Part shown: positions 1-64,000 of the stretch, in pieces
Layout: the number at the start of each line of letters is the position of its first letter
How positions within the stretch are numbered: the stretch's first letter is position 1
Source: a virus
IMG/VR virus record: IMGVR_UViG_3300045988_092438
Reading direction: 5' to 3' (one strand)
DNA: 64,000 nucleotides
The notes under the pieces: model-generated
Databases searched by the model: none
What the model saw: only the letters and a program-made list of their open reading frames with translations
What the model was told of the DNA's origin: nothing
Translations under genes and position numbers: made by a program

Positions 1-100
1 TATTACCACTTCCAGAAGAGGGTTGTTTATTACCACCACCACCGCTAGAAGACCATTTACCTGTAGTTGGGTCATATGTCATTGAACCGCTTCGAGCCAT
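1..100 (-). CDS. hypothetical baseplate-module protein, N-terminal fragment (gene runs off the window edge)
   Basis: ATG at 100-98 with GGAGG-type RBS just upstream. Reads MARSGSMTYDPTTGKWSSSGGGGNKQ... and stays open to position 1. Absent from the ORF track because it is truncated. Confidence 0.4.
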   Translation of the reverse strand, partial: MARSGSMTYDPTTGKWSSSGGGGNKQPSSGSGN

Positions 101-115
101 TAAATCTCACCTCCT

Positions 116-955
116 TTAACTCCATGTTTTCTTGTTAGGGTTATAAGTATACGACCTACCACTATTAGAACCTCCACTTGGAGTATTCTTTGTTTTACTG
201 TCTGTTGTTCTTTTAGAAGTAACCTTCGTAGAACTCAGTTTCTTATTAGAAGATTTAACCACAGAAGAACCAACTTCAACTTGAGCAGATTCCTTGTTAA
301 TTTTCGGGCTAAAACTAATAAGGTCATGTGGATAATTTAAGTAAGTCAAGGTCATTTTTGGGTCTTTCAAGTGACCTTTCTTCACATAATAAAAGGTGTT
401 CCCTATAAGTCTTGCTGTAAATGGATAAACTTCATTACCTGCTAACTGAGTAATAAAGTCAATATCCGTCTGGTTTGATTGTGTGATAGTCTCTTGTTTC
501 TCAAAGGCATACCCACTCTCAATCACACATTTAAAACCATAGCTTTTCACGATTTTCTGTACTACCTTTGCATTGGTAGTATTTTTGAAAGTGTTACTCT
601 TTTTCTTTCGATTCATCAAGTGAGTATTATCCATACAGGTAACTGTTAAGAGAGGGAGACCACTCTCTTGAAAGATAATATCAATAGCAGAAATATATCC
701 CTCAAATTTAACTCTATAGGAAACTCCTACCCAACCTAACTGTACTTTTATTTTGTTGTCTTCAATGAAGATATTATCCTCAATGTAAAGAAACTCTGGG
801 TCAGCAATCTTAATGACACACATATCAGAACCATCTACTGTTTCTGTTATCTGAATATTATTGATACACTGCTTTTTATCCATTCCCAACTTTTTACCAC
901 TTATCCATACATTATATTCGATTGCAAGAAGTTCTCCATTTTTATAGCTTGACAT
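116..955 (-). CDS. baseplate hub protein, late-control-D (gpD)/VgrG-N-like
   Basis: 279-aa ORF downstream (minus sense) of the tape measure and the LysM-like gene. GGAGG sits 6 nt before the ATG. Call rests on position and general gpD-like character. Confidence 0.5.
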   Translation of the reverse strand: MSSYKNGELLAIEYNVWISGKKLGMDKKQCINNIQITETVDGSDMCVIKIADPEFLYIEDNIFIEDNKIKVQLGWVGVSYRVKFEGYISAIDIIFQESGLPLLTVTCMDNTHLMNRKKKSNTFKNTTNAKVVQKIVKSYGFKCVIESGYAFEKQETITQSNQTDIDFITQLAGNEVYPFTARLIGNTFYYVKKGHLKDPKMTLTYLNYPHDLISFSPKINKESAQVEVGSSVVKSSNKKLSSTKVTSKRTTDSKTKNTPSGGSNSGRSYTYNPNKKTWS

Positions 956-965
956 AGAACACCTC

Positions 966-1262
966 CTACACGTTTACAATTTCTAAGACTTCATCATAAT
1001 CTGGGATAAAGATTCTGTCACCATACTCAATATCAAACTCTGTTCTGTATTTAGGATTTGCGTCTAAAATAGCCCATCTTAAAGCACACACCCCATAATA
1101 CTTATAGGCAACACCATCTAAGGTGTCACCTTCTACCCACTCATGCACTGTAGCATTGGCAATATTGAAACTAAATCTACTCCGCATTTTAAGTATTGGA
1201 CTTGAGTTACCATATCTTGTGTACAGTGGTGTTTGCAGGTATCTTGAATTTTCGTACATCAT
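966..1262 (-). CDS. LysM-like tail protein (tail protein X type)
   Basis: 98 aa with GDTLDGVAYKYYG...WAILDANP...GDRIFIP, a LysM/Tail_X-like pattern. Canonical position between tape measure and hub. Confidence 0.5.
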   Translation of the reverse strand: MMYENSRYLQTPLYTRYGNSSPILKMRSRFSFNIANATVHEWVEGDTLDGVAYKYYGVCALRWAILDANPKYRTEFDIEYGDRIFIPDYDEVLEIVNV

Positions 1263-1720
1263 ACTCTTCCCACCTGCCTTAATGTTAATGTGAATCTTGT
1301 CCTAATAGGTCTACCATAACTATCAAGCCACTCGTCATTTACTTTCAGCTTTTTCAGTACACACACTTTAACGAAATAGCCATAAGCAAAAGTAACCGTA
1401 GGTGGCTTTTTAAAAGAACTTTTATTATATTCCGGTGGCATAAGTGCTTCAAAGAATTTCCTAGCTGTGTTAATCTTTCCACTGTAAGGTTTATCATACA
1501 TAAACACTTCCACTGTAAACTCTCTGACTTTACCACCAGAATATTGTGTTAAAGGATAGCTCATACCGGGAGAGTCAATGTCACTAAACATTGACTCCCT
1601 CTCATAAGGCACACTGGTAGGATTGAACTGACATACCAGTTTTTTATTGGTTGAGTTGTTGATAAAGTAACACTTTGTCTTTGCCGGACTATCAGCATTA
1701 AACTTTCTGCTCACTGTCAA
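1259..1720 (-). CDS. tail/baseplate protein (tube-initiator-like), function uncertain
   Basis: 153-aa ORF immediately after the tape measure. Its end overlaps the next gene start by 4 nt. No diagnostic motif recognised. Confidence 0.4.
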   Translation of the reverse strand: MTVSRKFNADSPAKTKCYFINNSTNKKLVCQFNPTSVPYERESMFSDIDSPGMSYPLTQYSGGKVREFTVEVFMYDKPYSGKINTARKFFEALMPPEYNKSSFKKPPTVTFAYGYFVKVCVLKKLKVNDEWLDSYGRPIRTRFTLTLRQVGRV

Positions 1721-1730
1721 TTCCTCCTTC

Positions 1731-4700
1731 CTAGTAAGCTAACTCTGGGTCTGGTGCATTGATATTCTTGTAATGAGCCATCTTCTTAATCTGCTGTTTT
1801 CTTGCAATCTTATCCATGATAAGGTCTGCAAGTCTTTCTGCTTCTGCTTCGGACGCTCCATTTGCTTGAATTACAATAGCACCAGAGTTAAAGGTTACTG
1901 AATTATCTACGTCTCCACCTTGAGTAGTTGTCTGTTGTGTGTTGTTATTCGTGTAATAATTACCCGGAATAACAGGACTTCCACTATTAGTAGGTGTTGG
2001 AGTAAGTTTAAATGGTTCTGGTGAATCTACACTTACTTCCGGCAGGAAAGGTGTAAGAGAACTTACTGCGGAAGAGATTCCACCTAAAGCACTTGTAAAT
2101 GCACCTGTTACACTGCTGATTAGTGTATTGTTTGAAGAACTGTTACTGTTAATAAGGTTTCCTACTTTAGAAGCAAGTACACTTATCCACCCAGTATTTT
2201 TCTCAAGTGGCATAACAGCTTCTTGACCATTCTCACCGACACCGATTACACTTGGTTTATCAAACACACCACCCTTTTCATACCAACTAACACTAAGGTG
2301 TGGTACAGAAGGTGGGTTAATACTAAGACTACCACTAATACTAAAGTGAGGAAGTGCAATATGTGGTAATTGTAACCTACAACTACTAAAGAAACCACTA
2401 ATCCTACTTAAAGCACCAGATACAATACTCTTAGCACCATTCATTACATTGCTGATTGTGTTCTTAACTGCATTAAACACACTTGATACAGTACTCTTGA
2501 TACTTGCACCTATAGATGACACAGTACTCCTCACAGCATTAAATCCTGTAGACACTGCACTCTTTATACCACTAATGACATTAGAGATAGTGCTTTTAAT
2601 ACTGTTCCAAACAGAGCTAACTGTACTTGAAATACCACTCAATACACTTGAAATGGTACTTTTAATACTATTCCATGCTGAACTAATGAAACTTGCAATC
2701 GCACTTACCACAGTAGTTATCACAGATTTGATTGCGTTCCAAATTACCTGTACAACATTCCAGATTGCTTGTAAAGCAGTACCAATAGTGCTTACAATAG
2801 CACTGAAAATAGAAGAAATCACATTCCAGATACTTTGTAGTATAGTGCCAATGAAGTTAAGGATAGCACCAAACACACTTTGAACACCTTGCCATATTCT
2901 ATCTAAGTCACCAGTAAAAATTCCCACAATAATATCAAGAATACCACTGACAATGTTCATAATACCACTTAAAGCAGAACTTATAATATTCACAATAGAA
3001 TTAACTACTGTGACAATAACATTCCACACACCTTGAATGAATGTGGAAATTGTGCTTATAACACCTTGAACTAAAGGTACTAAAACATTAACAAGAAACT
3101 CTCCAACAGAAGATATAGCACTAATGATAGCTTGGAATACTGGATTACTTGCAATCTCCTGTGCTTTCTGTACAATGAAGTCTTTCACTTTACCAAAAGC
3201 ATTACCAACCATTCCGGCAACTTCTACAACTTTATCTTTAAAGTTTAGAAAAGCATCAATTACTGGTTGAATTGCTGTTTTTAAATTCTCCCAGATAGAA
3301 CTGAGTCCATCTTTTAAGGAGTTCCAGATATTCATACCTTCTTCTTTTAGAGTAGTCCAAATGCCAGACACTTTCGCTTTAAATTCCTCCCAATGTGTCA
3401 CTGCATAAGTAATAATAGGTGCGAGGACTGCAATAATAGCCGCAATCACTGGTGCTGATAAACCACTAAAAAATCCTACGATAGCACTACCTATACTTTG
3501 CAAAGCTGGCATAATAACTGTACTTCCGAAATTTGCTAATGCAGGTCCGATAGTCTGTGTAAAGATAGGCACAATCCTTGAAGCTATATTTGCCAGTCTT
3601 GGAAAGATTGCTCCCAACTTACTTGTCAAACTACCCGGAGACATTAACACAGAAAAAGCGGATTTGATAAAACCACCAAGTTTTGTAAAGGTAGGGAAGA
3701 GTTTAGTAACAAACTTTCCAATACCACCGATAGCTCTACCTACACCACCAAAGGCTTTCGCTAATGTTCCTACTATACCTACTACTTTTGCGACTTTACC
3801 AAAAATACTATCAAGTACTTTAAACACTGCAAAGAACACTATTGCTTTAGCTGTGAATTTACCGAAACTCTCTCCAAATTTGAACCATGCGTCAGCGTCA
3901 CCACTGGAAAGTAACTGGAAGAAAGAAGTCAGCTTTTCAAGAGCTGTGTCAATAAATGTTCCCTTTAAGTTTGTCTGTAATCCTTGAATAAAATTCTTGA
4001 TACTGTCACTTACCTCTTTAAATCCTGCAATAAATCCTTCTTTGAATAAACCGAATCTATATTTAAGGTCAAGGATAGCTTCAATCAAAGGAAGTACCCC
4101 TAACTCTTTCGCTTTTAAGAATGTGTCCTCACTTAACGTAAATCCATCATCACTATTCCACAATTCTGATAAGGCACGACACACTATCATCAATTTCATA
4201 AGACCTACAGTGAGGTTATTCCAGAAGCCACCTTTACTCTGTAAGTCTGTAACCACATTCATCATTCCACCAACACTCATGTTAATAGCACCTCTAGCTG
4301 TACTAAATGAGTTCATAAGGTTTTGAACAAATCCAGTGATTAAAGTTCTGATTCCTGCGAAGTCTGTCTTCCATGCAAGGTACATACCACCAATGGCAAG
4401 ACCTAAAGGAAGAAGTCTGGCAGTGATTGCTTTCAAACCTCCTACAAGAATACTCTTCATAGAGGAGAAGCTACCACCCATAGCCATAAGCACAGTTGCA
4501 AGCCCGGATAATGAGGAAACTACTTTAAGTGCCAAACCTGTTAAAGTTAAAAGGACACCTGCAAATGCTGTCAACTGTATCACAAACTTAGCAAGTTTCG
4601 GTTGAGTGGTGGTAAGTTTAGTAACCCATCTGATGAAGTTACCAATAGCTTTACCTGCACTCACTAATGGTTTAATAATAAAACTTAAACTCTCCGCAAT

Positions 4701-5564
4701 TACTTTCGCTATAGAAGCCATATCTGCGTCACTGATTTCAAAGATAGCACTGGTTACACCCTGTAATGCTTCTTTCAAATCATTAAACACACCTGCGTCT
4801 GCAACTGCAAGGAAGAGTCTTGTAAACTGGTCGGACACGTTAGAAAGTGTCTGAGACCATGTATTCATATTTGACATCATAAGACCTGCAACACCTAAGT
4901 TGTCTGCAAGGTCAGCGAAGTCTTGTGCAATCTGTTCTGGTGTATCTCCCCATGAACGACCCAAAATACCCTCAACGTCAACGTCAAGAGCATTTTTAAG
5001 GGAACGTACTTCACCACTGAAAGCATTTCGGATAGCTGTACCCCACTGCATAGCAGGTACATCTGGTCTAAATGCCATAAGGTCTCCAATGAATCCCATC
5101 AGTTCTTGTTGGAATCCATTTTTCGCACTTGTCAGAGTCTCAAATGCGTCAAGACCATTCGCTGTGATAGTGGTAAACATACCAGAAAGGTCATTGATTT
5201 CAAAAGGTGTTTTAGCCGCAAAGCTCATTAACTTACTAATAGCTTCTTGACCTTTTTGTGCATCACCTGTTAAAGCATTTACAGTGATACGCAAACTCTC
5301 AAACTGACTACCAGTATCTACTGTACCTTGTAGCAGTTTTTGGAACATACCAGTAATGGTTGTTCCCATACTTAGAAAGGTGTCACCTAACTGCCCGGTC
5401 ATTGTTGAGAGTGAACTCAGAGCAGTCAAGTCTGCCATTCTATTTATAGAGTCTGTTGACTGCTCTGCCATCTGCGTCAGTCGCATTAACTGATTCGCCG
5501 CATTGTTTATTCCGGCAGTAGCGTTGTCAGTGAAGGACAAGATAAGTCCTAAACCAAAATCCAT
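1731..5564 (-). CDS. tail tape measure protein
   Basis: 1277 aa, Ala/Gly/Ser/Ile-rich helical sequence. Long run of ~11-residue repeats (..WNSIKSTISSV..SGIKSAV..). Located after tube and chaperone genes. Confidence 0.85.
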   Translation of the reverse strand: MDFGLGLILSFTDNATAGINNAANQLMRLTQMAEQSTDSINRMADLTALSSLSTMTGQLGDTFLSMGTTITGMFQKLLQGTVDTGSQFESLRITVNALTGDAQKGQEAISKLMSFAAKTPFEINDLSGMFTTITANGLDAFETLTSAKNGFQQELMGFIGDLMAFRPDVPAMQWGTAIRNAFSGEVRSLKNALDVDVEGILGRSWGDTPEQIAQDFADLADNLGVAGLMMSNMNTWSQTLSNVSDQFTRLFLAVADAGVFNDLKEALQGVTSAIFEISDADMASIAKVIAESLSFIIKPLVSAGKAIGNFIRWVTKLTTTQPKLAKFVIQLTAFAGVLLTLTGLALKVVSSLSGLATVLMAMGGSFSSMKSILVGGLKAITARLLPLGLAIGGMYLAWKTDFAGIRTLITGFVQNLMNSFSTARGAINMSVGGMMNVVTDLQSKGGFWNNLTVGLMKLMIVCRALSELWNSDDGFTLSEDTFLKAKELGVLPLIEAILDLKYRFGLFKEGFIAGFKEVSDSIKNFIQGLQTNLKGTFIDTALEKLTSFFQLLSSGDADAWFKFGESFGKFTAKAIVFFAVFKVLDSIFGKVAKVVGIVGTLAKAFGGVGRAIGGIGKFVTKLFPTFTKLGGFIKSAFSVLMSPGSLTSKLGAIFPRLANIASRIVPIFTQTIGPALANFGSTVIMPALQSIGSAIVGFFSGLSAPVIAAIIAVLAPIITYAVTHWEEFKAKVSGIWTTLKEEGMNIWNSLKDGLSSIWENLKTAIQPVIDAFLNFKDKVVEVAGMVGNAFGKVKDFIVQKAQEIASNPVFQAIISAISSVGEFLVNVLVPLVQGVISTISTFIQGVWNVIVTVVNSIVNIISSALSGIMNIVSGILDIIVGIFTGDLDRIWQGVQSVFGAILNFIGTILQSIWNVISSIFSAIVSTIGTALQAIWNVVQVIWNAIKSVITTVVSAIASFISSAWNSIKSTISSVLSGISSTVSSVWNSIKSTISNVISGIKSAVSTGFNAVRSTVSSIGASIKSTVSSVFNAVKNTISNVMNGAKSIVSGALSRISGFFSSCRLQLPHIALPHFSISGSLSINPPSVPHLSVSWYEKGGVFDKPSVIGVGENGQEAVMPLEKNTGWISVLASKVGNLINSNSSSNNTLISSVTGAFTSALGGISSAVSSLTPFLPEVSVDSPEPFKLTPTPTNSGSPVIPGNYYTNNNTQQTTTQGGDVDNSVTFNSGAIVIQANGASEAEAERLADLIMDKIARKQQIKKMAHYKNINAPDPELAY

Positions 5565-5584
5565 GAGGTAAACCTCCTTTCTTC

Positions 5585-5824
5585 TTATCTATTTTCTTTA
5601 TAAGAAGACTTCGGAGTATTACCACTATTATTGCTACCTTTACTTTCGGCTTTAATCTGCTGTTTTATTCTATCATTCCACACACCTCTTTCAGTGCATG
5701 GCATATTCCAAAGCTCTTCTCTGCCCCAGTGATAGAAATAAGCAAGATTGTGAATTTCCATGACAGTTACATCAATGGGGGAGAGAACTAATATCTCTTC
5801 CCCCAAAAATGCAACAAACTCCAT
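5585..5824 (-). CDS. tail assembly chaperone, -1 frameshift extension ORF
   Basis: 79-aa ORF in the -1 frame relative to the upstream chaperone. A slippery heptamer lies just before the upstream stop. Confidence 0.55.
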   Translation of the reverse strand: MEFVAFLGEEILVLSPIDVTVMEIHNLAYFYHWGREELWNMPCTERGVWNDRIKQQIKAESKGSNNSGNTPKSSYKENR

Positions 5825-6666
5825 TAGAAAAAATCAGAACTACCTACCTGTCCACTAATGTCTTCACCACACACATCACAAGTGATTTCAAGGTTGGTAT
5901 CAATGCCGAAAACATTTTCTTTAATTAAATCCTGCAAGTACTCTCTGTCTCTTAAACTCATATCTGCCACTCTGTCATTAAATACAGGTGTTCCGTCATC
6001 AAAGCTCATTAAACGTGTTAAGAGCATTGTTGTGGCAGAAGCCATGTTCTTCTTAAACAATGGGAACACAATCTCTCTGTCTTCTCCGTTCATCTGTCTA
6101 AGAGTGCCAATCTTATGTACTGCTCCCTTAGAGTCTTTGTAACCTCTACCCGGCAGTTCAAATCCATAAGTGTACATTCCATTAAACGGAGTGACTTCAA
6201 ACTCGTCAATTCCAACGATAGTCTTTAGGGTTGCTTTACAGTTCGGGCATTTGTGGGTAAATGTAATATTATTACCCTTGGAGAGCTGTCTGACTTTCAT
6301 AGCCATGTAGTCAAGGTCTGCTCCCAGAAGACTTCTGATTAACTCTCCCCACTTCTTCGGACCGAGTTCTTTTCTGGTCTTGCCACCAATGTCTACCACT
6401 GTTCTCTCTAACAGTACATTGACTAATCTACCACCATTCGCTCTAATCTCCGGCTTGTTGATTGCTTCTTCATCTTTACCATTCATTTCACGATAAGAAA
6501 AAGTTCTGAGGTGTTCACCCTCATACTCAATACCTGCTAAAAGAGGTTCGTCTCTGACAATACCATCTTCATCAACAACACTGTCATTCAACTGCCGAAT
6601 ATTCTCCTGCTCAATCTGTTCAACAACACTTGCCATACTCTCGTCTTTTGCTTTCTTTAATGCCAT
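5824..6666 (-). CDS. tail assembly chaperone (zinc-ribbon containing)
   Basis: Between tube and tape measure genes. Start moved to MALKKAKD (ATG 6666-6664, GGAGG 8 nt upstream). Contains CPNC...CDVC cysteine pairs. Confidence 0.55.
   Translation of the reverse strand: MALKKAKDESMASVVEQIEQENIRQLNDSVVDEDGIVRDEPLLAGIEYEGEHLRTFSYREMNGKDEEAINKPEIRANGGRLVNVLLERTVVDIGGKTRKELGPKKWGELIRSLLGADLDYMAMKVRQLSKGNNITFTHKCPNCKATLKTIVGIDEFEVTPFNGMYTYGFELPGRGYKDSKGAVHKIGTLRQMNGEDREIVFPLFKKNMASATTMLLTRLMSFDDGTPVFNDRVADMSLRDREYLQDLIKENVFGIDTNLEITCDVCGEDISGQVGSSDFF
5827..5833 (-). promoter_or_regulatory. candidate -1 programmed ribosomal frameshift slippery site T_TTT_TTC
   Basis: Minus strand reads ..TCT GAT TTT TTC TAA TGG AG... 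Slipping -1 on T TTT TTC gives ..TTT TTT CTA ATG GAG TTT.., which is the frame of the 79-aa ORF. Confidence 0.55.
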
Positions 6667-6775
6667 AATCAATTCCTCCATTAAAATAATTATTGAAAAT
6701 TTGCTACCCTTATAATACAACAAAAACCTCCCTAATGCAATAGGAAGGTTTCTGTGTCAATTTTTTATTGTGTGA

Positions 6776-7252
6776 TTACAGGAAGTACTCAAATGTCATT
6801 GTCAGCGTTTCAATGATTACATCACTGCTTGTAGCGTCCAAATCAGCACATTCATACTTACTGAACCATGCTTCTGCACACTTAAACTCTCTGCGGATTT
6901 TTCCAAATCTGTCACAAACTTGGATAACCACTGTGTTACGAACTGTATTGTTGTTAAACACTTTCTCGTAAATACCTTGCAGGTAGTCATCAGCGTACAT
7001 ACCTCTTTCAAAGGTAACATCACTAACAGTCTCTCTACCCGGAAGTTTATGTGTATGGTCATACATATTCTCAAGGTACTCAACTACCTCTACTTCTCTA
7101 CTGAGACCTCCGACTTTCTGAAAGCCTACACCAGTAGGAAGACCCGGAATAGAGACTCTGAACATGAAAGACTGTAAAGGGTCTGCTTCAATGGTTCTTG
7201 AAGCCATAGCATTTAAAGCAAGCCCTTTAAACATATTGTATAACTTATTCAT
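6776..7252 (-). CDS. tail tube protein (gp19/contractile-injection tube family)
   Basis: 158 aa with ..DPLQSFMFRVSIPGLP..GFQKVGGL.., typical of tube proteins. Directly follows the sheath gene. Confidence 0.8.
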   Translation of the reverse strand: MNKLYNMFKGLALNAMASRTIEADPLQSFMFRVSIPGLPTGVGFQKVGGLSREVEVVEYLENMYDHTHKLPGRETVSDVTFERGMYADDYLQGIYEKVFNNNTVRNTVVIQVCDRFGKIRREFKCAEAWFSKYECADLDATSSDVIIETLTMTFEYFL

Positions 7253-7268
7253 GCTTTATTCCTCCTTA

Positions 7269-8708
7269 TTAAGAATTACTTGCCATAGAGTGAGCAAGTT
7301 TGATAACCACAAACTCAGCAGGTTTAACAGGAGCATAACCAATCTCAACATACAGGAAACCATTGTTGATAGTTGCGTCTGTGTTGTTGGTAGCGTCACA
7401 AGTGACATAGTATGCTTCTTCTGCTGTACCTTTCAGCACTCCATTTAAACGGAGAGTTTCAAGGAAGTCTTGACAAGTAGCTGTCACTCTACTCCACAGT
7501 GATTCGTCATTCGGCTCAAACACTGCAAACTGTGTTCCGGCATACAGAGACTTCTTGATATTGTAGTTGATAATTACATCAGTTACATATCTCATATCCG
7601 CTTTCGGATTAAGACCTCTTGCACCCCAGACAACAATACCTGCATTTGTTCTGGAAACAATACAGATAACACCCACAGGGTTAAGTTGACCAATTTCAGC
7701 GTCAGTCAGTTTCTTCTCCATAGAAAGGAAACCTTTAACTACTGCGTCAACTCCGGCAGGTGCTTTCTTGATACCTTGCTGACCGATTACTCTGGAATAA
7801 ACACCCATCACATGACCTGCTGTTGGAACTGTCTTTGTACCATTCGTAAGAGGGTCAGATACAACACCCCACGGATAAGCAAGACAACCACCATAAGCAC
7901 TGATACTCTTTCTGTACTCCTTGGTCTCTTTAACAGTAGAACCAATCGGCATATCCAGAATCGGGAATAACATATGTGCATCACAGTAGGTTAAAATTCC
8001 GTCATTAACTGTTTTAGAAGTCTGCCCCGGAATAGCAAGAAAACTTGCGTCATCAATGGTACTGCAAACCTCAAGTGCAGAAACGTAGTTACTGTCAGCT
8101 AAATCTTCAATACCATCTGCTCCGTCAGCAAGAGTAATTGTCTCCTCCTGTAACTTTGTCAGTGCTGTTTCAGCTTTAGCAACAATCCAGTTCTGTGTGG
8201 TAATGTTACTATTGATAGTGTCCACAATAGTGTCTTTTGTTACTTCTGTAATTGTTGTCACTCCTTCATCAGAAGAACTCATAGTAACAATTACATCAAA
8301 CACCTCATTGATGTTCTCTACCCAGTCAGCACTTTTCTTAATCTGAACAGTAGGTGCAATCGCTCCCGGATATTTTGCTTCAATCTGTAATCCAGTGTTT
8401 AAAGTACCTGTGGCTTTTGCTTTCTTTGCTGTGTTAGAAGCAACACGAACAACATACACAGAACTTCCACCATTAGCAAAAAATCCATATACAGAGTATG
8501 GAAGGTCACTGCTCTTCATAAAAGGTGTTTCAAGACCATTTACGAAATTCTGAATGAACTCTGTCCAAGATGATACTAAAACAGGCTCATTTACAGGACC
8601 ACTCTTCATAGCACCAATCAGAATACCGATTGTGGAACTTGCTTGCTGAATAGGACTTGCACCAGTTGATACGTCTTGAATGTAAACGTCTGGTCTATTG
8701 AAATCCAT
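7269..8708 (-). CDS. contractile tail sheath protein
   Basis: 479 aa, sheath-like N- and C-terminal regions (..PGVYIQ-like start, ..GYAPVKPAEFVVIK..). Sits upstream of the tube gene. Confidence 0.85.
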   Translation of the reverse strand: MDFNRPDVYIQDVSTGASPIQQASSTIGILIGAMKSGPVNEPVLVSSWTEFIQNFVNGLETPFMKSSDLPYSVYGFFANGGSSVYVVRVASNTAKKAKATGTLNTGLQIEAKYPGAIAPTVQIKKSADWVENINEVFDVIVTMSSSDEGVTTITEVTKDTIVDTINSNITTQNWIVAKAETALTKLQEETITLADGADGIEDLADSNYVSALEVCSTIDDASFLAIPGQTSKTVNDGILTYCDAHMLFPILDMPIGSTVKETKEYRKSISAYGGCLAYPWGVVSDPLTNGTKTVPTAGHVMGVYSRVIGQQGIKKAPAGVDAVVKGFLSMEKKLTDAEIGQLNPVGVICIVSRTNAGIVVWGARGLNPKADMRYVTDVIINYNIKKSLYAGTQFAVFEPNDESLWSRVTATCQDFLETLRLNGVLKGTAEEAYYVTCDATNNTDATINNGFLYVEIGYAPVKPAEFVVIKLAHSMASNS

Positions 8709-8711
8709 AGT

Positions 8712-8954
8712 CTATTCCTCCTTACTTTCTTTATTGTCAACTGTCTTTTCAACAGTAGATTTTTTAGCTGTCTTCCTTTCGACAACCTCTCTCACTGTCA
8801 GAAGTTCTTGTTCCGACAGATTTTTTAAATATCCGGTGTACTGTTTATCACTAATCTGCTTCTCTTTGCCCGGAAACAGTCTTAATGTTTTTCCATCACC
8901 GAGAGTACAAACAATAGGTCTGTTAATACTCATATTTTTAATGATGTAGGACAT
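8712..8954 (-). CDS. hypothetical protein
   Basis: 80-aa co-directional ORF packed between neck and sheath genes. Confidence 0.45.
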   Translation of the reverse strand: MSYIIKNMSINRPIVCTLGDGKTLRLFPGKEKQISDKQYTGYLKNLSEQELLTVREVVERKTAKKSTVEKTVDNKESKEE

Positions 8955-9003
8955 TTTCTTCCTCCTTTACAAGTATCACCTGTTAATAGTAAACCTAAAG
9001 CAA

Positions 9004-9600
9004 TTACTCCGAACTTTCGGAAGAGTCTGCTTTCAACACTCTATCTGCAGCCATGTGAACATTATAACCTACTTCGTCATCTAATTCTACCCATATCACA
9101 TAAGAAATTACAGAATGGAATAATCTTTTTTGATTTTTAATCAAGTCCGAGGACTTCATACTCTCATTCAGTAACACATTAGAAGACCTTTCAACACCTC
9201 CGTCATCAATCACTTTCAGATTGAACTGTCGGAAGTGTTTCATAAGCCATGTCCGTGTCATGGTATTTATATCTTCTTTATATCTCGACCAGAAATCAAT
9301 CTGATATGTGAGATTAAAAGGTACTGCTGAATCCTGCATACTGAGTAAATTCTCTTTTTCATTCTTACCCATAATCACTGGGTTAGGGTTGTATCTCCTT
9401 GCGTCAAACCTATTAAAGATGTGAGTAATCGTCACACAAGGAATTTGCTCTTCCCTTAAATCTTCTTCTGGGTCTCTGACAAACACCATCTTACCTGTTA
9501 CTGGTTCTATTGTACCCATAGTCGTAAGGTACTTAACTGTATTCAAAATTTCTTCTTTCAGTCCTTTTTCAACTTCTTCAAACCAAACATTAGCCGACAT
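9004..9600 (-). CDS. hypothetical neck/tail-completion protein
   Basis: 198-aa ORF in the head-tail joining block. Call is by position only. Confidence 0.45.
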   Translation of the reverse strand: MSANVWFEEVEKGLKEEILNTVKYLTTMGTIEPVTGKMVFVRDPEEDLREEQIPCVTITHIFNRFDARRYNPNPVIMGKNEKENLLSMQDSAVPFNLTYQIDFWSRYKEDINTMTRTWLMKHFRQFNLKVIDDGGVERSSNVLLNESMKSSDLIKNQKRLFHSVISYVIWVELDDEVGYNVHMAADRVLKADSSESSE

Positions 9601-9613
9601 TTCTCACACCTCC

Positions 9614-10090
9614 TTATAGCTCAACAATCTCTTTAAACAACTCTTCCCAACTCTTCTGTAGCAGGTCTTTTACTTCTTCAAAAGTTGGTCTCACCAATGG
9701 TCTTGGAGGTAACTTATCAGTACCATATTCAAGCCATATCATAAGCTCACTCATTTTCATTCCACCTTCATGTGACTTCCAAGGTGAAGCACCTACAAAG
9801 ATTGTACTGCCAGTAGTACTTGACTTAATACGTCTTACTTCAAGTCCATTTGCTAACTGTCCAGTCTCAATCATAATAGTAGTGTCACCACCTTTAAGCT
9901 CAACTGTGTGGTCTGCTAATGGTGTCCAACCTAAATCTTGGCTGTAGATATGACCTTTCATCTTTTCAAGAACCATCTGACCATCTTCATAGAATTTTGC
10001 TTCAAAAGCAGGTTTCAACTTAACTGCAATATTGCGTAAGTGAATACCTGCTCTATTCCAATCTCCTGTCATTTGAAGTTTCAGTGACAT
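9614..10090 (-). CDS. head-tail joining protein (HK97 gp10-like), tentative
   Basis: 158 aa. Size and position are typical of gp10-type tail-completion proteins. Confidence 0.4.
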   Translation of the reverse strand: MSLKLQMTGDWNRAGIHLRNIAVKLKPAFEAKFYEDGQMVLEKMKGHIYSQDLGWTPLADHTVELKGGDTTIMIETGQLANGLEVRRIKSSTTGSTIFVGASPWKSHEGGMKMSELMIWLEYGTDKLPPRPLVRPTFEEVKDLLQKSWEELFKEIVEL

Positions 10091-10574
10091 TCAAACCACC
10101 TTCCTCTTCATTGTCATCAGTGATAAAAATGGAAGTAACATCTGACCTGTACTCACATTCAAATACAACAGTCAAGAATACATCTTCCACAAAGGTCATA
10201 GGCTTTACATTCTTAATCTCATAGTAAGCACCATGAAACTCAATGTAACCTCTTCTAAGATACTCCCAGTCTTTCTCAGTTTGACAAGAAACACCTTTGT
10301 CTCTTAAAGACTTATAAGGCACTGTGAATTTTGGAAGGTCTTTAAATTCTGCTTCTACAACCTCGTCACCTTTGGCTTTCATATTACTCTGGGTTTTTGC
10401 TACAAGTAAGACAGGCTTTTTATACCTTTTGACTTTTGACTCTCCATAAAAACCACCATCTGTATCTGGACTTAACAGATAAAGATTTACTCCATCACTC
10501 ACACCATCTGTGAACATGATAGAGTAAACTTCATTCAATCCATCTACGAAAGCGTCTTGAATCTCTTTATCCAT
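10053..10574 (-). CDS. hypothetical neck protein
   Basis: Start moved to MDKEIQ (ATG 10574-10572, preceded by GGAGGTGGTG). Confidence 0.45.
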   Translation of the reverse strand: MDKEIQDAFVDGLNEVYSIMFTDGVSDGVNLYLLSPDTDGGFYGESKVKRYKKPVLLVAKTQSNMKAKGDEVVEAEFKDLPKFTVPYKSLRDKGVSCQTEKDWEYLRRGYIEFHGAYYEIKNVKPMTFVEDVFLTVVFECEYRSDVTSIFITDDNEEEGGLNVTETSNDRRLE

Positions 10575-11421
10575 TAGCACCACCTCCGAAAGAATCAATA
10601 TTGATTTCTTCTCCGGTCATTACAGGAGGGGTCTGGAATGTGACTTGCTTATATCCAAACAACTGATTTCTCTCAATAGAAAACACTGCCAAATAATACT
10701 CTTTTTCTGGTTGAAGTCCAGTGACTCTTTTGTGTGTATTTCTAAAATTCATTGTGGACATTACAAGTTTAGCACCTTCCAAAACTTTATCTTCTGCTTT
10801 TGTTCCCTCCTTGTAAATATCAATAATAGGACTCTCACTCACATACACCAGATATTTACCAAAGTGGTCGTTATTAAAGGAAGACCAACTAAAGGCTACT
10901 GAATCAGTGGTAATCTCTCCTACTTTAACTCTCACAATAGGAACAGGACCATGTTCATAGTTTCTCAGTGAGTAGTGGTTCTTTGAGCGAATTGTGTCAT
11001 AAGTGGTTACACCTTGAATACCTGTATTTGGGTCTACTGTTGCTCCTCCACCATTTTCTACCCAGTCTTCATACTCTTCTTGAGCGTTTTCTGCAAGTGC
11101 CATATAATGTTGAAATCTCTGGTTACGTTTCAACTGGTTATTATTATCCGCTGTAAGGTCATATAAAGGTGCGGAAATAACTGCCAGTTTCAAGTACAGT
11201 TCTTTCTTTGACACTAAAATCACTGGATAATCAGAACCCGGTGGCAAGTCAGTAAGGTCTTCCATAGATGGATAGACCTTTGACATACCCAGTTTAAGGA
11301 ACATGGTAAGGTCTTCATCAGTCATAGTCAAGAAAGCAGGGTCATTAACCTCCGCTTCTTCATTCTGTACATTCACTGCACTCCTTAAAAGAGTTACCAG
11401 TTCATTGACTGTAAAAATCAT
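10567..11421 (-). CDS. head-associated protein with fibronectin-III-like domain
   Basis: Start moved to MIFTVNEL (ATG 11421, GGTGG 8 nt upstream). C-terminal ..ITTDSVAFSWSSF..YLVYVS.. is FN3-like. Confidence 0.45.
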   Translation of the reverse strand: MIFTVNELVTLLRSAVNVQNEEAEVNDPAFLTMTDEDLTMFLKLGMSKVYPSMEDLTDLPPGSDYPVILVSKKELYLKLAVISAPLYDLTADNNNQLKRNQRFQHYMALAENAQEEYEDWVENGGGATVDPNTGIQGVTTYDTIRSKNHYSLRNYEHGPVPIVRVKVGEITTDSVAFSWSSFNNDHFGKYLVYVSESPIIDIYKEGTKAEDKVLEGAKLVMSTMNFRNTHKRVTGLQPEKEYYLAVFSIERNQLFGYKQVTFQTPPVMTGEEINIDSFGGGANG

Positions 11422-11446
11422 AACACTTACCACCTTTCATTTTCTT

Positions 11447-11791
11447 TTACAGTGGTGCTAAAATTCCTGCTTTATTAAGAACACTCTTAACAAACTCCGG
11501 CACATTATAGCACTGACCTTCTTTTAAATCATAGAGTTCACCACCAATGAAACATCTATGGTCTCTGTTGGCTCTTACTCTTACATTCTTATGAACCACA
11601 GTCTTGTCTTCAACTGCTTCGCTGTCAATCTCAACCTCTGGCTCTTTCTCCTCTTCTAGAACAGACACTTCAACGTCAGTTTCTACTTCAACCTCTTTGG
11701 TATTATCTCCAACTTCTGTATCAACTACAGGAGTCTCCTGTACTTCAACTTCTGGTGTAGTGTCCTTCTTTACTGCTTTCTTTACTGCCAT
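11447..11791 (-). CDS. hypothetical acidic protein
   Basis: 114 aa with a Glu/Val-rich N-terminal half. Follows a terminator. Confidence 0.45.
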   Translation of the reverse strand: MAVKKAVKKDTTPEVEVQETPVVDTEVGDNTKEVEVETDVEVSVLEEEKEPEVEIDSEAVEDKTVVHKNVRVRANRDHRCFIGGELYDLKEGQCYNVPEFVKSVLNKAGILAPL

Positions 11792-11810
11792 GATATTTTC
11801 CTCCTTAATT

Positions 11811-11855
11811 TAAAATAAATAAGGGAGGGAAGATAACAAGTGTCTTCCTTCCCTT
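11811..11855 (-). terminator. rho-independent terminator after capsid/decoration genes
   Basis: 13-bp stem AAGGGAAGGAAGA/TCTTCCCTCCCTT (one mismatch) followed by ATTTATTTT on the minus strand. Confidence 0.6.
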
Positions 11856-11861
11856 TCTTTC

Positions 11862-12233
11862 TTAGGCTACAAGCTGAACTTCCATTTCTGCTGTCTTAGC
11901 ACCAGAGGTGGCTACAACCGTAATTGTACCTGCCTGTGTGGTACTTGCAACAGTTAAAACACCTGCTGTGGTAATGGTTGCACCTGTATGTTCTGCTTTC
12001 AAAGTATAAGTCACACTGTTTGTCATTTCATCACCAAATTGTGATACTGCTTTAGCCACATAAGTAGCTGTTGCACTGTCACTTTCGGGAATCTTTACTT
12101 CATTTGGACCATCTTTAAAAACTACACCTGTGAACACATCTTCAACTAACCCTTCAAGGATTCCTGCAAGTTTCTCTGGTGTCTCATGTGCATAGAAGAC
12201 TGCTTGTTTAATAGCTTCAAACTTTTTACTCAT
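11862..12233 (-). CDS. Ig-like (Big_2) head decoration protein
   Basis: C-terminal ..TYTLKAEHTGATITTAGVLTVAS..ITVVATSG.. is Big_2-like. Immediately follows the major capsid gene. ATG 12233 has GGAGG 7 nt upstream. Confidence 0.55.
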   Translation of the reverse strand: MSKKFEAIKQAVFYAHETPEKLAGILEGLVEDVFTGVVFKDGPNEVKIPESDSATATYVAKAVSQFGDEMTNSVTYTLKAEHTGATITTAGVLTVASTTQAGTITVVATSGAKTAEMEVQLVA

Positions 12234-12254
12234 ATTCACACCTCCGGGAATGAA

Positions 12255-13301
12255 TTAAGCTGTTTCGATAACAACACCGTACTCGTTATTCAGAATACCA
12301 GTACCCCAGATAGCGTACCATGCAAGAGACTGTTTACGTCCAAAGTCTTCAACACCGTTGTCACGAAGCTCAACAGGTAAAGACCATGCAATACCATAGT
12401 ACTCGTCACCGAAGATAACTGCCTTGTACACATTTGCAGTTGCAGAACCCTTTTCAGCTCCCTTAACAAGCTCTGCGTCATAGGCAGGGTCAGTACTTGC
12501 ACAAGCACCATTGCTCATAAGAGTTGTTTCAATGAAACGAGTGTCATCAATACGACCAATTTCACCGTTAAATAACTGCTCTGGTGCTCCATAGTTAGAA
12601 GCGTTAATCCATGCACTGTCATCACGAAGGTCACGACTCTGGTGAGGGTGAACGAAACAAATCCAGTAAGCACCTTCACGCTTTGGAGCGTTATTTGTTG
12701 CAAGAATTTCAATAGCGTCCTTGATTGTAGACACTTTCATCTTACAGGTTGCGTCCAGATTTGCTCTGTCAGCTACAGGAGTTCCATCACCTTTTGAAGC
12801 GAATACAATGTTTGTACCAGACAGTGCTGTGTCACGAAGTTCACAGTCAAGAACCATAGCATAGTCACGACCCAGAAGAGTTGTAGTACTTGCCATAATG
12901 TCATCAAAACTGGACTCCATTAAAAGTCTACTGTTAGATACAGCGTTACCATGCTCGGTAACAGTAATCTGTTTCATGGAACTGCTGAGTGCCTGTGTAG
13001 TCATATCTACCATTTCAGTCAGCTTACCACCAAGTTTCAGATTGGCATAAGTCATCATGGAAATAGTAAGACCCGATTCTACACCTAACTCAGTCTTTCT
13101 TGTTGCGAATTGTGCAAAACGCATAACAGGCAGTGCCTTAAACTCAATCTCTTTGGAATACACCATACGGATTGCGTCTGTAAGTTTTACACCGCCATTT
13201 TCGCTTGTCGTAGCAGTAGTTACACTACTTGCCGCATGAGCCTTCATGCAGGCTTTTCTAATAAAACTTGCAAAAATGTTGTTTTTTGCCTTGTTCATCA
13301 C
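12255..13301 (-). CDS. major capsid protein
   Basis: 348 aa between the scaffold and decoration genes, followed by a strong terminator. Composition is compatible with an HK97-fold-type protein. Confidence 0.75.
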   Translation of the reverse strand: MMNKAKNNIFASFIRKACMKAHAASSVTTATTSENGGVKLTDAIRMVYSKEIEFKALPVMRFAQFATRKTELGVESGLTISMMTYANLKLGGKLTEMVDMTTQALSSSMKQITVTEHGNAVSNSRLLMESSFDDIMASTTTLLGRDYAMVLDCELRDTALSGTNIVFASKGDGTPVADRANLDATCKMKVSTIKDAIEILATNNAPKREGAYWICFVHPHQSRDLRDDSAWINASNYGAPEQLFNGEIGRIDDTRFIETTLMSNGACASTDPAYDAELVKGAEKGSATANVYKAVIFGDEYYGIAWSLPVELRDNGVEDFGRKQSLAWYAIWGTGILNNEYGVVIETA

Positions 13302-13356
13302 ACGATTACCTCCTTGATTTATTTTTAATGTGTGTGGTTGCAGTAAAGGTTCTCCT

Positions 13357-14160
13357 TTATCTCAATCCCTGTTTTCTACGGAACTCTTTGTATTCCGGTG
13401 AAGCAGGGTCTAAAGAAGCTAAGTACTCAAGAGAGTATTCATTGTCCTGCTGTGGAGAAGCCGGAGGATTTGTAGGATTCTTAGGAGTTCTCTTATCTTT
13501 CTTAGTAGTAACTCCCATCTGCTTTCTAATCTCTTCACTTCTTGCCAGTGCAGACTCAAGACTCTTATCAAGTTCCTCAACAGTGTCACCAAACACTAAC
13601 TCTGGAACTAAAAGGTCTTCTTTGTGTTCTGCCAGAATTTGAGTCTTATGAGTTTTAACCTCATACTCTTTCTCAAGTTCTGCTCGGACTTCTTTCTCTA
13701 CCTCTTCTCTGTTCACAGGCTTTTGACCTTCAAACTCTTTCACCTTAGTGTCAAGAGCTTCTTTCTCTTTCGTGAGCTTGTCAATCTCTGCTTTCAGAGT
13801 TTTGACTTCCTCACTGTCACCCTGTCCGGCAGTCTTCAACTTATCCTGTGCTTCTTTTAACTGCTTCTCTAAATCAGCTTTTGCCAGAAGGTCGGTGTTG
13901 TGCTGTTCTGTCAGTGTGTTGACCTGTGTTTGAAGTTTCTCAATCTTCTTGTACTGTTTGTCTTTCTCTTCTTTTCTAGCTTTCGCAATCAAATCCTCAT
14001 AGTTGATAGTAGGCTTTGTTACTGTAGGGTCATTACCCTCACCACCTTCATCACCCGGTTTCTCTTCTGCAAATGCTTTAAGAGTCAGACCATTAAAAAG
14101 TTTTCTCACGATTGCTTCTGTACTCATAGGTCCTACAATAATACCACGTTTCTTAGTCAT
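13357..14160 (-). CDS. capsid scaffolding protein
   Basis: 267 aa, highly charged coiled-coil (KEKE-rich). Lies between portal and capsid genes. Confidence 0.65.
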   Translation of the reverse strand: MTKKRGIIVGPMSTEAIVRKLFNGLTLKAFAEEKPGDEGGEGNDPTVTKPTINYEDLIAKARKEEKDKQYKKIEKLQTQVNTLTEQHNTDLLAKADLEKQLKEAQDKLKTAGQGDSEEVKTLKAEIDKLTKEKEALDTKVKEFEGQKPVNREEVEKEVRAELEKEYEVKTHKTQILAEHKEDLLVPELVFGDTVEELDKSLESALARSEEIRKQMGVTTKKDKRTPKNPTNPPASPQQDNEYSLEYLASLDPASPEYKEFRRKQGLR

Positions 14161-14255
14161 AAGTGTACCTCCATACTTTTTGATTTTCTTTATACTAACA
14201 CATAATAATCTGCAAGTCCAGTAGTCTCACAGATTATTTTATGTGTTTTGCACTT

Positions 14256-15911
14256 CTATTGTACAGTTCCTCCACCATTTTGTCCAGTAATTTCTGTACG
14301 AACTTGTTCAATAGGTGTCTGTCCATTAGTCATGCCACTGTTAATTTGAGGTGCTTGACCTTGCATTTGATTCTGATACCACATCTGCTGTAACATAGGA
14401 TTAAAGAGTTCTGGGTGTTCCTCTCTTTCCTTATCAATCTCTGCAAGTTTCTGGTTAATATCTTCTTTGCCGATTCTTTCCATAGCACCATGTCTACACT
14501 CAAGACCCAGTTTCATTTCTGATTCAAGTTTCTGTAACTCAAGAAGTTCGTCCTTCGGAAGAGTGTCTGGAAGAGTAACCTCATTGTACAGGAAGTCTTT
14601 CTTACTGATATTATCCGGCTTCTCAATCAGTCCTTCCAACAGTGCAATGTGAAGAATCATTTTATTCACTGTCTCAAGACTGGTCTTTGTACACTGTCTC
14701 TTTATCCTCGTTTTTTCAATCAGTGGCAGGTTCATATACTGTAAAGCAACACCACTTGTGTTACTGATAGCATTAGCACCACCTAAAACTGTCTCTGGAA
14801 CACCACCAATTTCACACATAGCTGTCTTTAAAGAATCCGTGTAATTAGAACTTGCTCCTAAATCTCCCTGTAACTCAAGGTTTGCTACTTTAGCATCTTT
14901 TGGAAGACCTCCCCACACTTTGTTAGCACCTTTCTCAAGATTACCAATCTTTGCTCCAAACACACAGGTAATAGGTGCTGAGTGATAGTCAATGATTTCA
15001 GAAATATCACTTCTCTTAGTGTTCAACTCCACATTCAGAGGAATAATATCTTCAAGGTCTCCCATACCATAAGTTCTTCCAGCAATCGGAAAGTTCTTAA
15101 TCTGGACAAAAGGAATGATACCATAAGGGTTATCCATTTTGTCAATCTCTTCTTTATCTTCATACACAATGATTTTATCTCTTGTCCACAACTCTTTGTA
15201 AATCACAGTGGTAAGACTTGACCTTCTAAAGAGAATACCAGTATTCACTCTCTTCTCAATCGGGTACATGATAAGAATGGAATCCAGTTTATCCTTGTCA
15301 TGTGGATTGAAAGTTGGGAAGACATACTGTGTAGGAAGTACTGTAAGTCTAATTTTTCCATCTGGATATTCCTCAAATGGGTCATCTAAATCTTCTGGTG
15401 ATTCAAAGGACACTTTCATCCATGCTTCACCTGTGATACTCTTAGTCTGACCGATTTCAACACATAGTTCGTCTCTCTTATTGGAGTTCCACACTGCATT
15501 TAAGAAGTCATTGACTGTTTTTTCAACAATCTTCTCCGGCTTATTCTCAAGTTCGTCTGGGTCAATAACACCATCATGGTTCTGGTCTCTAACAGTGGTA
15601 TCAATCTTAGTATCTCCCACTGTAACACCCTTACCATCAAGTGCCATAGGTGTCTTGATAGAAAATCCCTTACCAAACTCAAAAGACACAAACTTATTAA
15701 CAAAAGGTCTACAGTAGTTAAAAGTTACTTGTGGGCTATCAAGGTCATCAATGCCCTCCCAGTGATAACCCTCATAGAAGTTCCATGCTTCTTTAATCTT
15801 TTCAAGTCTCAACACTTCAAGGTTTGTAAGGTCTCCTTCACTAACAAGACCACCAATGTTAAGACTCTCTTCTAATCCTGCATTATATCTGTGTTTAAAA
15901 GTGTTCATCAT
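14256..15911 (-). CDS. portal protein
   Basis: 551 aa immediately downstream of the large terminase (adjacent stop and start). Confidence 0.75.
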   Translation of the reverse strand: MMNTFKHRYNAGLEESLNIGGLVSEGDLTNLEVLRLEKIKEAWNFYEGYHWEGIDDLDSPQVTFNYCRPFVNKFVSFEFGKGFSIKTPMALDGKGVTVGDTKIDTTVRDQNHDGVIDPDELENKPEKIVEKTVNDFLNAVWNSNKRDELCVEIGQTKSITGEAWMKVSFESPEDLDDPFEEYPDGKIRLTVLPTQYVFPTFNPHDKDKLDSILIMYPIEKRVNTGILFRRSSLTTVIYKELWTRDKIIVYEDKEEIDKMDNPYGIIPFVQIKNFPIAGRTYGMGDLEDIIPLNVELNTKRSDISEIIDYHSAPITCVFGAKIGNLEKGANKVWGGLPKDAKVANLELQGDLGASSNYTDSLKTAMCEIGGVPETVLGGANAISNTSGVALQYMNLPLIEKTRIKRQCTKTSLETVNKMILHIALLEGLIEKPDNISKKDFLYNEVTLPDTLPKDELLELQKLESEMKLGLECRHGAMERIGKEDINQKLAEIDKEREEHPELFNPMLQQMWYQNQMQGQAPQINSGMTNGQTPIEQVRTEITGQNGGGTVQ

Positions 15912-17642
15912 TTACCTCCTTCTTTTTCCTGTGAATCTGTTTCTGCTTCTCTGCTGTTTAGCATACTGTGTGAGTGGTTTGTTACCAAATAACTTGCTTC
16001 TGTCTTTTGTCTCAGTGTCATCTTTTACACCCGGCTCTCTTGCTCCCCACAATGCTAAAGCCCATGAGTCGGGGTAATCATCATGTGCCCCTCTTTCATC
16101 TGGATGGCTTACTACAAGATTACTACCACTGTAACCTTTCTGCAAGTCTGTCATCTGCTGAATGAATTTCTGGTGTTCCTTTGTCTTTTGTGTCTCTTTA
16201 CTGTTAGGGTATTTCGCCCTACCAGTGTTTATCTCTTTATCCAGATTCTTATAAAGCTCTGACTTACTCTTAGTACTAAAGACAAACAACTCAACCTCAT
16301 ATTTTACATTGGCTCTAATTCTCTGCCCCAAACTTGATTCTCTGGTAGCGTCTACCACTAATTTAGCAATTCGGAAGTTTTTCAAATAGTCCATAATGAT
16401 TGCATACTGTTCTTCATAGTCCTTTGCTATCTCTGGGTTAATCTCTAACCAGTCTTTAATGTATGAATTATAGGCTAAATACACTTCCTCCTCTTGTGTT
16501 TCTTCATTGTAGGCAGACTCCATTAAAACAGGATTCTCCCAGTCAACTTCTACTATAGTGATGATAGTACTATCTGCGTCTTTACTCTTTTTATCACTAC
16601 CCCCACCAACATCAATACCTCCAACATGATTTGCTTGGAGGTCTCTGCCAACTCTATCAAGGAAACTGTCACCACAATTCGCTTCAAATTCATCAATGTC
16701 AATAAACATACCTCTTGAGATAATCCACTCAAGGTTGTATGACATACGGAACTCGTCACTGTTCTCTCCGAGACTTCTCTTCTCCCTTTCAACATACTTT
16801 GCATATCTTGGATTGTACTTCTGTACCACCTTATAATTGTACTCAAAGTGATTTCTAATCTTGATACGCTTTTCTTCATAATCCTTTTTGTTTCTCTGGA
16901 TTGCTTCATAGAAATCACCCTTAAAGGTTGTTGCAGTACCAATCTTACAAATAGTAGCATTGTAAGCCGCACCCATAGGGTGAATAGACTTTCTGATTTT
17001 GTAGTTACTAATGTCCTGTGCTTCTTCACAGATAATGAACTTAAAGGACTCACCCTCAATATTACTACCATCACTAGCAGAGATAGCAGTTACAAATGAA
17101 CCATTACTAAGTGCTACAGTCTGTCCATTGGAAGTAGTAAACTCAAGTCTAAAGTCTGGGTCTTCCAGAATAGCAAGACTTTCTTTACACTGTATTCTGG
17201 ACTTCATTCTTCGGTAAGTAATTTGTGCCTGTCTCTGACTTGGAGCGAAAATTCCTACCCAGAAACCATCTTTAAACATTTGTAGTCTTGGGTCATCTGC
17301 GAACATTGGCATATTTGCCAACTGTGGTAGGATAATCATAAGACCACCAACTGTGATAGCAATAGTCTCAGTCTTACCACTCTGACGAGCAAAAAGAGCT
17401 GTAATTTCAGCTCCATCATTTTCTAGTACAGACCTTATGATACGTTTTGAAAACTGAGTCTGATACTTATACATTACCCTTCCAGAATATGCTTCACAAA
17501 AGTTATAGATTCTGTCTACCAACTCTGTAGTGCTTATTCTTCCTGCATGGACTGTCTCTACAAAAAACTCATAAAACCAATCCGTGAAAAATGCTAAAAT
17601 AAGTCTCACATTAAATAGCACGATTTTTACAATCCTATTCAC
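15912..17642 (-). CDS. terL: terminase large subunit
   Basis: 576 aa. Walker-A-like ..FARQSGKTE.. N-terminal ATPase region plus a C-terminal nuclease-like half. First gene after a terminator. Confidence 0.8.
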   Translation of the reverse strand: MNRIVKIVLFNVRLILAFFTDWFYEFFVETVHAGRISTTELVDRIYNFCEAYSGRVMYKYQTQFSKRIIRSVLENDGAEITALFARQSGKTETIAITVGGLMIILPQLANMPMFADDPRLQMFKDGFWVGIFAPSQRQAQITYRRMKSRIQCKESLAILEDPDFRLEFTTSNGQTVALSNGSFVTAISASDGSNIEGESFKFIICEEAQDISNYKIRKSIHPMGAAYNATICKIGTATTFKGDFYEAIQRNKKDYEEKRIKIRNHFEYNYKVVQKYNPRYAKYVEREKRSLGENSDEFRMSYNLEWIISRGMFIDIDEFEANCGDSFLDRVGRDLQANHVGGIDVGGGSDKKSKDADSTIITIVEVDWENPVLMESAYNEETQEEEVYLAYNSYIKDWLEINPEIAKDYEEQYAIIMDYLKNFRIAKLVVDATRESSLGQRIRANVKYEVELFVFSTKSKSELYKNLDKEINTGRAKYPNSKETQKTKEHQKFIQQMTDLQKGYSGSNLVVSHPDERGAHDDYPDSWALALWGAREPGVKDDTETKDRSKLFGNKPLTQYAKQQRSRNRFTGKRRR

Positions 17643-17664
17643 TTTCTCACCTCAATTTCTATAT

Positions 17665-17700
17665 AAAAATAAAAGGGTAAAGACTTTTCAATCTTTACCC
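17665..17700 (-). terminator. rho-independent terminator
   Basis: 9-bp stem GGGTAAAGA/TCTTTACCC followed by TTTTATTTTT on the minus strand. Confidence 0.7.
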
Positions 17701-17736
17701 TAGTATAAATCATTCTGCTTTAATTGTCCATACAGA

Positions 17737-18210
17737 TTATCTCTTATATCCTCTTGTGTATCTTGGTGTGGTGTTCTTTTTTCTGTACTCGCTCAACACT
17801 TTGTTGTCCTGCTTCTTACATATCTCAACTACTCTCCGGCACGTTTTAACATCAAACATACCAATGTGACACTCTTCTTGTGGGATATGTAACATGGCTG
17901 ATAACCAGATATAGGCTTCTTTTCGTGTCATCAAACCAGATTTCCAAAGAGTATCAAAAGCGTCATGTGCTTTATGTTTCTCTCTTCTTAAAACACTGTC
18001 AGCAAGTCTTCCCAGTGGAATATCTGTTCCGGGATGACACCCTACATAAGAGTCACACTGAGGAAAATTACTACACACCCACATCTTTCCATAATTCTTA
18101 TTATTGTGATACACAAAATGGGAATCTCTTAAAACTACATTCGCTCCACAATAAGGACACTTTTTAGCAAACCCATAAGCAGACTTACTTGGTTTATCTT
18201 TTCGACTCAT
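17737..18210 (-). CDS. zinc-finger protein (DUF3268-like)
   Basis: CPYCGANV...C..FPQCDSYVGCHPGT.PLG..A...R..K..AH..FD motif string. Start moved to MSRKDK (ATG 18210, GGAGG upstream), overlapping the ligase stop. Confidence 0.55.
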   Translation of the reverse strand: MSRKDKPSKSAYGFAKKCPYCGANVVLRDSHFVYHNNKNYGKMWVCSNFPQCDSYVGCHPGTDIPLGRLADSVLRREKHKAHDAFDTLWKSGLMTRKEAYIWLSAMLHIPQEECHIGMFDVKTCRRVVEICKKQDNKVLSEYRKKNTTPRYTRGYKR

Positions 18211-19772
18211 TACATTCCTCCTGCTTGAACATGGTCTTTCCATGTACACTCTAAGGCTGACTTGTCTGGTCTCATTCTAAAGAAACGAGGGTGTCTCATT
18301 TTACCAGTGTCCTTAAACAGCTCATTTGCTTTAATCTCTACTACTTCACCTTCAAAGGTATATTTCTCCCAATCTTTGCTCTCAGTTATGTGCTTATTAT
18401 TAGACTCTTCCTCCGGCATGATTTTCACTACTTCACCAGTCTTCTTGTTTCTCCATGAGAATGAGAAAGTGTTTCTCATATCATCATTAAAACCAGAACA
18501 GTCACCTACTTCAACTACTTGACACTCTTTACCTTCAAGTGTCATTGTCTCAATGTTAAATTTCTTACTCTTCGGAAGTTTCTCAATTTCCTCTGGGGTA
18601 ATAATTACTCCATATCTGATGTTACCCACCATTCTGTAGTAATGAAATCTTGTTACAGGTCTGAGACCTCTGTTTAAAAGACCTTTGGCAGAAGTCTGAC
18701 TCATAATATCTACTCTCTGTCTTCTGTCTTCAATGTCTACCCAGTAACCCCATCTGTCATTTGGGAACTTACCTTCATATTCATCTGTAGGCTCAGTGAA
18801 GCCCATGATGACACACTCTCTTGTCAAAAACTTCTTGACTTTGGAGTATTCCCAACCTCTTTTATGGTGGTATCTACCTTCTTTAGACTTTAAAATAACT
18901 CCCTCTCCACCAGTGGCTACAATTAGCTCATAGTAACCTCTAGGTGTCATGTACCCCGGCTCTTCATGTAAGCACTTGTACAGATTAGGGTACACCTCTT
19001 TTTCGTCTTCAAGTGTATCAAAGAATGGGTCTTCATCAAAATCCGTAATTCTATTCATTAACATATCATGAGCATATACTTTATCACCTGTCACTGGGTC
19101 AGTGATGTACTCTCCACAAACATAGAATGGTACAAACTCTATATACTTACTACCAGTCTCTTCTACTGCTTGCTTTAAATACCGCTTTCTCTTTATCAAG
19201 GACATTTTTCTAAGGTCAATACCTTTATACTTGATAATATCAAAAGCATGGAGAGAGATAAATCCTTTCTCAAGCTGTCTGTCTACAGCTTTATCCCACA
19301 GACAATTCAATGTGCTTGATACTTCTTTAAATGGCTGATTGTTAATGAACATTTCTCCATCAAGGACAGTGCCATCAAGCTCTGGAACATCAATATCCCG
19401 AATGTGTGGAACACTGTCTGTATTCTCAGTATAAAACCCACTCTTCTTACTCACTCTTCGACTAAACACTCTTGAATAACCCATATCTGGTCCATTTGCA
19501 GTTGGCTGACTAAAATACTGATTGATACCTCTAGTTCCGTCAAACTTCTCTTCGATAATGTTTGTCTCTTTAGCAAATTGTTCATCCTGTTCTTCCTCAG
19601 TCTCTAATTCTTTGGCAGTCATGGGTTCATAACCTTTAACACCTGCAAACTGATATACTTCTGGACAATTCCACTCTTCTTGAGGAAACATTTCTTCAAG
19701 CTCAGTTCCATCACCAAAGTAAAGTCTATTGTCAGACTCTCTGTGTAATGTACTAAAGTCTTTCTTCATCAA
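18210..19772 (-). CDS. ATP-dependent DNA ligase
   Basis: 520 aa. Adenylation motif I ..EEKFDGTRG.. (KxDG) with downstream nucleotidyltransferase/OB-like regions. Confidence 0.8.
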   Translation of the reverse strand: MMKKDFSTLHRESDNRLYFGDGTELEEMFPQEEWNCPEVYQFAGVKGYEPMTAKELETEEEQDEQFAKETNIIEEKFDGTRGINQYFSQPTANGPDMGYSRVFSRRVSKKSGFYTENTDSVPHIRDIDVPELDGTVLDGEMFINNQPFKEVSSTLNCLWDKAVDRQLEKGFISLHAFDIIKYKGIDLRKMSLIKRKRYLKQAVEETGSKYIEFVPFYVCGEYITDPVTGDKVYAHDMLMNRITDFDEDPFFDTLEDEKEVYPNLYKCLHEEPGYMTPRGYYELIVATGGEGVILKSKEGRYHHKRGWEYSKVKKFLTRECVIMGFTEPTDEYEGKFPNDRWGYWVDIEDRRQRVDIMSQTSAKGLLNRGLRPVTRFHYYRMVGNIRYGVIITPEEIEKLPKSKKFNIETMTLEGKECQVVEVGDCSGFNDDMRNTFSFSWRNKKTGEVVKIMPEEESNNKHITESKDWEKYTFEGEVVEIKANELFKDTGKMRHPRFFRMRPDKSALECTWKDHVQAGGM

Positions 19773-19833
19773 TTCTACCTCACTTTCTTTTTTCTATATC
19801 TCTATTATATCACATAACACAGATACTATAAAA

Positions 19834-20160
19834 TCACTCCTGTATATCGTCCGGTGTCTCTTCAATGTTACTGTCTCTGAGTTCCTTGAGTTTATAGGCT
19901 CTCAACTCTTTCTTCATTTCCTCATGCTCTTTGATAACCTGTATCAATTTAGCAAACACTCTTCTCTTCTGTTGGTCTCCTGTTGAAGCAATACACTGAA
20001 TACAGTAATTCTCCAACTGTTCAGAAGTAAGTGAAGCAGGTGGAGTAGGTTCATTCTCCTGTTCTACAGGCAGGTCAACCTCTTTTAAAATATCGCTCTG
20101 TTTTCTACCACCTTTAAATGTTACATCAATTACTTCATGCTTTCCCGGGATGTGTGGCAT
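19834..20160 (-). CDS. hypothetical protein
   Basis: 108-aa co-directional ORF. Confidence 0.45.
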   Translation of the reverse strand: MPHIPGKHEVIDVTFKGGRKQSDILKEVDLPVEQENEPTPPASLTSEQLENYCIQCIASTGDQQKRRVFAKLIQVIKEHEEMKKELRAYKLKELRDSNIEETPDDIQE

Positions 20161-20161
20161 A

Positions 20162-20719
20162 CTACTTTTCCTCCTTCACAATAATAAGCTCATTTAACAG
20201 TTCTTTAAGGTTTCCTTTTGTGTTCATGCTTTCTATTGGCACAAGTCTATTTCCCGGCAATAAAGACGCTCTGAGGTCTTCTACCTTGTCATCATTGATA
20301 ATAACATGGCTGTAAATAACAGGGTCGCATATACCGGGGTCTGGATTGTACACACCAATAGGATTGAACTGGGAACTAAACATTAGTCTCTGGTTTTCCG
20401 GCTTAGTACAATCAATCATTTTTGCTACTGCCAGACTGGACATAAACATCATAAGGTCATACCCTTTGTGTGGCAGAACTTGACTCAAATTCAGTGACAC
20501 ATAGTTTCTCTGTCCTAAATGGTCTACTTCATGTTCTACTACTAAATTAGAGTACGCAGTTCTCACCGCAGTTACAAAGCACACAGGCACATAGTCTTCC
20601 TTATATGCTTCTTCTCTGGTGTCAAAGTACTTTAAAGACTCAAGTACTTTATCCAGTTTTACATTTTTCTGCACCCGAATATTCTGTTTGAGCAGGTCTT
20701 TCTTTAAACACGCTATCAC
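20162..20719 (-). CDS. hypothetical protein
   Basis: 185-aa co-directional ORF following a terminator. Confidence 0.5.
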   Translation of the reverse strand: MIACLKKDLLKQNIRVQKNVKLDKVLESLKYFDTREEAYKEDYVPVCFVTAVRTAYSNLVVEHEVDHLGQRNYVSLNLSQVLPHKGYDLMMFMSSLAVAKMIDCTKPENQRLMFSSQFNPIGVYNPDPGICDPVIYSHVIINDDKVEDLRASLLPGNRLVPIESMNTKGNLKELLNELIIVKEEK

Positions 20720-20739
20720 AATACATTCCTCCTTTATAT

Positions 20740-20769
20740 AAAAATAGGGAACAGATTTCTCTGTTCCCT
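20740..20769 (-). terminator. rho-independent terminator
   Basis: 9-bp stem AGGGAACAG/CTGTTCCCT followed by ATTTTTAT on the minus strand. Confidence 0.7.
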
Positions 20770-20800
20770 AATCTTAACACATCTGACCTAAAGGTTCAAC

Positions 20801-21925
20801 TTACTCAGCTTCGTACTCTTCTCCGCAATTCTCACAGATGAACTTTTTGGATTTCTTCTCATACTTGAGCTTACGTCCACAGCAGTAATTCTCTTCGTCA
20901 ATCTCATAAGGGTCTCCTGCTTCATGCTCTTCACCATCATCATCAATGAAGCGTTTCTTAACCTCACAGTACATAGCAACAAGGTCTTCAAACTGGTAAT
21001 CATCACCCAGAGCTTCAAGCTCTTCCTCAGAAGCATAAGTCTCAAGGAATGTCTGAATGTTCTCTTCTGTGATAGTGTCATTCTCAACACCTTCGATAAT
21101 GTCTGCCATCATAGACTTAACTGCTTCGGCTCTCTCTTCACTCATGCCCTCTGGATTGTTTACACCCTCCGGGTCATACTCTGGGAAGTAAGACTCTTCA
21201 TTAAACTCTTCACCATCTTCATCTTCGGCAGTCTCCTCTTCTGCTTCTGCTGTTGTCTCCTCAACATCAGCTTCTTCCTCAGACTCGTCTTCGTCATCAT
21301 CCTCAAGCTGAACAATGCCATCTGCGATTGCTTTCGCTAAAACTTTGACAACATCAGACTTCTTGCCCTTTGCTTCAATGTCAAACTCTGCAAGGTACTC
21401 AATGATTTCCTTTGCAGACATATCTTCGGTAGCTTCTGTAGCCATCTGAATGTACTGCTCGTCTACTTCCTCTTCCTCTGGCTCTTCGGTCTTTGCAGAC
21501 TTTTTCAGACCGCCCTTCTTCTTGTTGATAGAAACAACTTTGCCATCATCTTTTGCAGGTGCTTCATCTGTCTCTTCCGGCTCTGCTTCATTCTCAACTG
21601 TAGCAGAAACAGTTACCTGTAACATTCTCTCAACAATCTCGTCTCTTGTACCCTTGCAGGAAACACCAACACTTGCACCCAGTTTCTTGAGTTCATTAAA
21701 CTTCATGCTCATAAGCTGTTCTCTTGAGAACTTACCTTCAACTGTTGCTTCTGTCTCTTCCGGCTCATTCATAGCAGGCTGTTCTTTCTGTACTGCCTGT
21801 CTGCGTGTTGCAGACTTGGATTCCACTGCATTTCTCTTCTCTACTCCACCTGCAAGTTCGTCTCTCAGAATAGTAGCACCTTCAATAATTGCATTAAGTC
21901 CTTCAATAATTCTCTCGTTTTTCAT
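20801..21925 (-). CDS. acidic protein with SAP/Rho-N-like helix motifs and a C-terminal zinc ribbon
   Basis: 374 aa, very Glu/Asp-rich. Contains ..LMSMKFNELKKLGASVGVSCKGTRDEIVERML.. and ends CCGRKL..FICENCGEEY. Confidence 0.5.
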   Translation of the reverse strand: MKNERIIEGLNAIIEGATILRDELAGGVEKRNAVESKSATRRQAVQKEQPAMNEPEETEATVEGKFSREQLMSMKFNELKKLGASVGVSCKGTRDEIVERMLQVTVSATVENEAEPEETDEAPAKDDGKVVSINKKKGGLKKSAKTEEPEEEEVDEQYIQMATEATEDMSAKEIIEYLAEFDIEAKGKKSDVVKVLAKAIADGIVQLEDDDEDESEEEADVEETTAEAEEETAEDEDGEEFNEESYFPEYDPEGVNNPEGMSEERAEAVKSMMADIIEGVENDTITEENIQTFLETYASEEELEALGDDYQFEDLVAMYCEVKKRFIDDDGEEHEAGDPYEIDEENYCCGRKLKYEKKSKKFICENCGEEYEAE

Positions 21926-22007
21926 GTGATTTTTACCTCCATAAATTCTTTAATATGTTTTATTTTTGAGCTTTCGTTTGCTCTGTGAACACAGTATAGC
22001 ACTGGTG

Positions 22008-22313
22008 TTAGTGAGTGTCAAACACCTTTGGTTTAAGGTCTCCAACACGTTTCTTTAAATACGTTACTTTCTCCTCAATCTTTAACATTTCAGAGAACAG
22101 TCCTTTCACTGCTTCACTCTTTTCATCAAAAGGAATAGTGTCAGAACCTAAAACTGCTTCGTGTCTCGCTTGCAATTCTTCATAAGTACCTGTCAGTGTT
22201 AAAATAAGGTTATTCAGAACACCGACATTTTTATTAGAGACTTCTTTGATAAAGTCCTCCATAGGACTATCAATAAGAACTCCCAGACTGCTTTTTGACT
22301 TCAATGGTTTCAC
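22008..22313 (-). CDS. hypothetical protein
   Basis: 101-aa co-directional ORF. Confidence 0.45.
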   Translation of the reverse strand: MKPLKSKSSLGVLIDSPMEDFIKEVSNKNVGVLNNLILTLTGTYEELQARHEAVLGSDTIPFDEKSEAVKGLFSEMLKIEEKVTYLKKRVGDLKPKVFDTH

Positions 22314-22317
22314 CTCC

Positions 22318-22560
22318 TCAATCTTGTAATTTCAGATTCAAGTGTATCATTGTCAGCACAAAAACACAACTCACCATAATCTTGACTGGAAGATAGACCT
22401 CACAGAAGAATTGATAATACACTACATACACAAGACCTGCAATCATGCAGAAAAATGTAACAAGCATAGTAATCTTCCGTATAGTGTTCAATAGGTTCAC
22501 CCAGAAAGGTATAAACTTATCAACAACAAACAGTTCTACTTTCCTAAAGAAGTACTTCAT
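22318..22560 (-). CDS. small membrane protein
   Basis: 80 aa with two strongly hydrophobic segments. Confidence 0.45.
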   Translation of the reverse strand: MKYFFRKVELFVVDKFIPFWVNLLNTIRKITMLVTFFCMIAGLVYVVYYQFFCEVYLPVKIMVSCVFVLTMIHLNLKLQD

Positions 22561-22937
22561 ACTGCAATCACCTCCTTCATAGATAATAACCCCATATCTA
22601 CTGCTCGATTCGTGTATCTCTCTAAAAGAGAATAAAATTGAGGGTCGTGCATAACACCCTTTCTCCGAACATAGTTAGGATTTGTGTATTGGAGGTGGTG
22701 ACACACCTCATGTATTGTATGATAAAGCACCGTTGAATAAGAAAACATAATCTTCATCTTTTTATATTTATAAGGATAGATTCTCACCTCTGCGACTTTA
22801 CCCTTATACTCTGGAAAATATCTGCCATAGAATGATTTACTGTATGGTCTAATCACAACATTAAATTCTTCCACTGGCAGTCTCAGCTTTTGCAGGTCAG
22901 AGACTAACCTGTGCTGTAACTCTTCCTCACTAAGCAT
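22557..22937 (-). CDS. SprT/WLM-like zinc metallopeptidase
   Basis: HExxH motif (..TIHEVCHHLQY..). Start moved to MLSEEELQ (ATG 22937, GGAGG upstream). Confidence 0.5.
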   Translation of the reverse strand: MLSEEELQHRLVSDLQKLRLPVEEFNVVIRPYSKSFYGRYFPEYKGKVAEVRIYPYKYKKMKIMFSYSTVLYHTIHEVCHHLQYTNPNYVRRKGVMHDPQFYSLLERYTNRAVDMGLLSMKEVIAV

Positions 22938-22998
22938 ATTAAACAACCTCCTAACTCTGTAAGAAAGAGTATAACACAGGTTACTCTCACTGTCCACT

Positions 22999-24066
22999 TT
23001 ATGCAACTAACAACATTCCTCCGGCAATTCTCTCAAGCTCAATTCTTCTCTCAAGAGTGAAGTCCTGTGCAACTTGAGTAATAGAATTGATAAGACCCCA
23101 TCTGTTTCTGTTGTAAGTACCATCCTGCATAAGCTGAATAACTTTACCAGTACTTTCATCAGACATATTTGTGGAGTTCTTAATACTCTCAATAAGCTCC
23201 TTTAAGGAATCTTCATCTTTAAAAGCGTCCTCAAGTGAAACTGTGGCTGTGTTCTTAATACTTTCTACCACCTTTGCAACAATAGGCTCTACTAAATCAA
23301 GAGCTTCCTGCAAATTACTCTGGAACGCTTCTGTTGTGATACCTCTGTGTACTTGGTGGAATAACACACCGAATTTCTTCGGCACAATCAAACCATTGGT
23401 ACACACTTTCTTCCAGATAAAGAAGTTCACTGTCAAGTTACTTCTACCAACATCACTTGAGTCAATGGAAAAGCCCGGATAAAGGTCTTCGTTATCAATA
23501 GGAAGTCTTGTAGGTGACACCATTCTCATGTGCAATCTCTCTTCATTTAAGAAGAAACCTTTAATATTGTAGTCATCTACAGGGAAAGAGTCCTGCATAC
23601 TCTGTAAAATGGTAGGTGTATCGCACACTGAATATCTTGGTGTTAAAACACCTCTAATCTTTCCATTGTACTCACGGATAAACAGGTCTTTGTTAAAATC
23701 ACTCAGCCATGAGTTCATGTTATCTTGTGCAAGTTCAATTCTGCCAGAACTGATACACTTCTTCATATACTCATGTGGAACACCCACTTTGTTACACAAC
23801 TGACCCATAGCGTGTCTGGAAATGCTAGGTCTTCTCACTTCACCACTTTCAGTAGTGTATGTGATACCTGCAAGGTCATTTAATCTCAGTCTTTCATCAG
23901 TGACATTCCTCACTGTAAAATCTTCACATAAACTCTGAATGTTATGTGATTTATCCAGTATCATTTTAAATGATACTTTACCCATATCAAGTAACTCTCT
24001 TGTGTCTTCTGTTGGAGTAACAACCTGTGGTGTAATAATCTCCGTTGGTCTTTTCATCAGCTTCAT
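22999..24066 (-). CDS. DUF932-like phage/plasmid protein
   Basis: About 355 aa. ..SISRHAMGQLCNKVGVPHEYMKKC.. resembles the DUF932 family. Start moved to MKLMKRP (ATG 24066). Confidence 0.45.
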   Translation of the reverse strand: MKLMKRPTEIITPQVVTPTEDTRELLDMGKVSFKMILDKSHNIQSLCEDFTVRNVTDERLRLNDLAGITYTTESGEVRRPSISRHAMGQLCNKVGVPHEYMKKCISSGRIELAQDNMNSWLSDFNKDLFIREYNGKIRGVLTPRYSVCDTPTILQSMQDSFPVDDYNIKGFFLNEERLHMRMVSPTRLPIDNEDLYPGFSIDSSDVGRSNLTVNFFIWKKVCTNGLIVPKKFGVLFHQVHRGITTEAFQSNLQEALDLVEPIVAKVVESIKNTATVSLEDAFKDEDSLKELIESIKNSTNMSDESTGKVIQLMQDGTYNRNRWGLINSITQVAQDFTLERRIELERIAGGMLLVA

Positions 24067-24123
24067 GTTATATCTCCTTTCTATAACTGCTTCATTCACT
24101 CAGCTTGTACACTCATTATAGAA

Positions 24124-24167
24124 TAAAAAGAAAAAGAGGTCAAAACACCACTGTGTCTCAACCTCTT
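24124..24167 (-). terminator. rho-independent terminator
   Basis: Stem AAGAGGT/ACCTCTT followed by TTTCTTTTTATT on the minus strand. Confidence 0.5.
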
Positions 24168-24172
24168 CACTA

Positions 24173-24715
24173 TTATACATCTTCTTCTAATAATACCCTC
24201 TTAAAGAGCTTCATTACTTTACCCGGCATTGCATGAGTTCTCACATACTTCTTTGCTTCTTCCGGTTCATCAAATGGCACCCAGTTAGAAAGATAGTTAC
24301 CAAGTGCTTCATTATAACGTGGAACACCACATACATAATCTCTCATAAAGACTTTACTCTCAGCACCTTCTAAGTCAAGGTCTCTAATAGGACTGTCCTT
24401 TCTCTGTCTCAATTCATTCATAAGCTGTTCCGTAGAAATACTGGACACTTGGAAATTGATACTCTCAACTCTCTCAAATCTATGTGTCTGACCTGTCTGG
24501 TTATCCCATCTTTCAGAAATAGTACCTTTATCAGTCTCAATACTGTTCCACTCTTCTACAGGTCTCACAAATACTCCGTATTCTGGGTGACACACATTAA
24601 AGTAGTAGCATACCCAAATGTCTCTCACTGCGTCTTTTGCGATATTCTGTACAAAATAGTACTCACCTTTAAAGTGTCTGTACAACCCCTGCTTTACTGT
24701 AATAGATTCATTCAT
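24173..24715 (-). CDS. DUF1653 domain protein
   Basis: N-terminal ..GLYRHFKGEYYFV...VCYYF.....GVFVRPVEEW.. matches the DUF1653 pattern. Confidence 0.55.
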   Translation of the reverse strand: MNESITVKQGLYRHFKGEYYFVQNIAKDAVRDIWVCYYFNVCHPEYGVFVRPVEEWNSIETDKGTISERWDNQTGQTHRFERVESINFQVSSISTEQLMNELRQRKDSPIRDLDLEGAESKVFMRDYVCGVPRYNEALGNYLSNWVPFDEPEEAKKYVRTHAMPGKVMKLFKRVLLEEDV

Positions 24716-25369
24716 TTAGTAGTCCTCCTTACTTTCATAAGCAAATACAGTTCCATCAACTGTGTCATAAACAGGTAACTTATTCACCCAATTTTCAGTA
24801 ACACTATCACTGTAGAAATAACACACATACTCTGGTAAATCTGTGCCATGTACAATTACCTTATACACATTTGCTAAGGTCTCTGGCTCAACTACTATAT
24901 CATCCATCATTCCATTGTATGCTACTGAAAATTGAGGACACCCATTATTCTTCTCATAGATGACTTCTTCAACACTGCTAGGAAATTTACCACTATGTAG
25001 TCTGTTTAAGATTACTTGACACACATACTGTTGACTCAGTTCATGTCCTTTATAACTACCTGCTTCTGCTTCAACACATTGAGCAATCAAATAAACCTCT
25101 GCTTCTGTAAAATAGTAGTCAGCTATTTCTACTTCCTTCAACTCGTCATTTTCTTTTAACAACTTTCCATAGTCAATCTGTAATTCTTCATAACTCTCTT
25201 GCCATGAATTGACTATTTTCTCATTATCACTTCTCTGCTTGTCTATTAAAGCTGTCTGCTCGTCATTCACCTCCAACAAGTCCATATAATCATCATTGGT
25301 CTTTATAAAGAAGACAAGAAATAGCACAAGCAATACAAGGATAATTCCTTGATAAACATGTTCCTTCAC
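24716..25369 (-). CDS. membrane-anchored SleB-like cell wall hydrolase (endolysin candidate)
   Basis: C-terminal ..AQCVEAEAG....QQYVCQVILNRL.SGKFPSSVEEVI...NGCPQFS.. is Hydrolase_2/SleB-like, with an N-terminal TM helix. Start moved to GTG 25369 (AGGAGG 9 nt upstream) because the track ATG sits inside the Ro60 terminator hairpin. Confidence 0.6.
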   Translation of the reverse strand: MKEHVYQGIILVLLVLFLVFFIKTNDDYMDLLEVNDEQTALIDKQRSDNEKIVNSWQESYEELQIDYGKLLKENDELKEVEIADYYFTEAEVYLIAQCVEAEAGSYKGHELSQQYVCQVILNRLHSGKFPSSVEEVIYEKNNGCPQFSVAYNGMMDDIVVEPETLANVYKVIVHGTDLPEYVCYFYSDSVTENWVNKLPVYDTVDGTVFAYESKEDY

Positions 25370-25388
25370 TTTTATAAACCTCCTAACT

Positions 25389-25424
25389 AAAAAAATAGCT
25401 TGCATGATTTCTCACACAAGCTAT
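25389..25424 (-). terminator. rho-independent terminator after the Ro60 gene
   Basis: 8-bp stem ATAGCTTG/CAAGCTAT followed by TTTTTTTAG on the minus strand. Confidence 0.65.
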
Positions 25425-25432
25425 TCTATCAT

Positions 25433-27115
25433 TTATTTTCGTGTTGGTAAAGTTTCCACAATAGAGTCAATAACCTTTCTCACATCACTTGCACCTGTAC
25501 CAATAGAACTATACACATTGATAACATCAATCACTCTTTCAGAAAAACCAGTGATAAGGTTCTTTCTGTAGTCATCAATATTAGCAATAGCAAAGTTATT
25601 ACCTAAAAGGTTATCAATGTAAAGTTTCTTAATGACCTTGTTTTTAAAGAGTTTATTCAACTCAGCGTCAGTATCATAACTTCTACCACCCCAACTATAA
25701 CCCCTTCTTAAAACAAAGGTCTTTCCACTTAAACTGTAGCAATCATTATCAGAAAGTACAATCAGATTATCATACTTAGTGTCCTGCTGATTAAGAGTGT
25801 AAAGTGCTACATCAAGAGAAGTTCCACCTCCAACATTATGTCTCTGAATCTCTTTCATAATGTCCATGACTGTAGACTTTCTGGAAATGTTAGTTACCTG
25901 TTCACACTTAGTAGCAAATACATACACATCTGCAATACCTTTCTTAAAGCAGATAGCACCTAACATACAAGCTACAATGTCAGCGGTCACATCAGAAGCA
26001 CCAGAAACAGGATGTCTCATACTTCCACTTCTATCAATAAGGATAGCACTGTAACCCTCAATGTCCTGTAAGTTATCAATAGACAGGTCAAGTGCTTCTA
26101 TTAAAGCGTCCATGACTCTTCTCTTTCCGGCAGAATTACTCAGATTGGAAACTTCCATATATGCACTGTAGAATCTGAATGGTAACAGTCTGGACTTCTC
26201 AACCTCTTTCTTATTGGTGAGTTTAGCCACAATACTATCAACTGCTTCTTTATCACTAAACATACCTGCTCTGTCAAGGGCTACAAGGTTTTTCACAATA
26301 GCCATTACAGAAGAGGTGTCAATAGACTTCTTAACATCAGCCTTAGTAGACTTGCTGTTGCTGTTCTTAGATTTAGAAAGCTCACTCTGCACCTGCTTCA
26401 CTTCTTCACTGCCACCAAACTCTACATTACCCTCGATAATCTGCTTAAAGAAGTCTCTGCTGACTCTGGACTTAGCCGGATTAGGTCTCAACAGCTTTAC
26501 ACAATCTGCCATAGACACTTCTCTGTTTTCTCCAAGTGCTTTAGATAACTGATACTCATTAAAGGACTCCAACTTGTGCTGTAAAGCCTTTCTCAACTGC
26601 ATTGGAAGTGGCTGATTTCTGTGACTGGATTTATTCTTACCACGACCTTTTGTAGTCACTTCAAAACCAAACACATTCATCTGCATTGCCATAATGTCAG
26701 TAATGTCTTTACCTCTTCTCACAATATAGTCACTGTAAGTCTGTAACTTATTCTTACCAGTCACTTCATCAAGAAAGTCCTCACCCTTAAATCTTGGGTC
26801 ATTAAAACAAGCTGTGAGTACTGCCAGAGGGTACTGAATCATATTGTATTCTCTACCAATTCTGGCTACCTTGAGTGCATACTCAACGTCCTCGTCTGGG
26901 ATTTCTGCAATCAATCTCTGGATTTCTTTAAAATCACTCTCAGCAGTCTTGCCCTTCTCATAGAAAGTCTTCTCACCAAAGAAGCTACCTAACACTTTAC
27001 TAAACAGTGTTTCAAGAGTGTTCAGCTTATGTACCACACTTCCCTCGTGGTTCACTGTCTTTCTAGTGTCTGGTTTCATGTTTACACTACCACGTTTGTT
27101 GTTCATTGTTGCCAT
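25433..27115 (-). CDS. rsr: Ro60 ortholog (TROVE domain + vWA/MIDAS domain), Rsr-like
   Basis: By eye, regions align with human Ro60. ..LLPFRFYSAY.. corresponds to the IHPFHILIA region. ..ILIDRSGSM.. corresponds to the MIDAS DxSxS motif. ..GGGTSLDVAL.., ..LIVLSDNDCY.. and ..NNFAIANIDDYRKNLITGFSERVIDVI.. correspond to [27 protein letters not shown]. Start moved to MATMNNK (ATG 27115, GGAGG 8 nt upstream). Confidence 0.85.
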   Translation of the reverse strand: MATMNNKRGSVNMKPDTRKTVNHEGSVVHKLNTLETLFSKVLGSFFGEKTFYEKGKTAESDFKEIQRLIAEIPDEDVEYALKVARIGREYNMIQYPLAVLTACFNDPRFKGEDFLDEVTGKNKLQTYSDYIVRRGKDITDIMAMQMNVFGFEVTTKGRGKNKSSHRNQPLPMQLRKALQHKLESFNEYQLSKALGENREVSMADCVKLLRPNPAKSRVSRDFFKQIIEGNVEFGGSEEVKQVQSELSKSKNSNSKSTKADVKKSIDTSSVMAIVKNLVALDRAGMFSDKEAVDSIVAKLTNKKEVEKSRLLPFRFYSAYMEVSNLSNSAGKRRVMDALIEALDLSIDNLQDIEGYSAILIDRSGSMRHPVSGASDVTADIVACMLGAICFKKGIADVYVFATKCEQVTNISRKSTVMDIMKEIQRHNVGGGTSLDVALYTLNQQDTKYDNLIVLSDNDCYSLSGKTFVLRRGYSWGGRSYDTDAELNKLFKNKVIKKLYIDNLLGNNFAIANIDDYRKNLITGFSERVIDVINVYSSIGTGASDVRKVIDSIVETLPTRK

Positions 27116-27151
27116 AATAAATTCCTCCATTCTTTCATGTGTTTATATAAT

Positions 27152-27183
27152 AAAAGACCTCACAATCGGGGAATTGTGAAGTC
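27152..27183 (-). terminator. rho-independent terminator closing the RNA-gene array
   Basis: 11-bp stem GACTTCACAAT/ATTGTGAGGTC (one G.U), loop TCCCCG, then TTTTATT on the minus strand. Confidence 0.7.
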
Positions 27184-27202
27184 CTTTAATCTTAACTCAA
27201 AA

Positions 27203-27351
27203 TAGCAAGAAGAAAACCATTATTGTGTGAAATCTTTGTGCTTCATTAGCAGTGAAGTGCCTTACCATTAGGCTATCTGTCAAATTTTTGGCTGACGGAG
27301 TAGGAGTCGAACCTACAAAATGATGTAAACAATAACTACACAATCCTGCTA
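27203..27351 (-). ncRNA. module M1: long covarying stem plus circularly permuted tRNA-Ser(GCU)-like head
   Basis: Minus strand reads TAGCAGGA-TTGTGTAG-TTATTGT-TTAC-ATC(A)TTT-T. The head follows: T arm GTAGG TTCGACT CCTAC, acceptor hairpin TCCGTCA [GCCAAAAATT] TGACAGA, TA, D arm GCC TAATGGTAA GGC, A, anticodon arm CTTCA CTGCTAA TGAAG. It closes with CAC-AAAGAT-TTCAC-ACAATAA-TGGTTTTCT-TCTTGCTA. Confidence 0.7.
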
Positions 27352-27369
27352 CAATTATTTCTTCGTTAA

Positions 27370-27519
27370 AATTAGGAGTAAAGCCATTTAGCTGAATTTC
27401 ATATAATGAAAGTTTTCAAGACTTTTGCGTATTCCAATTTCGCCAAATTGCTTTTACAGAGCAATTATCGGATTTGAACCGATATATTATGATGTAAGCT
27501 AAATGTACACAACCCAATT
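27370..27519 (-). ncRNA. module M2: long covarying stem plus circularly permuted tRNA-Ser(UGA)-like head
   Basis: Minus strand reads AATTGGG-TTGTGTA-CATTTAGCT-TACA-TCATA-ATAT. The head follows: T arm ATCGG TTCAAAT CCGAT, acceptor hairpin AATTGCT [CTGTAAA] AGCAATT, TG, D arm GCG AAATTGGAATA CGC, A, anticodon arm AAAGT CTTGAAA ACTTT. It closes with CATTA-TATGA-AATTC-AGCTAAATG-GCTTTACT-CCTAATT. Confidence 0.7.
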
Positions 27520-27533
27520 ATTATTCTCTCATA

Positions 27534-27659
27534 AAGTGGAGTAAAACGATAAAGTCTGTTTGTTTATCATAATGGGATTTGAACCCATATTCGTTCTGTG
27601 TTAGAAAACTGTCTTAACCATTTGACTATATGATGTAAACTTTATCTGCACAACCACTT
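27534..27659 (-). ncRNA. module M3: the same long stem enclosing a standard-order tRNA
   Basis: AAGTGG-TTGTGCA-GATAAAGT-TTA-[tRNA 27635-27564]-ACAAACAG-ACTTTATC-GTTTTACT-CCACTT. Both helices are perfectly complementary. Confidence 0.65.
27564..27635 (-). tRNA. tRNA with anticodon AAC (Val-type, unusual A34)
   Basis: CATCATA TA GTCA AATGGTTA AGAC A GTTTT CTAACAC AGAAC GAAT ATGGG TTCAAAT CCCAT TATGATA A. Cloverleaf folds but has a C1.A72 mismatch and a 4-nt variable loop. No CCA is encoded. Confidence 0.6.
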
Positions 27660-27675
27660 AATTTACTTTTCATCA

Positions 27676-27805
27676 ATAAGGAAGAAAAACGTGAAAGACT
27701 TCTTTTTCATATTGTTGGAATTGAACCAACTACACTTATTTCCCAAAAATAATGCTCTACCGATTGAGCTAAACATGATGTAATCTTTCACTACACATTC
27801 CTTAT
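27676..27805 (-). ncRNA. module M4: the same long stem enclosing tRNA-Pro
   Basis: ATAAGGAA-TGTGTA-GTGAAAGA-TTACA-[tRNA-Pro]-AAAGAAG-TCTTTCAC-GTTTTTC-TTCCTTAT. Both 8-bp helices are perfectly complementary. Confidence 0.65.
27706..27778 (-). tRNA. tRNA-Pro(UGG)
   Basis: TCATGTT TA GCTC AATCGGTA GAGC A TTATT TTTGGGA AATAA GTGTA GTTGG TTCAATT CCAAC AATATGA A. Canonical cloverleaf with G37. Confidence 0.85.
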
Positions 27806-27817
27806 TGTTTTAACACT

Positions 27818-27857
27818 GCTTTCAGCGTGTTTACACTATAACACACATTCTGAAAGC
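27818..27857 (-). ncRNA. hairpin resembling a headless copy of the module 5' arm
   Basis: GCTTTCAG-AATGTGTGTTATAGTGTAAACACG-CTGAAAGC. The loop carries AATGTGTG...TAAACA, similar to the conserved GGAATGTGTAG...TTACA of the modules. Confidence 0.35.
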
Positions 27858-27864
27858 TGTCAAA

Positions 27865-27937
27865 CTGCCCTTACTGGATTTGAACCAGTGAAATGCAGGA
27901 GTCAAAGTCCTGTGCCTTACCACTTGGCGAAAGGGCA
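27865..27937 (-). tRNA. tRNA-Gln(UUG)
   Basis: TGCCCTT TC GCC AAGTGGTAA GGC A CAGGA CTTTGAC TCCTG CATTTC ACTGG TTCAAAT CCAGT AAGGGCA G. Close to the E. coli tRNA-Gln layout. Confidence 0.85.
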
Positions 27938-27940
27938 TTA

Positions 27941-28030
27941 AAGCTGACATTTTCTCACGCATTTACCTTCCACCAGTGACACTTCTTAGTCATCACCAAT
28001 GGTACAGTCGAGTGGAGGGGCTGTCAGCTC
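27941..28030 (-). ncRNA. candidate structured RNA between tRNA-Lys and tRNA-Gln
   Basis: Closing stem GAGCTGACA/TGTCAGCTT (9 bp) and second stem CCTCCAC/GTGGA(A)GG. Apical hairpin GTGA..TCAC. No tRNA cloverleaf and no ORF. Confidence 0.35.
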
Positions 28031-28097
28031 ACCTACTTTGGCTTATCTCTAACACATGAAAGTGAGAGTGTTTCTCCGGCACATTACCTCCGAAGAG

Positions 28098-28170
28098 TCG
28101 GAATGACACGACTTGAACGTGCGACAAATAGATTAAAAGTCTACTGCTCTACCAACTGAGCTACATTCCG
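28098..28170 (-). tRNA. tRNA-Lys(UUU)
   Basis: CGGAATG TA GCTC AGTTGGTA GAGC A GTAGA CTTTTAA TCTAT TTGTC GCACG TTCAAGT CGTGT CATTCCG A. Canonical cloverleaf. Confidence 0.9.
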
Positions 28171-28402
28171 TTAAGTCACTGTGGTAGGAGAGTCCGTCTA
28201 TTATACTCTCTGTTCACACTTCATTGGATAGACTAAAGTGATTTCGGCTACTACCTCCTTGTCTGCTACTCATACATATCCGTCTTGTCTATCAAGACCT
28301 TTCGCTTTGGCAATCAACAAGTTTGTGACTATCAGCATTTTTATGTAAGTCCTCCACTCCTGGAATACCTTACTTAGTCGGCTGACAAGACTAAACTGAC
28401 TC

Positions 28403-28497
28403 AGAGGACTCGAACCTGTGCTACGCATATAGCGTACTAAAAGATTAGCAATCTCTCCTCTTCACCAACTTGAGTAACACTCCATTACAGACAGTGT
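28403..28497 (-). pseudogene. tRNA-Ser(GCU)-like element lacking a contiguous 3' acceptor strand (non-canonical or decayed)
   Basis: ACACTGT [CTGTAAT] GGAGTGT TA CTC AAGTTGGTGAA GAG G AGAGA TTGCTAA TCTTT, then variable arm TAGTACGCTATATGCGTAGC, then T arm ACAGG TTCGAGT CCTCT. What follows is GAGTCAG, which is not complementary to GGAGTGT. Confidence 0.5.
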
Positions 28498-28605
28498 GAT
28501 TTTAACACCCCTGCTCACTTATTTACACCAAAGGGCTTTGGCTGTAAACTGTCTGCGTCTCTTGAAGACATTTCAGAGTATATCACAGCTTAAAACTGCT
28601 GTCAA

Positions 28606-28950
28606 CTACTCCAAAAGCTGATTATCGTCTAACACCTGTAAGATACAGTTATTCATCTTTCTCCACACCTTCATGTAAAAGATAGCAACCTTCTCTTCGG
28701 TGTCATCATCTAAATCAAGTCCGGCTTCATTTGCAAAAGCATGGAACATTTCATGTGCCACTATCTCACAAGTCCTAACATCACGTTCTGTCTCACTACA
28801 CCCATTTTCTTTAGAGTGTAAGCAGTACAGCTCTTTGTCATACATTCGACACTCACCCATGTTACCTTCGGAAAGTCTCTTTAACTCTTTTCTCTTTCCA
28901 ACTTGAACATCATAGTCAGTACCTAACACGTTTACAATAGTGTGTTTCAT
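28606..28950 (-). CDS. small HExxH metallopeptidase (ImmA/IrrE-like)
   Basis: ..IVAHEMFHAF.. motif. Start moved to MKHTIVNV (ATG 28950, GGAGG 9 nt upstream, ATGA overlap with the upstream gene). Confidence 0.5.
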   Translation of the reverse strand: MKHTIVNVLGTDYDVQVGKRKELKRLSEGNMGECRMYDKELYCLHSKENGCSETERDVRTCEIVAHEMFHAFANEAGLDLDDDTEEKVAIFYMKVWRKMNNCILQVLDDNQLLE

Positions 28951-29162
28951 AACCTCACACCTCCAAGGAACATAAAGTAAAACAATCCTGCAATCATCAC
29001 TGTCAACACAATGAAGAGTGCTAAGTAGAACCATTTCAGCTTGTAATCCACAATCACGTTTGGTAACTGTGATTTCTTACTGTCATTTGCCATCATGTAC
29101 ACTAAACAGGCAAACCAACATAACACTAAAAACACTAAAATGGCGGTTAAAATAAATCTCAT
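28947..29162 (-). CDS. small membrane protein (2 TM)
   Basis: 71 aa with two hydrophobic helices. First gene after the 1.1-kb non-coding region. Confidence 0.5.
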   Translation of the reverse strand: MRFILTAILVFLVLCWFACLVYMMANDSKKSQLPNVIVDYKLKWFYLALFIVLTVMIAGLFYFMFLGGVRL

Positions 29163-29399
29163 GTACCTTCTTCCTCACTTTCTAAATTTCTTGTCTTTTC
29201 TTTGACTGGCTCTATTATATCATACTCACTAAATCAGTCAAACGTCCTTCTCGGCTCTTCCTGCATTACGTCTTTAACAATAAATTATTTAATTATTTAT
29301 ATATTATATATTATATTAAAGACTTATTGTTAATGATGTAATGCCAGTTCCACTCATTCTTCGGACCATTCTTTAACACTGCTATATTCAGTGTTTAAC

Positions 29400-29515
29400 A
29401 CACATTTACCTCACATATACAGTGTTTTATGGACCACTTACCACACTCACAAAATACCTCACAGAATTTTAACACCTCACTTTCTCACCTTTCTCTCACA
29501 ACACCTCACACATAC
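29400..29515. repeat. cluster of (A/T)CCTCAC / TCTCAC short direct repeats (left cluster)
   Basis: At least 7 copies within 115 bp on a G-poor plus strand (tacctcacat, cacactcac, atacctcacag, acacctcac, tctcacc, tctctcac, acacctcaca). Confidence 0.6.
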
Positions 29516-29800
29516 AGGGGTATGGGGTTATTTTATACACATACCTTACCAAAATCTCGCCCAGTTCTAAGATACTAGGTGCAGTCTCGGCAGTCCACAG
29601 ACCATTTAAGGGTGGGGTGGACATATAAATTTTGGAAAATCAGTGTGTTTTCTCATAAAATCTTCACCAATTTTCAAACCATGTTGTTTTCTTCAATAAT
29701 TTCTTGTGTTATGAATGAAATCATAAAATTTTTATTCAAAAGAATTTATATTTATACATTGTGTGTATAGTATTGTATATCACTTGTGTTATGTGTTGTG

Positions 29801-29859
29801 TATACTATATGTAGTGTGTATCATGTGTATATAGTGTATGTATATACTATATGTAGTGT
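29801..29859. repeat. 17-bp perfect direct repeat TATACTATATGTAGTGT x2 within a TG/TA-rich tract
   Basis: Copies at 29801-29817 and 29843-29859 (42-bp period), embedded in GTGTAT-type reiterations across 29760-29870. Confidence 0.7.
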
Positions 29860-30040
29860 ATGGGTGTACAATAAAATAAATGAATAATTATTACTTATTT
29901 ACAGTGATTATACATATAATATACATAGAACTATTAAAAGACCACATATAGTATATTCAAATATATCACCAATTTTTATGCGGATATAGAGATATACTAC
30001 CTACCATATATTTCTTTATATATGTCTTTATTATAGCCTT

Positions 30041-30190
30041 CCACCCTCACCTCTTCTCACATCACAAATTTTTCTCACAGAATATTTTCATTTCAGTGAC
30101 TTTCCAGAACCTCACTCACCTCTTTTAGTGTTTTTATATAACCTCACAAAAAAATCACTAAATACTCTTTCGGGCTTTTCTCACTTACAA
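30041..30190. repeat. cluster of CCTCAC / TCTCAC short direct repeats (right cluster)
   Basis: caccctcacc, ttctcacatc, ttctcacag, aacctcactcacc, aacctcacaaa, ttctcactt. Same orientation as the left cluster. Confidence 0.55.
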
Positions 30191-30249
30191 CACACCAACA
30201 CCTTTTAATCACCTTCTGGCACACCCTCGCTACACACTGGCACATAACC

Positions 30250-30281
30250 AAAAAAGAAGAGGAGCATATCTCAGCTCCTCT
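30250..30281 (-). terminator. rho-independent terminator
   Basis: 8-bp stem AGAGGAGC/GCTCCTCT followed by TCTTTTTT on the minus strand, 19 nt after the stop at 30300. Confidence 0.7.
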
Positions 30282-30299
30282 CCTATCATGTACAAACTC

Positions 30300-30695
30300 T
30301 TAATACTCTATGTGCCTTTCCTCACATTCATCACTTGCGTCCTGCAACTTCTCAATCACATCTGTGAACATTCCAATCGGGAAGTGAACTGTCTTACCTT
30401 TTAAATATCCAGTGTAGGCTTCTGACTCTCTGTACATAGTCATAAAACAACAAGCAGGTGCTTCATCATCATCCCACCGCTTTACACTGACTTCAATGTA
30501 ATCTTTCACAACCTTTGTTGGGTCTTTAAAAGAAGGATATTCACGCACCAGAAATCTCACTGGTGGAAACATAGGATTGTAACCGTCTGGTGGGAGTTTG
30601 TTAGGTTTCTTCTCCCTCTTTTTAGGTTCTTCTGGTGTCTGCTGTACTTCTACAGACTTCTTGAGTTCCTTCCTCTTGATTGGTTTCAGTTTCAT
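30300..30695 (-). CDS. hypothetical protein
   Basis: Start moved to MKLKPIKRK (ATG 30695). Basic N-terminus. Confidence 0.45.
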   Translation of the reverse strand: MKLKPIKRKELKKSVEVQQTPEEPKKREKKPNKLPPDGYNPMFPPVRFLVREYPSFKDPTKVVKDYIEVSVKRWDDDEAPACCFMTMYRESEAYTGYLKGKTVHFPIGMFTDVIEKLQDASDECEERHIEY

Positions 30696-30807
30696 GCTAA
30701 AACACACTCCTTTCTTCACATTCACACTTATTGTTAGTTAGAGCTTAAACCACTCTATAGAACACTGGACACTTGTGGTGTCCAATGCTCAAACAATGGT
30801 TTAATGT

Positions 30808-30996
30808 TTAGATACCGAGAATACTATTCATAGTGTTAACCAGAAACATCTTTCTGGCAAGCTCTTTAGCAGTCATACCTTCCTTATGAGCTTCTTCATC
30901 AATAGTCTTCTTGATACTGTCCTTACCAGAGTCATTGATATGTAACATGGTGTTGATACTCTTTAAAGCGTCCTGCATTTCATCAGTCATGTACAA
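30808..30996 (-). CDS. hypothetical protein
   Basis: 62-aa ORF abutting the upstream gene stop. Confidence 0.4.
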   Translation of the reverse strand: MYMTDEMQDALKSINTMLHINDSGKDSIKKTIDEEAHKEGMTAKELARKMFLVNTMNSILGI

Positions 30997-31275
30997 TCAC
31001 TGAACCTGTGCATAAGGACTACTGTTTGCCAGTTTAAATGCAAAGGACTCTGCACTGCTTCTTTCTCCAAGCGTTTTCTTTGCTTCGATAATCAGCTTTC
31101 TTGCTTCAACCAGTTTCTTCAATGCTTCTGCCGGAATAACACTGTCTGGAATTTCCTCACAGGTCAGTGGAGGATTGTCATAATCGAACTTCTCCTCCTC
31201 ACTGGTTAAATCAGTCGGGGAAATTCCTAACATTCTTTTCAGTTCCTCTGGCATTTCATCAAACATTCTTGACAT
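30997..31275 (-). CDS. hypothetical protein
   Basis: 92-aa ORF with AAGGAGAG upstream of the ATG. Confidence 0.45.
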   Translation of the reverse strand: MSRMFDEMPEELKRMLGISPTDLTSEEEKFDYDNPPLTCEEIPDSVIPAEALKKLVEARKLIIEAKKTLGERSSAESFAFKLANSSPYAQVQ

Positions 31276-31414
31276 AATAACACTCTCCTTTTCTTTTCAC
31301 TCTTATGTGTGTTTAGTTACTGAGCCTGTAATGGACTCACTCTCACCGACAAGTATTTCTCTTGTCGGCAAGGTCAGCTCACTACCTAAGTGTGTTTTGG
31401 GAGTGTGTTATTTA

Positions 31415-31645
31415 TTAGTAAGGAGTCTTATGTGTTGCCACACAAGTTCCTGTACTATCATAGACATTAGTGATAAGTTCATCACCTTCTCTGTAGCTTC
31501 TTATCTTGAAAGCTGTCTCAATCTCACCTGCATTTCTCTGAGTGATTTCAACAGTCATGCTACCATCATGTCTTGCAGGTCCACCTGCAAGTGGAGTTCT
31601 TCTCCCTTCAACATCAGCACTTAAATAAAATGGTCTTACTGCCAT
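31415..31645 (-). CDS. hypothetical protein
   Basis: 76-aa ORF with AAAGGAGAC upstream of the ATG. Confidence 0.45.
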   Translation of the reverse strand: MAVRPFYLSADVEGRRTPLAGGPARHDGSMTVEITQRNAGEIETAFKIRSYREGDELITNVYDSTGTCVATHKTPY

Positions 31646-31751
31646 AGCTTTTGTCTCCTTTCACTAAACACTGCTCACATTCTGTGTGAAGAGTACCTTT
31701 AGTACTCATTACTGCACACCACTCTGTATAGTGATGTACAGTGTATCAATA

Positions 31752-32192
31752 CTAAGGTATTGCCTGTAAGTATTGGTCATACAACTGAATACCAATCTCA
31801 TTATGAATATCAAAGTCCTCACGCATGAGTCTTCTTATACACATTGAGATTGTTTTCAGTGTGTTCCATTTCATGTCCTGTATCATTTCTAATGTCTGGA
31901 CATATGTTTCCGGGGTCATTTCAAGTCTTCTACGTTTAGTGTCCTGCTCGTCTTTGTCTAACTGGCAGTACTCTTTCACCCTGTAATCAAGTCTGGCATT
32001 GAGATATGTCTCCTTGTCTACATAGGCTATAGCATACACACTAAATCCATTGGACTTATACTGTGCAAGCTCTAAAAGTCTGTAAGCCTTTCTTCTCAGA
32101 ATTTCATCAGTGTCTTTCTCCGGCAGGTAGAATAATGTCTCTTCTCTGCCCTCATTGTCTACTAAACGATAAATCATGTAATTTCCTTTCAT
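31752..32192 (-). CDS. hypothetical protein
   Basis: 146-aa ORF with AAGGAGTG upstream of the ATG. Confidence 0.45.
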   Translation of the reverse strand: MKGNYMIYRLVDNEGREETLFYLPEKDTDEILRRKAYRLLELAQYKSNGFSVYAIAYVDKETYLNARLDYRVKEYCQLDKDEQDTKRRRLEMTPETYVQTLEMIQDMKWNTLKTISMCIRRLMREDFDIHNEIGIQLYDQYLQAIP

Positions 32193-32310
32193 AGTTACAC
32201 ACTCCTTTACACTTTTACTTCACACACTTATTAGAGAACTTTTCAGCACTCATTCTTACACACCACCCCTTTCGGGGTGATATGCAAGGTCAGTGTTGAA
32301 ACACTGAATG

Positions 32311-33081
32311 TTATTCCACAGCGTCAGTCAGTCTGTACAGTTCAAATTCCATGTTGCTTGTGTAGCGGAATCCATCTTCTGTGATAGTCATATCCTTCGG
32401 CTGAATGATGTATGGCATATCAGTGTAGCTTGAGATACCTACAGCGAGTTTGTCCTCGTCTGACAGGTAGATACAAGACACTAAATCCAAGTCATTCGGG
32501 AAGTTTTTAGGCTTTTTCACTGTCTCAATAGTTCCCACATAGTCGAACTGTCTCAGAAGTCTCTCAGTCCAGTAGATTGCGAAGTAAATTTCCTCTTCAT
32601 TCTCAAGGGCTTTTCTGAGGTCTGCAAAGGTCTTAATATCCTGTGCTTTAGTGAGTGTACCAATCTCAGTAGTGATAGTTTCTTCAAACATACCTGCTAA
32701 ATCGAAGTTAGTACCCTTCTGCTCTGACTTCTGCACCGCTGACTTCTTTTCGGACTTTTTGGCTACAGGCTTCTTAGCCGGAGCTTTTTTCTCTTCCTTC
32801 GGAGCTGTCTCTTCTGTCTTAGGCTCTTCCTTCTTAGAAGACTTTTTGAGGGTCTTTTTAGTAGAATTTGCCGGAGCAGGTTTGGACTCTTCCTCTGGTA
32901 ACAGAGCTTCAACCTCTTTCACTAAAGGTCTGAGGTCTGACAGCTTTACACTGTCATGGTCTTTCTTCCAAGCGTTAGCAGTATAAGTGATTCTTTCCTG
33001 CAAGTTCTTGTCAGTCACCCCATTGAAATGCTCGTCTAAAAACTGTACCATCTGTTCCTTGTTCATTTTTGCTGTTGTCAT
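32311..33081 (-). CDS. hypothetical protein with Lys/Glu/Pro-rich linker
   Basis: 256 aa. Central ..KKSSKKEEPKTEETAPKEEKKAPAKKPVAKK.. low-complexity linker between two folded-looking halves. Confidence 0.5.
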   Translation of the reverse strand: MTTAKMNKEQMVQFLDEHFNGVTDKNLQERITYTANAWKKDHDSVKLSDLRPLVKEVEALLPEEESKPAPANSTKKTLKKSSKKEEPKTEETAPKEEKKAPAKKPVAKKSEKKSAVQKSEQKGTNFDLAGMFEETITTEIGTLTKAQDIKTFADLRKALENEEEIYFAIYWTERLLRQFDYVGTIETVKKPKNFPNDLDLVSCIYLSDEDKLAVGISSYTDMPYIIQPKDMTITEDGFRYTSNMEFELYRLTDAVE

Positions 33082-33167
33082 AATAACACTCTCCTTTTCT
33101 TATTTTAATGTAATGTGTTTTGGATAAGCCTATCCACTCACTACACTTTTCAGTGTAGAGAGCCATC

Positions 33168-33380
33168 TTAGTTGAGAATGAGGAAGTAATCTTCCACAGG
33201 GTACTCATGGCACACATATTCTTTTTCCGGCTTTAAAAGCTCAAGTTCCTCGTCAGTGTAGTCTTTTATCACATAGAACTTATCACCTCTGTGGTTCTTG
33301 CATACTCTCATATCACCTGTGAATACGCTTTCCTGTGTCATGGTCTTCTTATTCATTACCACTACTGTCATTTCTCTCAT
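33168..33380 (-). CDS. hypothetical protein
   Basis: Start moved to MREMTVVV (ATG 33380) with strong GGAGGAGC RBS. Confidence 0.45.
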   Translation of the reverse strand: MREMTVVVMNKKTMTQESVFTGDMRVCKNHRGDKFYVIKDYTDEELELLKPEKEYVCHEYPVEDYFLILN

Positions 33381-33397
33381 GTTATGCTCCTCCTTAA

Positions 33398-33425
33398 AAT
33401 ATAGTGAGTGCATAGGCTTATGCAA
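33398..33425 (-). promoter_or_regulatory. candidate sigma-70/sigma-A type promoter
   Basis: Minus strand reads TTGCAT (33425-33420), 16-nt spacer, TATATT (33403-33398), just upstream of the RBS of the 33380 gene. Confidence 0.35.
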
Positions 33426-33615
33426 GTGCCGGACACTAAATAAGCTGTCTGGCACTCACACCTACAATAAGAGTGTGAGTTTGTGTTTTCACTTTCTCTA
33501 CCAGTATACTATTGACAACTTTTGAGGTCGCATAATGCGTAACTCTCTCCGGCTGTCTCAAGTACTTAATAAAGCACTTATTCAATTATCAATGTGCAAT
33601 GCTATGACTTTGCTC

Positions 33616-33679
33616 CGTTTCTGTCACTCGGCAACTTGTCACGTTATCTGGTTACTCACTCAAGCGTTTCTGTCACTCG
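33616..33679. repeat. 15-bp direct repeat CGTTTCTGTCACTCG x2
   Basis: Copies at 33616-33630 and 33665-33679 (49-bp period). Confidence 0.7.
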
Positions 33680-33777
33680 CTCTTGAGCTTGTCTATACTT
33701 TATCACAGGTAAAGTCACTTGTCAATACTTTTTTATGACTTTTCATAAATTTCTTTTTGACGCTGTATTTTGCGTTT

Positions 33778-33989
33778 CTAGGGGCTTTTTGTGTCTAGGG
33801 TACAAATTAGTGCATAAAGGCATAAAATCGCTCTGAGGGGCATTTAAAGCGTTTCTAGGGCTATTCTAGGGGCTTGCGTTGTCTCTTGTCTGAGGTGTAC
33901 AGGGCTTTTCAACGCTGTACAGGGCTTTTCTAGGGGTTTTCAGTGTGTCGTGTAATATTGCACAAAAGGCTTGATTTTAGGGGCTTTTT
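33778..33989. repeat. iteron-like array CTAGGGGCTTTT / GTACAGGGCTTTTC
   Basis: CTAGGGG(C/T)TTT-type copies at about 33778, 33795 (partial), 33855, 33866, 33930 and 33977. GTACAGGGCTTTTC occurs twice, at 33897-33910 and 33917-33930. All copies share one orientation. Confidence 0.65.
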
Positions 33990-34236
33990 GGCGTGTTTTC
34001 GGACGTTCTGGGAGGGTGTTTTTGAGGGAATCAAAACACTCTGAAAAAAGATTATGCAAGTTGCACAAAGATTTTTATGACTTTATGCAATATGTACAGA
34101 AAAGCTGATTTTACTTGTGCATATTGCTATTTTATGATTTTATGACTATTTTCTAACACAAAACACTTGACAAGTGATTAAAAGTGTGATATTTAAAGAG
34201 CTTTCCAGTGTTATACACACTTTCCTATATAGACAA

Positions 34237-34271
34237 TAAAAAGAACACTCCCACATTACTAAGAGTGTTCT
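34237..34271 (-). terminator. rho-independent terminator
   Basis: 9-bp stem AGAACACTC/GAGTGTTCT followed by TTTTTATTG on the minus strand, after the gene ending at 34313. Confidence 0.7.
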
Positions 34272-34312
34272 TTATCACGTTCATTGGCTTATCCTTACAC
34301 ATTACATGAGTG

Positions 34313-34963
34313 TTATTTCTTTCCGAGTTTCTTAATCTTCTTGAGCTTCACACCACTACTCACTGGCTTCTGTGTTTGTGGTGTTTCCACTACTTCTTCC
34401 TCTTCCTGCACACTTACTGGTTTTGGGAGTTTCTTGTGTCTTTTCATTCCTTTGTTAAAAGGCTTATCTTCTTTAATTGCCCGGTATGCAGAATCTTCTG
34501 CTTCTTCAATCAAAGCACTATAGTAATCACCATACTCATTAAACACTTCATCCTCAAGTGCTTTCTGTATAGGTGACACTCTAGGACACCTTCCCTCTGC
34601 TTTCTTACTTCTCTGTTCTGGTGTGAGTGGTGTTCTTCCTAAGTAGTGTGTTTCATAGTAATCCTCACTTGTTACTCTACACACATAATGGAAATAGTGT
34701 TTCCGTGTCTTGTGATGTTTAATCATTTTCTCCACACACTCAACTGCACTGTCTAAATCACTACCACAATAAACACAGTGGTGTGTGATATTGTCCATTA
34801 CTCTGTACCACTCTACTGTCTCTTCATCATCTGGGTCATAACCTCCAATATAACTCACATCACCAGTGACTTTATTTACAAAGGTTGGTGCTTTCTTTCT
34901 GTACTGTCCTTTCACTATATAGAAAAGACCTCTTAAACTTTCTTCGGGTGTTATATGTGCCAT
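34313..34963 (-). CDS. hypothetical protein
   Basis: Start moved to MAHITPEE (ATG 34963, GGAGAAC upstream). Cys/His cluster ..HHCVYCGS..C.. and a basic C-terminal tail. Confidence 0.5.
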   Translation of the reverse strand: MAHITPEESLRGLFYIVKGQYRKKAPTFVNKVTGDVSYIGGYDPDDEETVEWYRVMDNITHHCVYCGSDLDSAVECVEKMIKHHKTRKHYFHYVCRVTSEDYYETHYLGRTPLTPEQRSKKAEGRCPRVSPIQKALEDEVFNEYGDYYSALIEEAEDSAYRAIKEDKPFNKGMKRHKKLPKPVSVQEEEEVVETPQTQKPVSSGVKLKKIKKLGKK

Positions 34964-35054
34964 ACTATGTTCTCCTCTCTGTTTCATGTGTTTTCTATGT
35001 CATTCACTAAACACAGTATAGCACACTATCACTCTCACCACAATCACTGTCACA

Positions 35055-35183
35055 TCACTTGGATTTCCGGGTGTTTGGTGTTTGTGGTTTAAAAGGTGTT
35101 CCACACTTAGGACACTCAGTAACACCTTTCATAGTGATTTTAGTCACCTTACCACACTTACTGCAAGTTCTTGTTTTATTCAT
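35055..35183 (-). CDS. 42-aa zinc-ribbon protein (below the ORF-track size cutoff)
   Basis: MNKTRTCSKCGKVTKITMKGVTECPKCGTPFKPQTPNTRKSK has two CxxC pairs. GGAGAGA RBS upstream. A CTCTATATAGAG palindrome lies 17 nt upstream of the ATG. Confidence 0.5.
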   Translation of the reverse strand: MNKTRTCSKCGKVTKITMKGVTECPKCGTPFKPQTPNTRKSK

Positions 35184-35197
35184 GTTTGTCTCTCCTT

Positions 35198-35740
35198 CTC
35201 TCTATATAGAGTAATAGTAATAGAATAATCCTTCCCTCCCTCTCTATATAGAGAAGGGAGTAATACTTCCTCTTGTCTATATAGGGGAAATTGGTATCAA
35301 CCACCTGTCCAATCACACACTCTAAATCACCTGTAACACTTGAAAAATCAAGTGTTTGAGTGTTCTTAGGTAGTCCTCAAACCTAAGTGTTGTTACCATT
35401 CCCTCTATATAGAGGAAGAGGAAAGCCGGAAGTGATTTTCTATAAGAATATTGTAACATATAACACTAAAGACAACAACTATAACACCTTTAAAACACGT
35501 CTTTTACCAGTCATCACATCACCTTCGACCACACCTAAACACTGATTTTACCGCCTTTGCGGAGGAAACCTGCCGAGGTGCAGATAGGAAAGGTATTTTA
35601 GGTGCAGATAGGAAAGGCACTATAGTGCCACTATATTGTGACTTTAAAGACAGTCTCTTACTACTATCTATTACTATATCTATATGGTCTATATAGTCTC
35701 TTTACTGTTTCACTTTAGCGTCCGGCTTTTTCTCTATAGT
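35198..35740. repeat. array of TATA-core palindromes plus a 17-bp tandem direct repeat
   Basis: CTCTATATAGAG at 35200-35211 and 35242-35253. CCTCTATATAGAGG at 35402-35415. Degenerate TCTATATAG at 35276 and 35688. GGTGCAGATAGGAAAGG at 35577-35593 and 35601-35617. GGCACTATAGTGCC at 35616-35629. Confidence 0.7.
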
Positions 35741-35792
35741 TATTTCTTACCCGGATTATTTGGTAAAGGTTTCCTTTACTGCGGAATTTCTT

Positions 35793-35975
35793 TTACATGA
35801 GTAACATCATTCCTACTCTCATTAAAACACTTACTACTATTACTCCTATAGTTACTCCTATTACTATCTTCACTACTCTCCGCAACTTTCTATGCTTACT
35901 TTTCATTTCCGCACGTTTCTCATTATACTTGCGTATAAATTCCATCTGTTCTTCATCATCACTTCTATAACACAT
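35793..35975 (-). CDS. small membrane protein (C-terminal TM)
   Basis: 60 aa. Charged N-terminal half, then ..VVKIVIGVTIGVIVVSVLMRVGMMLLM. Confidence 0.45.
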   Translation of the reverse strand: MCYRSDDEEQMEFIRKYNEKRAEMKSKHRKLRRVVKIVIGVTIGVIVVSVLMRVGMMLLM

Positions 35976-35976
35976 A

Positions 35977-36276
35977 TCATGGTCTCCTTGTCAATGTTGC
36001 TTTTCTTACTTTGAGTCCTAAAAGAAAATTAAGTACATCTTCTAATTCATCTACATACACTTCTTCTCCAAAATCAAGACCCACAGCTTTCTTATCCGTA
36101 ACTTCATTCACAGTATAAACACGAATGTCTTCACCCATACCCATATTGTGTGCTTGAGCAAGAACACTATTTCTCCGACTAACTGTTGTGGTAATGATAG
36201 GTGTTCCTGTGAAATAAGCGTCCATAATTAAAGAAGTTGTCTTACCTTTACCTCTGTTATCTACATCAATCTGCAT
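35977..36276 (-). CDS. small P-loop protein
   Basis: 99 aa with Walker-A-like ..NRGKGKTTS.. near the N-terminus. Confidence 0.45.
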   Translation of the reverse strand: MQIDVDNRGKGKTTSLIMDAYFTGTPIITTTVSRRNSVLAQAHNMGMGEDIRVYTVNEVTDKKAVGLDFGEEVYVDELEDVLNFLLGLKVRKATLTRRP

Positions 36277-36296
36277 AACTTATACTTCCTCCTCTT

Positions 36297-36794
36297 TTAA
36301 AGTCCTGTCTGTACTGAAAAGAATGTTAGACTTCTGTTAGTATTCATATTCTTACCTGTTCCTATCACTCTTACGTCACTATCAAACGTGGATTTACCTC
36401 CGACATTAGAAATAACTACTTCTCCTTCAAAGTCTTTAATGACTGTATAACAATGTTCACTATATCCTCCATCTTCTTTTAAATTAAAGAAAGTAGGGTT
36501 AAATTTCTTTGCGTCCTCTACTGTCATAACACAAACAAGTCCTGCGTCAGCACAAAACTTTCCAAGTTTCTTACCTTTAGACTTTACACCTGCATAAACA
36601 GTACAAGACCAATCACCATAGATAGTATCTGAAACAATAGCATTAACTCCAAACACTTCTGGGAATACTGATTCATTTCCTAAAGTCTCATTTCTGTTTA
36701 AGCTAAACCATTTGTTAATAAATTTCTTGTCATAATCATCACCCTCAAGAATATAACAAGGGTCTGTGATTACAATATCTCCTTTAAATTTCAT
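36297..36794 (-). CDS. hypothetical protein
   Basis: 165-aa co-directional ORF. Confidence 0.5.
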   Translation of the reverse strand: MKFKGDIVITDPCYILEGDDYDKKFINKWFSLNRNETLGNESVFPEVFGVNAIVSDTIYGDWSCTVYAGVKSKGKKLGKFCADAGLVCVMTVEDAKKFNPTFFNLKEDGGYSEHCYTVIKDFEGEVVISNVGGKSTFDSDVRVIGTGKNMNTNRSLTFFSVQTGL

Positions 36795-36797
36795 TTC

Positions 36798-37049
36798 TTA
36801 CCTCCGATTTGAATATAAATTGTATATGTTTATGTGTTTGACATGACCTCGGATAAAAGGATTGTCCGTCATGTCACTTATAAACCGAGTGTATGTTTCA
36901 TTACTAACATGAGTATAATATATCTCACCCTTTACCAGTGCTTCTGTCAACTGTCTCTTAGTGGTTATTCTGTTAAATACTTCTCTGTCACCACCTTTTA
37001 GAGCGTCTCTTTTCAGTATAATAAACCCATCATTTGTATCTTTGTACAT
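36798..37049 (-). CDS. hypothetical protein
   Basis: 83-aa co-directional ORF. Confidence 0.45.
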   Translation of the reverse strand: MYKDTNDGFIILKRDALKGGDREVFNRITTKRQLTEALVKGEIYYTHVSNETYTRFISDMTDNPFIRGHVKHINIYNLYSNRR

Positions 37050-37051
37050 AC

Positions 37052-37213
37052 TTAACCTACTTCCTCACATTCAGACGCTTTTACATACTGGAACTCTTTC
37101 TTGCCGGATTTAAACACACTCTGCTTCTCCGCATAAATCAAGAACTGTAATATTGGTCTTGGCTCTACATGATATACTGTGTATATCTTACCCTTATATC
37201 TCACTTTAAACAT
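37052..37213 (-). CDS. 53-aa hypothetical protein (below the ORF-track cutoff)
   Basis: MFKVRYKGKIYTVYHVEPRPILQFLIYAEKQSVFKSGKKEFQYVKASECEEVG exactly fills the gap between the flanking genes. GAAGGTGA lies upstream. Confidence 0.45.
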   Translation of the reverse strand: MFKVRYKGKIYTVYHVEPRPILQFLIYAEKQSVFKSGKKEFQYVKASECEEVG

Positions 37214-37454
37214 TGTCTTCACCTTCTTTCCTCATAATATATTCAGTTAAAACTCTTATCTCACACCGCAATCTTTTATTTTCGGCTGTGAGTTTAACAA
37301 CACCATTAACAAGTCTGTCATCAACCTCTTTCATTTTGTGATACTCCTTGTCTTTCATGCAACAAGTAATTTCACGAAATTTATCAATGTCCTTTTCATC
37401 TTTAATGAATCCACTAGATACTATCTTGTCAGCAAATTCTTCAATGAGAGTCAT
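37206..37454 (-). CDS. hypothetical protein
   Basis: 82-aa ORF with AAAGGGGTG upstream. Confidence 0.45.
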   Translation of the reverse strand: MTLIEEFADKIVSSGFIKDEKDIDKFREITCCMKDKEYHKMKEVDDRLVNGVVKLTAENKRLRCEIRVLTEYIMRKEGEDNV

Positions 37455-37557
37455 TTATTACACCCCTTTCATGTATTTATTACTCTTACATTATAATAGG
37501 ACGTTCAACTTTCGTCAAACGTCCTTTCTTCTCAAACCTCGCTGTCAGCAGGTTTAT

Positions 37558-37725
37558 CTACTTTTCATTCCTTACTTCTTTCAGAACTTTTGCTCTCAGT
37601 ACATCACACATTGGTTCACCACTTTCAGCACACTTGATAAGGTCATCTGTAATTCCATACATACATTCATTAGTAAAACCAGTATTATTGTCACAGCTAA
37701 CAATATTACACTTAATATTACTCAC
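37558..37725 (-). CDS. 55-aa Cys-rich hypothetical protein (below the ORF-track cutoff)
   Basis: GTG at 37725 with AAGGTGG 9 nt upstream, inside the end of nrdG. Reads (M)SNIKCNIVSCDNNTGFTNECMYGITDDLIKCAESGEPMCDVLRAKVLKEVRNEK. An 8-bp-stem hairpin (37498-37525) follows. Confidence 0.35.
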   Translation of the reverse strand: MSNIKCNIVSCDNNTGFTNECMYGITDDLIKCAESGEPMCDVLRAKVLKEVRNEK

Positions 37726-38266
37726 AATGAAGTACCACCTTTCCTTCTTTTAAAGACTTCTGTACATCAATCACTCTCTGGTTACTACTTCCTCTCCACT
37801 TGAGATTAACGTCTCTGAGGTCTTTCTTATATTCACCGTCTACAAGTACATCAATCAAAGGAAGAATCTTTGCAACCCCTTCATCATAAGTACTGTATCT
37901 TCCAACTCCTGTGTGTGTCCAAGATACACACTCTTCTAACTCTTCAAAAGTATAACCTGTATACACCCAAATTGTCTTGTCGGGAAAATGTTTTTTAATC
38001 TGTTCCATGAGGTTAAAAACAGAATGAATATTAAATACAGCAAGTGGGTCTCCACCACTAAAGGTTATTCCAAAAACATAGTCTTTAGACAGCTCATTAA
38101 AAATCTCCCTCTTTGCTTCTTCATCAAACTCAATCCCACTGTTAGGAGACCAAGTTTCGGGATTCTGACACTCTTCACAATGATGTGGACACCCAGACAC
38201 CCAAAGTACTACTCTGATTCCATCACCATTTAACATATCTTCATGGGTAATGTTGTGATAATTCAT
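37718..38266 (-). CDS. nrdG: anaerobic ribonucleotide reductase activating protein (radical SAM)
   Basis: 182 aa with ..GCPHHCEECQN.. (CxxxCxxC) and NrdG-like N-terminal ..DGIRVVLWVSGC... Confidence 0.85.
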   Translation of the reverse strand: MNYHNITHEDMLNGDGIRVVLWVSGCPHHCEECQNPETWSPNSGIEFDEEAKREIFNELSKDYVFGITFSGGDPLAVFNIHSVFNLMEQIKKHFPDKTIWVYTGYTFEELEECVSWTHTGVGRYSTYDEGVAKILPLIDVLVDGEYKKDLRDVNLKWRGSSNQRVIDVQKSLKEGKVVLHCE

Positions 38267-38268
38267 AC

Positions 38269-38949
38269 TTATTCCTCCTCTAATAAATCAGCTAACTTGA
38301 CTTCCCGGAAGTAGTTGATAAAAGCAAATGTAAACTGGTCTCTTGCTGTAGCAAACAACCCTTTATAAAGACCTTCTTTTAATTCATCTAAATAGTATTC
38401 AGACACTATCTTATCATGACAGAACCTCAAAGACTGCAACTTTCTCATATCAATCCTCTGAGTATGATACTTAACAGGTTGAAGCTCCTCACCTTCATTA
38501 AAAGGTTTCAATGGTTCATCATTCACACAAACTTTAAATACTGGAAGTCCTTCACTCACATACTGAAACTTTCCATCTGGCATTTTAATACCAATGTTAG
38601 TCATGTGTGCAGTGATATGTAACTCATGCAGATGACTGTCCATAACTACATACAGCTTATTGAGTCTGTCACCTTTCTTGTGATAGTAACACTCATTTAC
38701 CATATCAGTGTGTTCTACATTAAACTCTAAAGTGGCACTTATACAGCCCGACTCAAATTTTGAAGGTGGAATTGTGACTGGAACTCCATTCCGCATTACA
38801 TCATTAAAACTATATTTTTCTATTATATTTAATTTATATAATATATTATATATTAAAGAGGTAATGGAGTCCTTCACCCTTCTCAGAAAAAGTCGGGTCT
38901 TTCTAAATGGAATAGGTTTTGTCATGGAGTAAAATTTAGCTTTGCTCAT
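38269..38949 (-). CDS. hypothetical protein
   Basis: Start moved to MSKAKFYS (ATG 38949, GAGGAGG upstream). Confidence 0.5.
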   Translation of the reverse strand: MSKAKFYSMTKPIPFRKTRLFLRRVKDSITSLIYNILYKLNIIEKYSFNDVMRNGVPVTIPPSKFESGCISATLEFNVEHTDMVNECYYHKKGDRLNKLYVVMDSHLHELHITAHMTNIGIKMPDGKFQYVSEGLPVFKVCVNDEPLKPFNEGEELQPVKYHTQRIDMRKLQSLRFCHDKIVSEYYLDELKEGLYKGLFATARDQFTFAFINYFREVKLADLLEEE

Positions 38950-39067
38950 TATATTCCTCCTCAATCACTTTAAAGAAGAACTCTTCCGGTTTAGGGTTTA
39001 TCATGTTATCAATAACCTCTCTTACTGGAATACTTCCAACTTCTTTTTTAACTGGTTCTAACTTCAT
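38936..39067 (-). CDS. 43-aa hypothetical protein (below the ORF-track cutoff)
   Basis: MKLEPVKKEVGSIPVREVIDNMINPKPEEFFFKVIEEEYNEQS with AAGGAGTG 9 nt upstream. Fills the gap after the DpdA-like gene. Confidence 0.35.
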   Translation of the reverse strand: MKLEPVKKEVGSIPVREVIDNMINPKPEEFFFKVIEEEYNEQS

Positions 39068-39143
39068 AGAAACACTCCTTTCTTTAAATCAAAAAATCTA
39101 TGCTACATGATTATAACACATAGCATAGATTTATCAAATCGAC

Positions 39144-41222
39144 CTAAATATCAGCGTCCACTATATCTTCTTTTTTATCTTCATCACTCTTACCTAAGTC
39201 ACCGAAAATTTTCTCTAAAATTCCTCCACGTTGTGGGTTCGTGACTTGAGTAGTCATTTCCTGTGTACCATCACTTCTGAGAATTTTGGTTTGTCTGAGA
39301 ACTTCTGTACTTCCATTCTCATACATAGCTTTAAGCTGTCCTAAATATCTCATAGACTGGTCCATCATAGCAGACACATTCGGGTCTGGCAGTCCACCTT
39401 CAAGCATTTCAAACATCATGGTTCTTTGTAATCTTCCCAGTGAGAAGTCCACAATACCCTGCATAGCTTGAATAATATCACCCATATCCCTTGTGTCAAA
39501 CTTATCAAAGATTTTGTTATAAGCACAAGCAAATCCGGCTTTATATTCTGGACATTTCTGAGCCGCATAACAGGTATCACAAGCCAGTTTAGGAAACTTC
39601 TTTGAGTACATCTTTTTTGGCTTCAACACTTGTCTCTGACCTTTAAGGAAGTGTCCATGTTCATCACGGATAGGTGTAATTCCCTCTTCTGCAAAGATTT
39701 CATCATCTAAAGAATCAATCTCTGGTGCTTCACCATCAGTACTCTCTGGCAGGTATTTTGAAAGGACATTAAGGACTTCCATTTCAGAAACGTCCTCAGT
39801 GTCATATTCATCATCTGTGATATAAGTCTCACGCTCTTTCACTACCCTGTCAAAATTCGTGCCGAGAAGTAAGAGTTTATCATTCTCACCTAAAAGGTTC
39901 TCTTTGTAGAACTGAATAAGGTCAGTGACCCTTTCTTCATCACTCTGGACAATCCTGTTGATATAGAGGTCATGGATTTCTTTAATCACCTCTGGTGTAT
40001 AAACCCGATTGATAAAGTCTGCATAATCTGGGTTATCCCAGTTCATAAAACAGGTCATATCAATAACACAGTTTAAAGCCTGTACTCTGTCCTCTTTAGA
40101 GACATTAAAGAGTTCTGCATAGTGTTCCCATGTAGCGTCCTGCTCTTCTGGATTGTCTAACCACTCTGGTGTAGGGTATTCAATAGAGTCAAGGTCTGCT
40201 TCTGTTCTCTTCTCTCCCTTTGGTCTTAACCAGTACATTCTGGCTCTACACTGCTTCTGAATATATTCCTCTGCTTCAATAAAAGCATGAACATTTACCC
40301 TAATCATTTCTGTGCTGTCTTCATCAAGTAACTTCTGTTCATCAAAGCCCAGAGAAACAAGTTTCGGGAGCATATTACCCTTCCACTTGTCTTTCTTTAA
40401 ACGTGTCATCTTCTTACCAGTCCAGTAGTTGACTTCACCATACTGCAATCCTACCATCCACGTTGTAGAGTCTACTGTGTAAAATGGGAGGGAAGTTAAA
40501 AGAGAAGTCTTTGTCATAGCCATTCCATGTACAACAGTATTATATTTCTCTGTAATTCTAAGTCGGTCTCTGCAAATTCTCTCTCCGTCATCAGAGTCAA
40601 ACTCCCAAGGCATACCAATATAGGGATAACGCTGTGCATATTGTTCCCAAGTTCTTGCTGTCTGCCCTTCATGGTAAATGAAACACACTGGAATACCTGT
40701 CTCAAGCATAAAAGGCTCAAAGTACTTTTCATTCCACTGCTGAACAATCTCTGGGTCAACATGACCTTCAATATCAAGATTGGCAATAGCAAAGATAATG
40801 TCCTTGTGCTTTTTAGCCCATTTTAAATATCTATCAATCTGTTTCTCCCAGTCTTCAATAGTGAACTCGGCATACTTAGAGTCATTCCGGTAAGTGTAAG
40901 CACCAGAGTCAACAAAGAATTTGATACCAAGACCACTAAACTTATCAACATTCATGTGTTTATTCTGCACATACTGATAGGACACCAGAAAGTTTCTGAT
41001 ACCCATATCATACAGAATGTCGAAGTTTCTTTCATCTTCAACACCAGAGTATAACATATGAAAGTCCTGTTCATGGTCTACAATATCCCACAATGTCTTT
41101 GGCTTCTCTTGTACTGCTTCACCAGAATGGTCTTCTTTATTCGTAATTTGATTAAATTTGGACTTTCCAGAAGACTCTGGGGTATTTGTAGGCATTGCCT
41201 TTTTGAGCTTTAATTTAGGCAT
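39144..41222 (-). CDS. dpdA: DpdA-like DNA-guanine transglycosylase with a long C-terminal extension
   Basis: N-terminal ~330 aa show TGT/DpdA-like strings (..NFLVSYQY.., ..FFVDSGAYT.., ..VHGMAMTK.., ..YTVDSTTW..). The 692-aa length is about twice a typical phage DpdA. The C-terminal part carries CDTCYAAQKCPEYKAGFAC. Adjacent to folE/queC/queE/queD. Confidence 0.7.
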   Translation of the reverse strand: MPKLKLKKAMPTNTPESSGKSKFNQITNKEDHSGEAVQEKPKTLWDIVDHEQDFHMLYSGVEDERNFDILYDMGIRNFLVSYQYVQNKHMNVDKFSGLGIKFFVDSGAYTYRNDSKYAEFTIEDWEKQIDRYLKWAKKHKDIIFAIANLDIEGHVDPEIVQQWNEKYFEPFMLETGIPVCFIYHEGQTARTWEQYAQRYPYIGMPWEFDSDDGERICRDRLRITEKYNTVVHGMAMTKTSLLTSLPFYTVDSTTWMVGLQYGEVNYWTGKKMTRLKKDKWKGNMLPKLVSLGFDEQKLLDEDSTEMIRVNVHAFIEAEEYIQKQCRARMYWLRPKGEKRTEADLDSIEYPTPEWLDNPEEQDATWEHYAELFNVSKEDRVQALNCVIDMTCFMNWDNPDYADFINRVYTPEVIKEIHDLYINRIVQSDEERVTDLIQFYKENLLGENDKLLLLGTNFDRVVKERETYITDDEYDTEDVSEMEVLNVLSKYLPESTDGEAPEIDSLDDEIFAEEGITPIRDEHGHFLKGQRQVLKPKKMYSKKFPKLACDTCYAAQKCPEYKAGFACAYNKIFDKFDTRDMGDIIQAMQGIVDFSLGRLQRTMMFEMLEGGLPDPNVSAMMDQSMRYLGQLKAMYENGSTEVLRQTKILRSDGTQEMTTQVTNPQRGGILEKIFGDLGKSDEDKKEDIVDADI

Positions 41223-41227
41223 ATCTC

Positions 41228-41797
41228 TTACCCCTTTCTTCTCTCTTTAAATTCCTCATAACTGTCTTCAAATCCCGGATGTGTTCTTTTAAAGTATGTG
41301 ATAGTACTGCAATCACTCTCAGCACCACGACACTTCACACACTGGTGTGTTGCTTCTACCTCTACAAAGAGTGCATGAGGTTCAAGCATATTAAACAGGA
41401 ACTCTCCAATCTCTGTAGTCAGCTTCTCCTGTAACTGTGGTCTCTTACTAAAGTACTTCACCACTCTTGGAAGTTTTGACAGTCCAATGATTGTGTCACT
41501 CGGAACATAACCAATAGTGACTTTGCCGGAGAAAGGTAAGAAGTGGTGTTCACAAGTAGAGTTAAATTCAATATCCCTTACAATCACCATTTCACTCTCA
41601 TACTCATTCGGAAAGGTAGTCATGGTCTCCTTTAACTCCTTCATGTGAGCGTCATTCACATTTGCAAATAACTCATTCACCCACATCTTAGCCACTCTGA
41701 GGGGAGTGTTCTTATTGCTCTCTGTCTTTGGGATTTCAAGAATTCTCATAATCTCTTCAAGATGTTCCTTAATTGCTTCTACTTTGTTATTTATCAT
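41228..41797 (-). CDS. folE: GTP cyclohydrolase I
   Basis: 189 aa with ..NSTCEHHFLPFSGKVTIGYVP.. and ..EATHQCVKCRG.., both FolE signatures. Confidence 0.85.
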   Translation of the reverse strand: MINNKVEAIKEHLEEIMRILEIPKTESNKNTPLRVAKMWVNELFANVNDAHMKELKETMTTFPNEYESEMVIVRDIEFNSTCEHHFLPFSGKVTIGYVPSDTIIGLSKLPRVVKYFSKRPQLQEKLTTEIGEFLFNMLEPHALFVEVEATHQCVKCRGAESDCSTITYFKRTHPGFEDSYEEFKERRKG

Positions 41798-41837
41798 AGT
41801 ATATACCTCCTTTATCTTGTAATCTTCATTATAACAT

Positions 41838-41874
41838 AAAAAAGCACTGGGTCAACCTATTGTCAACCCAATGC
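41838..41874 (-). terminator. rho-independent terminator inside the 7-deazaguanine cluster
   Basis: 13-bp stem GCATTGGGTTGAC/GTTGACCCAGTGC (3 G.U) followed by TTTTTTATG on the minus strand. Confidence 0.7.
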
Positions 41875-41900
41875 TCTCTTACTTTTTGGCTGTGTGACGA

Positions 41901-42047
41901 TTATCGACCACGAACACGGTTTACTACGTTGGAAATACCATTACGGATAGCTCTTCCTGCTCTCTGAATAGCATTACCACCTCTACCGCTACGAGTAGAA
42001 TTACCACCACTACGTCCATTGCTAGGACCTGCGTATGCTTTCATCAT
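41901..42047 (-). CDS. 48-aa Gly/Arg-rich basic protein (below the ORF-track cutoff)
   Basis: MMKAYAGPSNGRSGGNSTRSGRGGNAIQRAGRAIRNGISNVVNRVRGR with AAGGAGG 8 nt upstream. Followed by a strong terminator. Confidence 0.5.
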   Translation of the reverse strand: MMKAYAGPSNGRSGGNSTRSGRGGNAIQRAGRAIRNGISNVVNRVRGR

Positions 42048-42170
42048 AGTTTCGTCCTCCTTTTTGTATATTTGATTAAGGGTGTTCTTATAACAGGGGA
42101 ATATACATAAACACCTGTTAAAGTACGTTTTCTTAATCTTCTCTTACTATACCAGAGGAGCTTATCAAAG

Positions 42171-42788
42171 TCAATATGTTTCGCCATAAATTTCTTCAAG
42201 TGCAAGACAATCTGGACACTTCCCACAAGGGAAAATTTTCAGTGTTGGCTCGTTACATGAAAAGAAATCTGCCGGAGTAATATTGTGCTGTCTGGCTATG
42301 TCTTTAAAATCCCATTTATCCATATCTATGAATGGTGTTTCAATCTTTATATCAGAGTCTTTCAACACCTGCTCAAGATTATTAAAGAACTCACCAGTAC
42401 AGTCAATATATTCATGCCCCGGAATTGATTTAATTACAGCTACATAGATTTTCTTACTACCAATTCCTTGTGCTAAAGAAGAAGCATAAGCCATGAAGAT
42501 AAGATTGCGGTACTCTAAATACTGAGCGTCACCATCTAGGTCTGAGTGTTTTCTACCATAGAGAGTACTTGCTGTCCATCTAATAGGGTCAAGTCTCACA
42601 TTATGATAAATCATGTTCAGTTTCTTACACACCTTCTTAGCACAATGAGTTTCCATGAGTCGATTTCTGTTTCCATATTCAAAATGAAGGGAGTGAATTT
42701 CTGCGTCTGGGTGTTGGTCTCTTACATAGTGGCACAAACACACACTATCAAAACCACCACTGTTAAGTACAACAATCTTTTCTTTCAT
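42171..42788 (-). CDS. queC: 7-cyano-7-deazaguanine (preQ0) synthase
   Basis: PP-loop ..VVLNSGGFDS.. and C-terminal Cys cluster ..C..KIFPCGKCPDC... Confidence 0.85.
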   Translation of the reverse strand: MKEKIVVLNSGGFDSVCLCHYVRDQHPDAEIHSLHFEYGNRNRLMETHCAKKVCKKLNMIYHNVRLDPIRWTASTLYGRKHSDLDGDAQYLEYRNLIFMAYASSLAQGIGSKKIYVAVIKSIPGHEYIDCTGEFFNNLEQVLKDSDIKIETPFIDMDKWDFKDIARQHNITPADFFSCNEPTLKIFPCGKCPDCLALEEIYGETY

Positions 42789-42791
42789 AAA

Positions 42792-43118
42792 CTACCTCCG
42801 AAACACATCTGGAATATCAGCCGGAAGAGAACTTCTTGAAGGTTTAGCTTTATTCACCGGATTGTGATAAAGAGGTTGACCCACGTTTCTCTGCTGTTTC
42901 TTCTCTTCTGGCTGTGATGTTCTAACAGGTTTTCTTCCTGCTACTTTATTCAGTCCATTGAGTCTTGCTGTCTCTTCATCTAAAATCTCTTTAGCTCCAA
43001 TTTTAGCTCCATCATATCTTTCTTTGTCTGCCTTGATTTCTTCGGCTCTTGCTAAAGTGCGAGCGTCATCACGTCTCTGCCACTTTAACTCTTCTGGGTC
43101 TACTGGTCTTCTAATCAT
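42792..43118 (-). CDS. hypothetical basic protein
   Basis: 108-aa ORF between queC and queE. Confidence 0.45.
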   Translation of the reverse strand: MIRRPVDPEELKWQRRDDARTLARAEEIKADKERYDGAKIGAKEILDEETARLNGLNKVAGRKPVRTSQPEEKKQQRNVGQPLYHNPVNKAKPSRSSLPADIPDVFRR

Positions 43119-43387
43119 CTTCCTACCTCCTCATAAGTCTTTTCAAAAATGTCTGGTTTGCATGGATAATATTCTCCGTTGACACCCTTGATGATATAAT
43201 CTCCCACACTTGCGTTCATAACACCTTCAAGTGTCTCAATCTTGAGTACAGGATTTTCTGGGTCTTCATAATTAACCCTTAAATCTTGAGTAGTGATAAA
43301 CTCCGAAAGCTCACAAAGTCTTTCTGGGTTATCCAGAAATTGCACTGCTTCAATCACTACTGGTTTCTTTCTATATTGCTTTGCCAT
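43115..43387 (-). CDS. small conserved phage protein (..GDYIIKGVNGEYYPCKPDIFEKTYE.. family)
   Basis: 90 aa. The KKPVVIEAVQF...GDYII.G..GE.YPCKPDIF..TYE pattern recurs in phage genomes. Function unknown. Confidence 0.45.
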   Translation of the reverse strand: MAKQYRKKPVVIEAVQFLDNPERLCELSEFITTQDLRVNYEDPENPVLKIETLEGVMNASVGDYIIKGVNGEYYPCKPDIFEKTYEEVGR

Positions 43388-43388
43388 A

Positions 43389-44030
43389 TTACTTTACCTC
43401 CAAAATCTTATGAAGCTGTATCTGCACACGAACATCTAAATGGTCTTCCAGAATCCAATCAACTAATTCATGTCCAATGTATGCTTTTCCATCTGGGTTA
43501 AACATAGGACTGACAAGAATTTTTGCGGAAGTAGGATATTTCTTCATTACTCCCTTCATAAACTCATAGTCTTCTCTGTCCTTGATGACATACTTAACCT
43601 CGTCAGTGTTTTGGAGTTTTAAAAGATTCTCATAAATGTTCTTGTGTTTCACTCCACTGGAAGGACCTTTAATGTCCATCACATATTTGTAACTTCGTCT
43701 GTAGCTTGGTTCTTCAAGTGGTACACACCCACTTGTCTCAATGGAGACTTTAAATCCCAGTGATTGTAATTCATATACCAGTGGTAATGCTTCATCATAG
43801 ATTAAAGGTTCTCCACCAGTCAAGCAGATGTTCTTACACCACTTGTAGTCTTTGAGTACTGTCTGGACTATGTTACCCACAGAAATTCTCTTTCTGTCCT
43901 CTTTCTTCTGAGGTTGGTCGCAATAAGAACAACCAACAGGACACCCAAACAGACGGATAAAGACACAAGGAAGACCTGTATCACTTGACTCTCCCTGTAT
44001 GCTACAGAAAATTTCATCATAGTATAACAT
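43389..44030 (-). CDS. queE: 7-carboxy-7-deazaguanine synthase (radical SAM)
   Basis: ..SIQGES...GLPCVFIRLFGCPVGCSYCD.. is a QueE-type N-terminus with cluster motif. Confidence 0.85.
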   Translation of the reverse strand: MLYYDEIFCSIQGESSDTGLPCVFIRLFGCPVGCSYCDQPQKKEDRKRISVGNIVQTVLKDYKWCKNICLTGGEPLIYDEALPLVYELQSLGFKVSIETSGCVPLEEPSYRRSYKYVMDIKGPSSGVKHKNIYENLLKLQNTDEVKYVIKDREDYEFMKGVMKKYPTSAKILVSPMFNPDGKAYIGHELVDWILEDHLDVRVQIQLHKILEVK

Positions 44031-44042
44031 AGTCTTACCTCC

Positions 44043-44423
44043 TTATGACTCTAAAATAGAGTACTCTGCATAACTATCTGCTGTCTCCCACAGCTTCACA
44101 CTTACAAGGTGAACACCCTCTGGCAATCTGGAAATAATGTCGGAAGAAATAACCGAAACCATATTCTCTGCTGTCGGGTTAGGGAAATAGTCATTGAGAT
44201 TGCAGTGGTCGTATTTATCCACAGCTACCTCTTTAACAATACGTTTCAAATCTTTAAAGTCAATAATCATTCCGCACTTTGGATTGTTCGTGTCTTTAAT
44301 GATGTTGCCACCAACTGTCACACTGAGTTTGTAGGAGTGTCCATGAAGATTGTGACAAGCTCCTACATAGTGTGGCAGGTGGTGACACGCTTCAAAGCTA
44401 AAGTTCTTTGTTACTGTAATCAT
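44043..44423 (-). CDS. queD: 6-carboxy-5,6,7,8-tetrahydropterin synthase
   Basis: Start moved to MITVTKNFSFEACHHLP (ATG 44423, GGAGG 8 nt upstream). Contains ..CHNLHGHSYKL.., a PTPS/QueD signature. Confidence 0.85.
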   Translation of the reverse strand: MITVTKNFSFEACHHLPHYVGACHNLHGHSYKLSVTVGGNIIKDTNNPKCGMIIDFKDLKRIVKEVAVDKYDHCNLNDYFPNPTAENMVSVISSDIISRLPEGVHLVSVKLWETADSYAEYSILES

Positions 44424-44436
44424 CACCTGCACCTCC

Positions 44437-44964
44437 TTACATTGTTGATAACTCTGCAAAACACCAGTCATCTGCAAGCATATCTGCTTGAGAAGCAAGC
44501 CAACCCATCTGTACACCAGAAGTGCCAACAAATGCGATTGCTTGATTTCCGATTGCTTTATGCTCACAGTTTGCTACATGACCAGAAGGTGTTTTGTAGC
44601 TGATGTTACTTGCAAGTTCAATGTACTGGTCTTTACCATTCCAACCTTTACGCTTTACTCTAAAGCCACGTTTCATATACTTGATTGCTTCACCAAATGA
44701 GAATGTGGCAATACCACCAAGTAAAGGTGTATTGTGTTCATCAGCAATAACCCATTCATCACTGAGAACATTGGAAAGTGTGTACTCAACTCTTTGAGTC
44801 TCACGAATGTCCAGTGGAGATTTCTGTCCATTGTCAACATCATCTTGTCTACAGTACATCATAATGGTCTGTTTGTTGTTATCCCAACACCAGTAACCAC
44901 CCCATGATGGAAGTTTGACTTTGTGACCCTGTTTCATAGCTTCTAATGCTTCTTTAAAATACAT
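44437..44964 (-). CDS. tandem DUF2829 (Tad2-like) domain protein
   Basis: Two DUF2829-like repeats. The first is MYFKEALEAMKQGHKV..W....LSDEWVI. The second is FSFGEAIKYMKRGFRVKRKGWNGK...GWLASQADMLADDW. Confidence 0.65.
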   Translation of the reverse strand: MYFKEALEAMKQGHKVKLPSWGGYWCWDNNKQTIMMYCRQDDVDNGQKSPLDIRETQRVEYTLSNVLSDEWVIADEHNTPLLGGIATFSFGEAIKYMKRGFRVKRKGWNGKDQYIELASNISYKTPSGHVANCEHKAIGNQAIAFVGTSGVQMGWLASQADMLADDWCFAELSTM

Positions 44965-44980
44965 AATAAATTCTCCTTTC

Positions 44981-45259
44981 TTATTCTACAATCAGTCTTG
45001 CGATTAACACAGTCTTATCACCGTCAATGTCTGCAACATCATAACCCGGTCTGAAAGATAAGACTTTACCTTTTTGAGCAAAGATACTACTGGCAGTAGC
45101 CATAGCTTTAAACATCTGGTTTACACTAGAAGCTCCAATAGCTCTTAACTCAATATCAGTATATCCTGCTTCATAAGTCTTAACAATACTTCCGGCAGTC
45201 TCTTTTGTAGGAGAAGAGCCGGACACTCTAAGTACTTTTGTTTTATTAGGTACACCCAT
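44981..45259 (-). CDS. spoVS: SpoVS-family protein
   Basis: 92 aa. ..LRVSGSS.P...AGSI......IELRAIGASSVNQMFKAMATA.....KG........DGDKTVLIARLIVE parallels stage V sporulation protein S. Confidence 0.65.
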   Translation of the reverse strand: MGVPNKTKVLRVSGSSPTKETAGSIVKTYEAGYTDIELRAIGASSVNQMFKAMATASSIFAQKGKVLSFRPGYDVADIDGDKTVLIARLIVE

Positions 45260-45285
45260 TGTTGCTACCTTCCTTTCTTCAATAA

Positions 45286-47427
45286 TTACATTGATTTTCT
45301 TTCTGCAATTTCAGCCATTTTAGCTGAGTTCAATCTTGTGTCACCTTTCACTCTTGAGTAACTGAGATAACCATTCATGCGGTCAATCTTTGTGAGATTC
45401 TTACTACCACATACAGGGCAAACATCCATTTCAAGCTCTTGGTGTCCACAGTCATCACAATATGCTAAAGACAAGTTCACACCTTCATAGAATCCCATTT
45501 TCATAGCTCTTCTTACAAGTGTTCTGATTGCTTCAACATTGTAACCCAGTGGGTATCTGACATACTGGATTTTTCCACCATTCGCTAAATCCCAGAATCT
45601 CTTTTCAAGGTCTTGTTTCTGAATAGGAGTAATGTCCTCTGTAACATGACAGTGGAAAGAGTTTGACACATAAGGTCTGTCACTTACCTTCTCAATCACT
45701 CCGAACTCTTTTCGGAACTGTTCAATCTGTAAGCCACACAGACTCTCAGCAGGTGTTCCATAGATAGCATACAAGATACCATCTTCTGACTTGTACTGCT
45801 GAATTTTGGTGTTGATATGTTTCATAACCTCTAAAGCAAATTCTCCGTCTTCGACAAGAGACTTTTTATTGTAAAGCTCTTGAAGTTCATTCAAGGCTGT
45901 GAAACCAAATGAAGCCGTCATAGGCTTTAACAGTGGTTTGATTTTGTCGGAAGGTTTTAAATGACCTCCATAGAAGCCACCTTCACAGTAAGCTACTGGA
46001 TTAACACTTGCTCTCATTTCTCCCAGATAATCAAAGGTTCTCTTATGAATACCTCTAATCATTTCAAGGTAATAGTCAAGTACTTCATAGAAGTCCTTGC
46101 TTTCTCTTCGGGCTTTTGCAAGTATCATAGGCAGGTGAAGTGAAACAGCTCCAATGTTAAATCTTCCAACAAACACTGGCTTGTCATCTTCATCAGCAGG
46201 TGTCATTCCTCCACGCTCATACCACGGAGATAAGAAAGCTCTGCACCCCATAGGACTGACAACTCTCTTATACTTCTTATACATTTCAGCTACATATCCC
46301 TCACCAGTCAGTGATAACCAGTCTGGGTACATAGTCTTTGAAGAACAGTCAATACCTGCTTCAAACACATCTTCATTGATACACCCTTCACCATGAAGTT
46401 CTTCATCATACAGAAATACAATTTTTGGGAAGAGTACAGGTTTCTTAAATCCCGGCTTACCTTGACCCTCTTTGTGTACTCTGAGGAAAGTGATAGAAGC
46501 AAGTTTTTCAAAACGTGCTGTGCCAAGTCCTAAAGTCATAGTGATGAATGGATAGTCACCTCTGGAACTTCCAACAGTGTTGAGCTTCATTTCAATACCT
46601 TGGAATCCCTGTTCATAGTCTCTTTCTACTTTTCTGAAAGCCCAGTCAGTACACTCTTTAGTCACTGTCTGCTGACCTCTAATCTCAAGATACTCCTCAA
46701 TGTACTTCTTGTAACTCTTTTCTGCATATGGAGCTAAAACCTTATCCACCTCTGGCACAGTGAAACCTCCATACTGTTGTGAAGCACAAGACAGAATAAT
46801 GTCTCCCAGAACATCAAAAGCAGTGTCAAGAGTTTTCGGTTCATTGTACCACTGATTACCCATTTCAAAACCACCAGTCATAACACTGGCAATATCAAAC
46901 AGGCAACAATTCATGGTGTCCAGTCTGGCTGACTGGTCGTGAATATAAATGTAACCTTCTTTACACGCTTGGAGTTCATCTTTTGTCATAAAGAACCTGC
47001 GGTAAAGTCTTTTGTTTAACTCGTTAAATATCAGACACCTCTTAGTGGCAACAAGTGTACTGTCTGTATTACTGTTCTCCTTATCACCGATATGTCTGAT
47101 ACTCTGAGACTTCACATACACTTGGTCCATCATGTGTACAAAGTCATGTTTGTAATTCCTGTAGTCTCTGTAACTCTTTGCAATCATAGGGTCAATCTTA
47201 TCCAATGCAAGCTCCACATAGTTGTGCATTTTTGGAACAGGAATTTCTTTCACACCTGCTCTCTCAATGGCTTCTTCAACTTCTCTGACAATATCCCATT
47301 TTTTCTCTTCACTGAGATTCACCATAACTCTGTTTGAAGATTTAGTAACAGCGTTGACAATCTTCTCCGGGTTAAAAGGTTCAAGAGTTCCATCTTTCTT
47401 AATGATTGTGTAATCACTCAAATTCAT
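45286..47427 (-). CDS. nrdD: anaerobic ribonucleoside-triphosphate reductase (class III)
   Basis: 713 aa with an N-terminal ATP-cone, a C-terminal zinc ribbon CDDCGH..CPVCGS and glycyl-radical region ..RMNGYLS... Confidence 0.9.
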   Translation of the reverse strand: MNLSDYTIIKKDGTLEPFNPEKIVNAVTKSSNRVMVNLSEEKKWDIVREVEEAIERAGVKEIPVPKMHNYVELALDKIDPMIAKSYRDYRNYKHDFVHMMDQVYVKSQSIRHIGDKENSNTDSTLVATKRCLIFNELNKRLYRRFFMTKDELQACKEGYIYIHDQSARLDTMNCCLFDIASVMTGGFEMGNQWYNEPKTLDTAFDVLGDIILSCASQQYGGFTVPEVDKVLAPYAEKSYKKYIEEYLEIRGQQTVTKECTDWAFRKVERDYEQGFQGIEMKLNTVGSSRGDYPFITMTLGLGTARFEKLASITFLRVHKEGQGKPGFKKPVLFPKIVFLYDEELHGEGCINEDVFEAGIDCSSKTMYPDWLSLTGEGYVAEMYKKYKRVVSPMGCRAFLSPWYERGGMTPADEDDKPVFVGRFNIGAVSLHLPMILAKARRESKDFYEVLDYYLEMIRGIHKRTFDYLGEMRASVNPVAYCEGGFYGGHLKPSDKIKPLLKPMTASFGFTALNELQELYNKKSLVEDGEFALEVMKHINTKIQQYKSEDGILYAIYGTPAESLCGLQIEQFRKEFGVIEKVSDRPYVSNSFHCHVTEDITPIQKQDLEKRFWDLANGGKIQYVRYPLGYNVEAIRTLVRRAMKMGFYEGVNLSLAYCDDCGHQELEMDVCPVCGSKNLTKIDRMNGYLSYSRVKGDTRLNSAKMAEIAERKSM

Positions 47428-47810
47428 AATGAATAGTCCTCCTTCTTTCTTCTTGGTTTAATGACTTTTGAAACAAGGTCTTCAACCAATACATAACCGA
47501 AATTTCTGCTGTCATAACTGTCTGGGGCATTATCACCTAAGAAGTATATGGACTGAACTTCACCTTTCTTGTCTCTGAATACCTCGCTTACTCTCTTGAT
47601 TAAAAGTCTATTCTTCACTGTAGGGTGTTTAAACACCATAACGTCTCCCGGCTTGATTTTATTCTTTCTGAATATTCTTCTGGAAAGAATAATTTCCCCA
47701 TCATGGTAAGTGGGGAACATACTGTTACCACACACATTGACAAGTGGGAAAACAAAGTGTTCAGCTACAGCTCCTACTGCAATAAAAAACAGCCACTTCA
47801 AAACTATCAT
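47424..47810 (-). CDS. signal peptidase I (S26)-like protein
   Basis: ..GNSMFPTY.. (Ser box), ..LIKRV.. (Lys box) and ..GDNAPDSYDSRNFG.., with an N-terminal TM helix. Confidence 0.7.
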   Translation of the reverse strand: MIVLKWLFFIAVGAVAEHFVFPLVNVCGNSMFPTYHDGEIILSRRIFRKNKIKPGDVMVFKHPTVKNRLLIKRVSEVFRDKKGEVQSIYFLGDNAPDSYDSRNFGYVLVEDLVSKVIKPRRKKEDYSL

Positions 47811-48277
47811 TTCTTAAATGTCCTCCTTCCGACTACTTTCTCTTTCGGAACAAGGTTCAAGAAATCCTCTAATTTCAAAGTGACATAATCATTTGAGGTA
47901 TTGTGTTCATGAAACACCACGATTGGCACACGACCTTCTGGACAGTCACTTTCTGCTTGCCTTATCCACTTTGGAAGAGACCACTGCTTTTGATTCTTAC
48001 ACTCTATGTGTAACAGTAACATCTGCTTAGTGTCCACAATGGTAATATCTCCTCGGTAGTCATCAGCTTTATCTGACTTCTTAGCAAATCCACCAGACTG
48101 AGGTGTTCTCTTTAATTCAACACCATATTTACTCTGGAACTTCTTTGCTATGTCTCGCTCAAATTGACCGCCTTTTCTCTTAGCATTTCTACCCTGTCTT
48201 GAAAGAGCTTCGTGTTTCGTTTCTTCTTGTTTTGGTTCTTGACCTAATGTTTCTGTTTTCTTCTTTAACTTCATCAT
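47807..48277 (-). CDS. Hjc-like PD-(D/E)XK nuclease (Holliday junction resolvase candidate)
   Basis: ..KRKGGQFERDIAK......RTPQSGG......GDI......LHIECKNQK.. follows the Hjc/PD-(D/E)XK motif order. Confidence 0.5.
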   Translation of the reverse strand: MMKLKKKTETLGQEPKQEETKHEALSRQGRNAKRKGGQFERDIAKKFQSKYGVELKRTPQSGGFAKKSDKADDYRGDITIVDTKQMLLLHIECKNQKQWSLPKWIRQAESDCPEGRVPIVVFHEHNTSNDYVTLKLEDFLNLVPKEKVVGRRTFKK

Positions 48278-48398
48278 TAAATTCTCCTTTACTTGTTACG
48301 ATATATTCAACAAAATGCTATAACCCCATTATAGTCCAGAGACTTCTTTTCGTCAACAATAAAAAATAGGAGCAGATTTTACTCTGCTCCTTAAAGTT

Positions 48399-48776
48399 TT
48401 ACCTGTATTCAAAAGAACCATTGGTGTTGTCGATTCTATCATATATTACCATGTGCATAGCTTCTTTTGTTTCATCACTTATAGTAAGTTTCATCATTCC
48501 ACAGGGTAGTTCTAGATCTACCACTTCTTCTATAGTGTTGGGATAGTCAGAACTCCATACTCTATTCAATGCAACAATGATGTTATAGGCTCTGTCTTCT
48601 ACAGTTCCTCCTTTATTTTCTGCCATAAGCATTAAATACTTGCTATCTTCTGCACTCCAATCTATTGAGTACTTATCTTGAAACTTAGTGTGCGTCTCTT
48701 CTTTTGCAGAACACCCACTTAACAGAAAGCAAACAGCACACAAAATTATAAGTTTTCTTTTCATCTTACACCTCAT
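48399..48776 (-). CDS. lipoprotein with SleB-like (Hydrolase_2) fragment
   Basis: Lipobox ..CFLLSGCS.. and ..AENKGGTVEDRAYNIIVALNRVWSSDYPNTIEEVV... Confidence 0.45.
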   Translation of the reverse strand: MRCKMKRKLIILCAVCFLLSGCSAKEETHTKFQDKYSIDWSAEDSKYLMLMAENKGGTVEDRAYNIIVALNRVWSSDYPNTIEEVVDLELPCGMMKLTISDETKEAMHMVIYDRIDNTNGSFEYR

Positions 48777-49096
48777 AATCCTTCATTTGCGATTTTGTCT
48801 GTAATGTCAATATATAGGTCATTTAACCTATAATACATTTTGTGAGTTTCATCTGGAACATGGTCTCCATCACGTTCAATGTCATGCTCTACATAACTCA
48901 GATACCATTTAGCTTTATCAATGTCTTCTGCACCATTCTTGTTTTTGTATCTCCACAGATACTTAAAAGCATTACACAGGCAGAAGTCATACACTGCTTT
49001 TGCTCCAAAAGCTACCCTCATACACTCAATACACTCTAAAGAGGTGTTACCCTCATAGTGTGATGGGTGATTTACATTGTCTACTTCCTTACTCAT
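48773..49096 (-). CDS. DUF3310 family protein
   Basis: ..VNHPSHYEG...ECIE........FCLCNAFKYLWRYKNKNG.EDIDKAKWYL.. is the DUF3310 pattern. Confidence 0.6.
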   Translation of the reverse strand: MSKEVDNVNHPSHYEGNTSLECIECMRVAFGAKAVYDFCLCNAFKYLWRYKNKNGAEDIDKAKWYLSYVEHDIERDGDHVPDETHKMYYRLNDLYIDITDKIANEGL

Positions 49097-49460
49097 ACTT
49101 AAATACCTCCCTTACTACTTTGCAGAATTTCTTGAAATCCCTCTTACTCATATAGAACTTGTGAATATTCTTAGTCTTACCCACTTTCTTTTTAGTGAGT
49201 GTAACAAGAACTCCATCAGTGTCACAATCAACAAAGGACAGAGAATATGTACCCATTGTAACAGGGTGTTCAAGAGGTGGATTGAGCTTGACAACACCAC
49301 TAAAGGTAGTCTTGCAGGATAACAACTGCTTAGTCATTTCCTTATTCAGCTTGAAGGTAGAATCTACCTTCTTACTGAATATCAGAACATTTACTCTTTC
49401 ACTTCTCTTCTCAACAGTCAACTTTAATCTGTCCGGCAGTCTGAATGTGAATTTGTCCAT
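49089..49460 (-). CDS. hypothetical protein
   Basis: 123-aa co-directional ORF. Confidence 0.45.
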   Translation of the reverse strand: MDKFTFRLPDRLKLTVEKRSERVNVLIFSKKVDSTFKLNKEMTKQLLSCKTTFSGVVKLNPPLEHPVTMGTYSLSFVDCDTDGVLVTLTKKKVGKTKNIHKFYMSKRDFKKFCKVVREVFKYE

Positions 49461-50485
49461 TACTTAATTCTCCCTTCTGATAACTCAATCAGTTCTTCAT
49501 ACCAAGGTTGCATGATTTCTTTCATCTGAGGGTGTGGAGCACCTGTAGTTCCTTTTGCTCTCAGATTAACAATGTGTTGCCACTCTGTCTCATTACAGGT
49601 CATAATGATTTCCGTCTTTAAAGAGTTTGGCAGAACACTTCTTGCTTCTTGTGGTGTTGAACCATAACCTAAAAGCTCAAAGTACTTTCTCTCAGCAACT
49701 TCACAAGAAGTCTTCCATGCTTCATACACTCTGCTGTTATCATGTCCAGTATCAAAGAAGAATGGAAGGATAAATGTAATATCTCCTCCAAATTTGTCTT
49801 TAGAATAATTGCAGTAACGAGTACTCTCCTGTGCAAAACTACAAGGTCTGTGTCTTACAAGCTCATGGGAAACACCTCTGTCACATACAAACAGAACAGT
49901 GTGAGTCCTGTGTTTCATAATCTCCTGCTCTCTGAGATTCTTTGGACTGTCATAAAGCTCATTGTACAAGTCATCACAGAAATCTTCCTCTGGCATAATC
50001 TGGAAGTGTCTTGTATTCCTGTAGGAAAAACACTGAGGAAAAATCTCTGGGAAGTAGTTACCAACACAAGACAGCATTTCATCAACCACAGAAGGAGTAA
50101 CATTCAAATCACAAGCTCCTATGCTTAACACCATATCAAAGAACACTCTTAAAGGTGCTGAGATATAAGTATCACCATGTTCCGTGATGTAAACGTGTCT
50201 AAGAATATCTGTAGCTTCTCCCAATGAACCACAATCCACTTTGGCAAACATACTGAGACCTTTCATTAAGTCTTCATACAGACCTGTATATCTCATGTGT
50301 ACCCAGTAATGCTCAATCATTGCATAATGCTTTCTGCTACACAGTCCTTTCACAAACTTCACTGCACTGTCATCAGTGATTTTATCCTCTGACTTGTAGC
50401 AGGTTCTACCAATCTTCTCAATAAACTGGTAAGGTGTCATTCCCTCTTTGGAAATGTGTTCATGGTAAGGTTTAATTACCTTCAT
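49460..50485 (-). CDS. thyX: FAD-dependent thymidylate synthase
   Basis: ThyX motif ..ELVRHRPCSFAQESTRY.. (RHR..S...S.R). 341 aa. Confidence 0.8.
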   Translation of the reverse strand: MKVIKPYHEHISKEGMTPYQFIEKIGRTCYKSEDKITDDSAVKFVKGLCSRKHYAMIEHYWVHMRYTGLYEDLMKGLSMFAKVDCGSLGEATDILRHVYITEHGDTYISAPLRVFFDMVLSIGACDLNVTPSVVDEMLSCVGNYFPEIFPQCFSYRNTRHFQIMPEEDFCDDLYNELYDSPKNLREQEIMKHRTHTVLFVCDRGVSHELVRHRPCSFAQESTRYCNYSKDKFGGDITFILPFFFDTGHDNSRVYEAWKTSCEVAERKYFELLGYGSTPQEARSVLPNSLKTEIIMTCNETEWQHIVNLRAKGTTGAPHPQMKEIMQPWYEELIELSEGRIK

Positions 50486-50500
50486 GATGTTATCCTCCTT

Positions 50501-51250
50501 TTATTCAAGCCATCTATTATCAATGTAATAGAAAGCAAATATTATTAAAGCTGTTACAATAAACCAGACAATCCAGAATATGATATTAACTGTGTTTATG
50601 TCTGTCATATAAGAATCAACAGTGTCCTTTAAAGCTGTTTCACTAAACACTGAATTTTCACTTATAGTGCCATCTTTTAATTTAGTGAATATTGTTCCCT
50701 TCATTTTTGAGGAAACACCATAATACACATGACGAAGATGATACCCGGCACTAACTGTATCAATGTGGTGTGATGAAAAATCAAACCTATCATAACTAAA
50801 AGACTCTCCTAAAAACGTGATACTCTGAGTATGTTTTGAATCATTACCTATATTATCCCAAGTCCAATAAACTTCTGTTCTTGTATGTGTTTGTCTTGTT
50901 TTTCCAGAACCAGTCGTATATGTTACTACTCTTGTGTGCCTAGTGTATCTCTCTGTTTCCTGTCGAATATATGTATATTCTCCTTTAACATCATCATAAG
51001 ATACTGGTGTGTCTGCTGAAAGGTCTCCATACACAAAAGCATTACCAAAATTGGTCTGCATAGCTTGTTTAAATAAAGACTCTTCCGCATTTATTTTTAG
51101 TGCCTTTCCATACATATCATTCTTCTGAATAAAATGGTCAGTCAAGGCACTATTTGAAACCACACCTATGATAAGCATAACAAAGAAGATAATTACACTA
51201 AACAGAACCTCACGTTTAGTTATCTCAAAATCATATCTTCTATAATACAT
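50501..51250 (-). CDS. membrane protein (N- and C-terminal TM helices), partner of LemA
   Basis: 249 aa with hydrophobic segments at both ends. Immediately downstream of lemA. Confidence 0.5.
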   Translation of the reverse strand: MYYRRYDFEITKREVLFSVIIFFVMLIIGVVSNSALTDHFIQKNDMYGKALKINAEESLFKQAMQTNFGNAFVYGDLSADTPVSYDDVKGEYTYIRQETERYTRHTRVVTYTTGSGKTRQTHTRTEVYWTWDNIGNDSKHTQSITFLGESFSYDRFDFSSHHIDTVSAGYHLRHVYYGVSSKMKGTIFTKLKDGTISENSVFSETALKDTVDSYMTDINTVNIIFWIVWFIVTALIIFAFYYIDNRWLE

Positions 51251-51264
51251 AGGTTATTCCTCCA

Positions 51265-51819
51265 TCAGTCTCCGAAAAGGTTTGTGGGAGCATCTGATGA
51301 TACATCAAAATTAAGTCTCTGATAATCTTTCACTTCATAACCCATCATAGACAAGATAAACTTCTGTGGAAATCTCCGGCAGTATGTTCTGTAGGTCTCA
51401 ACGTGTTTATTATATGTCTCCCTGTACTCTGCAATCGTTCTTTCAGTAAGTGTGAGAGTGTCCATAAACTTCTGATAATTACCATCACTCTTTAACTCTG
51501 GATAACTGTAAGTAACTGCACTAAGTACTGTCTGTACATCTTCCACTGTAGATTTACCTGCACTCATACTCTCAGCTAAATTCTCCAATGTCTCTGCTTC
51601 GTGTTTGTCATAGTTCTTTACACAATCCGCAAGATTATACACTGTGTCATATCGAGCTTTCTCCTGCACCTTAATGTCACTCATAGCTGACTGCACTTTT
51701 TCATCAAGTGCAATAGCCTTGTTAGGGAAACTGTTAAACATGAACACTGTTCCCAAGATGACTGCAATTATAATTCCAATCACAATCAAAACAACTTTGT
51801 AACTACTCGTCTTCTTCAT
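51265..51819 (-). CDS. lemA: LemA family protein
   Basis: 184 aa with an N-terminal TM helix and a LemA-like body ..NKAIALDEKVQSAMSDI..Q...RYD.V.NL... Confidence 0.7.
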   Translation of the reverse strand: MKKTSSYKVVLIVIGIIIAVILGTVFMFNSFPNKAIALDEKVQSAMSDIKVQEKARYDTVYNLADCVKNYDKHEAETLENLAESMSAGKSTVEDVQTVLSAVTYSYPELKSDGNYQKFMDTLTLTERTIAEYRETYNKHVETYRTYCRRFPQKFILSMMGYEVKDYQRLNFDVSSDAPTNLFGD

Positions 51820-51882
51820 AGAAAAGAACCTCTTTAAATTTTAATAATTGATACTTTATCATAAAACTGACCTCTTGTAAAA

Positions 51883-53262
51883 TCAGTTCATAATAACTAA
51901 ATTCTCTTTAGCTCTGGTTACTGCAACATACATAACCTTTCTCTCTTCCTCGTCCTTCATATAGTTAGGACACTTTACAGGGAAATTTCCATACAGAAGA
52001 ACATTCTTCACTTCAAGACCTTTTGATACATGAACAGTTAAAATTTTCACTCTATTAGAGTCCATATGTCTCTTCAAGTCTGCAAGTGACATACCCTCTC
52101 TTTTAAAGGTGGTGAATGGTACTTCATTCTCCTCACAAATCTCCTGCATTTTAAAGAGGTCTTTATTGGTCCGCACAAGGATAAAATAATCTCGGAAGTT
52201 TCCATCCTTCTTAATAGAATCAAGAACTACTGGAATTGTTCTCTTGGAAAGAAGCTGTACAGAACCCTCTTCCTGTGACATTGGAACAATGGTCTTATCA
52301 ATTTTACTGTACACCTGTGAAATAATAGTGTCTGCAATCTCCAACACTGCCCGACTGTTTCTATAATTGTTGGTGAGGTAGTACACTGAGAACAATCCAT
52401 CCTCAATCAGCTTCATAAAGATTTTAACATTACCACCTTTAAAGCTGTAAATACTCTGCCAGTCATCACCTACTAAGAAATAGTTGTCAGCTTGCAATGA
52501 GTCAATGAAATTAAATTCAAGTGAACCTACATCTTGGAACTCGTCTACCAGAACGTGTTCAATCTCAGCATTGATACTTCTAAAATATGCTTCTGCCCTT
52601 TTCAGTAACTCCTCAAAGGTAATTACATTTCTTGCCTTACATAAGGTATCAATGCTTTCTGGGAACTGAGTACTTCCGGCAACACTAATCTCATAGTCAA
52701 TGTCAGCCTGTGTTCTTTCAATGAGTCTTAACTCACCCTGTTCACTTGGAATTAAGAAATCATTCAGTTCTTTCTCAGTGATTTTACCCATCATTTCTTG
52801 TGTCTTCATATCCTTGTATTCAAGGTATCTGTCAAAAGTTAAAGACTTACAGTACTTTGTAATAAGCTCCCTGTGGAAGTCATTATCAATTCCATCATCA
52901 TAAATTCTGTAGTTCTCACCAGACAACTTCATAACTCTGTTTGCAAAGGAGTGGATAGTTCCAATAAAAGCGTCTCCAATACCTTCTACATCATAAAGTC
53001 TTTCTTTCATTTCCTCTGCCGCCATATTGGTGAATGTGATTGCTACAATATTACAAGGTGGAACACCTTCTTCTAAGAGGAATTTAATTCTCTCAGTAAG
53101 TACTCTTGTCTTTCCTGAACCTGCTCCGGCAACTACTAAAACATTGTTATCTCTGGCATGAACAGCTAAATCCTGCTGTTGGTCTAATGTAATGGGAGCT
53201 TCTTTCTCCCTCTTCTCAAATCCTCTCTTAAACATGGATTTTCTTTTGAGTTTTACTGCCAC
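51883..53262 (-). CDS. UvrD/Rep-type SF1 DNA helicase
   Basis: Motif I ..VVAGAGSGKTRVLTERI.., motif II ..VLVDEFQD.., C-terminal ..YVAVTRAKE... Confidence 0.8.
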   Translation of the reverse strand: MAVKLKRKSMFKRGFEKREKEAPITLDQQQDLAVHARDNNVLVVAGAGSGKTRVLTERIKFLLEEGVPPCNIVAITFTNMAAEEMKERLYDVEGIGDAFIGTIHSFANRVMKLSGENYRIYDDGIDNDFHRELITKYCKSLTFDRYLEYKDMKTQEMMGKITEKELNDFLIPSEQGELRLIERTQADIDYEISVAGSTQFPESIDTLCKARNVITFEELLKRAEAYFRSINAEIEHVLVDEFQDVGSLEFNFIDSLQADNYFLVGDDWQSIYSFKGGNVKIFMKLIEDGLFSVYYLTNNYRNSRAVLEIADTIISQVYSKIDKTIVPMSQEEGSVQLLSKRTIPVVLDSIKKDGNFRDYFILVRTNKDLFKMQEICEENEVPFTTFKREGMSLADLKRHMDSNRVKILTVHVSKGLEVKNVLLYGNFPVKCPNYMKDEEERKVMYVAVTRAKENLVIMN

Positions 53263-53352
53263 TGTTATTCTCCTTTCTTCTTTTAGGAATTTATTACTTT
53301 ATGATTATTATACAATAAAAGACAGGCATTGTAAAACACCTGTCTTCTAATG

Positions 53353-53904
53353 CTACCTGTTTACATTGTAGTTTCTGTTCTCATTGTTAAAGTCACCTGT
53401 TCTTCGGCTCACCTCTCGGCTTATCATAAAGATAGCGTCCTCAATGTTTGAGATATTCAGTTCTAACAGCATACACTTCTTCTTGTAATCCATGTACTTT
53501 TCATAATATGGAAAGATTTCCGGGTCTGTGTTGAGTTCTCTCTCTTTTGCTTTCTCAGACATTTTGGTTTCCGATAACTTCTTGTAGAGGTGCTGACTCT
53601 CCTGCAAGTACTCTCTCTGAGCTTCTTCAAGATAACACTCAGCCCACCCTAAAAGAGTTCTCATATACATTTTCTGTTGAGTAAATGCGTTTAAATACTC
53701 TCCTAAATCTTTAGCAGGACATTCTGTGATATTAGCCGGAAGAGATAAGTAATCTGTATCAATATTCAATGAGCCATTAGGGTCAAAGAAGTCAACACCC
53801 TTATCTTCTAACTCTTCTTGCATAGAGTCCACATAACTCTTTCTCTCTTTCAGAGCTTTCATAGGACTAACCTTCTCCGGCTGAGTCTTTTTCTTTAATT
53901 TCAT
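53353..53904 (-). CDS. hypothetical protein
   Basis: 183-aa co-directional ORF. Confidence 0.45.
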   Translation of the reverse strand: MKLKKKTQPEKVSPMKALKERKSYVDSMQEELEDKGVDFFDPNGSLNIDTDYLSLPANITECPAKDLGEYLNAFTQQKMYMRTLLGWAECYLEEAQREYLQESQHLYKKLSETKMSEKAKERELNTDPEIFPYYEKYMDYKKKCMLLELNISNIEDAIFMISREVSRRTGDFNNENRNYNVNR

Positions 53905-53907
53905 AGA

Positions 53908-54798
53908 CTACCTCCAACATTCAAGTTTAAAATCACACCAACGACAGGTCTGGCAAGACTTACTTGTACCTTCTCTCGGTGGTAATTCATCTTCCTCACA
54001 ATACTCATTTAAGGCTTGATACTCATTCAGAACACCAGTAAGAAGGTGTTCTGTGACTGTGCTTCTCTCCACACAATACTCTTTCATATCCTGTGTGTTC
54101 TTATTCTCATACAAGAAGATAACCTTTGTGATAGGCTTTTCAGTTCTAAAGAGAATGTCATCACAGATTAAATTGAGGTCAACCTCATGTTGTATCTTCT
54201 GTTCTCTTGTGAACTTTCTTCCACCCTTCATGTGCTGATACTTAGAATGATAATACTCTGCACGTTCCTCTTGTGAAGCATAAAACTCCTCAAGAGTCTT
54301 GTACTTATTCCTTAACTGCTGTCTTCTCTCTTCTGCACAATACAGATAAATAAGACCCTGCTTCTTATGCTCTTCTTTAGCGTCCTTTAACTGATTAAAC
54401 TGGTTATCATTGATACTCTTGATTTCCAGAATTGCAACTTCATCTTCTGGCAGGTCTAAGAACCCATCAGTGTGACCTTGAATGTTGTACTCTTCATTTA
54501 AAAGTGGTACTTCATCACAGATAAGCAAGTTCATTTCCAGAAGATAGTTCTGTATTCTCTCATGTGTGTTTGTACCATTATCGAAGATACGCTGAGTTCT
54601 TGCACCAATGTCACCATCAGAGTCATACTGCTTTCTCATGTAGTAGTTATGTCTCATACACTGACCTGCTTGTGATGGAGCATTTACATCTACTGCCCTG
54701 TCATTATCTGCATTTGCTTGTTTCTCTAAAAAGAAGTCGAGGGGCTTGATGATATACCCCTCCTGCTTCACCGACTGGAATAAATTGTTTAGACTCAT
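53908..54798 (-). CDS. Cas4/RecB-like PD-(D/E)XK exonuclease with Fe-S cysteine cluster
   Basis: N-terminal Cys (..GQCMRH..), ..D....LEIKS.. core and C-terminal CQTCRWCDFKLEC. Confidence 0.65.
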   Translation of the reverse strand: MSLNNLFQSVKQEGYIIKPLDFFLEKQANADNDRAVDVNAPSQAGQCMRHNYYMRKQYDSDGDIGARTQRIFDNGTNTHERIQNYLLEMNLLICDEVPLLNEEYNIQGHTDGFLDLPEDEVAILEIKSINDNQFNQLKDAKEEHKKQGLIYLYCAEERRQQLRNKYKTLEEFYASQEERAEYYHSKYQHMKGGRKFTREQKIQHEVDLNLICDDILFRTEKPITKVIFLYENKNTQDMKEYCVERSTVTEHLLTGVLNEYQALNEYCEEDELPPREGTSKSCQTCRWCDFKLECWR

Positions 54799-55293
54799 TT
54801 ATCCTAATTCCTCCTCAAAGTGTTTTCTGAAATCTGCATACTTCATCACCATAAGTATATGGTTCTTCTTATTCATTTTAACAGGTGTCAAGCTAAAGAG
54901 CAAAGGAAGTTCCTCTTCTGTATATCCTTTAAAACGATAAGACTTACAGCCACCATGAACATGAGGTACAATCTCATAAGTGTTCACCTGTACAGAAAAG
55001 TCATTCGGATTGAATATCACATATCTGTCTGTATCTCTCAAGTCTACAAACAGAAGAGGTATTCTCATTCCGTCTTTATCTGCTTCAAGGGAAATCTTCT
55101 CCCATACTTTTGTGGTGATAGAATAGAAACCCTTTTCAGTAGTCTTACACTCAATAAGGAACTTGTCATTTCTTACATCAGCAGAAGCAAACCATAAAGC
55201 CCCACTTGCAATAACTGTTTTAGCGTTCATCTGCTTTGCTACAGATTTTTCCTGTTTGTTACTCTTAAATTTAGTAGTTCCTTTTTTAGCCAT
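54799..55293 (-). CDS. PD-(D/E)XK nuclease-like protein
   Basis: ..QEKSVAKQMNAKTVIASGAL....D......IECKTTEK.. is Hjc-like, paralogous in pattern to 47807..48277. Confidence 0.45.
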   Translation of the reverse strand: MAKKGTTKFKSNKQEKSVAKQMNAKTVIASGALWFASADVRNDKFLIECKTTEKGFYSITTKVWEKISLEADKDGMRIPLLFVDLRDTDRYVIFNPNDFSVQVNTYEIVPHVHGGCKSYRFKGYTEEELPLLFSLTPVKMNKKNHILMVMKYADFRKHFEEELG

Positions 55294-55858
55294 TGTTAAT
55301 CACCTCATTTAAAATAGCAAACTCTCCAAAATATTTTAAGGCTAATTCATTGTAAGCTAATCCTGCTTCATCTTCATCATAGAAATAACCTCCATGTATT
55401 TTCTTGTTATTAACTTTTATAGAAACTTTCCATCTTTCTAACTGTTTATCAAAATTGACACCTCTATATTTTGAGGTTTTCTTAACATTCATAACCCTAT
55501 TAGATTGATTTTCACTCCTTGAACAACATCTAAGATTAGATTTTGAATAATTATGTGTATTTCTGTCTCTATGGTCTACAAGTACCTTTGGGTCTGTAAC
55601 ACCTAATAATAATCTACCAAGTGTTACAGATTTTCTAATACCATTATACATAGGTTCTCTTGCAATAACATACCTGTTATCACTAGACATTTTTAAATAA
55701 TACCTAGAAAGTAAAGGAAGGTCTTCTTTATCAACAACAATATCATCACATGAACCTACAGTTATACACATAGCTCCACTGGCAACTACTGTCTTAGCTC
55801 CCATGTCTTTTGCAACACTCTTCTCCTGTATCTGGGAGCGTTTCTTTACTGTTTTCAT
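55286..55858 (-). mobile_element. HNH-AP2 homing endonuclease ORF fused to a duplicated 5' fragment of the downstream nuclease gene
   Basis: ..VDHRDRNTHNYSKSNLRCCSRSENQSN.. (HNH) plus ..YRGVNFDKQLERWKVSIKVNNKKIHGGYFYDEDEAGLAYNELA.. (AP2). The first 30 aa, ..QEKSVAKDMGAKTVVASGAM, copy the N-terminus of 54799..55293. Confidence 0.65.
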
Positions 55859-56115
55859 ATTACTCTATTCCTTCCTGTGCCACCTTTAAACAATGAATCT
55901 TCACTGCTCTTTCTTTCACTCTGTCTCCAATAACAGCAGTAAATATTATTCTCGTCCGTCACAAGGTCAAACTGTGTGACATTCGGATTCTGGCACACCT
56001 CTTCTTTATCACTCATGGTTTTAAAGTAGAAATCACAGTTAAAACATGACCTTGTGAACTTGGCACTCTTCTTTACTTTCTCTCGACTTTCTTTGTAGCC
56101 ACGATTGAACTTCAT
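55855..56115 (-). CDS. small Cys-containing protein
   Basis: 86 aa with ..CFNCDFYF....C.. cysteines. Confidence 0.4.
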   Translation of the reverse strand: MKFNRGYKESREKVKKSAKFTRSCFNCDFYFKTMSDKEEVCQNPNVTQFDLVTDENNIYCCYWRQSERKSSEDSLFKGGTGRNRVI

Positions 56116-57269
56116 TACATACCCACCTTTTTATTAGCAATAGAAAGAATTTCATCTTTCATACTCTCAATAATATCTGGATTGTCCATGAGGTAATCAA
56201 TAAGTTTTTCCTGTCCTTGGAACTTGTTAGTTGGGTCACTGGAAAGATAGAAATAACTTCCGGCACGTTCAATAAGACCAAAAGACTTAGCTTCAAGGAT
56301 AATGGACATATAAATATCACAAAATCCTTTCTTAACACCTGCACTGTTCTCCTCTGTGTACATATCAAACTCACCCTGCTTACCAGATGGAAATGTCTTG
56401 TTCTTCTCTACTTTAAACTTGACTGTCTGACCTACAGCAACTTTATTCTCACCTGTTCCCTCAGTGATTGTATCACCCTTTCGGAACTTGATACATAAGG
56501 ACTGTGCAAAGTCTTTTGCTTTTCCTCCCGGGGCAAACTCACCACCATAAAGAGAAATCTTATCTTTCAACTGGTTAATACCAATAAGTGTGAAAGGCAT
56601 TTCACCCTGTCTTCTGAGCTTGTTATTCTTTGCTTGAAACTTTCTAAAGAACTCAGCCAGTAACTTAGGTTTAATACCCATCTGAACAGTATCATCCATT
56701 CCACTCTCATACTCTTTTGTAGGTACAAGTGCTTCAATGGAATCAATTACTCCCAGTTTTACTTCTGGATTGTCCATAGTATCAAGAATCAACTGTGTGG
56801 TCTCTTCAAGACCGGAACTTGGATTAAACATGAAAAGGTCTCCATCAATCTCAAGCTGTGTAAGGTATTTATCACTATCTGTAGTAGTACCCTCTGCGTC
56901 ACATAAGAGAACAGTCTTACCAAATTTCTTCTGGAACTCCCTCATACAATGAAGTGTAACAGTGGTTTTAAAGGAAGAAAACGCTCCTTGAATTTCAGTA
57001 TAACGTCCAATAGGAATACCACCACCAACAGCAATGTCTAAAGACGGAATAGAAGTTCCGAATCTCTGGATAGTGTACCAATCATCTTCATCTTCTGTAA
57101 TCTTTTTAGGGAATCCCCTCATTACAGCATTAGTACCATACTTCTTGTTAATGTCATCTACCAGTTTATTGAGTCTGGAATCTCTGGCAGAATCACTCTT
57201 CTGTGAAACTGTCTTTGTAACCTGTGCCTTTGCAGGAGTCTTAACTGCTGTCTTCTTTTTAATTGCCAT
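56115..57269 (-). CDS. RecA-superfamily recombinase
   Basis: Start moved to MAIKKKT (ATG 57269). RecA-like ..[28 protein letters not shown].. P-loop variant and downstream core. Confidence 0.6.
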
Positions 57270-57465
57270 TTTCTTCTTCCTCCAACAACATACTTCTAAT
57301 CTCAATATCACCCTCACGCTCTAACTGATTAACTAAAGCTCTGGAAACGAAATTAGTCTGATTATCTCCATTCTTTGCTACATGGACGCTAATTCTATCC
57401 AACAGTGTTTTACTGGCTACCACTGTTGTTCGTTCTTTTTTCGGAACTAAGGTATCTCTTGCCAT
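57259..57465 (-). CDS. small DNA-binding protein (ribbon-helix-helix-like), tentative
   Basis: Start moved to [28 protein letters not shown].. (ATG 57465, AAGGAGA upstream). N-terminal beta strand plus helices resemble an RHH fold. Confidence 0.4.
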
Positions 57466-57584
57466 GCTTACATTCTCCTTTCTACATAAATTCATACTTT
57501 TTAGATTGTATGACTTTATTATATATCATAACCAAAAGATTGTCAAAAAGAAAGGGTAGTCATATTTCAGACTACCCTATAAGT

Positions 57585-58241
57585 TTATTTACTGGTAGAA
57601 CCAAATCCACCATTTCTCTGCTCAGTCACTTCGTCTTCTTCTGCATAGAAGTGTTCAACAATAATACCTTGACAGAACGCTTCACCCTGCTTCACTTCTA
57701 AAATCTGCTGACCTTCATTAGTAATCTTGATGAAGATGTGACCTTCATTATCAGACTTGTAATAGTCACTATCAATGATTCCAACTGTGTTATCAAGTCT
57801 TACTCTGTACTTAAATCCAAGACCACTTCTCGGATATTCTTTCAGTACAAATCCCTCTTTAAGAATACATCTGATACCTGTAGGAATTTTGATTGTTGCA
57901 CCCGGCACTAAAGAGAAATCAAAAGGTGTAAAGAAATCATATCCGGCAGAACCAGTAGTAGCACGTTTAGGAATTTTAATATTATCATACTCCTGTGCAT
58001 AAGGTTCAGTGAAAACATTAGCAGGGTCACAACCTCTACCTGCACAGTATTGACCCCATGTAACTTTCTCAAACTTAGCAACTACTTTAGGAGGGTTCTG
58101 CATACCCTTCTCAATTACTTCTCTTATACGAAGGTCTTTACCCTCTTGAATTTCATAGCCACGTTTTAAAATAGCGTCTTTTGTCTCTGTGTCGAGCCAT
58201 GCAACAAGCTCACCATCTGTCTTAAATACTTGATACTGCAT
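57585..58241 (-). CDS. dut: dUTP pyrophosphatase with N-terminal extension
   Basis: Trimeric dUTPase motifs ..GSAGYDF.., ..PRSGLG.. and ..GIIDSDY.. in the C-terminal ~150 aa. Confidence 0.8.
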   Translation of the reverse strand: MQYQVFKTDGELVAWLDTETKDAILKRGYEIQEGKDLRIREVIEKGMQNPPKVVAKFEKVTWGQYCAGRGCDPANVFTEPYAQEYDNIKIPKRATTGSAGYDFFTPFDFSLVPGATIKIPTGIRCILKEGFVLKEYPRSGLGFKYRVRLDNTVGIIDSDYYKSDNEGHIFIKITNEGQQILEVKQGEAFCQGIIVEHFYAEEDEVTEQRNGGFGSTSK

Positions 58242-58244
58242 ATC

Positions 58245-59030
58245 TTATACCTCGCTTCTCTTAAACATGGACTGTCTCTTTGCTCTGGTTGCTTTTACCT
58301 GCTTTTCTTTCTCAGCAAGTTCCTGCTCCTGTCTCTTTAATTCTCTGTCAATTTTCTTTTTCTCAGCCTTCTGCTGTTTTGCTCTTCTGGCTTCTTTCTC
58401 TGTCAAAATCTTTTTCTGTTCCTTCTCAGAGTGCTGTCTGAGTTCATGCTCAAACTTAGCTTTCTCAGTGCTACCAAAAAGTTTCTTAACTACTGCCTGT
58501 GCAAAAGCACTATAAGCGTCATAAGGCATATCTTCCGCTTTCTTAACAGAAGTCTTGCTGTCATCAGCCCAAATAATGTGTGTGTAGTCTCCACTATGGA
58601 TAATCTTCTTGATTTCTGGTAACTGTTTCATGTTTTCTTCCTCCTTAATTTTACCTGCTTTTTTGAGTTCACAATAAACCATGCTGACTGGTTCTGTTAA
58701 TAAACACTTAAATTGTATATCAGTAATATTAAAAGGGCAAGCACAACCAATAAGCTGTTGTAATGCCTGTTGTTTAAATCTAAGCAGAATATGATTAAGA
58801 ATATGGACTTCTGACTTAGATACCGTAAAGCATACTATAATACTAAACGCATTGTTATAATAAGTCTCCTCAATAGACGCTTCCGTAAGATTAAAGGTCC
58901 TTAAATGTGACTCGTCTGCAATGTCTTGAAGTGTATTCTTAATCCAGTTTGTAATACCTTCTCTTGTATGCAGTTTAATCATCTTTTCATTTCTACTTAC
59001 ACCTGTAGCTGTTATTCTTGGGTATTCCAT
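58245..59030 (-). CDS. hypothetical protein with Lys/Glu-rich coiled-coil tail
   Basis: Start moved to MEYPRITA (ATG 59030, GGAGG 5 nt upstream). Confidence 0.45.
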   Translation of the reverse strand: MEYPRITATGVSRNEKMIKLHTREGITNWIKNTLQDIADESHLRTFNLTEASIEETYYNNAFSIIVCFTVSKSEVHILNHILLRFKQQALQQLIGCACPFNITDIQFKCLLTEPVSMVYCELKKAGKIKEEENMKQLPEIKKIIHSGDYTHIIWADDSKTSVKKAEDMPYDAYSAFAQAVVKKLFGSTEKAKFEHELRQHSEKEQKKILTEKEARRAKQQKAEKKKIDRELKRQEQELAEKEKQVKATRAKRQSMFKRSEV

Positions 59031-59040
59031 ATTAACCTCC

Positions 59041-61416
59041 TTATTTTGCGTCTTGATAACTGTCACCAGTATCATAGTCGGCTCTTAAAAATGAAACTTG
59101 TCTTGACTCACTATTTCCAAATGGGTGTTCCATATAGTCTTTAATGATTGGAATAGCTTCTTCCAGATATTCTTCTGGACATTCAAATACAAGCTCATCA
59201 TGCACCTGTATCATCATGTTACAGCCCATTTCTTTAAGTCTCTTGTCAGCGTCTACTCTAATCTGAGCATTGATAGTAATATCTCCGGCAGTTCCTTGAA
59301 TAGCACTGTTTACTGCTAAACGTTCACAGTAACTTGACACCTTTCTGTCATGTGAGTTTATATCTGGCAGTCTTCTCTTTCTTCCAAGAATTGTGTACAC
59401 ACACTTATTTCTATGTGCATACTTCTTCTGACCGGAAATGAATTTTGCGACTCCACTATAGGAATCAAAGTACTTGTCAATGAACTGCTGTGCTACATCA
59501 ACACCATTCTTACAATGGTATAAATCAAGATACTCTTTCGCACCTAAATCAAGTGGTGAGTAGTGGTCTGACTTCAAACTCTCATAAAGTTTACCTGCTC
59601 CACCACCATACATCAGCATGAAGTTGATAGTCTTAGCCGCCTGTCTCAAGTGAGGATAAAGTTTCTTTGCTTCAACTGGTGTACAATCAAGGTTAAACAT
59701 ATTCACTGCTGTAGAACCATGAGCGTCATCATCATTTGCAAACATTTCAGTCAAGTTCTTATCCTTACTAAAGTAAGTCAGACACACCATTTCAAGGTTG
59801 TGGTAGTCAAGTGCGATAATCTTCTTTCTCTTACCAGTGTTAGGGTCTATACTTCCAATAAATACAGAACGAATCTGGTATTTATCATCCTCATTTGCTT
59901 TAGGTAACTGTTGCAAGTTTGGTTTGCTACATGAAAGTCTTCCAGAATCAGTACCAATCTGATTGAATGAAGGGTGAGCTTTTCCATCTTCATACAACTT
60001 TTCAAGAATACCATCAACAAAGGCAGTTTTCAGTTTTGCTAACTTAGAATACTCCAACATCAGCTTACACATTTCAACTCCCTGTTGCTTTCTCTTGTTG
60101 GTCTTAAAAGTCAACTGAGATATTCTCCAAATTGTATCACTGTCAGTACTAGGATTTCCTGTACCAGTCTCACTCTGCACTCTAAATCCAAATGCTTTAT
60201 CAAGAATAGCTTGATTCTTATTAGACTCTTTAAAGATATTACCTTTCTCGTCAAAGTAGTAACCTTTGTTATTCAATGCTTTCTGTGTCTCCGACAATGT
60301 AGCTTCTTTGTTCTTGTAACTCTGTACAATCTTCATTACTTGTGCCGGAACTTTATCTCTCTTGACTGGTGTATCTGGTTTCTCCCAACCAAACAGGATT
60401 TCAGCTTTCTGCTGACTAGACCCGATATTAAACTCAACACCTGCAATCTCATAAATCCTGTAGGTCAGTTCATCAAGGTCATTCTGCATATCAACACCCA
60501 TCTGTCTCAGCTTGTCTACATCAACAGTAACACCCTGTTCCTCCATTCTAAATAATGCTTGCAGGAATGGAATATACATCTTGTAATAGATTTTATCCAT
60601 CTGTTCATCAACAAGTTCTTGAGTGAAACCAAGATACAGACAGTATGTGTAAAATGCATCTGCGATTGCATAAGGAGCACCATCTTCAATCAATACTAAA
60701 TCAAAGGTTACTCTGGAATTAGCTTTAAATCCAAACTGCTTCTTCACCTCATTCGGCACTGTTGCTGTTGCTTCTGCAAAGTGAGTCTGTTTCAGACCCA
60801 TCTTCTCAAGTGAGTTGTCTTTCAAACCATTTGAAGTATTCTCATTACACAGCCATGAAGCTAACATTGTATCAAAAAGGTCTGTAGTCTTAATCTCAAT
60901 ACCAATACGTTTCATAACGTGCATATCGAATTTAAGGTTATGACCAATAATTCTAACGTCTGTACGCTCAAATACTGGTTTTAAGTAATCTACCACAATA
61001 TCAAGGTCAATCTGATTATCAATGTCCTCTTCTCTTATGTGACCTACTGGTATGTAATAGTTGTAATTTTCGCCCCATGAAATACTGATACCAACACACT
61101 TAAAATTCTTATTCGGACCTAAAACATCAAGTGTATTAGTCTCTGTATCGAAAGCAAACTCTGGAATATCCATCATCACATCAGACAGCCATTCAAGTCT
61201 CTCTTCATCTGTGATAATTTCATAATCTTTCATTTCCGGCTCAAAAGGGAAGTTGCCTTTATATTCACCTGTGTATGCTTCACTTAAAACATCACCCAGA
61301 GACTTATCAATGTACTCCTTTGAGTATGGTGCTTTAAGTTTCGGCTTCTTTTTAGGAATAGGCTTTAATCTCTTCTTCCCTTCAATGGGCTTTACTCTTT
61401 TCAGCTTCATCTGCAC
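59041..61416 (-). CDS. polA: family A DNA polymerase (Pol I-like, 3'-5' exonuclease + polymerase)
   Basis: Exo motifs (..FAFDTETN.., ..IGHNLKFD..). Polymerase motif A ..ALDYHNLEM... Motif B ..RQAAKTINFMLMYGGG... Motif C ..QVHDELVFE... Confidence 0.9.
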   Translation of the reverse strand: MQMKLKRVKPIEGKKRLKPIPKKKPKLKAPYSKEYIDKSLGDVLSEAYTGEYKGNFPFEPEMKDYEIITDEERLEWLSDVMMDIPEFAFDTETNTLDVLGPNKNFKCVGISISWGENYNYYIPVGHIREEDIDNQIDLDIVVDYLKPVFERTDVRIIGHNLKFDMHVMKRIGIEIKTTDLFDTMLASWLCNENTSNGLKDNSLEKMGLKQTHFAEATATVPNEVKKQFGFKANSRVTFDLVLIEDGAPYAIADAFYTYCLYLGFTQELVDEQMDKIYYKMYIPFLQALFRMEEQGVTVDVDKLRQMGVDMQNDLDELTYRIYEIAGVEFNIGSSQQKAEILFGWEKPDTPVKRDKVPAQVMKIVQSYKNKEATLSETQKALNNKGYYFDEKGNIFKESNKNQAILDKAFGFRVQSETGTGNPSTDSDTIWRISQLTFKTNKRKQQGVEMCKLMLEYSKLAKLKTAFVDGILEKLYEDGKAHPSFNQIGTDSGRLSCSKPNLQQLPKANEDDKYQIRSVFIGSIDPNTGKRKKIIALDYHNLEMVCLTYFSKDKNLTEMFANDDDAHGSTAVNMFNLDCTPVEAKKLYPHLRQAAKTINFMLMYGGGAGKLYESLKSDHYSPLDLGAKEYLDLYHCKNGVDVAQQFIDKYFDSYSGVAKFISGQKKYAHRNKCVYTILGRKRRLPDINSHDRKVSSYCERLAVNSAIQGTAGDITINAQIRVDADKRLKEMGCNMMIQVHDELVFECPEEYLEEAIPIIKDYMEHPFGNSESRQVSFLRADYDTGDSYQDAK

Positions 61417-61493
61417 TCTCCTTTCTTATAAAATAATGAGTAGTTCATACTCTGTTATAAGTATAAACTACTCACTAAATTACTGCAAATGCC

Positions 61494-61763
61494 TTATTGG
61501 TTAAGCTCCTGCTCTAAATCAGCTCCTACTGTCAGCTTTAAGCTGTTCTTATCTTCTGTAGTGTATTCATGTCCATTACACTTACCAGAACGACCTTTCT
61601 TAACAACTTTCTTGAGGGTGAACATTCCCTTAAAGGAAACACCTCCTGCTTTCAGCTTGTCTTTCAGTACATCAAGAAAAGCTCTTACTTCCTGTTCTGC
61701 TTGAACTTTACTGATACCACGCTTCATAGCGTATGCTTCAATGAAATCTTTTAATCCAGACAT
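61494..61763 (-). CDS. HU/IHF-family DNA-binding protein
   Basis: 89 aa. ..ISKVQAEQEVRAFLDVLKDKLKAGGVSFKGMFTLKKV..K.R.G.. is an HU-fold pattern. Confidence 0.7.
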   Translation of the reverse strand: MSGLKDFIEAYAMKRGISKVQAEQEVRAFLDVLKDKLKAGGVSFKGMFTLKKVVKKGRSGKCNGHEYTTEDKNSLKLTVGADLEQELNQ

Positions 61764-61783
61764 TTCACTTGTCCTCCTTGTTT

Positions 61784-62644
61784 TTATTTGCTAACACTCT
61801 TTCTAATAAGTGACTTAGCCTTGTTCTGTGGTTTCTTAACACTGTTCTCCGCAGGTTTCTTAAAGAGTGTTTTCTTCTTCTTTGTGGAGTTCAGTTTCTT
61901 ACCAGAGGATAACTTTCTGGCAGGTTTCTCACCTGTTTCTTCGTCATCATCAACACCCATTACTGCGTCTCTTCCGTCATAACTCTCGTCTTCTTCATCA
62001 GAGTCATCATTACTCTCACCATTATAGCCCTTAACATTCATTTCAAGCTGTCTCTCAATGATTGCATACAGACTCTCTTCTGTACCATCATACTCTTCAC
62101 GAAGTTTCTCCGGCAACATATTAGTGATTTCTTTCTCTGTTAAAGAAACTTTGTCACCACGCTCAAATGTGTAGTTAGTAGATGTACCAGAACCAAGTCT
62201 AACCATTGTGATTTCTCTTCCGGCAAGACCATATTTAGAACTAATACGGTCAAGCTGAGAAATGACTTTAGTTCCATAGACGAACAGCTTCAAGCTACCT
62301 TCTGCTTTCTGCTTCTTACCATTCTTGTCTGTGTACTCAAATGGTCTTCCATCCCACACAAGGAAAGCACCTTTGAAGGAAGGTCTGTCACCATCATTAC
62401 ACAGTTCACAGTTGTCATCACCTGTGCAAGTAAACTGGTTAAACACTTCCTTACCATTTCTTGAGCCTTTTACATTATGCTCTTGAAAATTGATTGGCTC
62501 TTCTGTTAAGAAAATAAGGTCAGCTTCATCACCGTCTTTTGCTAAAAAGAAACGGAACAACTTCTTACCTCTGTTTTCTGCCATCTTCTCTTGTCTTGCT
62601 TTTTCTTGTCTGTTGGCTTCAAAGCCTTTTTTGAACATACCCAT
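61784..62644 (-). CDS. putative ssDNA-binding protein (Cys cluster, acidic segment)
   Basis: Start moved to MGMFKKG (ATG 62644). Contains ..CTGDDNCELC.. and ..ESNDDSDEEDESYD... Position between primase and polymerase is typical for a phage SSB. No diagnostic motif. Confidence 0.35.
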   Translation of the reverse strand: MGMFKKGFEANRQEKARQEKMAENRGKKLFRFFLAKDGDEADLIFLTEEPINFQEHNVKGSRNGKEVFNQFTCTGDDNCELCNDGDRPSFKGAFLVWDGRPFEYTDKNGKKQKAEGSLKLFVYGTKVISQLDRISSKYGLAGREITMVRLGSGTSTNYTFERGDKVSLTEKEITNMLPEKLREEYDGTEESLYAIIERQLEMNVKGYNGESNDDSDEEDESYDGRDAVMGVDDDEETGEKPARKLSSGKKLNSTKKKKTLFKKPAENSVKKPQNKAKSLIRKSVSK

Positions 62645-62708
62645 AATTCTCTGTCTCCTTTCATACATAAACTCATAAATTCTATATAAATTATGGTACT
62701 TTCACAGT

Positions 62709-62930
62709 CTAGCACACACCATGCTTATTGTCAAACTTCTTTTTAGCTGACAAAAGCTCCAAATGCCTGTTTGTATACTGCAACTGGTTCTCAATGTAAG
62801 GGTCATTCAAATCCCCTCCACTCTCAACCCAATCAGCTACTCTTCTGATAACATCACCCTGTACTTCTGGCTCACACTGAGCCAGATTGATAAATAACTG
62901 CTTTGCAACATCCTTCTGTTTCATAATCAT
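62709..62930 (-). CDS. hypothetical protein
   Basis: 73-aa ORF overlapping the primase stop by 4 nt. Confidence 0.45.
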   Translation of the reverse strand: MIMKQKDVAKQLFINLAQCEPEVQGDVIRRVADWVESGGDLNDPYIENQLQYTNRHLELLSAKKKFDNKHGVC

Positions 62931-63955
62931 ATCCTCCTAATTTTTCTATTCATAATGCTATGTGCATTATCAATCATATTATGAAGTTCCATATCAGACC
63001 AATCACAAGGGTCTTTTCCATGCTTCGGGAAGTCTACAATAAGGAAGTCTACTCTACCCTTTAAAATCTCTCTGTTCTTCTCTCTTGCTTCGAGTCCTCG
63101 GTCATCATTATCACCAATATAAATGACTCTGGAACAGTTATTCTCTATGAAGTTAGCCTGTTCTTCACTGAGATAGTCAGTCATAATTGCAAGGGCATTT
63201 ACAATGTCAGCCTTATGACACCTTATAGCATCAAACTGTCCTTCAACTAACACTATGGTGCTATTCACTACTTTAAAATGCTGTAAAGGATATAAGAAAT
63301 TACTCCTGTTAAAATGGTCGTAAATCTTATACCTCTGGTTCTTCTTTCTATTCTTACTGATATATCTACCAATCACTCCGACAAGTTTATTCTCTTGATT
63401 AAAAACTGGGATAGTGATTGTTTTATTAACATCATCATACCCAATCATAAACTTCTTCATATCAGACTTATCAAATCCCCTATCAAAGAAGTACTTGTAT
63501 GTACTCTTGCCGGATTGATAAGGTGCAATCTTCCACAAAGGTATAGTCTTCTCTGACTCTTCAAGCTCAATCACATTAGAGTGGAGGTCTTCAAACCTTT
63601 TGGTTCGTCTTACTTTACCTCCAAGCTCTCTGTACTCAAGTTCATACCTGTCTTTTAAAAACTGTCGTGCTTTTCGGTCAGCTTTAAACCAAGTCTTTTT
63701 AATAGTGTCTTCTGTACTAGGGTCATATCCAAATTCGTCTGGCAGTGACAAATACAAAAACTTTGAAAAGTTGCCACTTGCACCACAAGCGAAACAGTGA
63801 AATATCTGCTTCTCAGCAGATACTCCACATGAAGGATTAGACTCACCATGTACAGGACAACAGATTAACATATCTTCGTCTCTCCACTGTGTAGGTTTAG
63901 AACCACAGTATTGTACAAGGTCTTCAATCTGCTCTTTTGTTAATGTCATTCCCAT
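62927..63955 (-). CDS. DnaG-type DNA primase (CHC2 zinc finger + TOPRIM)
   Basis: ..CCPVHGESNPSCGVS....FHCFACGASG.. (CHC2) and ..VLVEGQFDAI.. / ..IGDNDDRG.. (TOPRIM). Confidence 0.85.
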   Translation of the reverse strand: MGMTLTKEQIEDLVQYCGSKPTQWRDEDMLICCPVHGESNPSCGVSAEKQIFHCFACGASGNFSKFLYLSLPDEFGYDPSTEDTIKKTWFKADRKARQFLKDRYELEYRELGGKVRRTKRFEDLHSNVIELEESEKTIPLWKIAPYQSGKSTYKYFFDRGFDKSDMKKFMIGYDDVNKTITIPVFNQENKLVGVIGRYISKNRKKNQRYKIYDHFNRSNFLYPLQHFKVVNSTIVLVEGQFDAIRCHKADIVNALAIMTDYLSEEQANFIENNCSRVIYIGDNDDRGLEAREKNREILKGRVDFLIVDFPKHGKDPCDWSDMELHNMIDNAHSIMNRKIRRI

Positions 63956-63958
63956 AAG

Positions 63959-64000
63959 CTAACACCATTCCTTGCAACAATATTCTTCTGGGTCATTGAT
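63959..64000 (-). CDS. C-terminal fragment of an upstream gene (start lies beyond the window)
   Basis: Open frame ..INDPEEYCCKEWC ending at TAG 63961-63959, 3 nt before the primase ATG. Confidence 0.4.
   Translation of the reverse strand: MNDPEEYCCKEWC

What the first reader, a model, noticed from the sequence alone, without database searches (positions are those of the whole stretch)
27203..27805. Four tandem RNA modules with covarying helices and a conserved internal loop, each capped by a tRNA-shaped head, directly upstream of a phage Ro60 gene
Read on the minus strand, four consecutive 126-150-nt units occupy 27805-27676, 27659-27534, 27519-27370 and 27351-27203. All four share one architecture, from the outside inward:
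- An outer helix: ATAAGGAA/TTCCTTAT, AAGTGG/CCACTT, AATTGGG/CCTAATT, TAGCAGGA/TCTTGCTA.
- An asymmetric internal loop with conserved sequence. The 5' side is TGTGTA, TTGTGCA, TTGTGTA or TTGTGTAG. The 3' side is GTTTTTC, GTTTTACT, GCTTTACT or TGGTTTTCT.
- A second helix: GTGAAAGA/TCTTTCAC, GATAAAGT/ACTTTATC, CATTTAGCT/AGCTAAATG, TTATTGT/ACAATAA.
- A conserved 5' TTACA, then a tRNA-shaped head.

The helix sequences are unrelated between units yet stay complementary, with only G.U exceptions. The loop sequences are conserved. That is the signature of a selected RNA fold with a sequence-specific (protein-binding?) loop.

The array ends at a terminator (27183-27152), about 90 nt before the Ro60/TROVE start. 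A long terminal stem with a conserved loop plus a tRNA-like effector module is the known logic of Y RNAs and bacterial YrlA, which are usually encoded next to rsr. Here the loop sequence is not one I can match to known Ro-binding sites. Two heads (Pro-UGG and an AAC-anticodon tRNA) are complete standard tRNAs, and there are four copies in tandem. An alternative reading is that these are dedicated tRNA-processing stems (RNase III-like).
Basis: partly seen in the sequence, partly recalled or inferred. Interest (0 to 1): 0.9.

Follow-up and report, generated by a model that had tools for sequence, protein, structure and literature searches.

The report
Phage Y RNAs capped by tRNAs
A gut phage encodes, just upstream of its Ro60 gene, four small RNAs that each join a conserved Ro60-type stem to a complete or rearranged tRNA; this is an unusual variant of the bacterial YrlA "Y RNAs" that may show how they arose from tRNAs.

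Summary
Four units (27806-27675, 27661-27532, 27520-27369, 27351-27203, minus strand) lie between a strong sigma-70-type promoter and a terminator, 37 nt upstream of a TROVE/vWA Ro60 gene. Each has the same stalk: H1, a conserved loop (UUGUGYA / GNUUUNCU), an 8-bp H2, then UUACAUCAU.

Across 42 distinct units from relatives, all 16 stalk pairs covary (95% paired against 61% in shuffles). Units 1 and 2 carry standard cloverleaf tRNAs. Units 3 and 4 carry circularly permuted tRNAs (T arm, closed acceptor, D arm, anticodon arm).

A covariance model built on the permuted units finds the same architecture upstream of Ro60 homologues only 24-31% identical. A related stalk signature (AGUGYA-N8-UUACUUC) occurs 55 times upstream of those genes and 0 times elsewhere on that strand. 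Rfam YrlA gives significant scores below its gathering threshold.

These are therefore diverged YrlA-family Y RNAs, and almost certainly Ro60 ligands. What is new is that the heads are full tRNAs that keep anticodon loops. The anticodons are fixed in units 1 and 3 and switch between relatives in units 2 and 4. Binding and function are inferred, not shown.

The parts
27835..27863 (-). Sigma-70-type promoter of the array: TTGACA, 17 nt, TATAGT, with an upstream TG.
   Evidence: 11 of 12 matches. Equivalent TTGACA-17-TATAGT/TATGAT boxes sit at the same place in L126 and L129, with a weaker one in L127 (by eye).
27675..27806 (-). Unit 1. H1 27806-27799 / 27682-27675; loop 27798-27792 / 27690-27683; H2 27791-27784 / 27698-27691; junction UUACAUCAU 27783-27775. 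The head is a standard tRNA with anticodon UGG at 27778-27706.
   Evidence: CM R1 scores 56.4 bits. The anticodon loop is invariant in the 6 aligned unit-1 orthologues.
27532..27661 (-). Unit 2. H1 27661-27654 / 27539-27532; loop 27653-27647 / 27547-27540; H2 27646-27639 / 27555-27548; junction 27638-27630. The head is a standard tRNA at 27635-27564 with anticodon AAC and a C1.A72 mismatch.
   Evidence: CM R1 scores 50.0 bits. The anticodon differs among relatives: AAC, GCA, UCC, GUU, GUC, UUU, UCA.
27369..27520 (-). Unit 3. H1 27520-27513 / 27376-27369; loop 27512-27506 / 27384-27377; H2 27505-27498 / 27392-27385; junction 27497-27489. The head is a permuted tRNA: T arm 27483-27467, closed 7-bp acceptor hairpin 27466-27446, D arm 27443-27427, anticodon arm 27425-27409 (UGA).
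   Evidence: CM R1 scores 147.9 bits.
27203..27351 (-). Unit 4. H1 27351-27344 / 27210-27203; loop 27343-27337 / 27218-27211; H2 27336-27329 / 27226-27219; junction 27328-27320. The head is a permuted tRNA: T arm 27316-27300, closed acceptor hairpin 27299-27276 whose loop starts G-CCA, D arm 27273-27259, anticodon arm 27257-27241 (GCU).
   Evidence: (Rfam YrlA 28.7 bits, E 8e-4). CM R1 scores 139.8 bits. The anticodon among relatives is GCU, UUU, GUU, UGA or ACG.
27145..27188 (-). Intrinsic terminator closing the RNA array: a 17-bp hairpin followed by a U-rich tail.
   Evidence: -20 kcal/mol, z -5.5. Hairpins of different sequence followed by T-runs occupy the same position in L003, L127 and L129.
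25433..27115 (-). Phage Ro60 gene (TROVE plus Ro60-type vWA domain), 560 aa. RBS GGAGGA at 27127-27122.
   Evidence: PF05731 5.7e-15, PF25045 9.7e-9; the closest solved structure is Thermus phage phiLo Ro60, 9KOP/9L5Y, E 6e-16.

Best explanation
The four units are a polycistronic array of Y RNAs of the YrlA family and are the RNA partners of the phage Ro60 encoded immediately downstream.

**Transcription.** It starts at the TTGACA-17-TATAGT promoter (27863-27835) and mostly stops at the terminator (27188-27151). The RNAs are therefore made in excess over Ro60, which is reached by read-through.

**The stalk.** In each unit the 5' and 3' ends pair into a roughly 23-bp irregular rod: H1, a conserved 7/8-nt loop containing a G.U-U.U-G.U block, an 8-bp H2, and the junction UUAC-AUCAU. 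This is the lineage's version of the Ro60-binding module, the positional equivalent of GNCGAAN0-1G ... YUAY in YrlA.

**The head.** This distal 'effector' module is a tRNA. Units 1 and 2 carry an ordinary cloverleaf whose acceptor stem continues into the stalk. Units 3 and 4 carry a circular permutation in which the acceptor stem is closed by a loop and the stalk leaves at the variable-arm position.

**Proposed action.** By analogy with characterised Ro60/Y-RNA particles, the stalk docks the Ro60 ring. The L-shaped head then tethers it to a tRNA-recognising host factor, or gates access to the ring.

**Shown versus inferred.** Shown here: the architecture, the covariation, the linkage to Ro60 over large evolutionary distance, and homology to YrlA. 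Inferred: physical Ro60 binding, how the precursor is processed, and the identity of the partner that reads the tRNA head.
For: - **Stalk covariation.** In 42 distinct units, 95.1% of cells are paired against 60.8% in shuffles. All 16 pairs change on both sides. The covariation score is 0.863 against 0.225 (0 of 500 shuffles reach it) and 0.10-0.17 when partners are slid.
- **Loop core.** It is conserved as G.U / U.U / G.U, and the rare changes stay pairable.
- **Permuted heads.** On an unfitted MAFFT alignment, 96.1% of cells are paired against 68.8%, and 29 of 38 pairs covary. This includes the acceptor hairpin (7 of 7 pairs) and the anticodon arm (5 of 5).
- **Distribution.** Three or four units sit upstream of Ro60 in most relatives with 60-97% identical Ro60. 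L150 (64%) has two and L144 (49%) has one. The window has none elsewhere in 64 kb, and tRNA-Lys and tRNA-Gln lack a stalk.
- **Distant Ro60 loci.** CM R1 finds full-length matches on the Ro60 strand, nearly all within a few hundred nt upstream of distant Ro60 genes.
- **Stalk signature.** NNGUG[ACU][AC]-N8-9-[AU]UAC[AUC]UC occurs 55 times upstream of 41 distant Ro60 genes (33 loci have at least one). It occurs 0 times on the rest of that strand and 3 times on the other strand.
- **Rfam YrlA.** E = 8e-4 for unit 4, and 1e-7 to 1e-2 for the related RNAs.
- **Literature.**
  - YrlA RNAs lie within 4 kb of Ro60 on the same strand, in bacteria and phages, and mimic permuted tRNAs (PMC4201824; bioRxiv 10.1101/312249).
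  - Thermus phage phiLo Ro60 binds two Y-like RNAs encoded upstream of its gene (PMC12135203).
Against: - No binding or expression data exist for this phage.
- The literal YrlA motif GNCGAAN0-1G is absent, and the Rfam score (28.7 bits) is far below the gathering score of 69.
- The heads of units 1 and 2 are good tRNAs (61 and 58 bits) that RNase P and 3'-end enzymes would be expected to excise. The stable species might therefore be tRNAs rather than Y RNAs.
- No RNA-repair or exonuclease partner gene was seen among the 26 window ORFs scanned: six around Ro60 and 20 of the 54 ORFs of at least 150 aa.
- In the stalk-only alignment the 3' partner was chosen by best pairing within a search range. 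That inflates the percentage paired, although the register is fixed by the conserved loops.
Confidence: 0.75

Rival explanations
1. The stalks are processing or expression signals (RNase III-type, as at phage T7 sites with internal loops) for a special set of phage tRNA genes. The functional products would be mature tRNAs (Pro-UGG, Val-AAC and others), and the link to Ro60 would be only positional.
For: The heads of units 1 and 2 score as bona fide tRNAs. Unit 1 keeps UGG in all six aligned orthologues, and no other tRNA-Pro was called in the tRNA arrays of L001-L005. H1, the quasi-helical loop and H2 together span about two helical turns.
Against: - The same stalk caps non-tRNA heads of 34-79 nt.
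- It also caps permuted heads that cannot become tRNAs by removing the stalk.
- Other tRNAs of the same phage lack it.
- The stalk signature follows Ro60, not tRNAs, across distant genomes.
- The loop is held as G.U/U.U/G.U rather than any duplex.
- The unit-2 anticodon changes while its acceptor stem and discriminator stay the same. Some loops are 6 or 8 nt long.
Confidence: 0.1
2. Units 3 and 4 are true permuted (split) tRNA genes. RNase P cuts 5' of the closed acceptor's second strand, the other end is trimmed to CCA, and the result is a two-piece, chargeable class-II-like tRNA. Its long 'variable arm' is the stalk.
For: - Un-permuted sequences are called tRNA-Ser(UGA) and tRNA-Ser(GCU) by ARAGORN.
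- The acceptor stem is 7 bp.
- The unit-4 loop begins N-CCA in 7 of 10 variants.
- M. smegmatis YrlA is cut by RNase P and receives CCA in vivo (PMC4201824).
Against: - The unit-3 acceptor is closed by 4-7-nt loops with no CCA.
- The unit-4 anticodon switches (GCU, UUU, GUU, UGA, ACG) without matching acceptor changes.
- There is no specific similarity to the tRNA-Ser(GCU) gene of the close relative L001.
- The amino-acid label comes from the anticodon alone.
Confidence: 0.08
3. The tRNA heads are baits. On this view, Ro60-tethered anticodon stem-loops act as decoys, sponges or sensors for host anticodon nucleases or other tRNA-targeting defences, and the anticodon is swapped as hosts change.
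For: - Differences between close relatives concentrate in the anticodon. In unit 4, window versus L002, 2 of the 3 substitutions outside the acceptor loop lie in the anticodon. In unit 2, L135 versus L139, it is 1 of 2 differences.
- Positions 33 and 37 of the loop are kept.
- Anticodon-like CUGUUAA hairpins recur even in minimal heads (L144, L150, L143).
- Salmonella rsr-yrlBA sits in an operon induced by damaged tRNAs (PMC7790460).
Against: - Purely circumstantial.
- Units with identical Ro60 are identical, so there is no rapid variation.
- Anticodons in units 1 and 3 are fixed.
- The YrlA literature points to the elbow, not the anticodon, as the conserved surface (10.1101/312249).
Confidence: 0.07

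Closest known systems
YrlA RNAs (Rfam RF02553; Salmonella, Mycobacterium smegmatis, mycobacteriophages; Chen et al. 2014, PMC4201824; Wang et al. 2018, bioRxiv 10.1101/312249)
   Same: - Encoded just upstream of Ro60 on the same strand.
- The 5' and 3' ends pair into a long stem: helix, asymmetric loop, 7-8-bp helix, YUAY junction.
- The distal module is a tRNA mimic with a T arm, a closed acceptor hairpin and a D arm (units 3 and 4).
- A 7-bp acceptor with CCA-like sequence, as in M. smegmatis YrlA.
- Often several Y RNAs per locus.
- Significant Rfam alignments below the gathering threshold.
   Different: - The literal GNCGAAN0-1G motif is replaced by GG(A/G)-UUGUGYA opposite GNUUUNCU.
- YrlA has no anticodon loop and leaves the tRNA-like fold through the anticodon stem. 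Units 3 and 4 keep a full anticodon arm and leave at the variable-arm position.
- Units 1 and 2 are not permuted at all; they are complete cloverleaf tRNAs.
- The Rfam score is 28.7 bits against a gathering score of 69.
Yrl1/Yrl2 of Thermus phage phiLo with phage Ro60 (PMC12135203)
   Same: A phage-encoded Ro60 with tandem Y-like RNAs directly upstream, and a stem-bulge-stem stalk. The phiLo protein is the closest solved structure to the window Ro60.
   Different: The phiLo RNAs carry a CGAA bulge. No tRNA heads were found in the passages I read from that paper. Here there are four modules with tRNA heads and a different loop sequence.
Deinococcus radiodurans Yrn1/Yrn2 and the Ro60-Y RNA-PNPase (RYPER) particle
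   Same: A modular Y RNA: a Ro60-binding stem plus an effector module with a T-arm-like element. Co-transcribed with a tRNA as a polycistronic precursor (PMC4201824).
   Different: Yrn1 keeps the metazoan-like conserved helix and only part of a tRNA shape. Its partner, PNPase, is known, whereas none is known here.
Permuted tRNA genes of Cyanidioschyzon merolae and two-piece (permuted) tmRNAs
   Same: The 3' half (T arm and acceptor 3' strand) is encoded upstream of the 5' half (acceptor 5' strand, D arm, anticodon arm), as in units 3 and 4.
   Different: Those genes yield functional tRNA or tmRNA through circularisation or defined cleavage. Here no such pathway is evident, the break lies in the variable region, and it is extended into a Ro60-type stalk.

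Membership tests
YrlA-type bacterial/phage Y RNA | Encoded within 4 kb of a Ro60 (TROVE) gene on the same strand | tested here: met
   The units lie 88-690 nt upstream of the TROVE/vWA_Ro60 ORF on the same strand.
YrlA-type bacterial/phage Y RNA | [quoted passage not shown] | tested here: met
   H1 and H2 covary in 42 units and are recovered by MFE folding.
YrlA-type bacterial/phage Y RNA | GNCGAAN0-1G motif on the 5' strand (proposed Ro60 contact) | tested here: not met
   The 5' strand reads GG(A/G)-UUGUGYA. It is positionally equivalent. Distant relatives have AGUGYA, and L146/L147 have CGAAGUG.
YrlA-type bacterial/phage Y RNA | Conserved YUAY at the junction into the tRNA-like module | tested here: met
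   UUAC is present in 38 of 42 units (variants CUAC, GUAC, AUAC), and the U-A-C is invariant.
YrlA-type bacterial/phage Y RNA | tRNA-like module in the order T arm, closed acceptor hairpin, D arm | tested here: met
   Met for units 3 and 4. Not met for units 1 and 2, which have the normal tRNA order.
YrlA-type bacterial/phage Y RNA | No anticodon loop; the anticodon stem continues into the Ro60-binding stem | tested here: not met
   All four heads have a 5-bp stem with a 7-nt anticodon-type loop. The arm covaries at 5 of 5 pairs.
YrlA-type bacterial/phage Y RNA | Reaches the Rfam RF02553 gathering score (69 bits) | tested here: not met
   Unit 4 scores 28.7 bits, E 8e-4. Units 1-3 have no reported YrlA hit. 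Related RNAs score 30-46 bits.
YrlA-type bacterial/phage Y RNA | Bound and stabilised by Ro60 in vivo | not testable with these tools
   Needs RIP or EMSA.
tRNA (RF00005), units 1 and 2 | Cloverleaf scoring above the Rfam gathering score, with a canonical 7-nt anticodon loop | tested here: met
   61.1 and 57.6 bits against a gathering score of 29. ARAGORN calls Pro-UGG and Val-AAC.
tRNA (RF00005), units 1 and 2 | Stable decoding identity among orthologues | tested here: inconclusive
   Unit 1 is UGG in all six aligned orthologues. Unit 2 switches among at least 7 anticodons with the same acceptor stem, and some relatives have 6- or 8-nt loops.
Metazoan-type Y RNA (RF00019) | Conserved bulged helix GGUCCGA / UUGAC | tested here: not met
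   No Y_RNA hit even at E <= 10 over 27100-28250.
RNase III processing stalk | About 20 bp or more of duplex flanking the product, with no requirement for specific loop sequence | tested here: inconclusive
   8 + 8 bp plus a quasi-helical loop fits the length. However, the loop sequence is conserved and the stalk also caps non-tRNA heads.

The most novel reading that the evidence does not exclude
This phage lineage tethers complete tRNAs, with working-looking and evolutionarily switchable anticodon loops, to Ro60 through a Y-RNA stalk. Two readings follow.

1. The units are living intermediates of the proposed origin of YrlA from tRNA or dimeric pre-tRNA: a whole tRNA on a stalk, then a permuted tRNA that keeps the anticodon arm, then YrlA.
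2. The Ro60 particle uses anticodon arms as exchangeable specificity modules. Examples would be baits for host anticodon nucleases, or a way to hand Ro60-associated nucleases or repair enzymes onto particular tRNA-directed machinery.

A sub-variant is that units 3 and 4 mature into two-piece chargeable tRNAs.
Probability: 0.2. Interest if true: 0.85.

Novelty: new variant of a known kind. Interest (0 to 1): 0.62.

Why it matters
The partner and purpose of the tRNA-like module of bacterial Y RNAs are still unknown. This lineage offers versions in which the module is an entire tRNA or a permuted tRNA with an anticodon arm. These sit beside minimal versions with only an anticodon-like hairpin, all on one conserved Ro60-type stalk.

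That gives a natural series for three purposes:
- asking which tRNA surface matters;
- testing the tRNA-origin model of YrlA;
- defining a broader stalk signature (GUGYA-N8-UUAC) for Ro60-linked RNAs that score below the Rfam YrlA gathering threshold in gut and rumen Firmicutes and their phages.

It also makes a concrete question testable: why do phages carry Ro60?

Tried and rejected
- **blastn against cultured phages.** Searching the region found only generic tRNA-level matches. Ro60 itself is under 30% identical to anything in that collection.
- **Rfam at gathering thresholds.** It reports only four tRNAs.
- **First viral-contig pattern scan.** TGTGYA-N6-12-TTACATCAT was too loose. None of the 120 loci returned carries a real unit: best scores were 12-13 of 14 and none had the 3' loop motif. 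They served as a null for my detector.
- **Units 3 and 4 as copies of a phage tRNA-Ser.** No specific similarity to the tRNA-Ser(GCU) of the close relative L001.
- **Strain-level hypervariation of anticodons (DGR-like).** Six contigs encoding the identical Ro60 carry the same four units. The only difference is a 1-nt deletion in the unit-4 anticodon loop of L233. A seventh contig (L238) is too short upstream and shows a truncated unit 4.
- **RNA-repair partners in the window (RtcB, Pnkp, RNA ligase).** None found among the 26 ORFs scanned, which do not include 34 of the 54 ORFs of at least 150 aa. Found instead: a myovirus structural module, NrdD, ThyX, PolA, RecA, UvrD, DnaG and an ATP-dependent DNA ligase.
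- **Chance or pseudogene array.** Rejected by the covariation.
- **Host identification from genome contigs.** The only close hit is a 2.8-kb contig binned into a Spirochaetia MAG, probably a stray phage fragment.
Full report
**1. What is in the sequence**

Read on the minus strand, the region contains, in order:
- tRNA-Lys (28170-28097) and tRNA-Gln (27937-27865);
- a near-consensus sigma-70 promoter, TTGACA-17-TATAGT with a TG (27863-27835);
- four units of 130-152 nt;
- a 17-bp terminator hairpin (27188-27151; -20 kcal/mol, z -5.5);
- after a GGAGGA ribosome-binding site, a 560-aa ORF (27115-25433) with TROVE and Ro60-type vWA domains.

The closest solved structure to this ORF is the Ro60 of Thermus phage phiLo.

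The window is a myovirus: sheath, baseplate, portal and terminase, plus NrdD, ThyX, PolA, RecA, UvrD and DnaG. It has no cultured relative, since its Ro60 is under 30% identical to anything in the phage collection. At least some relatives come from gut metagenomes: 3 of the 12 contigs fetched are so labelled.

**2. The units**

Every unit has the same stalk:
- H1, 6-8 bp;
- a 7-nt 5' loop, N-U-G-U-G-Y-A;
- H2, 8 bp;
- the junction UUACA-UCAU, leading into the head;
- a 5-11-nt spacer, then H2';
- an 8-nt 3' loop, G-N-U-U-U-N-C-U;
- H1'.

In the window, H1 is 6/6 and H2 is 8/8 paired in all four units, although the helix sequences are unrelated. MFE folding of each unit alone recovers both helices. 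The motif TGTGYA-N10-ACATCAT occurs four times in 64 kb, only here, against 0.3 expected.

The heads of units 1 and 2 are standard tRNAs, with anticodons UGG and AAC (61.1 and 57.6 bits). The heads of units 3 and 4 run T arm, closed 7-bp acceptor hairpin, D arm, anticodon arm. When the order is restored through the stalk, ARAGORN calls them class-II tRNAs with anticodons UGA and GCU. They are therefore circularly permuted tRNAs whose opening lies at the variable-arm position.

**3. Comparative evidence**

I fetched Ro60 relatives at 49-97% identity from viral, metagenomic and genomic collections.
- Most carry 3-4 units in the same place. L150 (64%) has two and L144 (49%) has one.
- In a stalk-only alignment of 42 distinct units, 95.1% of cells pair, against 60.8% in shuffles. 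All 16 pairs change on both sides. The covariation score is 0.863 against 0.225 (0 of 500 shuffles reach it) and 0.10-0.17 for slid partners.
- Caveat: the 3' partner was located by best pairing, although the register is fixed by the conserved loops. The 120 chance pattern hits reached at most 13 of 14 pairs, without the loop motif.
- The 'internal loop' contains an invariant pairable block: G11.U49, U12.U48, G13.U47. Rare changes give G-C, U-A, U.G or A-U. It is thus held as wobble pairs rather than as any duplex.
- A plain MAFFT alignment of 19 permuted units gives 96.1% paired against 68.8%. 29 of 38 pairs covary, including the acceptor hairpin (7 of 7) and the anticodon arm (5 of 5).

**4. 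Heads are interchangeable; the stalk is not**

In relatives the same stalk caps four kinds of head:
- standard tRNAs;
- permuted tRNAs;
- YrlA-order heads: hairpin, T arm, closed acceptor, D arm (L143:2114, L150:290);
- short non-tRNA hairpins of 34-79 nt (L126:199, L143:2277, L144:2343, L150:435).

ACAUCAU is conserved even though the acceptor stem of unit 2 starts two nucleotides earlier than that of unit 1. It therefore belongs to the stalk signal and is not a tRNA identity element.

**5. Link to Ro60 and to YrlA**

- Unit 4 aligns full-length to Rfam YrlA (28.7 bits, E 8e-4, gathering score 69).
- A covariance model of the permuted units (R1) hits only the four units in the window (148, 140, 56 and 50 bits).
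- R1 also finds full-length matches on the Ro60 strand, nearly all within a few hundred nt upstream of Ro60 homologues only 24-31% identical. These lie in rumen and gut Clostridia MAGs and in other viral contigs, often two or three in tandem.
- Their stalks read (C/U/A)AGUG(C/U)A-N8-UUACUUC, and several have GCUUUUCU as the 3' loop. In GC-rich loci the sequence CUCGAAGUG joins the known CGAA motif to the GUG conserved here.
- This signature occurs 55 times upstream of 41 distant Ro60 genes (33 loci). It occurs 0 times in the remaining 153 kb of that strand and 3 times on the opposite strand.
- Those RNAs score 30-46 bits against Rfam YrlA.

The published description of YrlA matches the architecture. 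It specifies a 5'-strand motif, YUAY, T-AS-D arms and a closed acceptor, calls the RNA 'circularly permuted tRNA'-like, and places the gene within 4 kb of Ro60 in bacteria and phages (PMC4201824; 10.1101/312249). It also states that YrlA lacks an anticodon loop.

**6. What is unusual here**

- Two modules are complete, unpermuted tRNAs on a Y-RNA stalk.
- The permuted modules keep a full anticodon arm and leave the fold at the variable region rather than through the anticodon stem.
- The unit-4 acceptor loop begins N-CCA in 7 of 10 variants. This recalls M. smegmatis YrlA, which is cut by RNase P and receives CCA (PMC4201824).
- Anticodons behave differently by unit. Unit 1 is always UGG in its aligned orthologues. 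Unit 3 is UGA in all nine heads of the CATTTAGC stalk type, while its stem covaries. The unit-3-position heads of L126 and L127, on other stalks, have different loops. Unit 2 (AAC, GCA, UCC, GUU, GUC, UUU, UCA) and unit 4 (GCU, UUU, GUU, UGA, ACG) switch between otherwise near-identical RNAs.
- Contigs with identical Ro60 have essentially identical units, so this is not rapid variation. A few relatives have 6- or 8-nt loops.

**7. Mechanism, and what is shown versus inferred**

Shown: one promoter-to-terminator RNA array; a selected stalk fold with a conserved wobble loop; selected tRNA folds; stalk-Ro60 linkage over deep divergence; homology to YrlA.

Inferred: the stalk docks the phage Ro60 ring as in other Y RNAs. 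The tRNA head is the effector module that brings in, or blocks, a tRNA-recognising host factor. Ro60 is made by terminator read-through.

I put 0.75 on 'Ro60-binding YrlA-family Y RNAs'. The rivals are:
- processing stalks for ordinary tRNA genes, 0.10;
- true split tRNA genes, 0.08;
- anticodon baits against host tRNA-targeting defences, 0.07.

These rivals concern what the heads do and are partly compatible with Ro60 binding.

**8. Verdict**

The finding is real and correctly interpreted, but it is a new variant of a known kind rather than a new class.

Its value lies in three things:
- the natural series of heads, from whole tRNA through permuted tRNA with an anticodon arm and YrlA-like heads to a bare hairpin;
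- the support this gives to the tRNA-origin model of YrlA (10.1101/312249, discussion);
- a stalk signature that extends the family beyond what Rfam's gathering threshold captures.

Noticed in passing
L162:1512-2096 (+), with a Ro60 homologue at L162:2501-3928: A full-length OLE RNA (RF01071, 383 bits) lies about 400 nt upstream of, and on the same strand as, a distant Ro60/TROVE homologue in an uncultured Clostridia MAG. A stalk-signature match (UAGUGUC-N8-AUACUUC) sits between them at 2363.
   Followed up: no
L147:1730-2300; also L146, L148, L157, L180: Distant Ro60 loci carry up to five tandem stalk modules that alternate YrlA-type and simple hairpin heads. Arrays of Y RNAs therefore seem to be the rule in these lineages.
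   Followed up: partly
L230:1130 (unit-2 position); L127:2620 (unit-3 position): In L230 the unit-2 position carries anticodon UCA, which ARAGORN calls 'tRNA-SeC' and which looks like an opal suppressor. In L127 the anticodon arm of the permuted unit-3-position head may read CUA. Suppressor-like anticodons thus occur on the same scaffolds.
   Followed up: no
L238:111 onward; L233:1269: Among contigs with the same Ro60 protein, one has a deletion that fuses unit 4 to the terminator. Another has a 6-nt anticodon loop in unit 4. These may be natural variants or assembly errors.
   Followed up: no
L126, L129, L130, L235-L237 (contig ends about 800 nt upstream of Ro60): Many metagenomic contigs end or begin inside or just upstream of the unit array. 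This suggests that the repeated stalk and tRNA sequences break short-read assemblies.
   Followed up: no
L186-L229 (Streptosporangiales and other actinobacterial loci), roughly 0.1-1.5 kb upstream of Ro60: ARAGORN calls odd short 'tRNAs' (67-74 nt, with the anticodon at position 29-33 and varied anticodons). These are probably the tRNA-like domains of canonical YrlA. GNCGAAN0-1G is present within 1.5 kb upstream in 26 of 43 of these loci.
   Followed up: partly
window 24173-24715 (-), 22999-24099 (-), 24716-25405 (-): Ro60 is followed by a DUF1653 gene and then a DUF932 gene in every relative fetched with enough downstream sequence. In most, a SleB-type cell-wall hydrolase lies between Ro60 and DUF1653. 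L126 (76%) and L127 (71%) lack the hydrolase. Any functional link is unknown.
   Followed up: no
window 27853-27815 (-): A hairpin, GCUUUCAG...CUGAAAGC, spans the promoter spacer, the -10 box and the start of the transcript. Its sequence is conserved in close relatives.
   Followed up: no
window + strand 5767, 6817, 7574, 8291, 20121, 38796, 55173: The 8-mer TTACATCA occurs 7 times on the non-coding-sense strand, against roughly 2 expected by composition. This is probably chance.
   Followed up: no

What the first reader, a model, noticed from the sequence alone, without database searches (positions are those of the whole stretch)
27203..27519. Two circularly permuted class-II tRNA-Ser-like genes, with the break in the variable arm
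In modules M2 and M1 the tRNA parts are present and canonical but arrive in permuted order.

M2 reads, in order:
- T arm ATCGG-TTCAAAT-CCGAT.
- 3' acceptor strand AATTGCT, 7-nt loop CTGTAAA, 5' acceptor strand AGCAATT (7/7 bp).
- TG, then the Ser-type 3-bp D arm GCG-AAATTGGAATA-CGC.
- An intact anticodon arm AAAGT-CTTGAAA-ACTTT (UGA).

M1 does the same: GTAGG-TTCGACT-CCTAC, TCCGTCA [GCCAAAAATT] TGACAGA (6/7 bp), GCC-TAATGGTAA-GGC, CTTCA-CTGCTAA-TGAAG (GCU).

Neither 5' acceptor strand matches the 3' acceptor strand of the next T arm downstream. A conventional reading therefore fails, while the permuted reading fits both units. The RNA ends fall where the long variable arm of tRNA-Ser belongs. 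The flanks pair there (TCATA/TATGA plus the two covarying helices), so the extra arm is built from the 5' and 3' termini.

The M1 acceptor loop begins G-CCA, that is, discriminator G73 plus CCA. Cleavage in that loop could in principle release a two-piece, aminoacylatable tRNA-Ser.

Known YrlA RNAs also have a closed acceptor stem, but their stem exits at the anticodon arm. Permuted tRNA genes are known to me only from some algae and one archaeon. I know of no phage or bacterial example.
Basis: seen in the sequence. Interest (0 to 1): 0.9.

Follow-up and report, generated by a model that had tools for sequence, protein, structure and literature searches.

The report
Permuted tRNA mimics beside phage Ro60
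Two RNAs in a gut phage contain every part of a tRNA in rearranged order. They sit on a conserved stem next to the phage's Ro60 (Rsr) gene, so they are most likely a new variant of tRNA-mimicking "Y RNAs" rather than working tRNA-Ser genes.

Summary
On the minus strand, M2 (27370-27519) and M1 (27202-27352) each read T arm, closed 7-bp acceptor hairpin, U8-N9, D arm, A26, intact 5-bp/7-nt anticodon arm. The RNA leaves the fold where a variable arm would be. In 18 distinct homologues from about 20 independent contigs, 94.7% of helix cells pair, against 34-46% in shifted controls.

The ORF 65 nt downstream (25433-27130) is a Ro60/Rsr protein (TROVE plus Ro60-vWA). This synteny holds in all 23 related loci. 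M1 and M2 share a covarying two-helix stem with a conserved internal loop. The same stem also carries two ordinary tRNAs, and in relatives a YrlA-type head and a 31-nt head. That is Y-RNA architecture.

M1 is not Ser-specific. Its anticodon is GCU, UUU, GUU, UGU, ACG or UGA among near-identical phages.

These RNAs differ from canonical YrlA in four ways:
- The anticodon arm is closed.
- The exit is at the variable arm.
- There is no GNCGAA motif.
- The Rfam score is 28.7 bits, against a threshold of 69.

Verdict: a new topological variant of phage Y-RNA-like tRNA mimics. Processing into a two-piece chargeable tRNA is not excluded, and M. smegmatis YrlA is a precedent, but it is unproven.

The parts
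27370..27519 (-). Module M2: complete Y-RNA-like unit (basal stem plus permuted tRNA-like head, anticodon UGA)
   Evidence: Coordinates. MFE fold z = -3.2. Covariation.
27467..27483 (-). M2 T arm ATCGG-TTCAAAT-CCGAT
   Evidence: The T stem is 100% paired across homologues.
27446..27466 (-). M2 closed acceptor hairpin AATTGCT-CTGTAAA-AGCAATT (7 bp)
   Evidence: The stem covaries: GCT/AGC becomes TCC/GGA, CTC/GAG or CGGC/GCCG. The loop is 4-8 nt and variable.
27427..27443 (-). M2 D arm (3 bp plus an A.A mismatch, loop with GG), preceded by U8 G9 at 27444-27445
27409..27425 (-). M2 anticodon arm AAAGT-CUUGAAA-ACTTT
   Evidence: Compensatory variants GAAGT/ACTTC, AGTGT/ACACT and GAGGT/ACCTT. The loop is UGA in all relatives but L148 (UAA).
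27498..27519 (-). M2 basal stem, 5' strand: outer helix AATTGGG, conserved loop TTGTGTA, inner helix CATTTAGC
27370..27392 (-). M2 basal stem, 3' strand: inner helix GCTAAATG, conserved loop GCTTTACT, outer helix CCTAATT
27202..27352 (-). Module M1: complete Y-RNA-like unit (basal stem plus permuted tRNA-like head, anticodon GCU in this genome)
   Evidence: The MFE fold equals the proposed fold, z = -1.8. Rfam YrlA scores 28.7 bits, E = 0.0012, below the gathering score. Covariation.
27300..27316 (-). M1 T arm GTAGG-TTCGACT-CCTAC
   Evidence: Variants GTGGG/CCCAC, GAAGG/CCTTC and GTTGG/CCAAC.
27276..27299 (-). M1 closed acceptor hairpin TCCGTCA-GCCAAAAATT-TGACAGA (loop starts G-CCA)
   Evidence: Stem variants TTTGTCA/TGACAAA and TCCGTCC/GGACAGA. 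The loop starts NCCA in most relatives, but is GCGTT, GCATT or GCCG in some.
27259..27273 (-). M1 D arm GCCT-AATGGTA-AGGC (4 bp), preceded by U8 A9 at 27274-27275
27241..27257 (-). M1 anticodon arm CTTCA-CUGCUAA-TGAAG
   Evidence: Loop form is CU-NNN-RA, with NNN = GCU, UUU, GUU, UGU, ACG or UGA. Stem replaced by ACAGT/ACTGT or AGAGT/ATTCT in divergent relatives. Anticodon positions 34 and 35 are substitution hot spots.
27329..27352 (-). M1 basal stem, 5' strand: outer helix GTAGCAGGA, loop TTGTGTA, inner helix GTTATTGT
27202..27226 (-). M1 basal stem, 3' strand: inner helix ACAATAAT, loop GGTTTTCT, outer helix TCTTGCTAT
27532..27661 (-). Module X: the same basal stem carrying a normal-topology tRNA (Val AAC here)
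   Evidence: ARAGORN and Rfam call a tRNA at 27564-27635. Stem. The anticodon differs in relatives.
27674..27807 (-). Module P: the same basal stem carrying tRNA-Pro(UGG)
   Evidence: tRNA at 27706-27778. Fold. Stem covariation.
27835..27863 (-). Promoter-like site TTGACA-17-TATAGT just upstream of the four-module array
   Evidence: 11 of 12 matches. Conserved in relatives.
27147..27187 (-). Intrinsic-terminator-like hairpin plus U tract between M1 and rsr
   Evidence: Read from the sequence. Compensatory change CACAA/TTGTG to CACAT/ATGTG in L003. Not picked up by the simple scan.
25433..27130 (-). rsr: Ro60/TROVE protein (565 aa), the presumed protein partner
   Evidence: Pfam TROVE 55.9 bits and vWA_Ro60 35.8 bits, both above cut-off. 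phrog_850 at 1.7e-31. tblastn hits annotated TROVE or Ro sixty-related.

Best explanation
M1 and M2 are phage-encoded Y-RNA-like non-coding RNAs of the YrlA kind, that is, tRNA mimics that partner with Ro60/Rsr.

A roughly 700-nt transcript appears to run from a sigma-70-like promoter (27863-27835) to a terminator (27187-27147), just upstream of the phage rsr gene. It carries four modules. Each module has a basal stem made of:
- an outer helix,
- a conserved internal loop (5' UUGUGYA, 3' GNUUUNCU),
- an inner helix,
- an invariant UUACAUCAU.

I infer that this stem is the Rsr-binding part.

On top of the stem sits a variable head. Two modules carry an ordinary tRNA (Pro, and Val here). M2 and M1 carry a full tRNA fold that is circularly permuted. 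Its acceptor stem is closed by a loop, its anticodon arm is intact, and the basal stem emerges where a class-II variable arm would be.

I infer that the head folds into the tRNA L-shape, because U8, A14/A15, G18G19, the TTCRA T loop and U48 are all kept. I infer that it serves as the effector end of the Ro60 RNP. It would present a real anticodon loop to tRNA-binding factors while being unable to accept an amino acid as transcribed.

The anticodon changes between nearly identical phages while the rest is frozen. The most likely role is therefore in the phage-host conflict over tRNAs. The RNA could be a competitive decoy or tether for anticodon-directed enzymes (anticodon nucleases, modification enzymes, synthetases). 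It might bring Rsr and a host exonuclease or repair activity to them.

What is shown: the structure, the covariation, the synteny with rsr, the modularity and the anticodon hypervariability. What is inferred: Rsr binding, co-transcription and processing, and the decoy or tether function.
For: 1. Rsr identity. The ORF 65 nt downstream is Ro60/Rsr.
2. Synteny. M1 followed by a terminator and rsr is conserved in all 11 viral and 12 metagenome loci, with Rsr identity from 98% down to 63%.
3. Rfam. The only non-tRNA Rfam family matching M1 is YrlA (28.7 bits, E = 0.0012).
4. Gene order. The T arm, closed acceptor, U8N9, D arm order is the defining order of YrlA (PMC4201824; bioRxiv 312249).
5. Basal stem. 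It is shared by all modules and covaries strongly: 93% paired, 16 of 17 pairs with double changes. Its internal-loop sequences are invariant or nearly so.
6. Head diversity. The same stem carries normal tRNAs, permuted tRNAs, a YrlA-topology head and a 31-nt head with no tRNA parts (L154/L155). A constant protein-binding stem with a variable effector head is the Y RNA design.
7. Head structure. It is supported by covariation in all four arms and by ARAGORN after un-permutation.
8. Selection pattern. Within six genomes that differ at 51 of 716 array columns, all M1 and M2 substitutions lie outside the head-arm helices (one falls on the terminal outer-helix pair at 27202). Two of the four M1 substitution columns are anticodon positions 34 and 35.
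9. Independent lineage. An unrelated gut phage (csAssE-Sib) has a YrlA-like RNA plus two stem-flanked tRNAs directly upstream of its Rsr.
10. Published hypothesis. The YrlA tRNA-like domain has already been proposed as a competitive inhibitor of an anticodon nuclease (PMC7790460).
Against: - No RNA or protein-binding data exist for this phage.
- The Rfam YrlA score is far below the gathering score of 69.
- The motif thought to contact Ro60 in known bacterial Y RNAs (GNCGAAN0-1G) is absent from the 5' stem strand of all 38 modules examined.
- The same stem flanks two apparently normal tRNAs. It could therefore be a tRNA-processing signal rather than an Rsr site.
- M1 keeps a 7-bp acceptor stem, and most lineages have NCCA at the start of the acceptor loop. 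This is what a precursor of a chargeable RNA would look like.
- Part of the covariation signal comes from comparing the paralogues M1 and M2. The register of the acceptor and D loops was chosen to maximise pairing.
Confidence: 0.7

Rival explanations
1. M1 and M2 are genuine permuted tRNA genes. RNase P cuts 5' of the 5' acceptor strand inside the acceptor loop. The loop remnant is trimmed to the encoded CCA in M1, or CCA is added in M2. The two pieces stay together through the long terminal stem, which acts as a giant variable arm. The nicked RNA is then aminoacylated and decodes.
For: - All tRNA arms, connectors and tertiary-interaction nucleotides are canonical.
- ARAGORN accepts the un-permuted sequences.
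- Both modules have 7-bp acceptor stems, which is the main RNase P determinant.
- M. smegmatis YrlA has such a stem. It is cut by RNase P in vitro, and cleaved and CCA-tailed in vivo (PMC4201824).
- The M1 loop starts NCCA in 7 of 10 distinct loop variants, although the phage's ordinary tRNAs do not encode CCA.
- Anticodon positions are the hot spots of change while U33, U36, A37 and A38 stay fixed, as expected if the anticodon is read.
- The neighbouring stem-borne modules are ordinary tRNAs.
Against: - CCA is lost (GCGTT, GCATT) in phages whose Rsr is 96-98% identical, and is GCCG in others.
- M2 loops are only 4-8 nt, with no CCA.
- With the same body and discriminator, M1 would have to switch among Ser, Lys, Asn and Thr identities.
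- A terminal arm of about 25 bp with conserved internal loops is far beyond any natural variable arm.
- Bacteria have no BHB splicing or ligation route, so the product could only be two-piece.
- The tight linkage to rsr, the headless module and the YrlA-type module are not explained.
Confidence: 0.15
2. The flanking stems are only processing or insulating signals (for example RNase III sites) of a phage tRNA operon. M1 and M2 are decaying rearranged tRNA pseudogenes left by recombination between tandem tRNA genes.
For: - The same stems bracket two normal tRNAs.
- tRNA arrays in this clade do recombine. The window itself carries an apparent Ser/Asn T-arm fusion with a deletion of roughly 500 nt.
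- A tandem-duplication-plus-truncation origin for the permutation is plausible.
Against: - M1 and M2 are maintained, with compensatory changes in every helix, over lineages whose Rsr has diverged to 66%.
- In the close clade, substitutions spare all head-arm and inner helices; one falls on the terminal outer-helix pair at 27202.
- Only the modules next to rsr have the stem. The upstream Ser, Asn, Lys and Gln genes lack it.
- A module with the stem but no tRNA exists.
- The internal-loop sequences are conserved, which a plain RNase III duplex does not need.
Confidence: 0.1
3. The permuted order is an assembly or sequencing rearrangement artefact.
For: None found.
Against: The same order is present in about 20 independent contigs from different samples and assemblers, with sequence divergence and compensatory changes.
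Confidence: 0.01

Closest known systems
YrlA (Y RNA-like A; Rfam RF02553), the tRNA-mimicking Y RNAs of bacteria and phages
   Same: - Encoded on the same strand within a few hundred bases of a Ro60/Rsr gene.
- The 5' and 3' ends form a long stem.
- The head has a T arm, then a closed acceptor-like hairpin, then U-R, then a D arm, with the tRNA tertiary-interaction nucleotides.
- Multiple Y RNAs per locus.
- Known in phages.
   Different: - Canonical YrlA has no anticodon loop. The Ro60-binding stem continues from the anticodon stem, and a separate V hairpin lies 5' of the T arm.
- In M1 and M2 the anticodon arm is a closed 5-bp/7-nt hairpin, and the stem exits at the variable-arm position.
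- The GNCGAAN0-1G motif is absent. A different conserved internal loop (UUGUGYA / GNUUUNCU) and UUACAUCAU are present instead.
- The Rfam score is 28.7 bits against a gathering score of 69.
Mycobacterium smegmatis YrlA
   Same: It has a seven-bp acceptor-like stem closed by a loop. RNase P cuts it in vitro, and in vivo it is cleaved and CCA-tailed into a two-piece RNA.
   Different: It still has the canonical YrlA topology, with no anticodon hairpin. CCA is added rather than encoded. Nothing is known about cleavage of M1 or M2.
Deinococcus radiodurans Yrn1
   Same: It is a Y RNA that can be drawn with an anticodon-like arm, with the Ro-binding stem leaving at the acceptor position. This resembles the tRNA-headed modules P and X of this array.
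   Different: Yrn1 has a 6-nt anticodon loop, an incomplete D arm and no V arm. It is not permuted like M1 and M2.
Circularly permuted tRNA genes of Cyanidioschyzon merolae and other algae, and of an archaeon
   Same: The 3' half (T arm plus 3' acceptor strand) lies upstream of the 5' half. A short intervening sequence joins the acceptor strands. All arms are canonical.
   Different: - Those genes are matured through a BHB motif, the splicing endonuclease/ligase and a circular intermediate, giving a contiguous tRNA.
- Here the termini form a stem of about 25 bp with 7/8-nt and 4/5-nt internal loops. There is no BHB motif, and bacteria lack that pathway.
- The break is in the variable arm.
- The partner gene is Ro60.
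Two-piece tmRNA from permuted ssrA genes (alpha-proteobacteria, cyanobacteria); from my own knowledge
   Same: A bacterial precedent for a permuted gene whose acceptor strands are joined by a loop. The loop is excised to give a two-piece, chargeable tRNA-like domain.
   Different: tmRNA has no D or anticodon arm of tRNA type and carries a tag reading frame. ARAGORN finds no tmRNA here.

Membership tests
YrlA (RF02553) | Encoded within about 4 kb of a Ro60/TROVE gene, on the same strand | tested here: met
   M1 ends 72 nt, and M2 240 nt, upstream of rsr (25433-27130, minus strand). TROVE and vWA_Ro60 both score above the Pfam cut-offs. The synteny holds in 23 of 23 related loci.
YrlA (RF02553) | Order T arm, closed acceptor-like stem-loop, UA/UG, D arm, with tRNA tertiary-interaction nucleotides | tested here: met
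   Parse of 20 and then 30+ homologues. Covariation. U8, A14/A15, GG, TTCRA and U48 are all present.
YrlA (RF02553) | The Ro60-binding stem continues from the anticodon-stem position; no anticodon loop; V hairpin 5' of the T arm | tested here: not met
   M1 and M2 have a closed 5-bp/7-nt anticodon hairpin directly after A26, and the terminal stem leaves between it and the T arm. A relative's module (L155 2182-2300) can be read with a YrlA-type order: a hairpin 5' of the T arm, then T arm, closed acceptor and D arm; its MFE fold did not reproduce the D arm.
YrlA (RF02553) | GNCGAAN0-1G motif near the 5' end (presumed Ro60 contact) | tested here: not met
   A regex over 38 modules found none in the 5' stem strand.
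YrlA (RF02553) | Score at or above the Rfam gathering threshold (69 bits) | tested here: not met
   M1 scores 28.7 bits (E = 0.0012). M2 gave no YrlA match at E <= 10.
YrlA (RF02553) | Bound by Rsr in vivo | not testable with these tools
   Needs RIP or EMSA.
Y RNA in the broad sense | The 5' and 3' ends pair into a conserved stem with an internal loop or bulge; the distal part is variable; several paralogues lie next to Ro60 | tested here: met
   Two-helix stem with a conserved 7/8-nt internal loop in all modules. Heads range from 31 nt to a full tRNA.
Circularly permuted tRNA gene (C. merolae type) | 3' half upstream of the 5' half, with all cloverleaf arms recoverable on un-permutation | tested here: met
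   ARAGORN calls the un-permuted M1 and M2 as tRNAs.
Circularly permuted tRNA gene (C. merolae type) | Bulge-helix-bulge motif formed by the termini, for the splicing endonuclease and circularisation | tested here: not met
   The termini form 7-9 bp and 8 bp helices separated by a 7/8-nt internal loop, then a 4/5-nt loop and a 3-5 bp helix. There is no 3-4-3 BHB (read directly).
Circularly permuted tRNA gene (C. merolae type) | The mature product is a functional, aminoacylated tRNA | not testable with these tools
   Needs end mapping and charging assays.
Class-II tRNA-Ser | Serine anticodon conserved among orthologues | tested here: not met
   M1 is GCU, UUU, GUU, UGU, ACG or UGA. M2 is UGA except for UAA in L148.
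Class-II tRNA-Ser | 3-bp D stem with an enlarged D loop, and a long variable arm | tested here: inconclusive
   M2 has 3 bp plus an A.A mismatch and a 9-nt loop, which is Ser-like. M1 has a regular 4-bp D stem with a 7-nt loop. The 'variable arm' is the open terminal stem, not a hairpin.
tmRNA (one- or two-piece) | tRNA-Ala-like acceptor/T domain plus a tag reading frame | tested here: not met
   ARAGORN finds no tmRNA in the window.

The most novel reading that the evidence does not exclude
M1, and perhaps M2, may be cut in the acceptor loop by RNase P and trimmed to the encoded CCA. The result would be a two-piece, chargeable tRNA whose variable arm is a Ro60-binding stem. That would be an Rsr-tethered tRNA whose anticodon is re-assigned from strain to strain (Ser, Lys, Asn, Thr, Arg). 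The phage would use it to replace or shield the particular host tRNA attacked by that host's anticodon nuclease.
Probability: 0.15. Interest if true: 0.9.

Novelty: new variant of a known kind. Interest (0 to 1): 0.66.

Why it matters
What the tRNA-like domain of bacterial Y RNAs does, and how Y RNAs arose from tRNAs, are open questions. This phage clade bears on both.

On origin: one conserved Ro60-linked stem carries a graded series of heads. These are an ordinary tRNA, a fully permuted tRNA with a live-looking anticodon loop, a YrlA-type head, and almost no head. They look like surviving intermediates of the proposed tRNA-to-Y-RNA route.

On function: the mimic keeps a canonical anticodon loop, and its anticodon flips between near-identical phages. 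The published idea that YrlA competes with tRNAs for anticodon-directed enzymes therefore becomes directly testable, with natural allelic series in hand.

On annotation: the finding flags a class of tRNA-like genes that standard tRNA finders miss. It also shows that some "tRNA" annotations next to phage Ro60 genes may in fact be parts of Y RNAs.

Tried and rejected
- Conventional reading. Joining M2's 5' half to M1's T arm fails, because AGCAATT does not pair with TCCGTCA. Nothing tRNA-like follows M1.
- Assembly artefact. Rejected by recurrence in independent contigs.
- Loose DNA pattern. TTGTGYAN{5,14}TTACATCAT returned only single chance matches (L006-L125). I replaced it with a tighter pattern. 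Its hits L127, L131, L136, L138, L139, L141, L142 and L144 were also chance or coding matches.
- Plain MAFFT alignments. A2 and A3 misplace the acceptor loops and the divergent anticodon arms. I therefore used position-parsed, equal-length alignments. Caveat: the acceptor-loop and D-loop lengths, and the position of the inner 3' strand, were chosen to maximise pairing. The outer helix was taken at a fixed offset and still pairs.
- One promoter per module. TTTACT-17-AATAAT sites lie at 27545-27517 and 27382-27354. I rejected this because transcripts starting there would lack the 5' strand of the outer helix, which covaries.
- GNCGAA / CGAA Ro60 motif. Not present in the stems. An AACGAAG between M2 and M1 is not conserved in relatives.
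- TCATA/TATGA as a conserved exit helix. It holds only in the window's close clade. Elsewhere there is a 3-bp ATC/GAT.
- Close phage relatives. None were found in the annotated phage collection at the DNA level. The closest portal is Bacillus phage BCD7, at 50% identity.
- Reviews not held. Two reviews on bacterial Y RNAs (PMC10870794, PMC6047535) are not in the library.
- Thermodynamic z-scores. They are modest (-1.8 and -3.2) and were not used as main evidence.
Full report
**What is in the sequence**

All genes of the window lie on the minus strand, and the content is that of a tailed phage: portal, ligase, endolysin. ARAGORN and Rfam call four tRNAs on the minus strand:
- Lys, 28097-28170
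- Gln, 27865-27937
- Pro, 27706-27778
- Val(AAC), 27564-27635

The finding lies just 3' of these.
- T arm
- 3' acceptor strand
- short loop
- 5' acceptor strand
- U8-N9
- D arm
- A26
- a closed 5-bp/7-nt anticodon hairpin

One correction applies. The M1 D stem is a regular 4 bp (GCCU/AGGC), not 3 bp. A conventional reading is impossible, because M2's 5' acceptor strand does not pair with M1's 3' acceptor strand and nothing tRNA-like follows M1. When I un-permuted the two sequences in silico, ARAGORN called both as tRNAs. RNAfold returns the proposed five-way junction as the MFE for M1 (z = -1.8) and most of it for M2 (z = -3.2).

**Is it more than chance?**

I collected relatives in three ways:
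- through the downstream protein,
- through a DNA pattern,
- through a metagenome scan (which includes contigs labelled human gut).

This gave about 20 independent contigs. A position-based parse of every homologue shows all four arms maintained through compensatory changes. Examples:
- M2 acceptor: AATTGCT/AGCAATT becomes AATTTCC/GGAAATT, AATTCTC/GAGAATT or ATTCGGC/GCCGATT.
- M2 anticodon stem: AAAGT/ACTTT becomes GAAGT/ACTTC or AGTGT/ACACT.
- M1 anticodon stem: CTTCA/TGAAG becomes ACAGT/ACTGT.

On 18 distinct sequences, 94.7% of cells pair, against 34-46% when the 3' partners are slid. 15 of 21 pairs change on both sides. The anticodon stem is 100% paired with 5/5 compensatory pairs.

There are two caveats. 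Much of the variation is between the paralogues M1 and M2. Loop lengths were chosen to maximise pairing. Recurrence in independent assemblies excludes an artefact.

The ORF that starts 72 nt after M1 (25433-27130) is a Ro60/Rsr protein. The evidence is:
- Pfam TROVE at 55.9 bits and Ro60-vWA at 35.8 bits, both above cut-off.
- PHROG RNA-binding protein at 1.7e-31.
- tblastn hits annotated TROVE or Ro sixty-related.

Rsr follows M1 in all 23 related loci, with Rsr identity from 98% down to 63%. In a permissive Rfam scan, the only non-tRNA family matching M1 is YrlA, the tRNA-mimicking Y RNA (28.7 bits, E = 0.0012, far below the gathering score of 69).

According to Chen et al. 2014 (PMC4201824) and Wang et al. 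2018 (bioRxiv 312249), YrlA RNAs:
- are encoded within 4 kb of Ro60 on the same strand,
- were found in 254 bacterial species and 22 phages,
- have exactly the order T arm, closed acceptor-like stem-loop, UA, D arm.

They lack an anticodon loop, because the Ro60-binding stem continues from the anticodon stem. They also carry a V hairpin 5' of the T arm.

**A modular array**

M1, M2 and the two preceding tRNAs (module P = Pro, module X = Val) all sit on the same kind of basal stem:
- an outer helix of 7-9 bp,
- an internal loop with conserved strands (5' UUGUGYA, 3' GNUUUNCU),
- an 8-bp inner helix,
- the invariant UUACAUCAU, and then the head.

The helices differ between module classes and between phages but stay complementary. 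They are 93% paired against 41-55% in slid controls, and 16 of 17 pairs change on both sides. The outer helix was taken at a fixed offset.

A strong promoter-like site (TTGACA-17-TATAGT, 27863-27835) precedes module P. A conserved terminator hairpin (27147-27187) follows M1. The four modules are therefore probably one transcript; this is an inference.

The upstream tRNAs (Ser, Asn, Lys, Gln) lack the stem. In the most divergent relatives (L154/L155, Rsr 63%), the same stem carries two further kinds of head:
- A head that can be read as a hairpin followed by a T arm, a closed acceptor and a D arm, which is a YrlA-type order (Rfam YrlA 27.4 bits; the MFE fold did not reproduce the D arm).
- A head of only 31 nt with no tRNA parts.

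A constant stem next to Ro60 with interchangeable heads is the Y RNA design. An unrelated gut phage, csAssE-Sib, has a YrlA-like RNA plus two annotated tRNAs inside long-range stems directly upstream of its Ro sixty-related protein. The arrangement may therefore be more general.

**What does not fit a tRNA-Ser reading**

M1's anticodon is GCU only in the window and its closest relatives. Elsewhere it is UUU, GUU, UGU, ACG or UGA. M2 is UGA except for one UAA (L148).

The G-CCA at the start of the M1 acceptor loop is frequent (GCCA, CCCA, ACCA). It is replaced by GCGTT or GCATT in phages with 96-98% identical Rsr, and by GCCG in others. M2 loops are 4-8 nt without CCA.

**What is unusual**

Among six genomes that differ at only 51 of 716 array columns, all substitutions in M1 and M2 lie outside the head-arm and inner helices; one falls on the terminal outer-helix pair at 27202. 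Two of the four substitution columns in M1 are anticodon positions 34 and 35, with three alleles. C32, U33, U36, A37 and A38 never change. By my rough binomial estimate, two of four hits on three of about 145 positions has p of about 0.003.

The tRNA-headed module X changes likewise: Val AAC, Cys GCA, Gly UCC, UCA, Tyr GUA, Lys UUU, Asn GUU, Asp GUC. The anticodon therefore seems to matter and to be under diversifying pressure.

**Mechanism**

I commit to the following reading. M1 and M2 are Rsr-partner Y-RNA-like RNAs. Their basal stem binds Rsr. Their head is a complete but uncharged tRNA mimic that presents an anticodon loop.

The likely role is as a decoy or tether for anticodon-directed factors in phage-host conflict over tRNAs. 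Hughes et al. 2020 already suggested that the YrlA tRNA-like domain could competitively inhibit an anticodon nuclease (PMC7790460). Thermus phage Ro60 with its Y-like RNAs recruits host PNPase (PMC12135203).

What is shown: structure, covariation, synteny, modularity and anticodon variability. What is inferred: Rsr binding, processing and function.

Three points count against membership in YrlA proper:
- the topology differs (closed anticodon arm, exit at the variable arm),
- the GNCGAAN0-1G motif is absent,
- the Rfam score is sub-threshold.

Cleavage in the acceptor loop to give a two-piece chargeable tRNA cannot be excluded. Both modules have 7-bp acceptor stems. M. smegmatis YrlA, the one YrlA with such a stem, is cut by RNase P and CCA-tailed in vivo. 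I give this reading about 0.15.

A pure processing-signal or pseudogene reading gets about 0.1, because of the purifying selection and the headless module.

**Novelty**

Phage Y RNAs and tRNA-mimicking YrlA RNAs are known. I found no paper in the held library describing a Y-like RNA with any of the following:
- a complete anticodon arm,
- exit at the variable arm,
- strain-variable anticodons,
- a shared stem that also carries bona fide tRNAs.

I therefore class it as a new variant of a known kind, of good interest to the Ro60/Y RNA and phage-tRNA fields.

Noticed in passing
window 28395-28490 (-); compare L002 809-1425: The tRNA-Ser(GCU)-like sequence that ARAGORN does not call looks like a fusion. 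The 5' three-quarters of tRNA-Ser joins, within the T arm, to the 3' end of the next tRNA (Asn in relatives). About 500 nt present in relatives are missing, including a roughly 450-nt non-coding stretch of unknown function.
   Followed up: partly
window 27564-27635 (-) and homologues (L001 2932-3004, L003 2854-2926, L146 1997-2069, L152 987-1059): The stem-borne tRNA of module X keeps its body but changes anticodon between phages with nearly identical Rsr. The variants are Val AAC (an unusual A34), Cys GCA, Gly UCC, Tyr GUA and UCA. ARAGORN labels UCA as SeC; it would read UGA. The variants also include Lys, Asn and Asp in more distant relatives.
   Followed up: partly
L157 (phage csAssE-Sib, OR575929.1) 1950-2372: An unrelated human-gut phage has a YrlA-like RNA of canonical topology. 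It also has two genes annotated tRNA-Tyr and tRNA-Lys, each enclosed by long-range flanking helices. These share 5' GGTGAKGG and 3' GCTTTTCC motifs and lie directly upstream of its Ro sixty-related protein.
   Followed up: partly
L155 2182-2300 and 2327-2400 (same in L154): In the most divergent relatives the conserved stem carries two other heads. One is a YrlA-topology head whose 5' hairpin has an anticodon-like loop, CUGUUAA. The other is a module with only a 31-nt head (YrlB-like). ARAGORN mislabels the first as a 67-nt tRNA-Asn.
   Followed up: partly
window 28171-28300 (-); L133 8890-9010 (-): A conserved non-coding stretch lies upstream of tRNA-Lys...AAGGAGGTAGTAGCCGAAATCAC...GAGTATAATAGACGGACTCTCCTACCACAGTGA.... 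It contains a GCCGAAA sequence and gives a weak YrlA hit (18.4 bits, E = 1.2, at 28115-28220). It could be a promoter region or another small RNA.
   Followed up: no
window 27484-27492, 27320-27328, 27775-27783, 27630-27638 (-): UUACAUCAU is invariant in every module of every relative, yet it is used in different pairing registers. It forms the acceptor 5' strand in P and X, a short exit helix in M1 and M2, and a hairpin stem in L155. This suggests sequence-specific recognition rather than a structural role.
   Followed up: partly
window 27517-27545 and 27354-27382 (-): Weak promoter-like matches (TTTACT-17-AATAAT) overlap the conserved 3' loop motif of one module and the AT-rich spacer before the next. 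They are probably coincidental, since transcripts from them would lack the covarying outer helix.
   Followed up: partly
window 14256-15911 (-): The closest portal in the annotated phage collection is Bacillus phage BCD7 (50% identity), followed by Streptomyces phages. One related metagenome contig is labelled human gut, and the lysin is a SleB-type cell-wall hydrolase. This points to a Bacillota-infecting gut siphovirus-like phage with no close cultured relative.
   Followed up: partly
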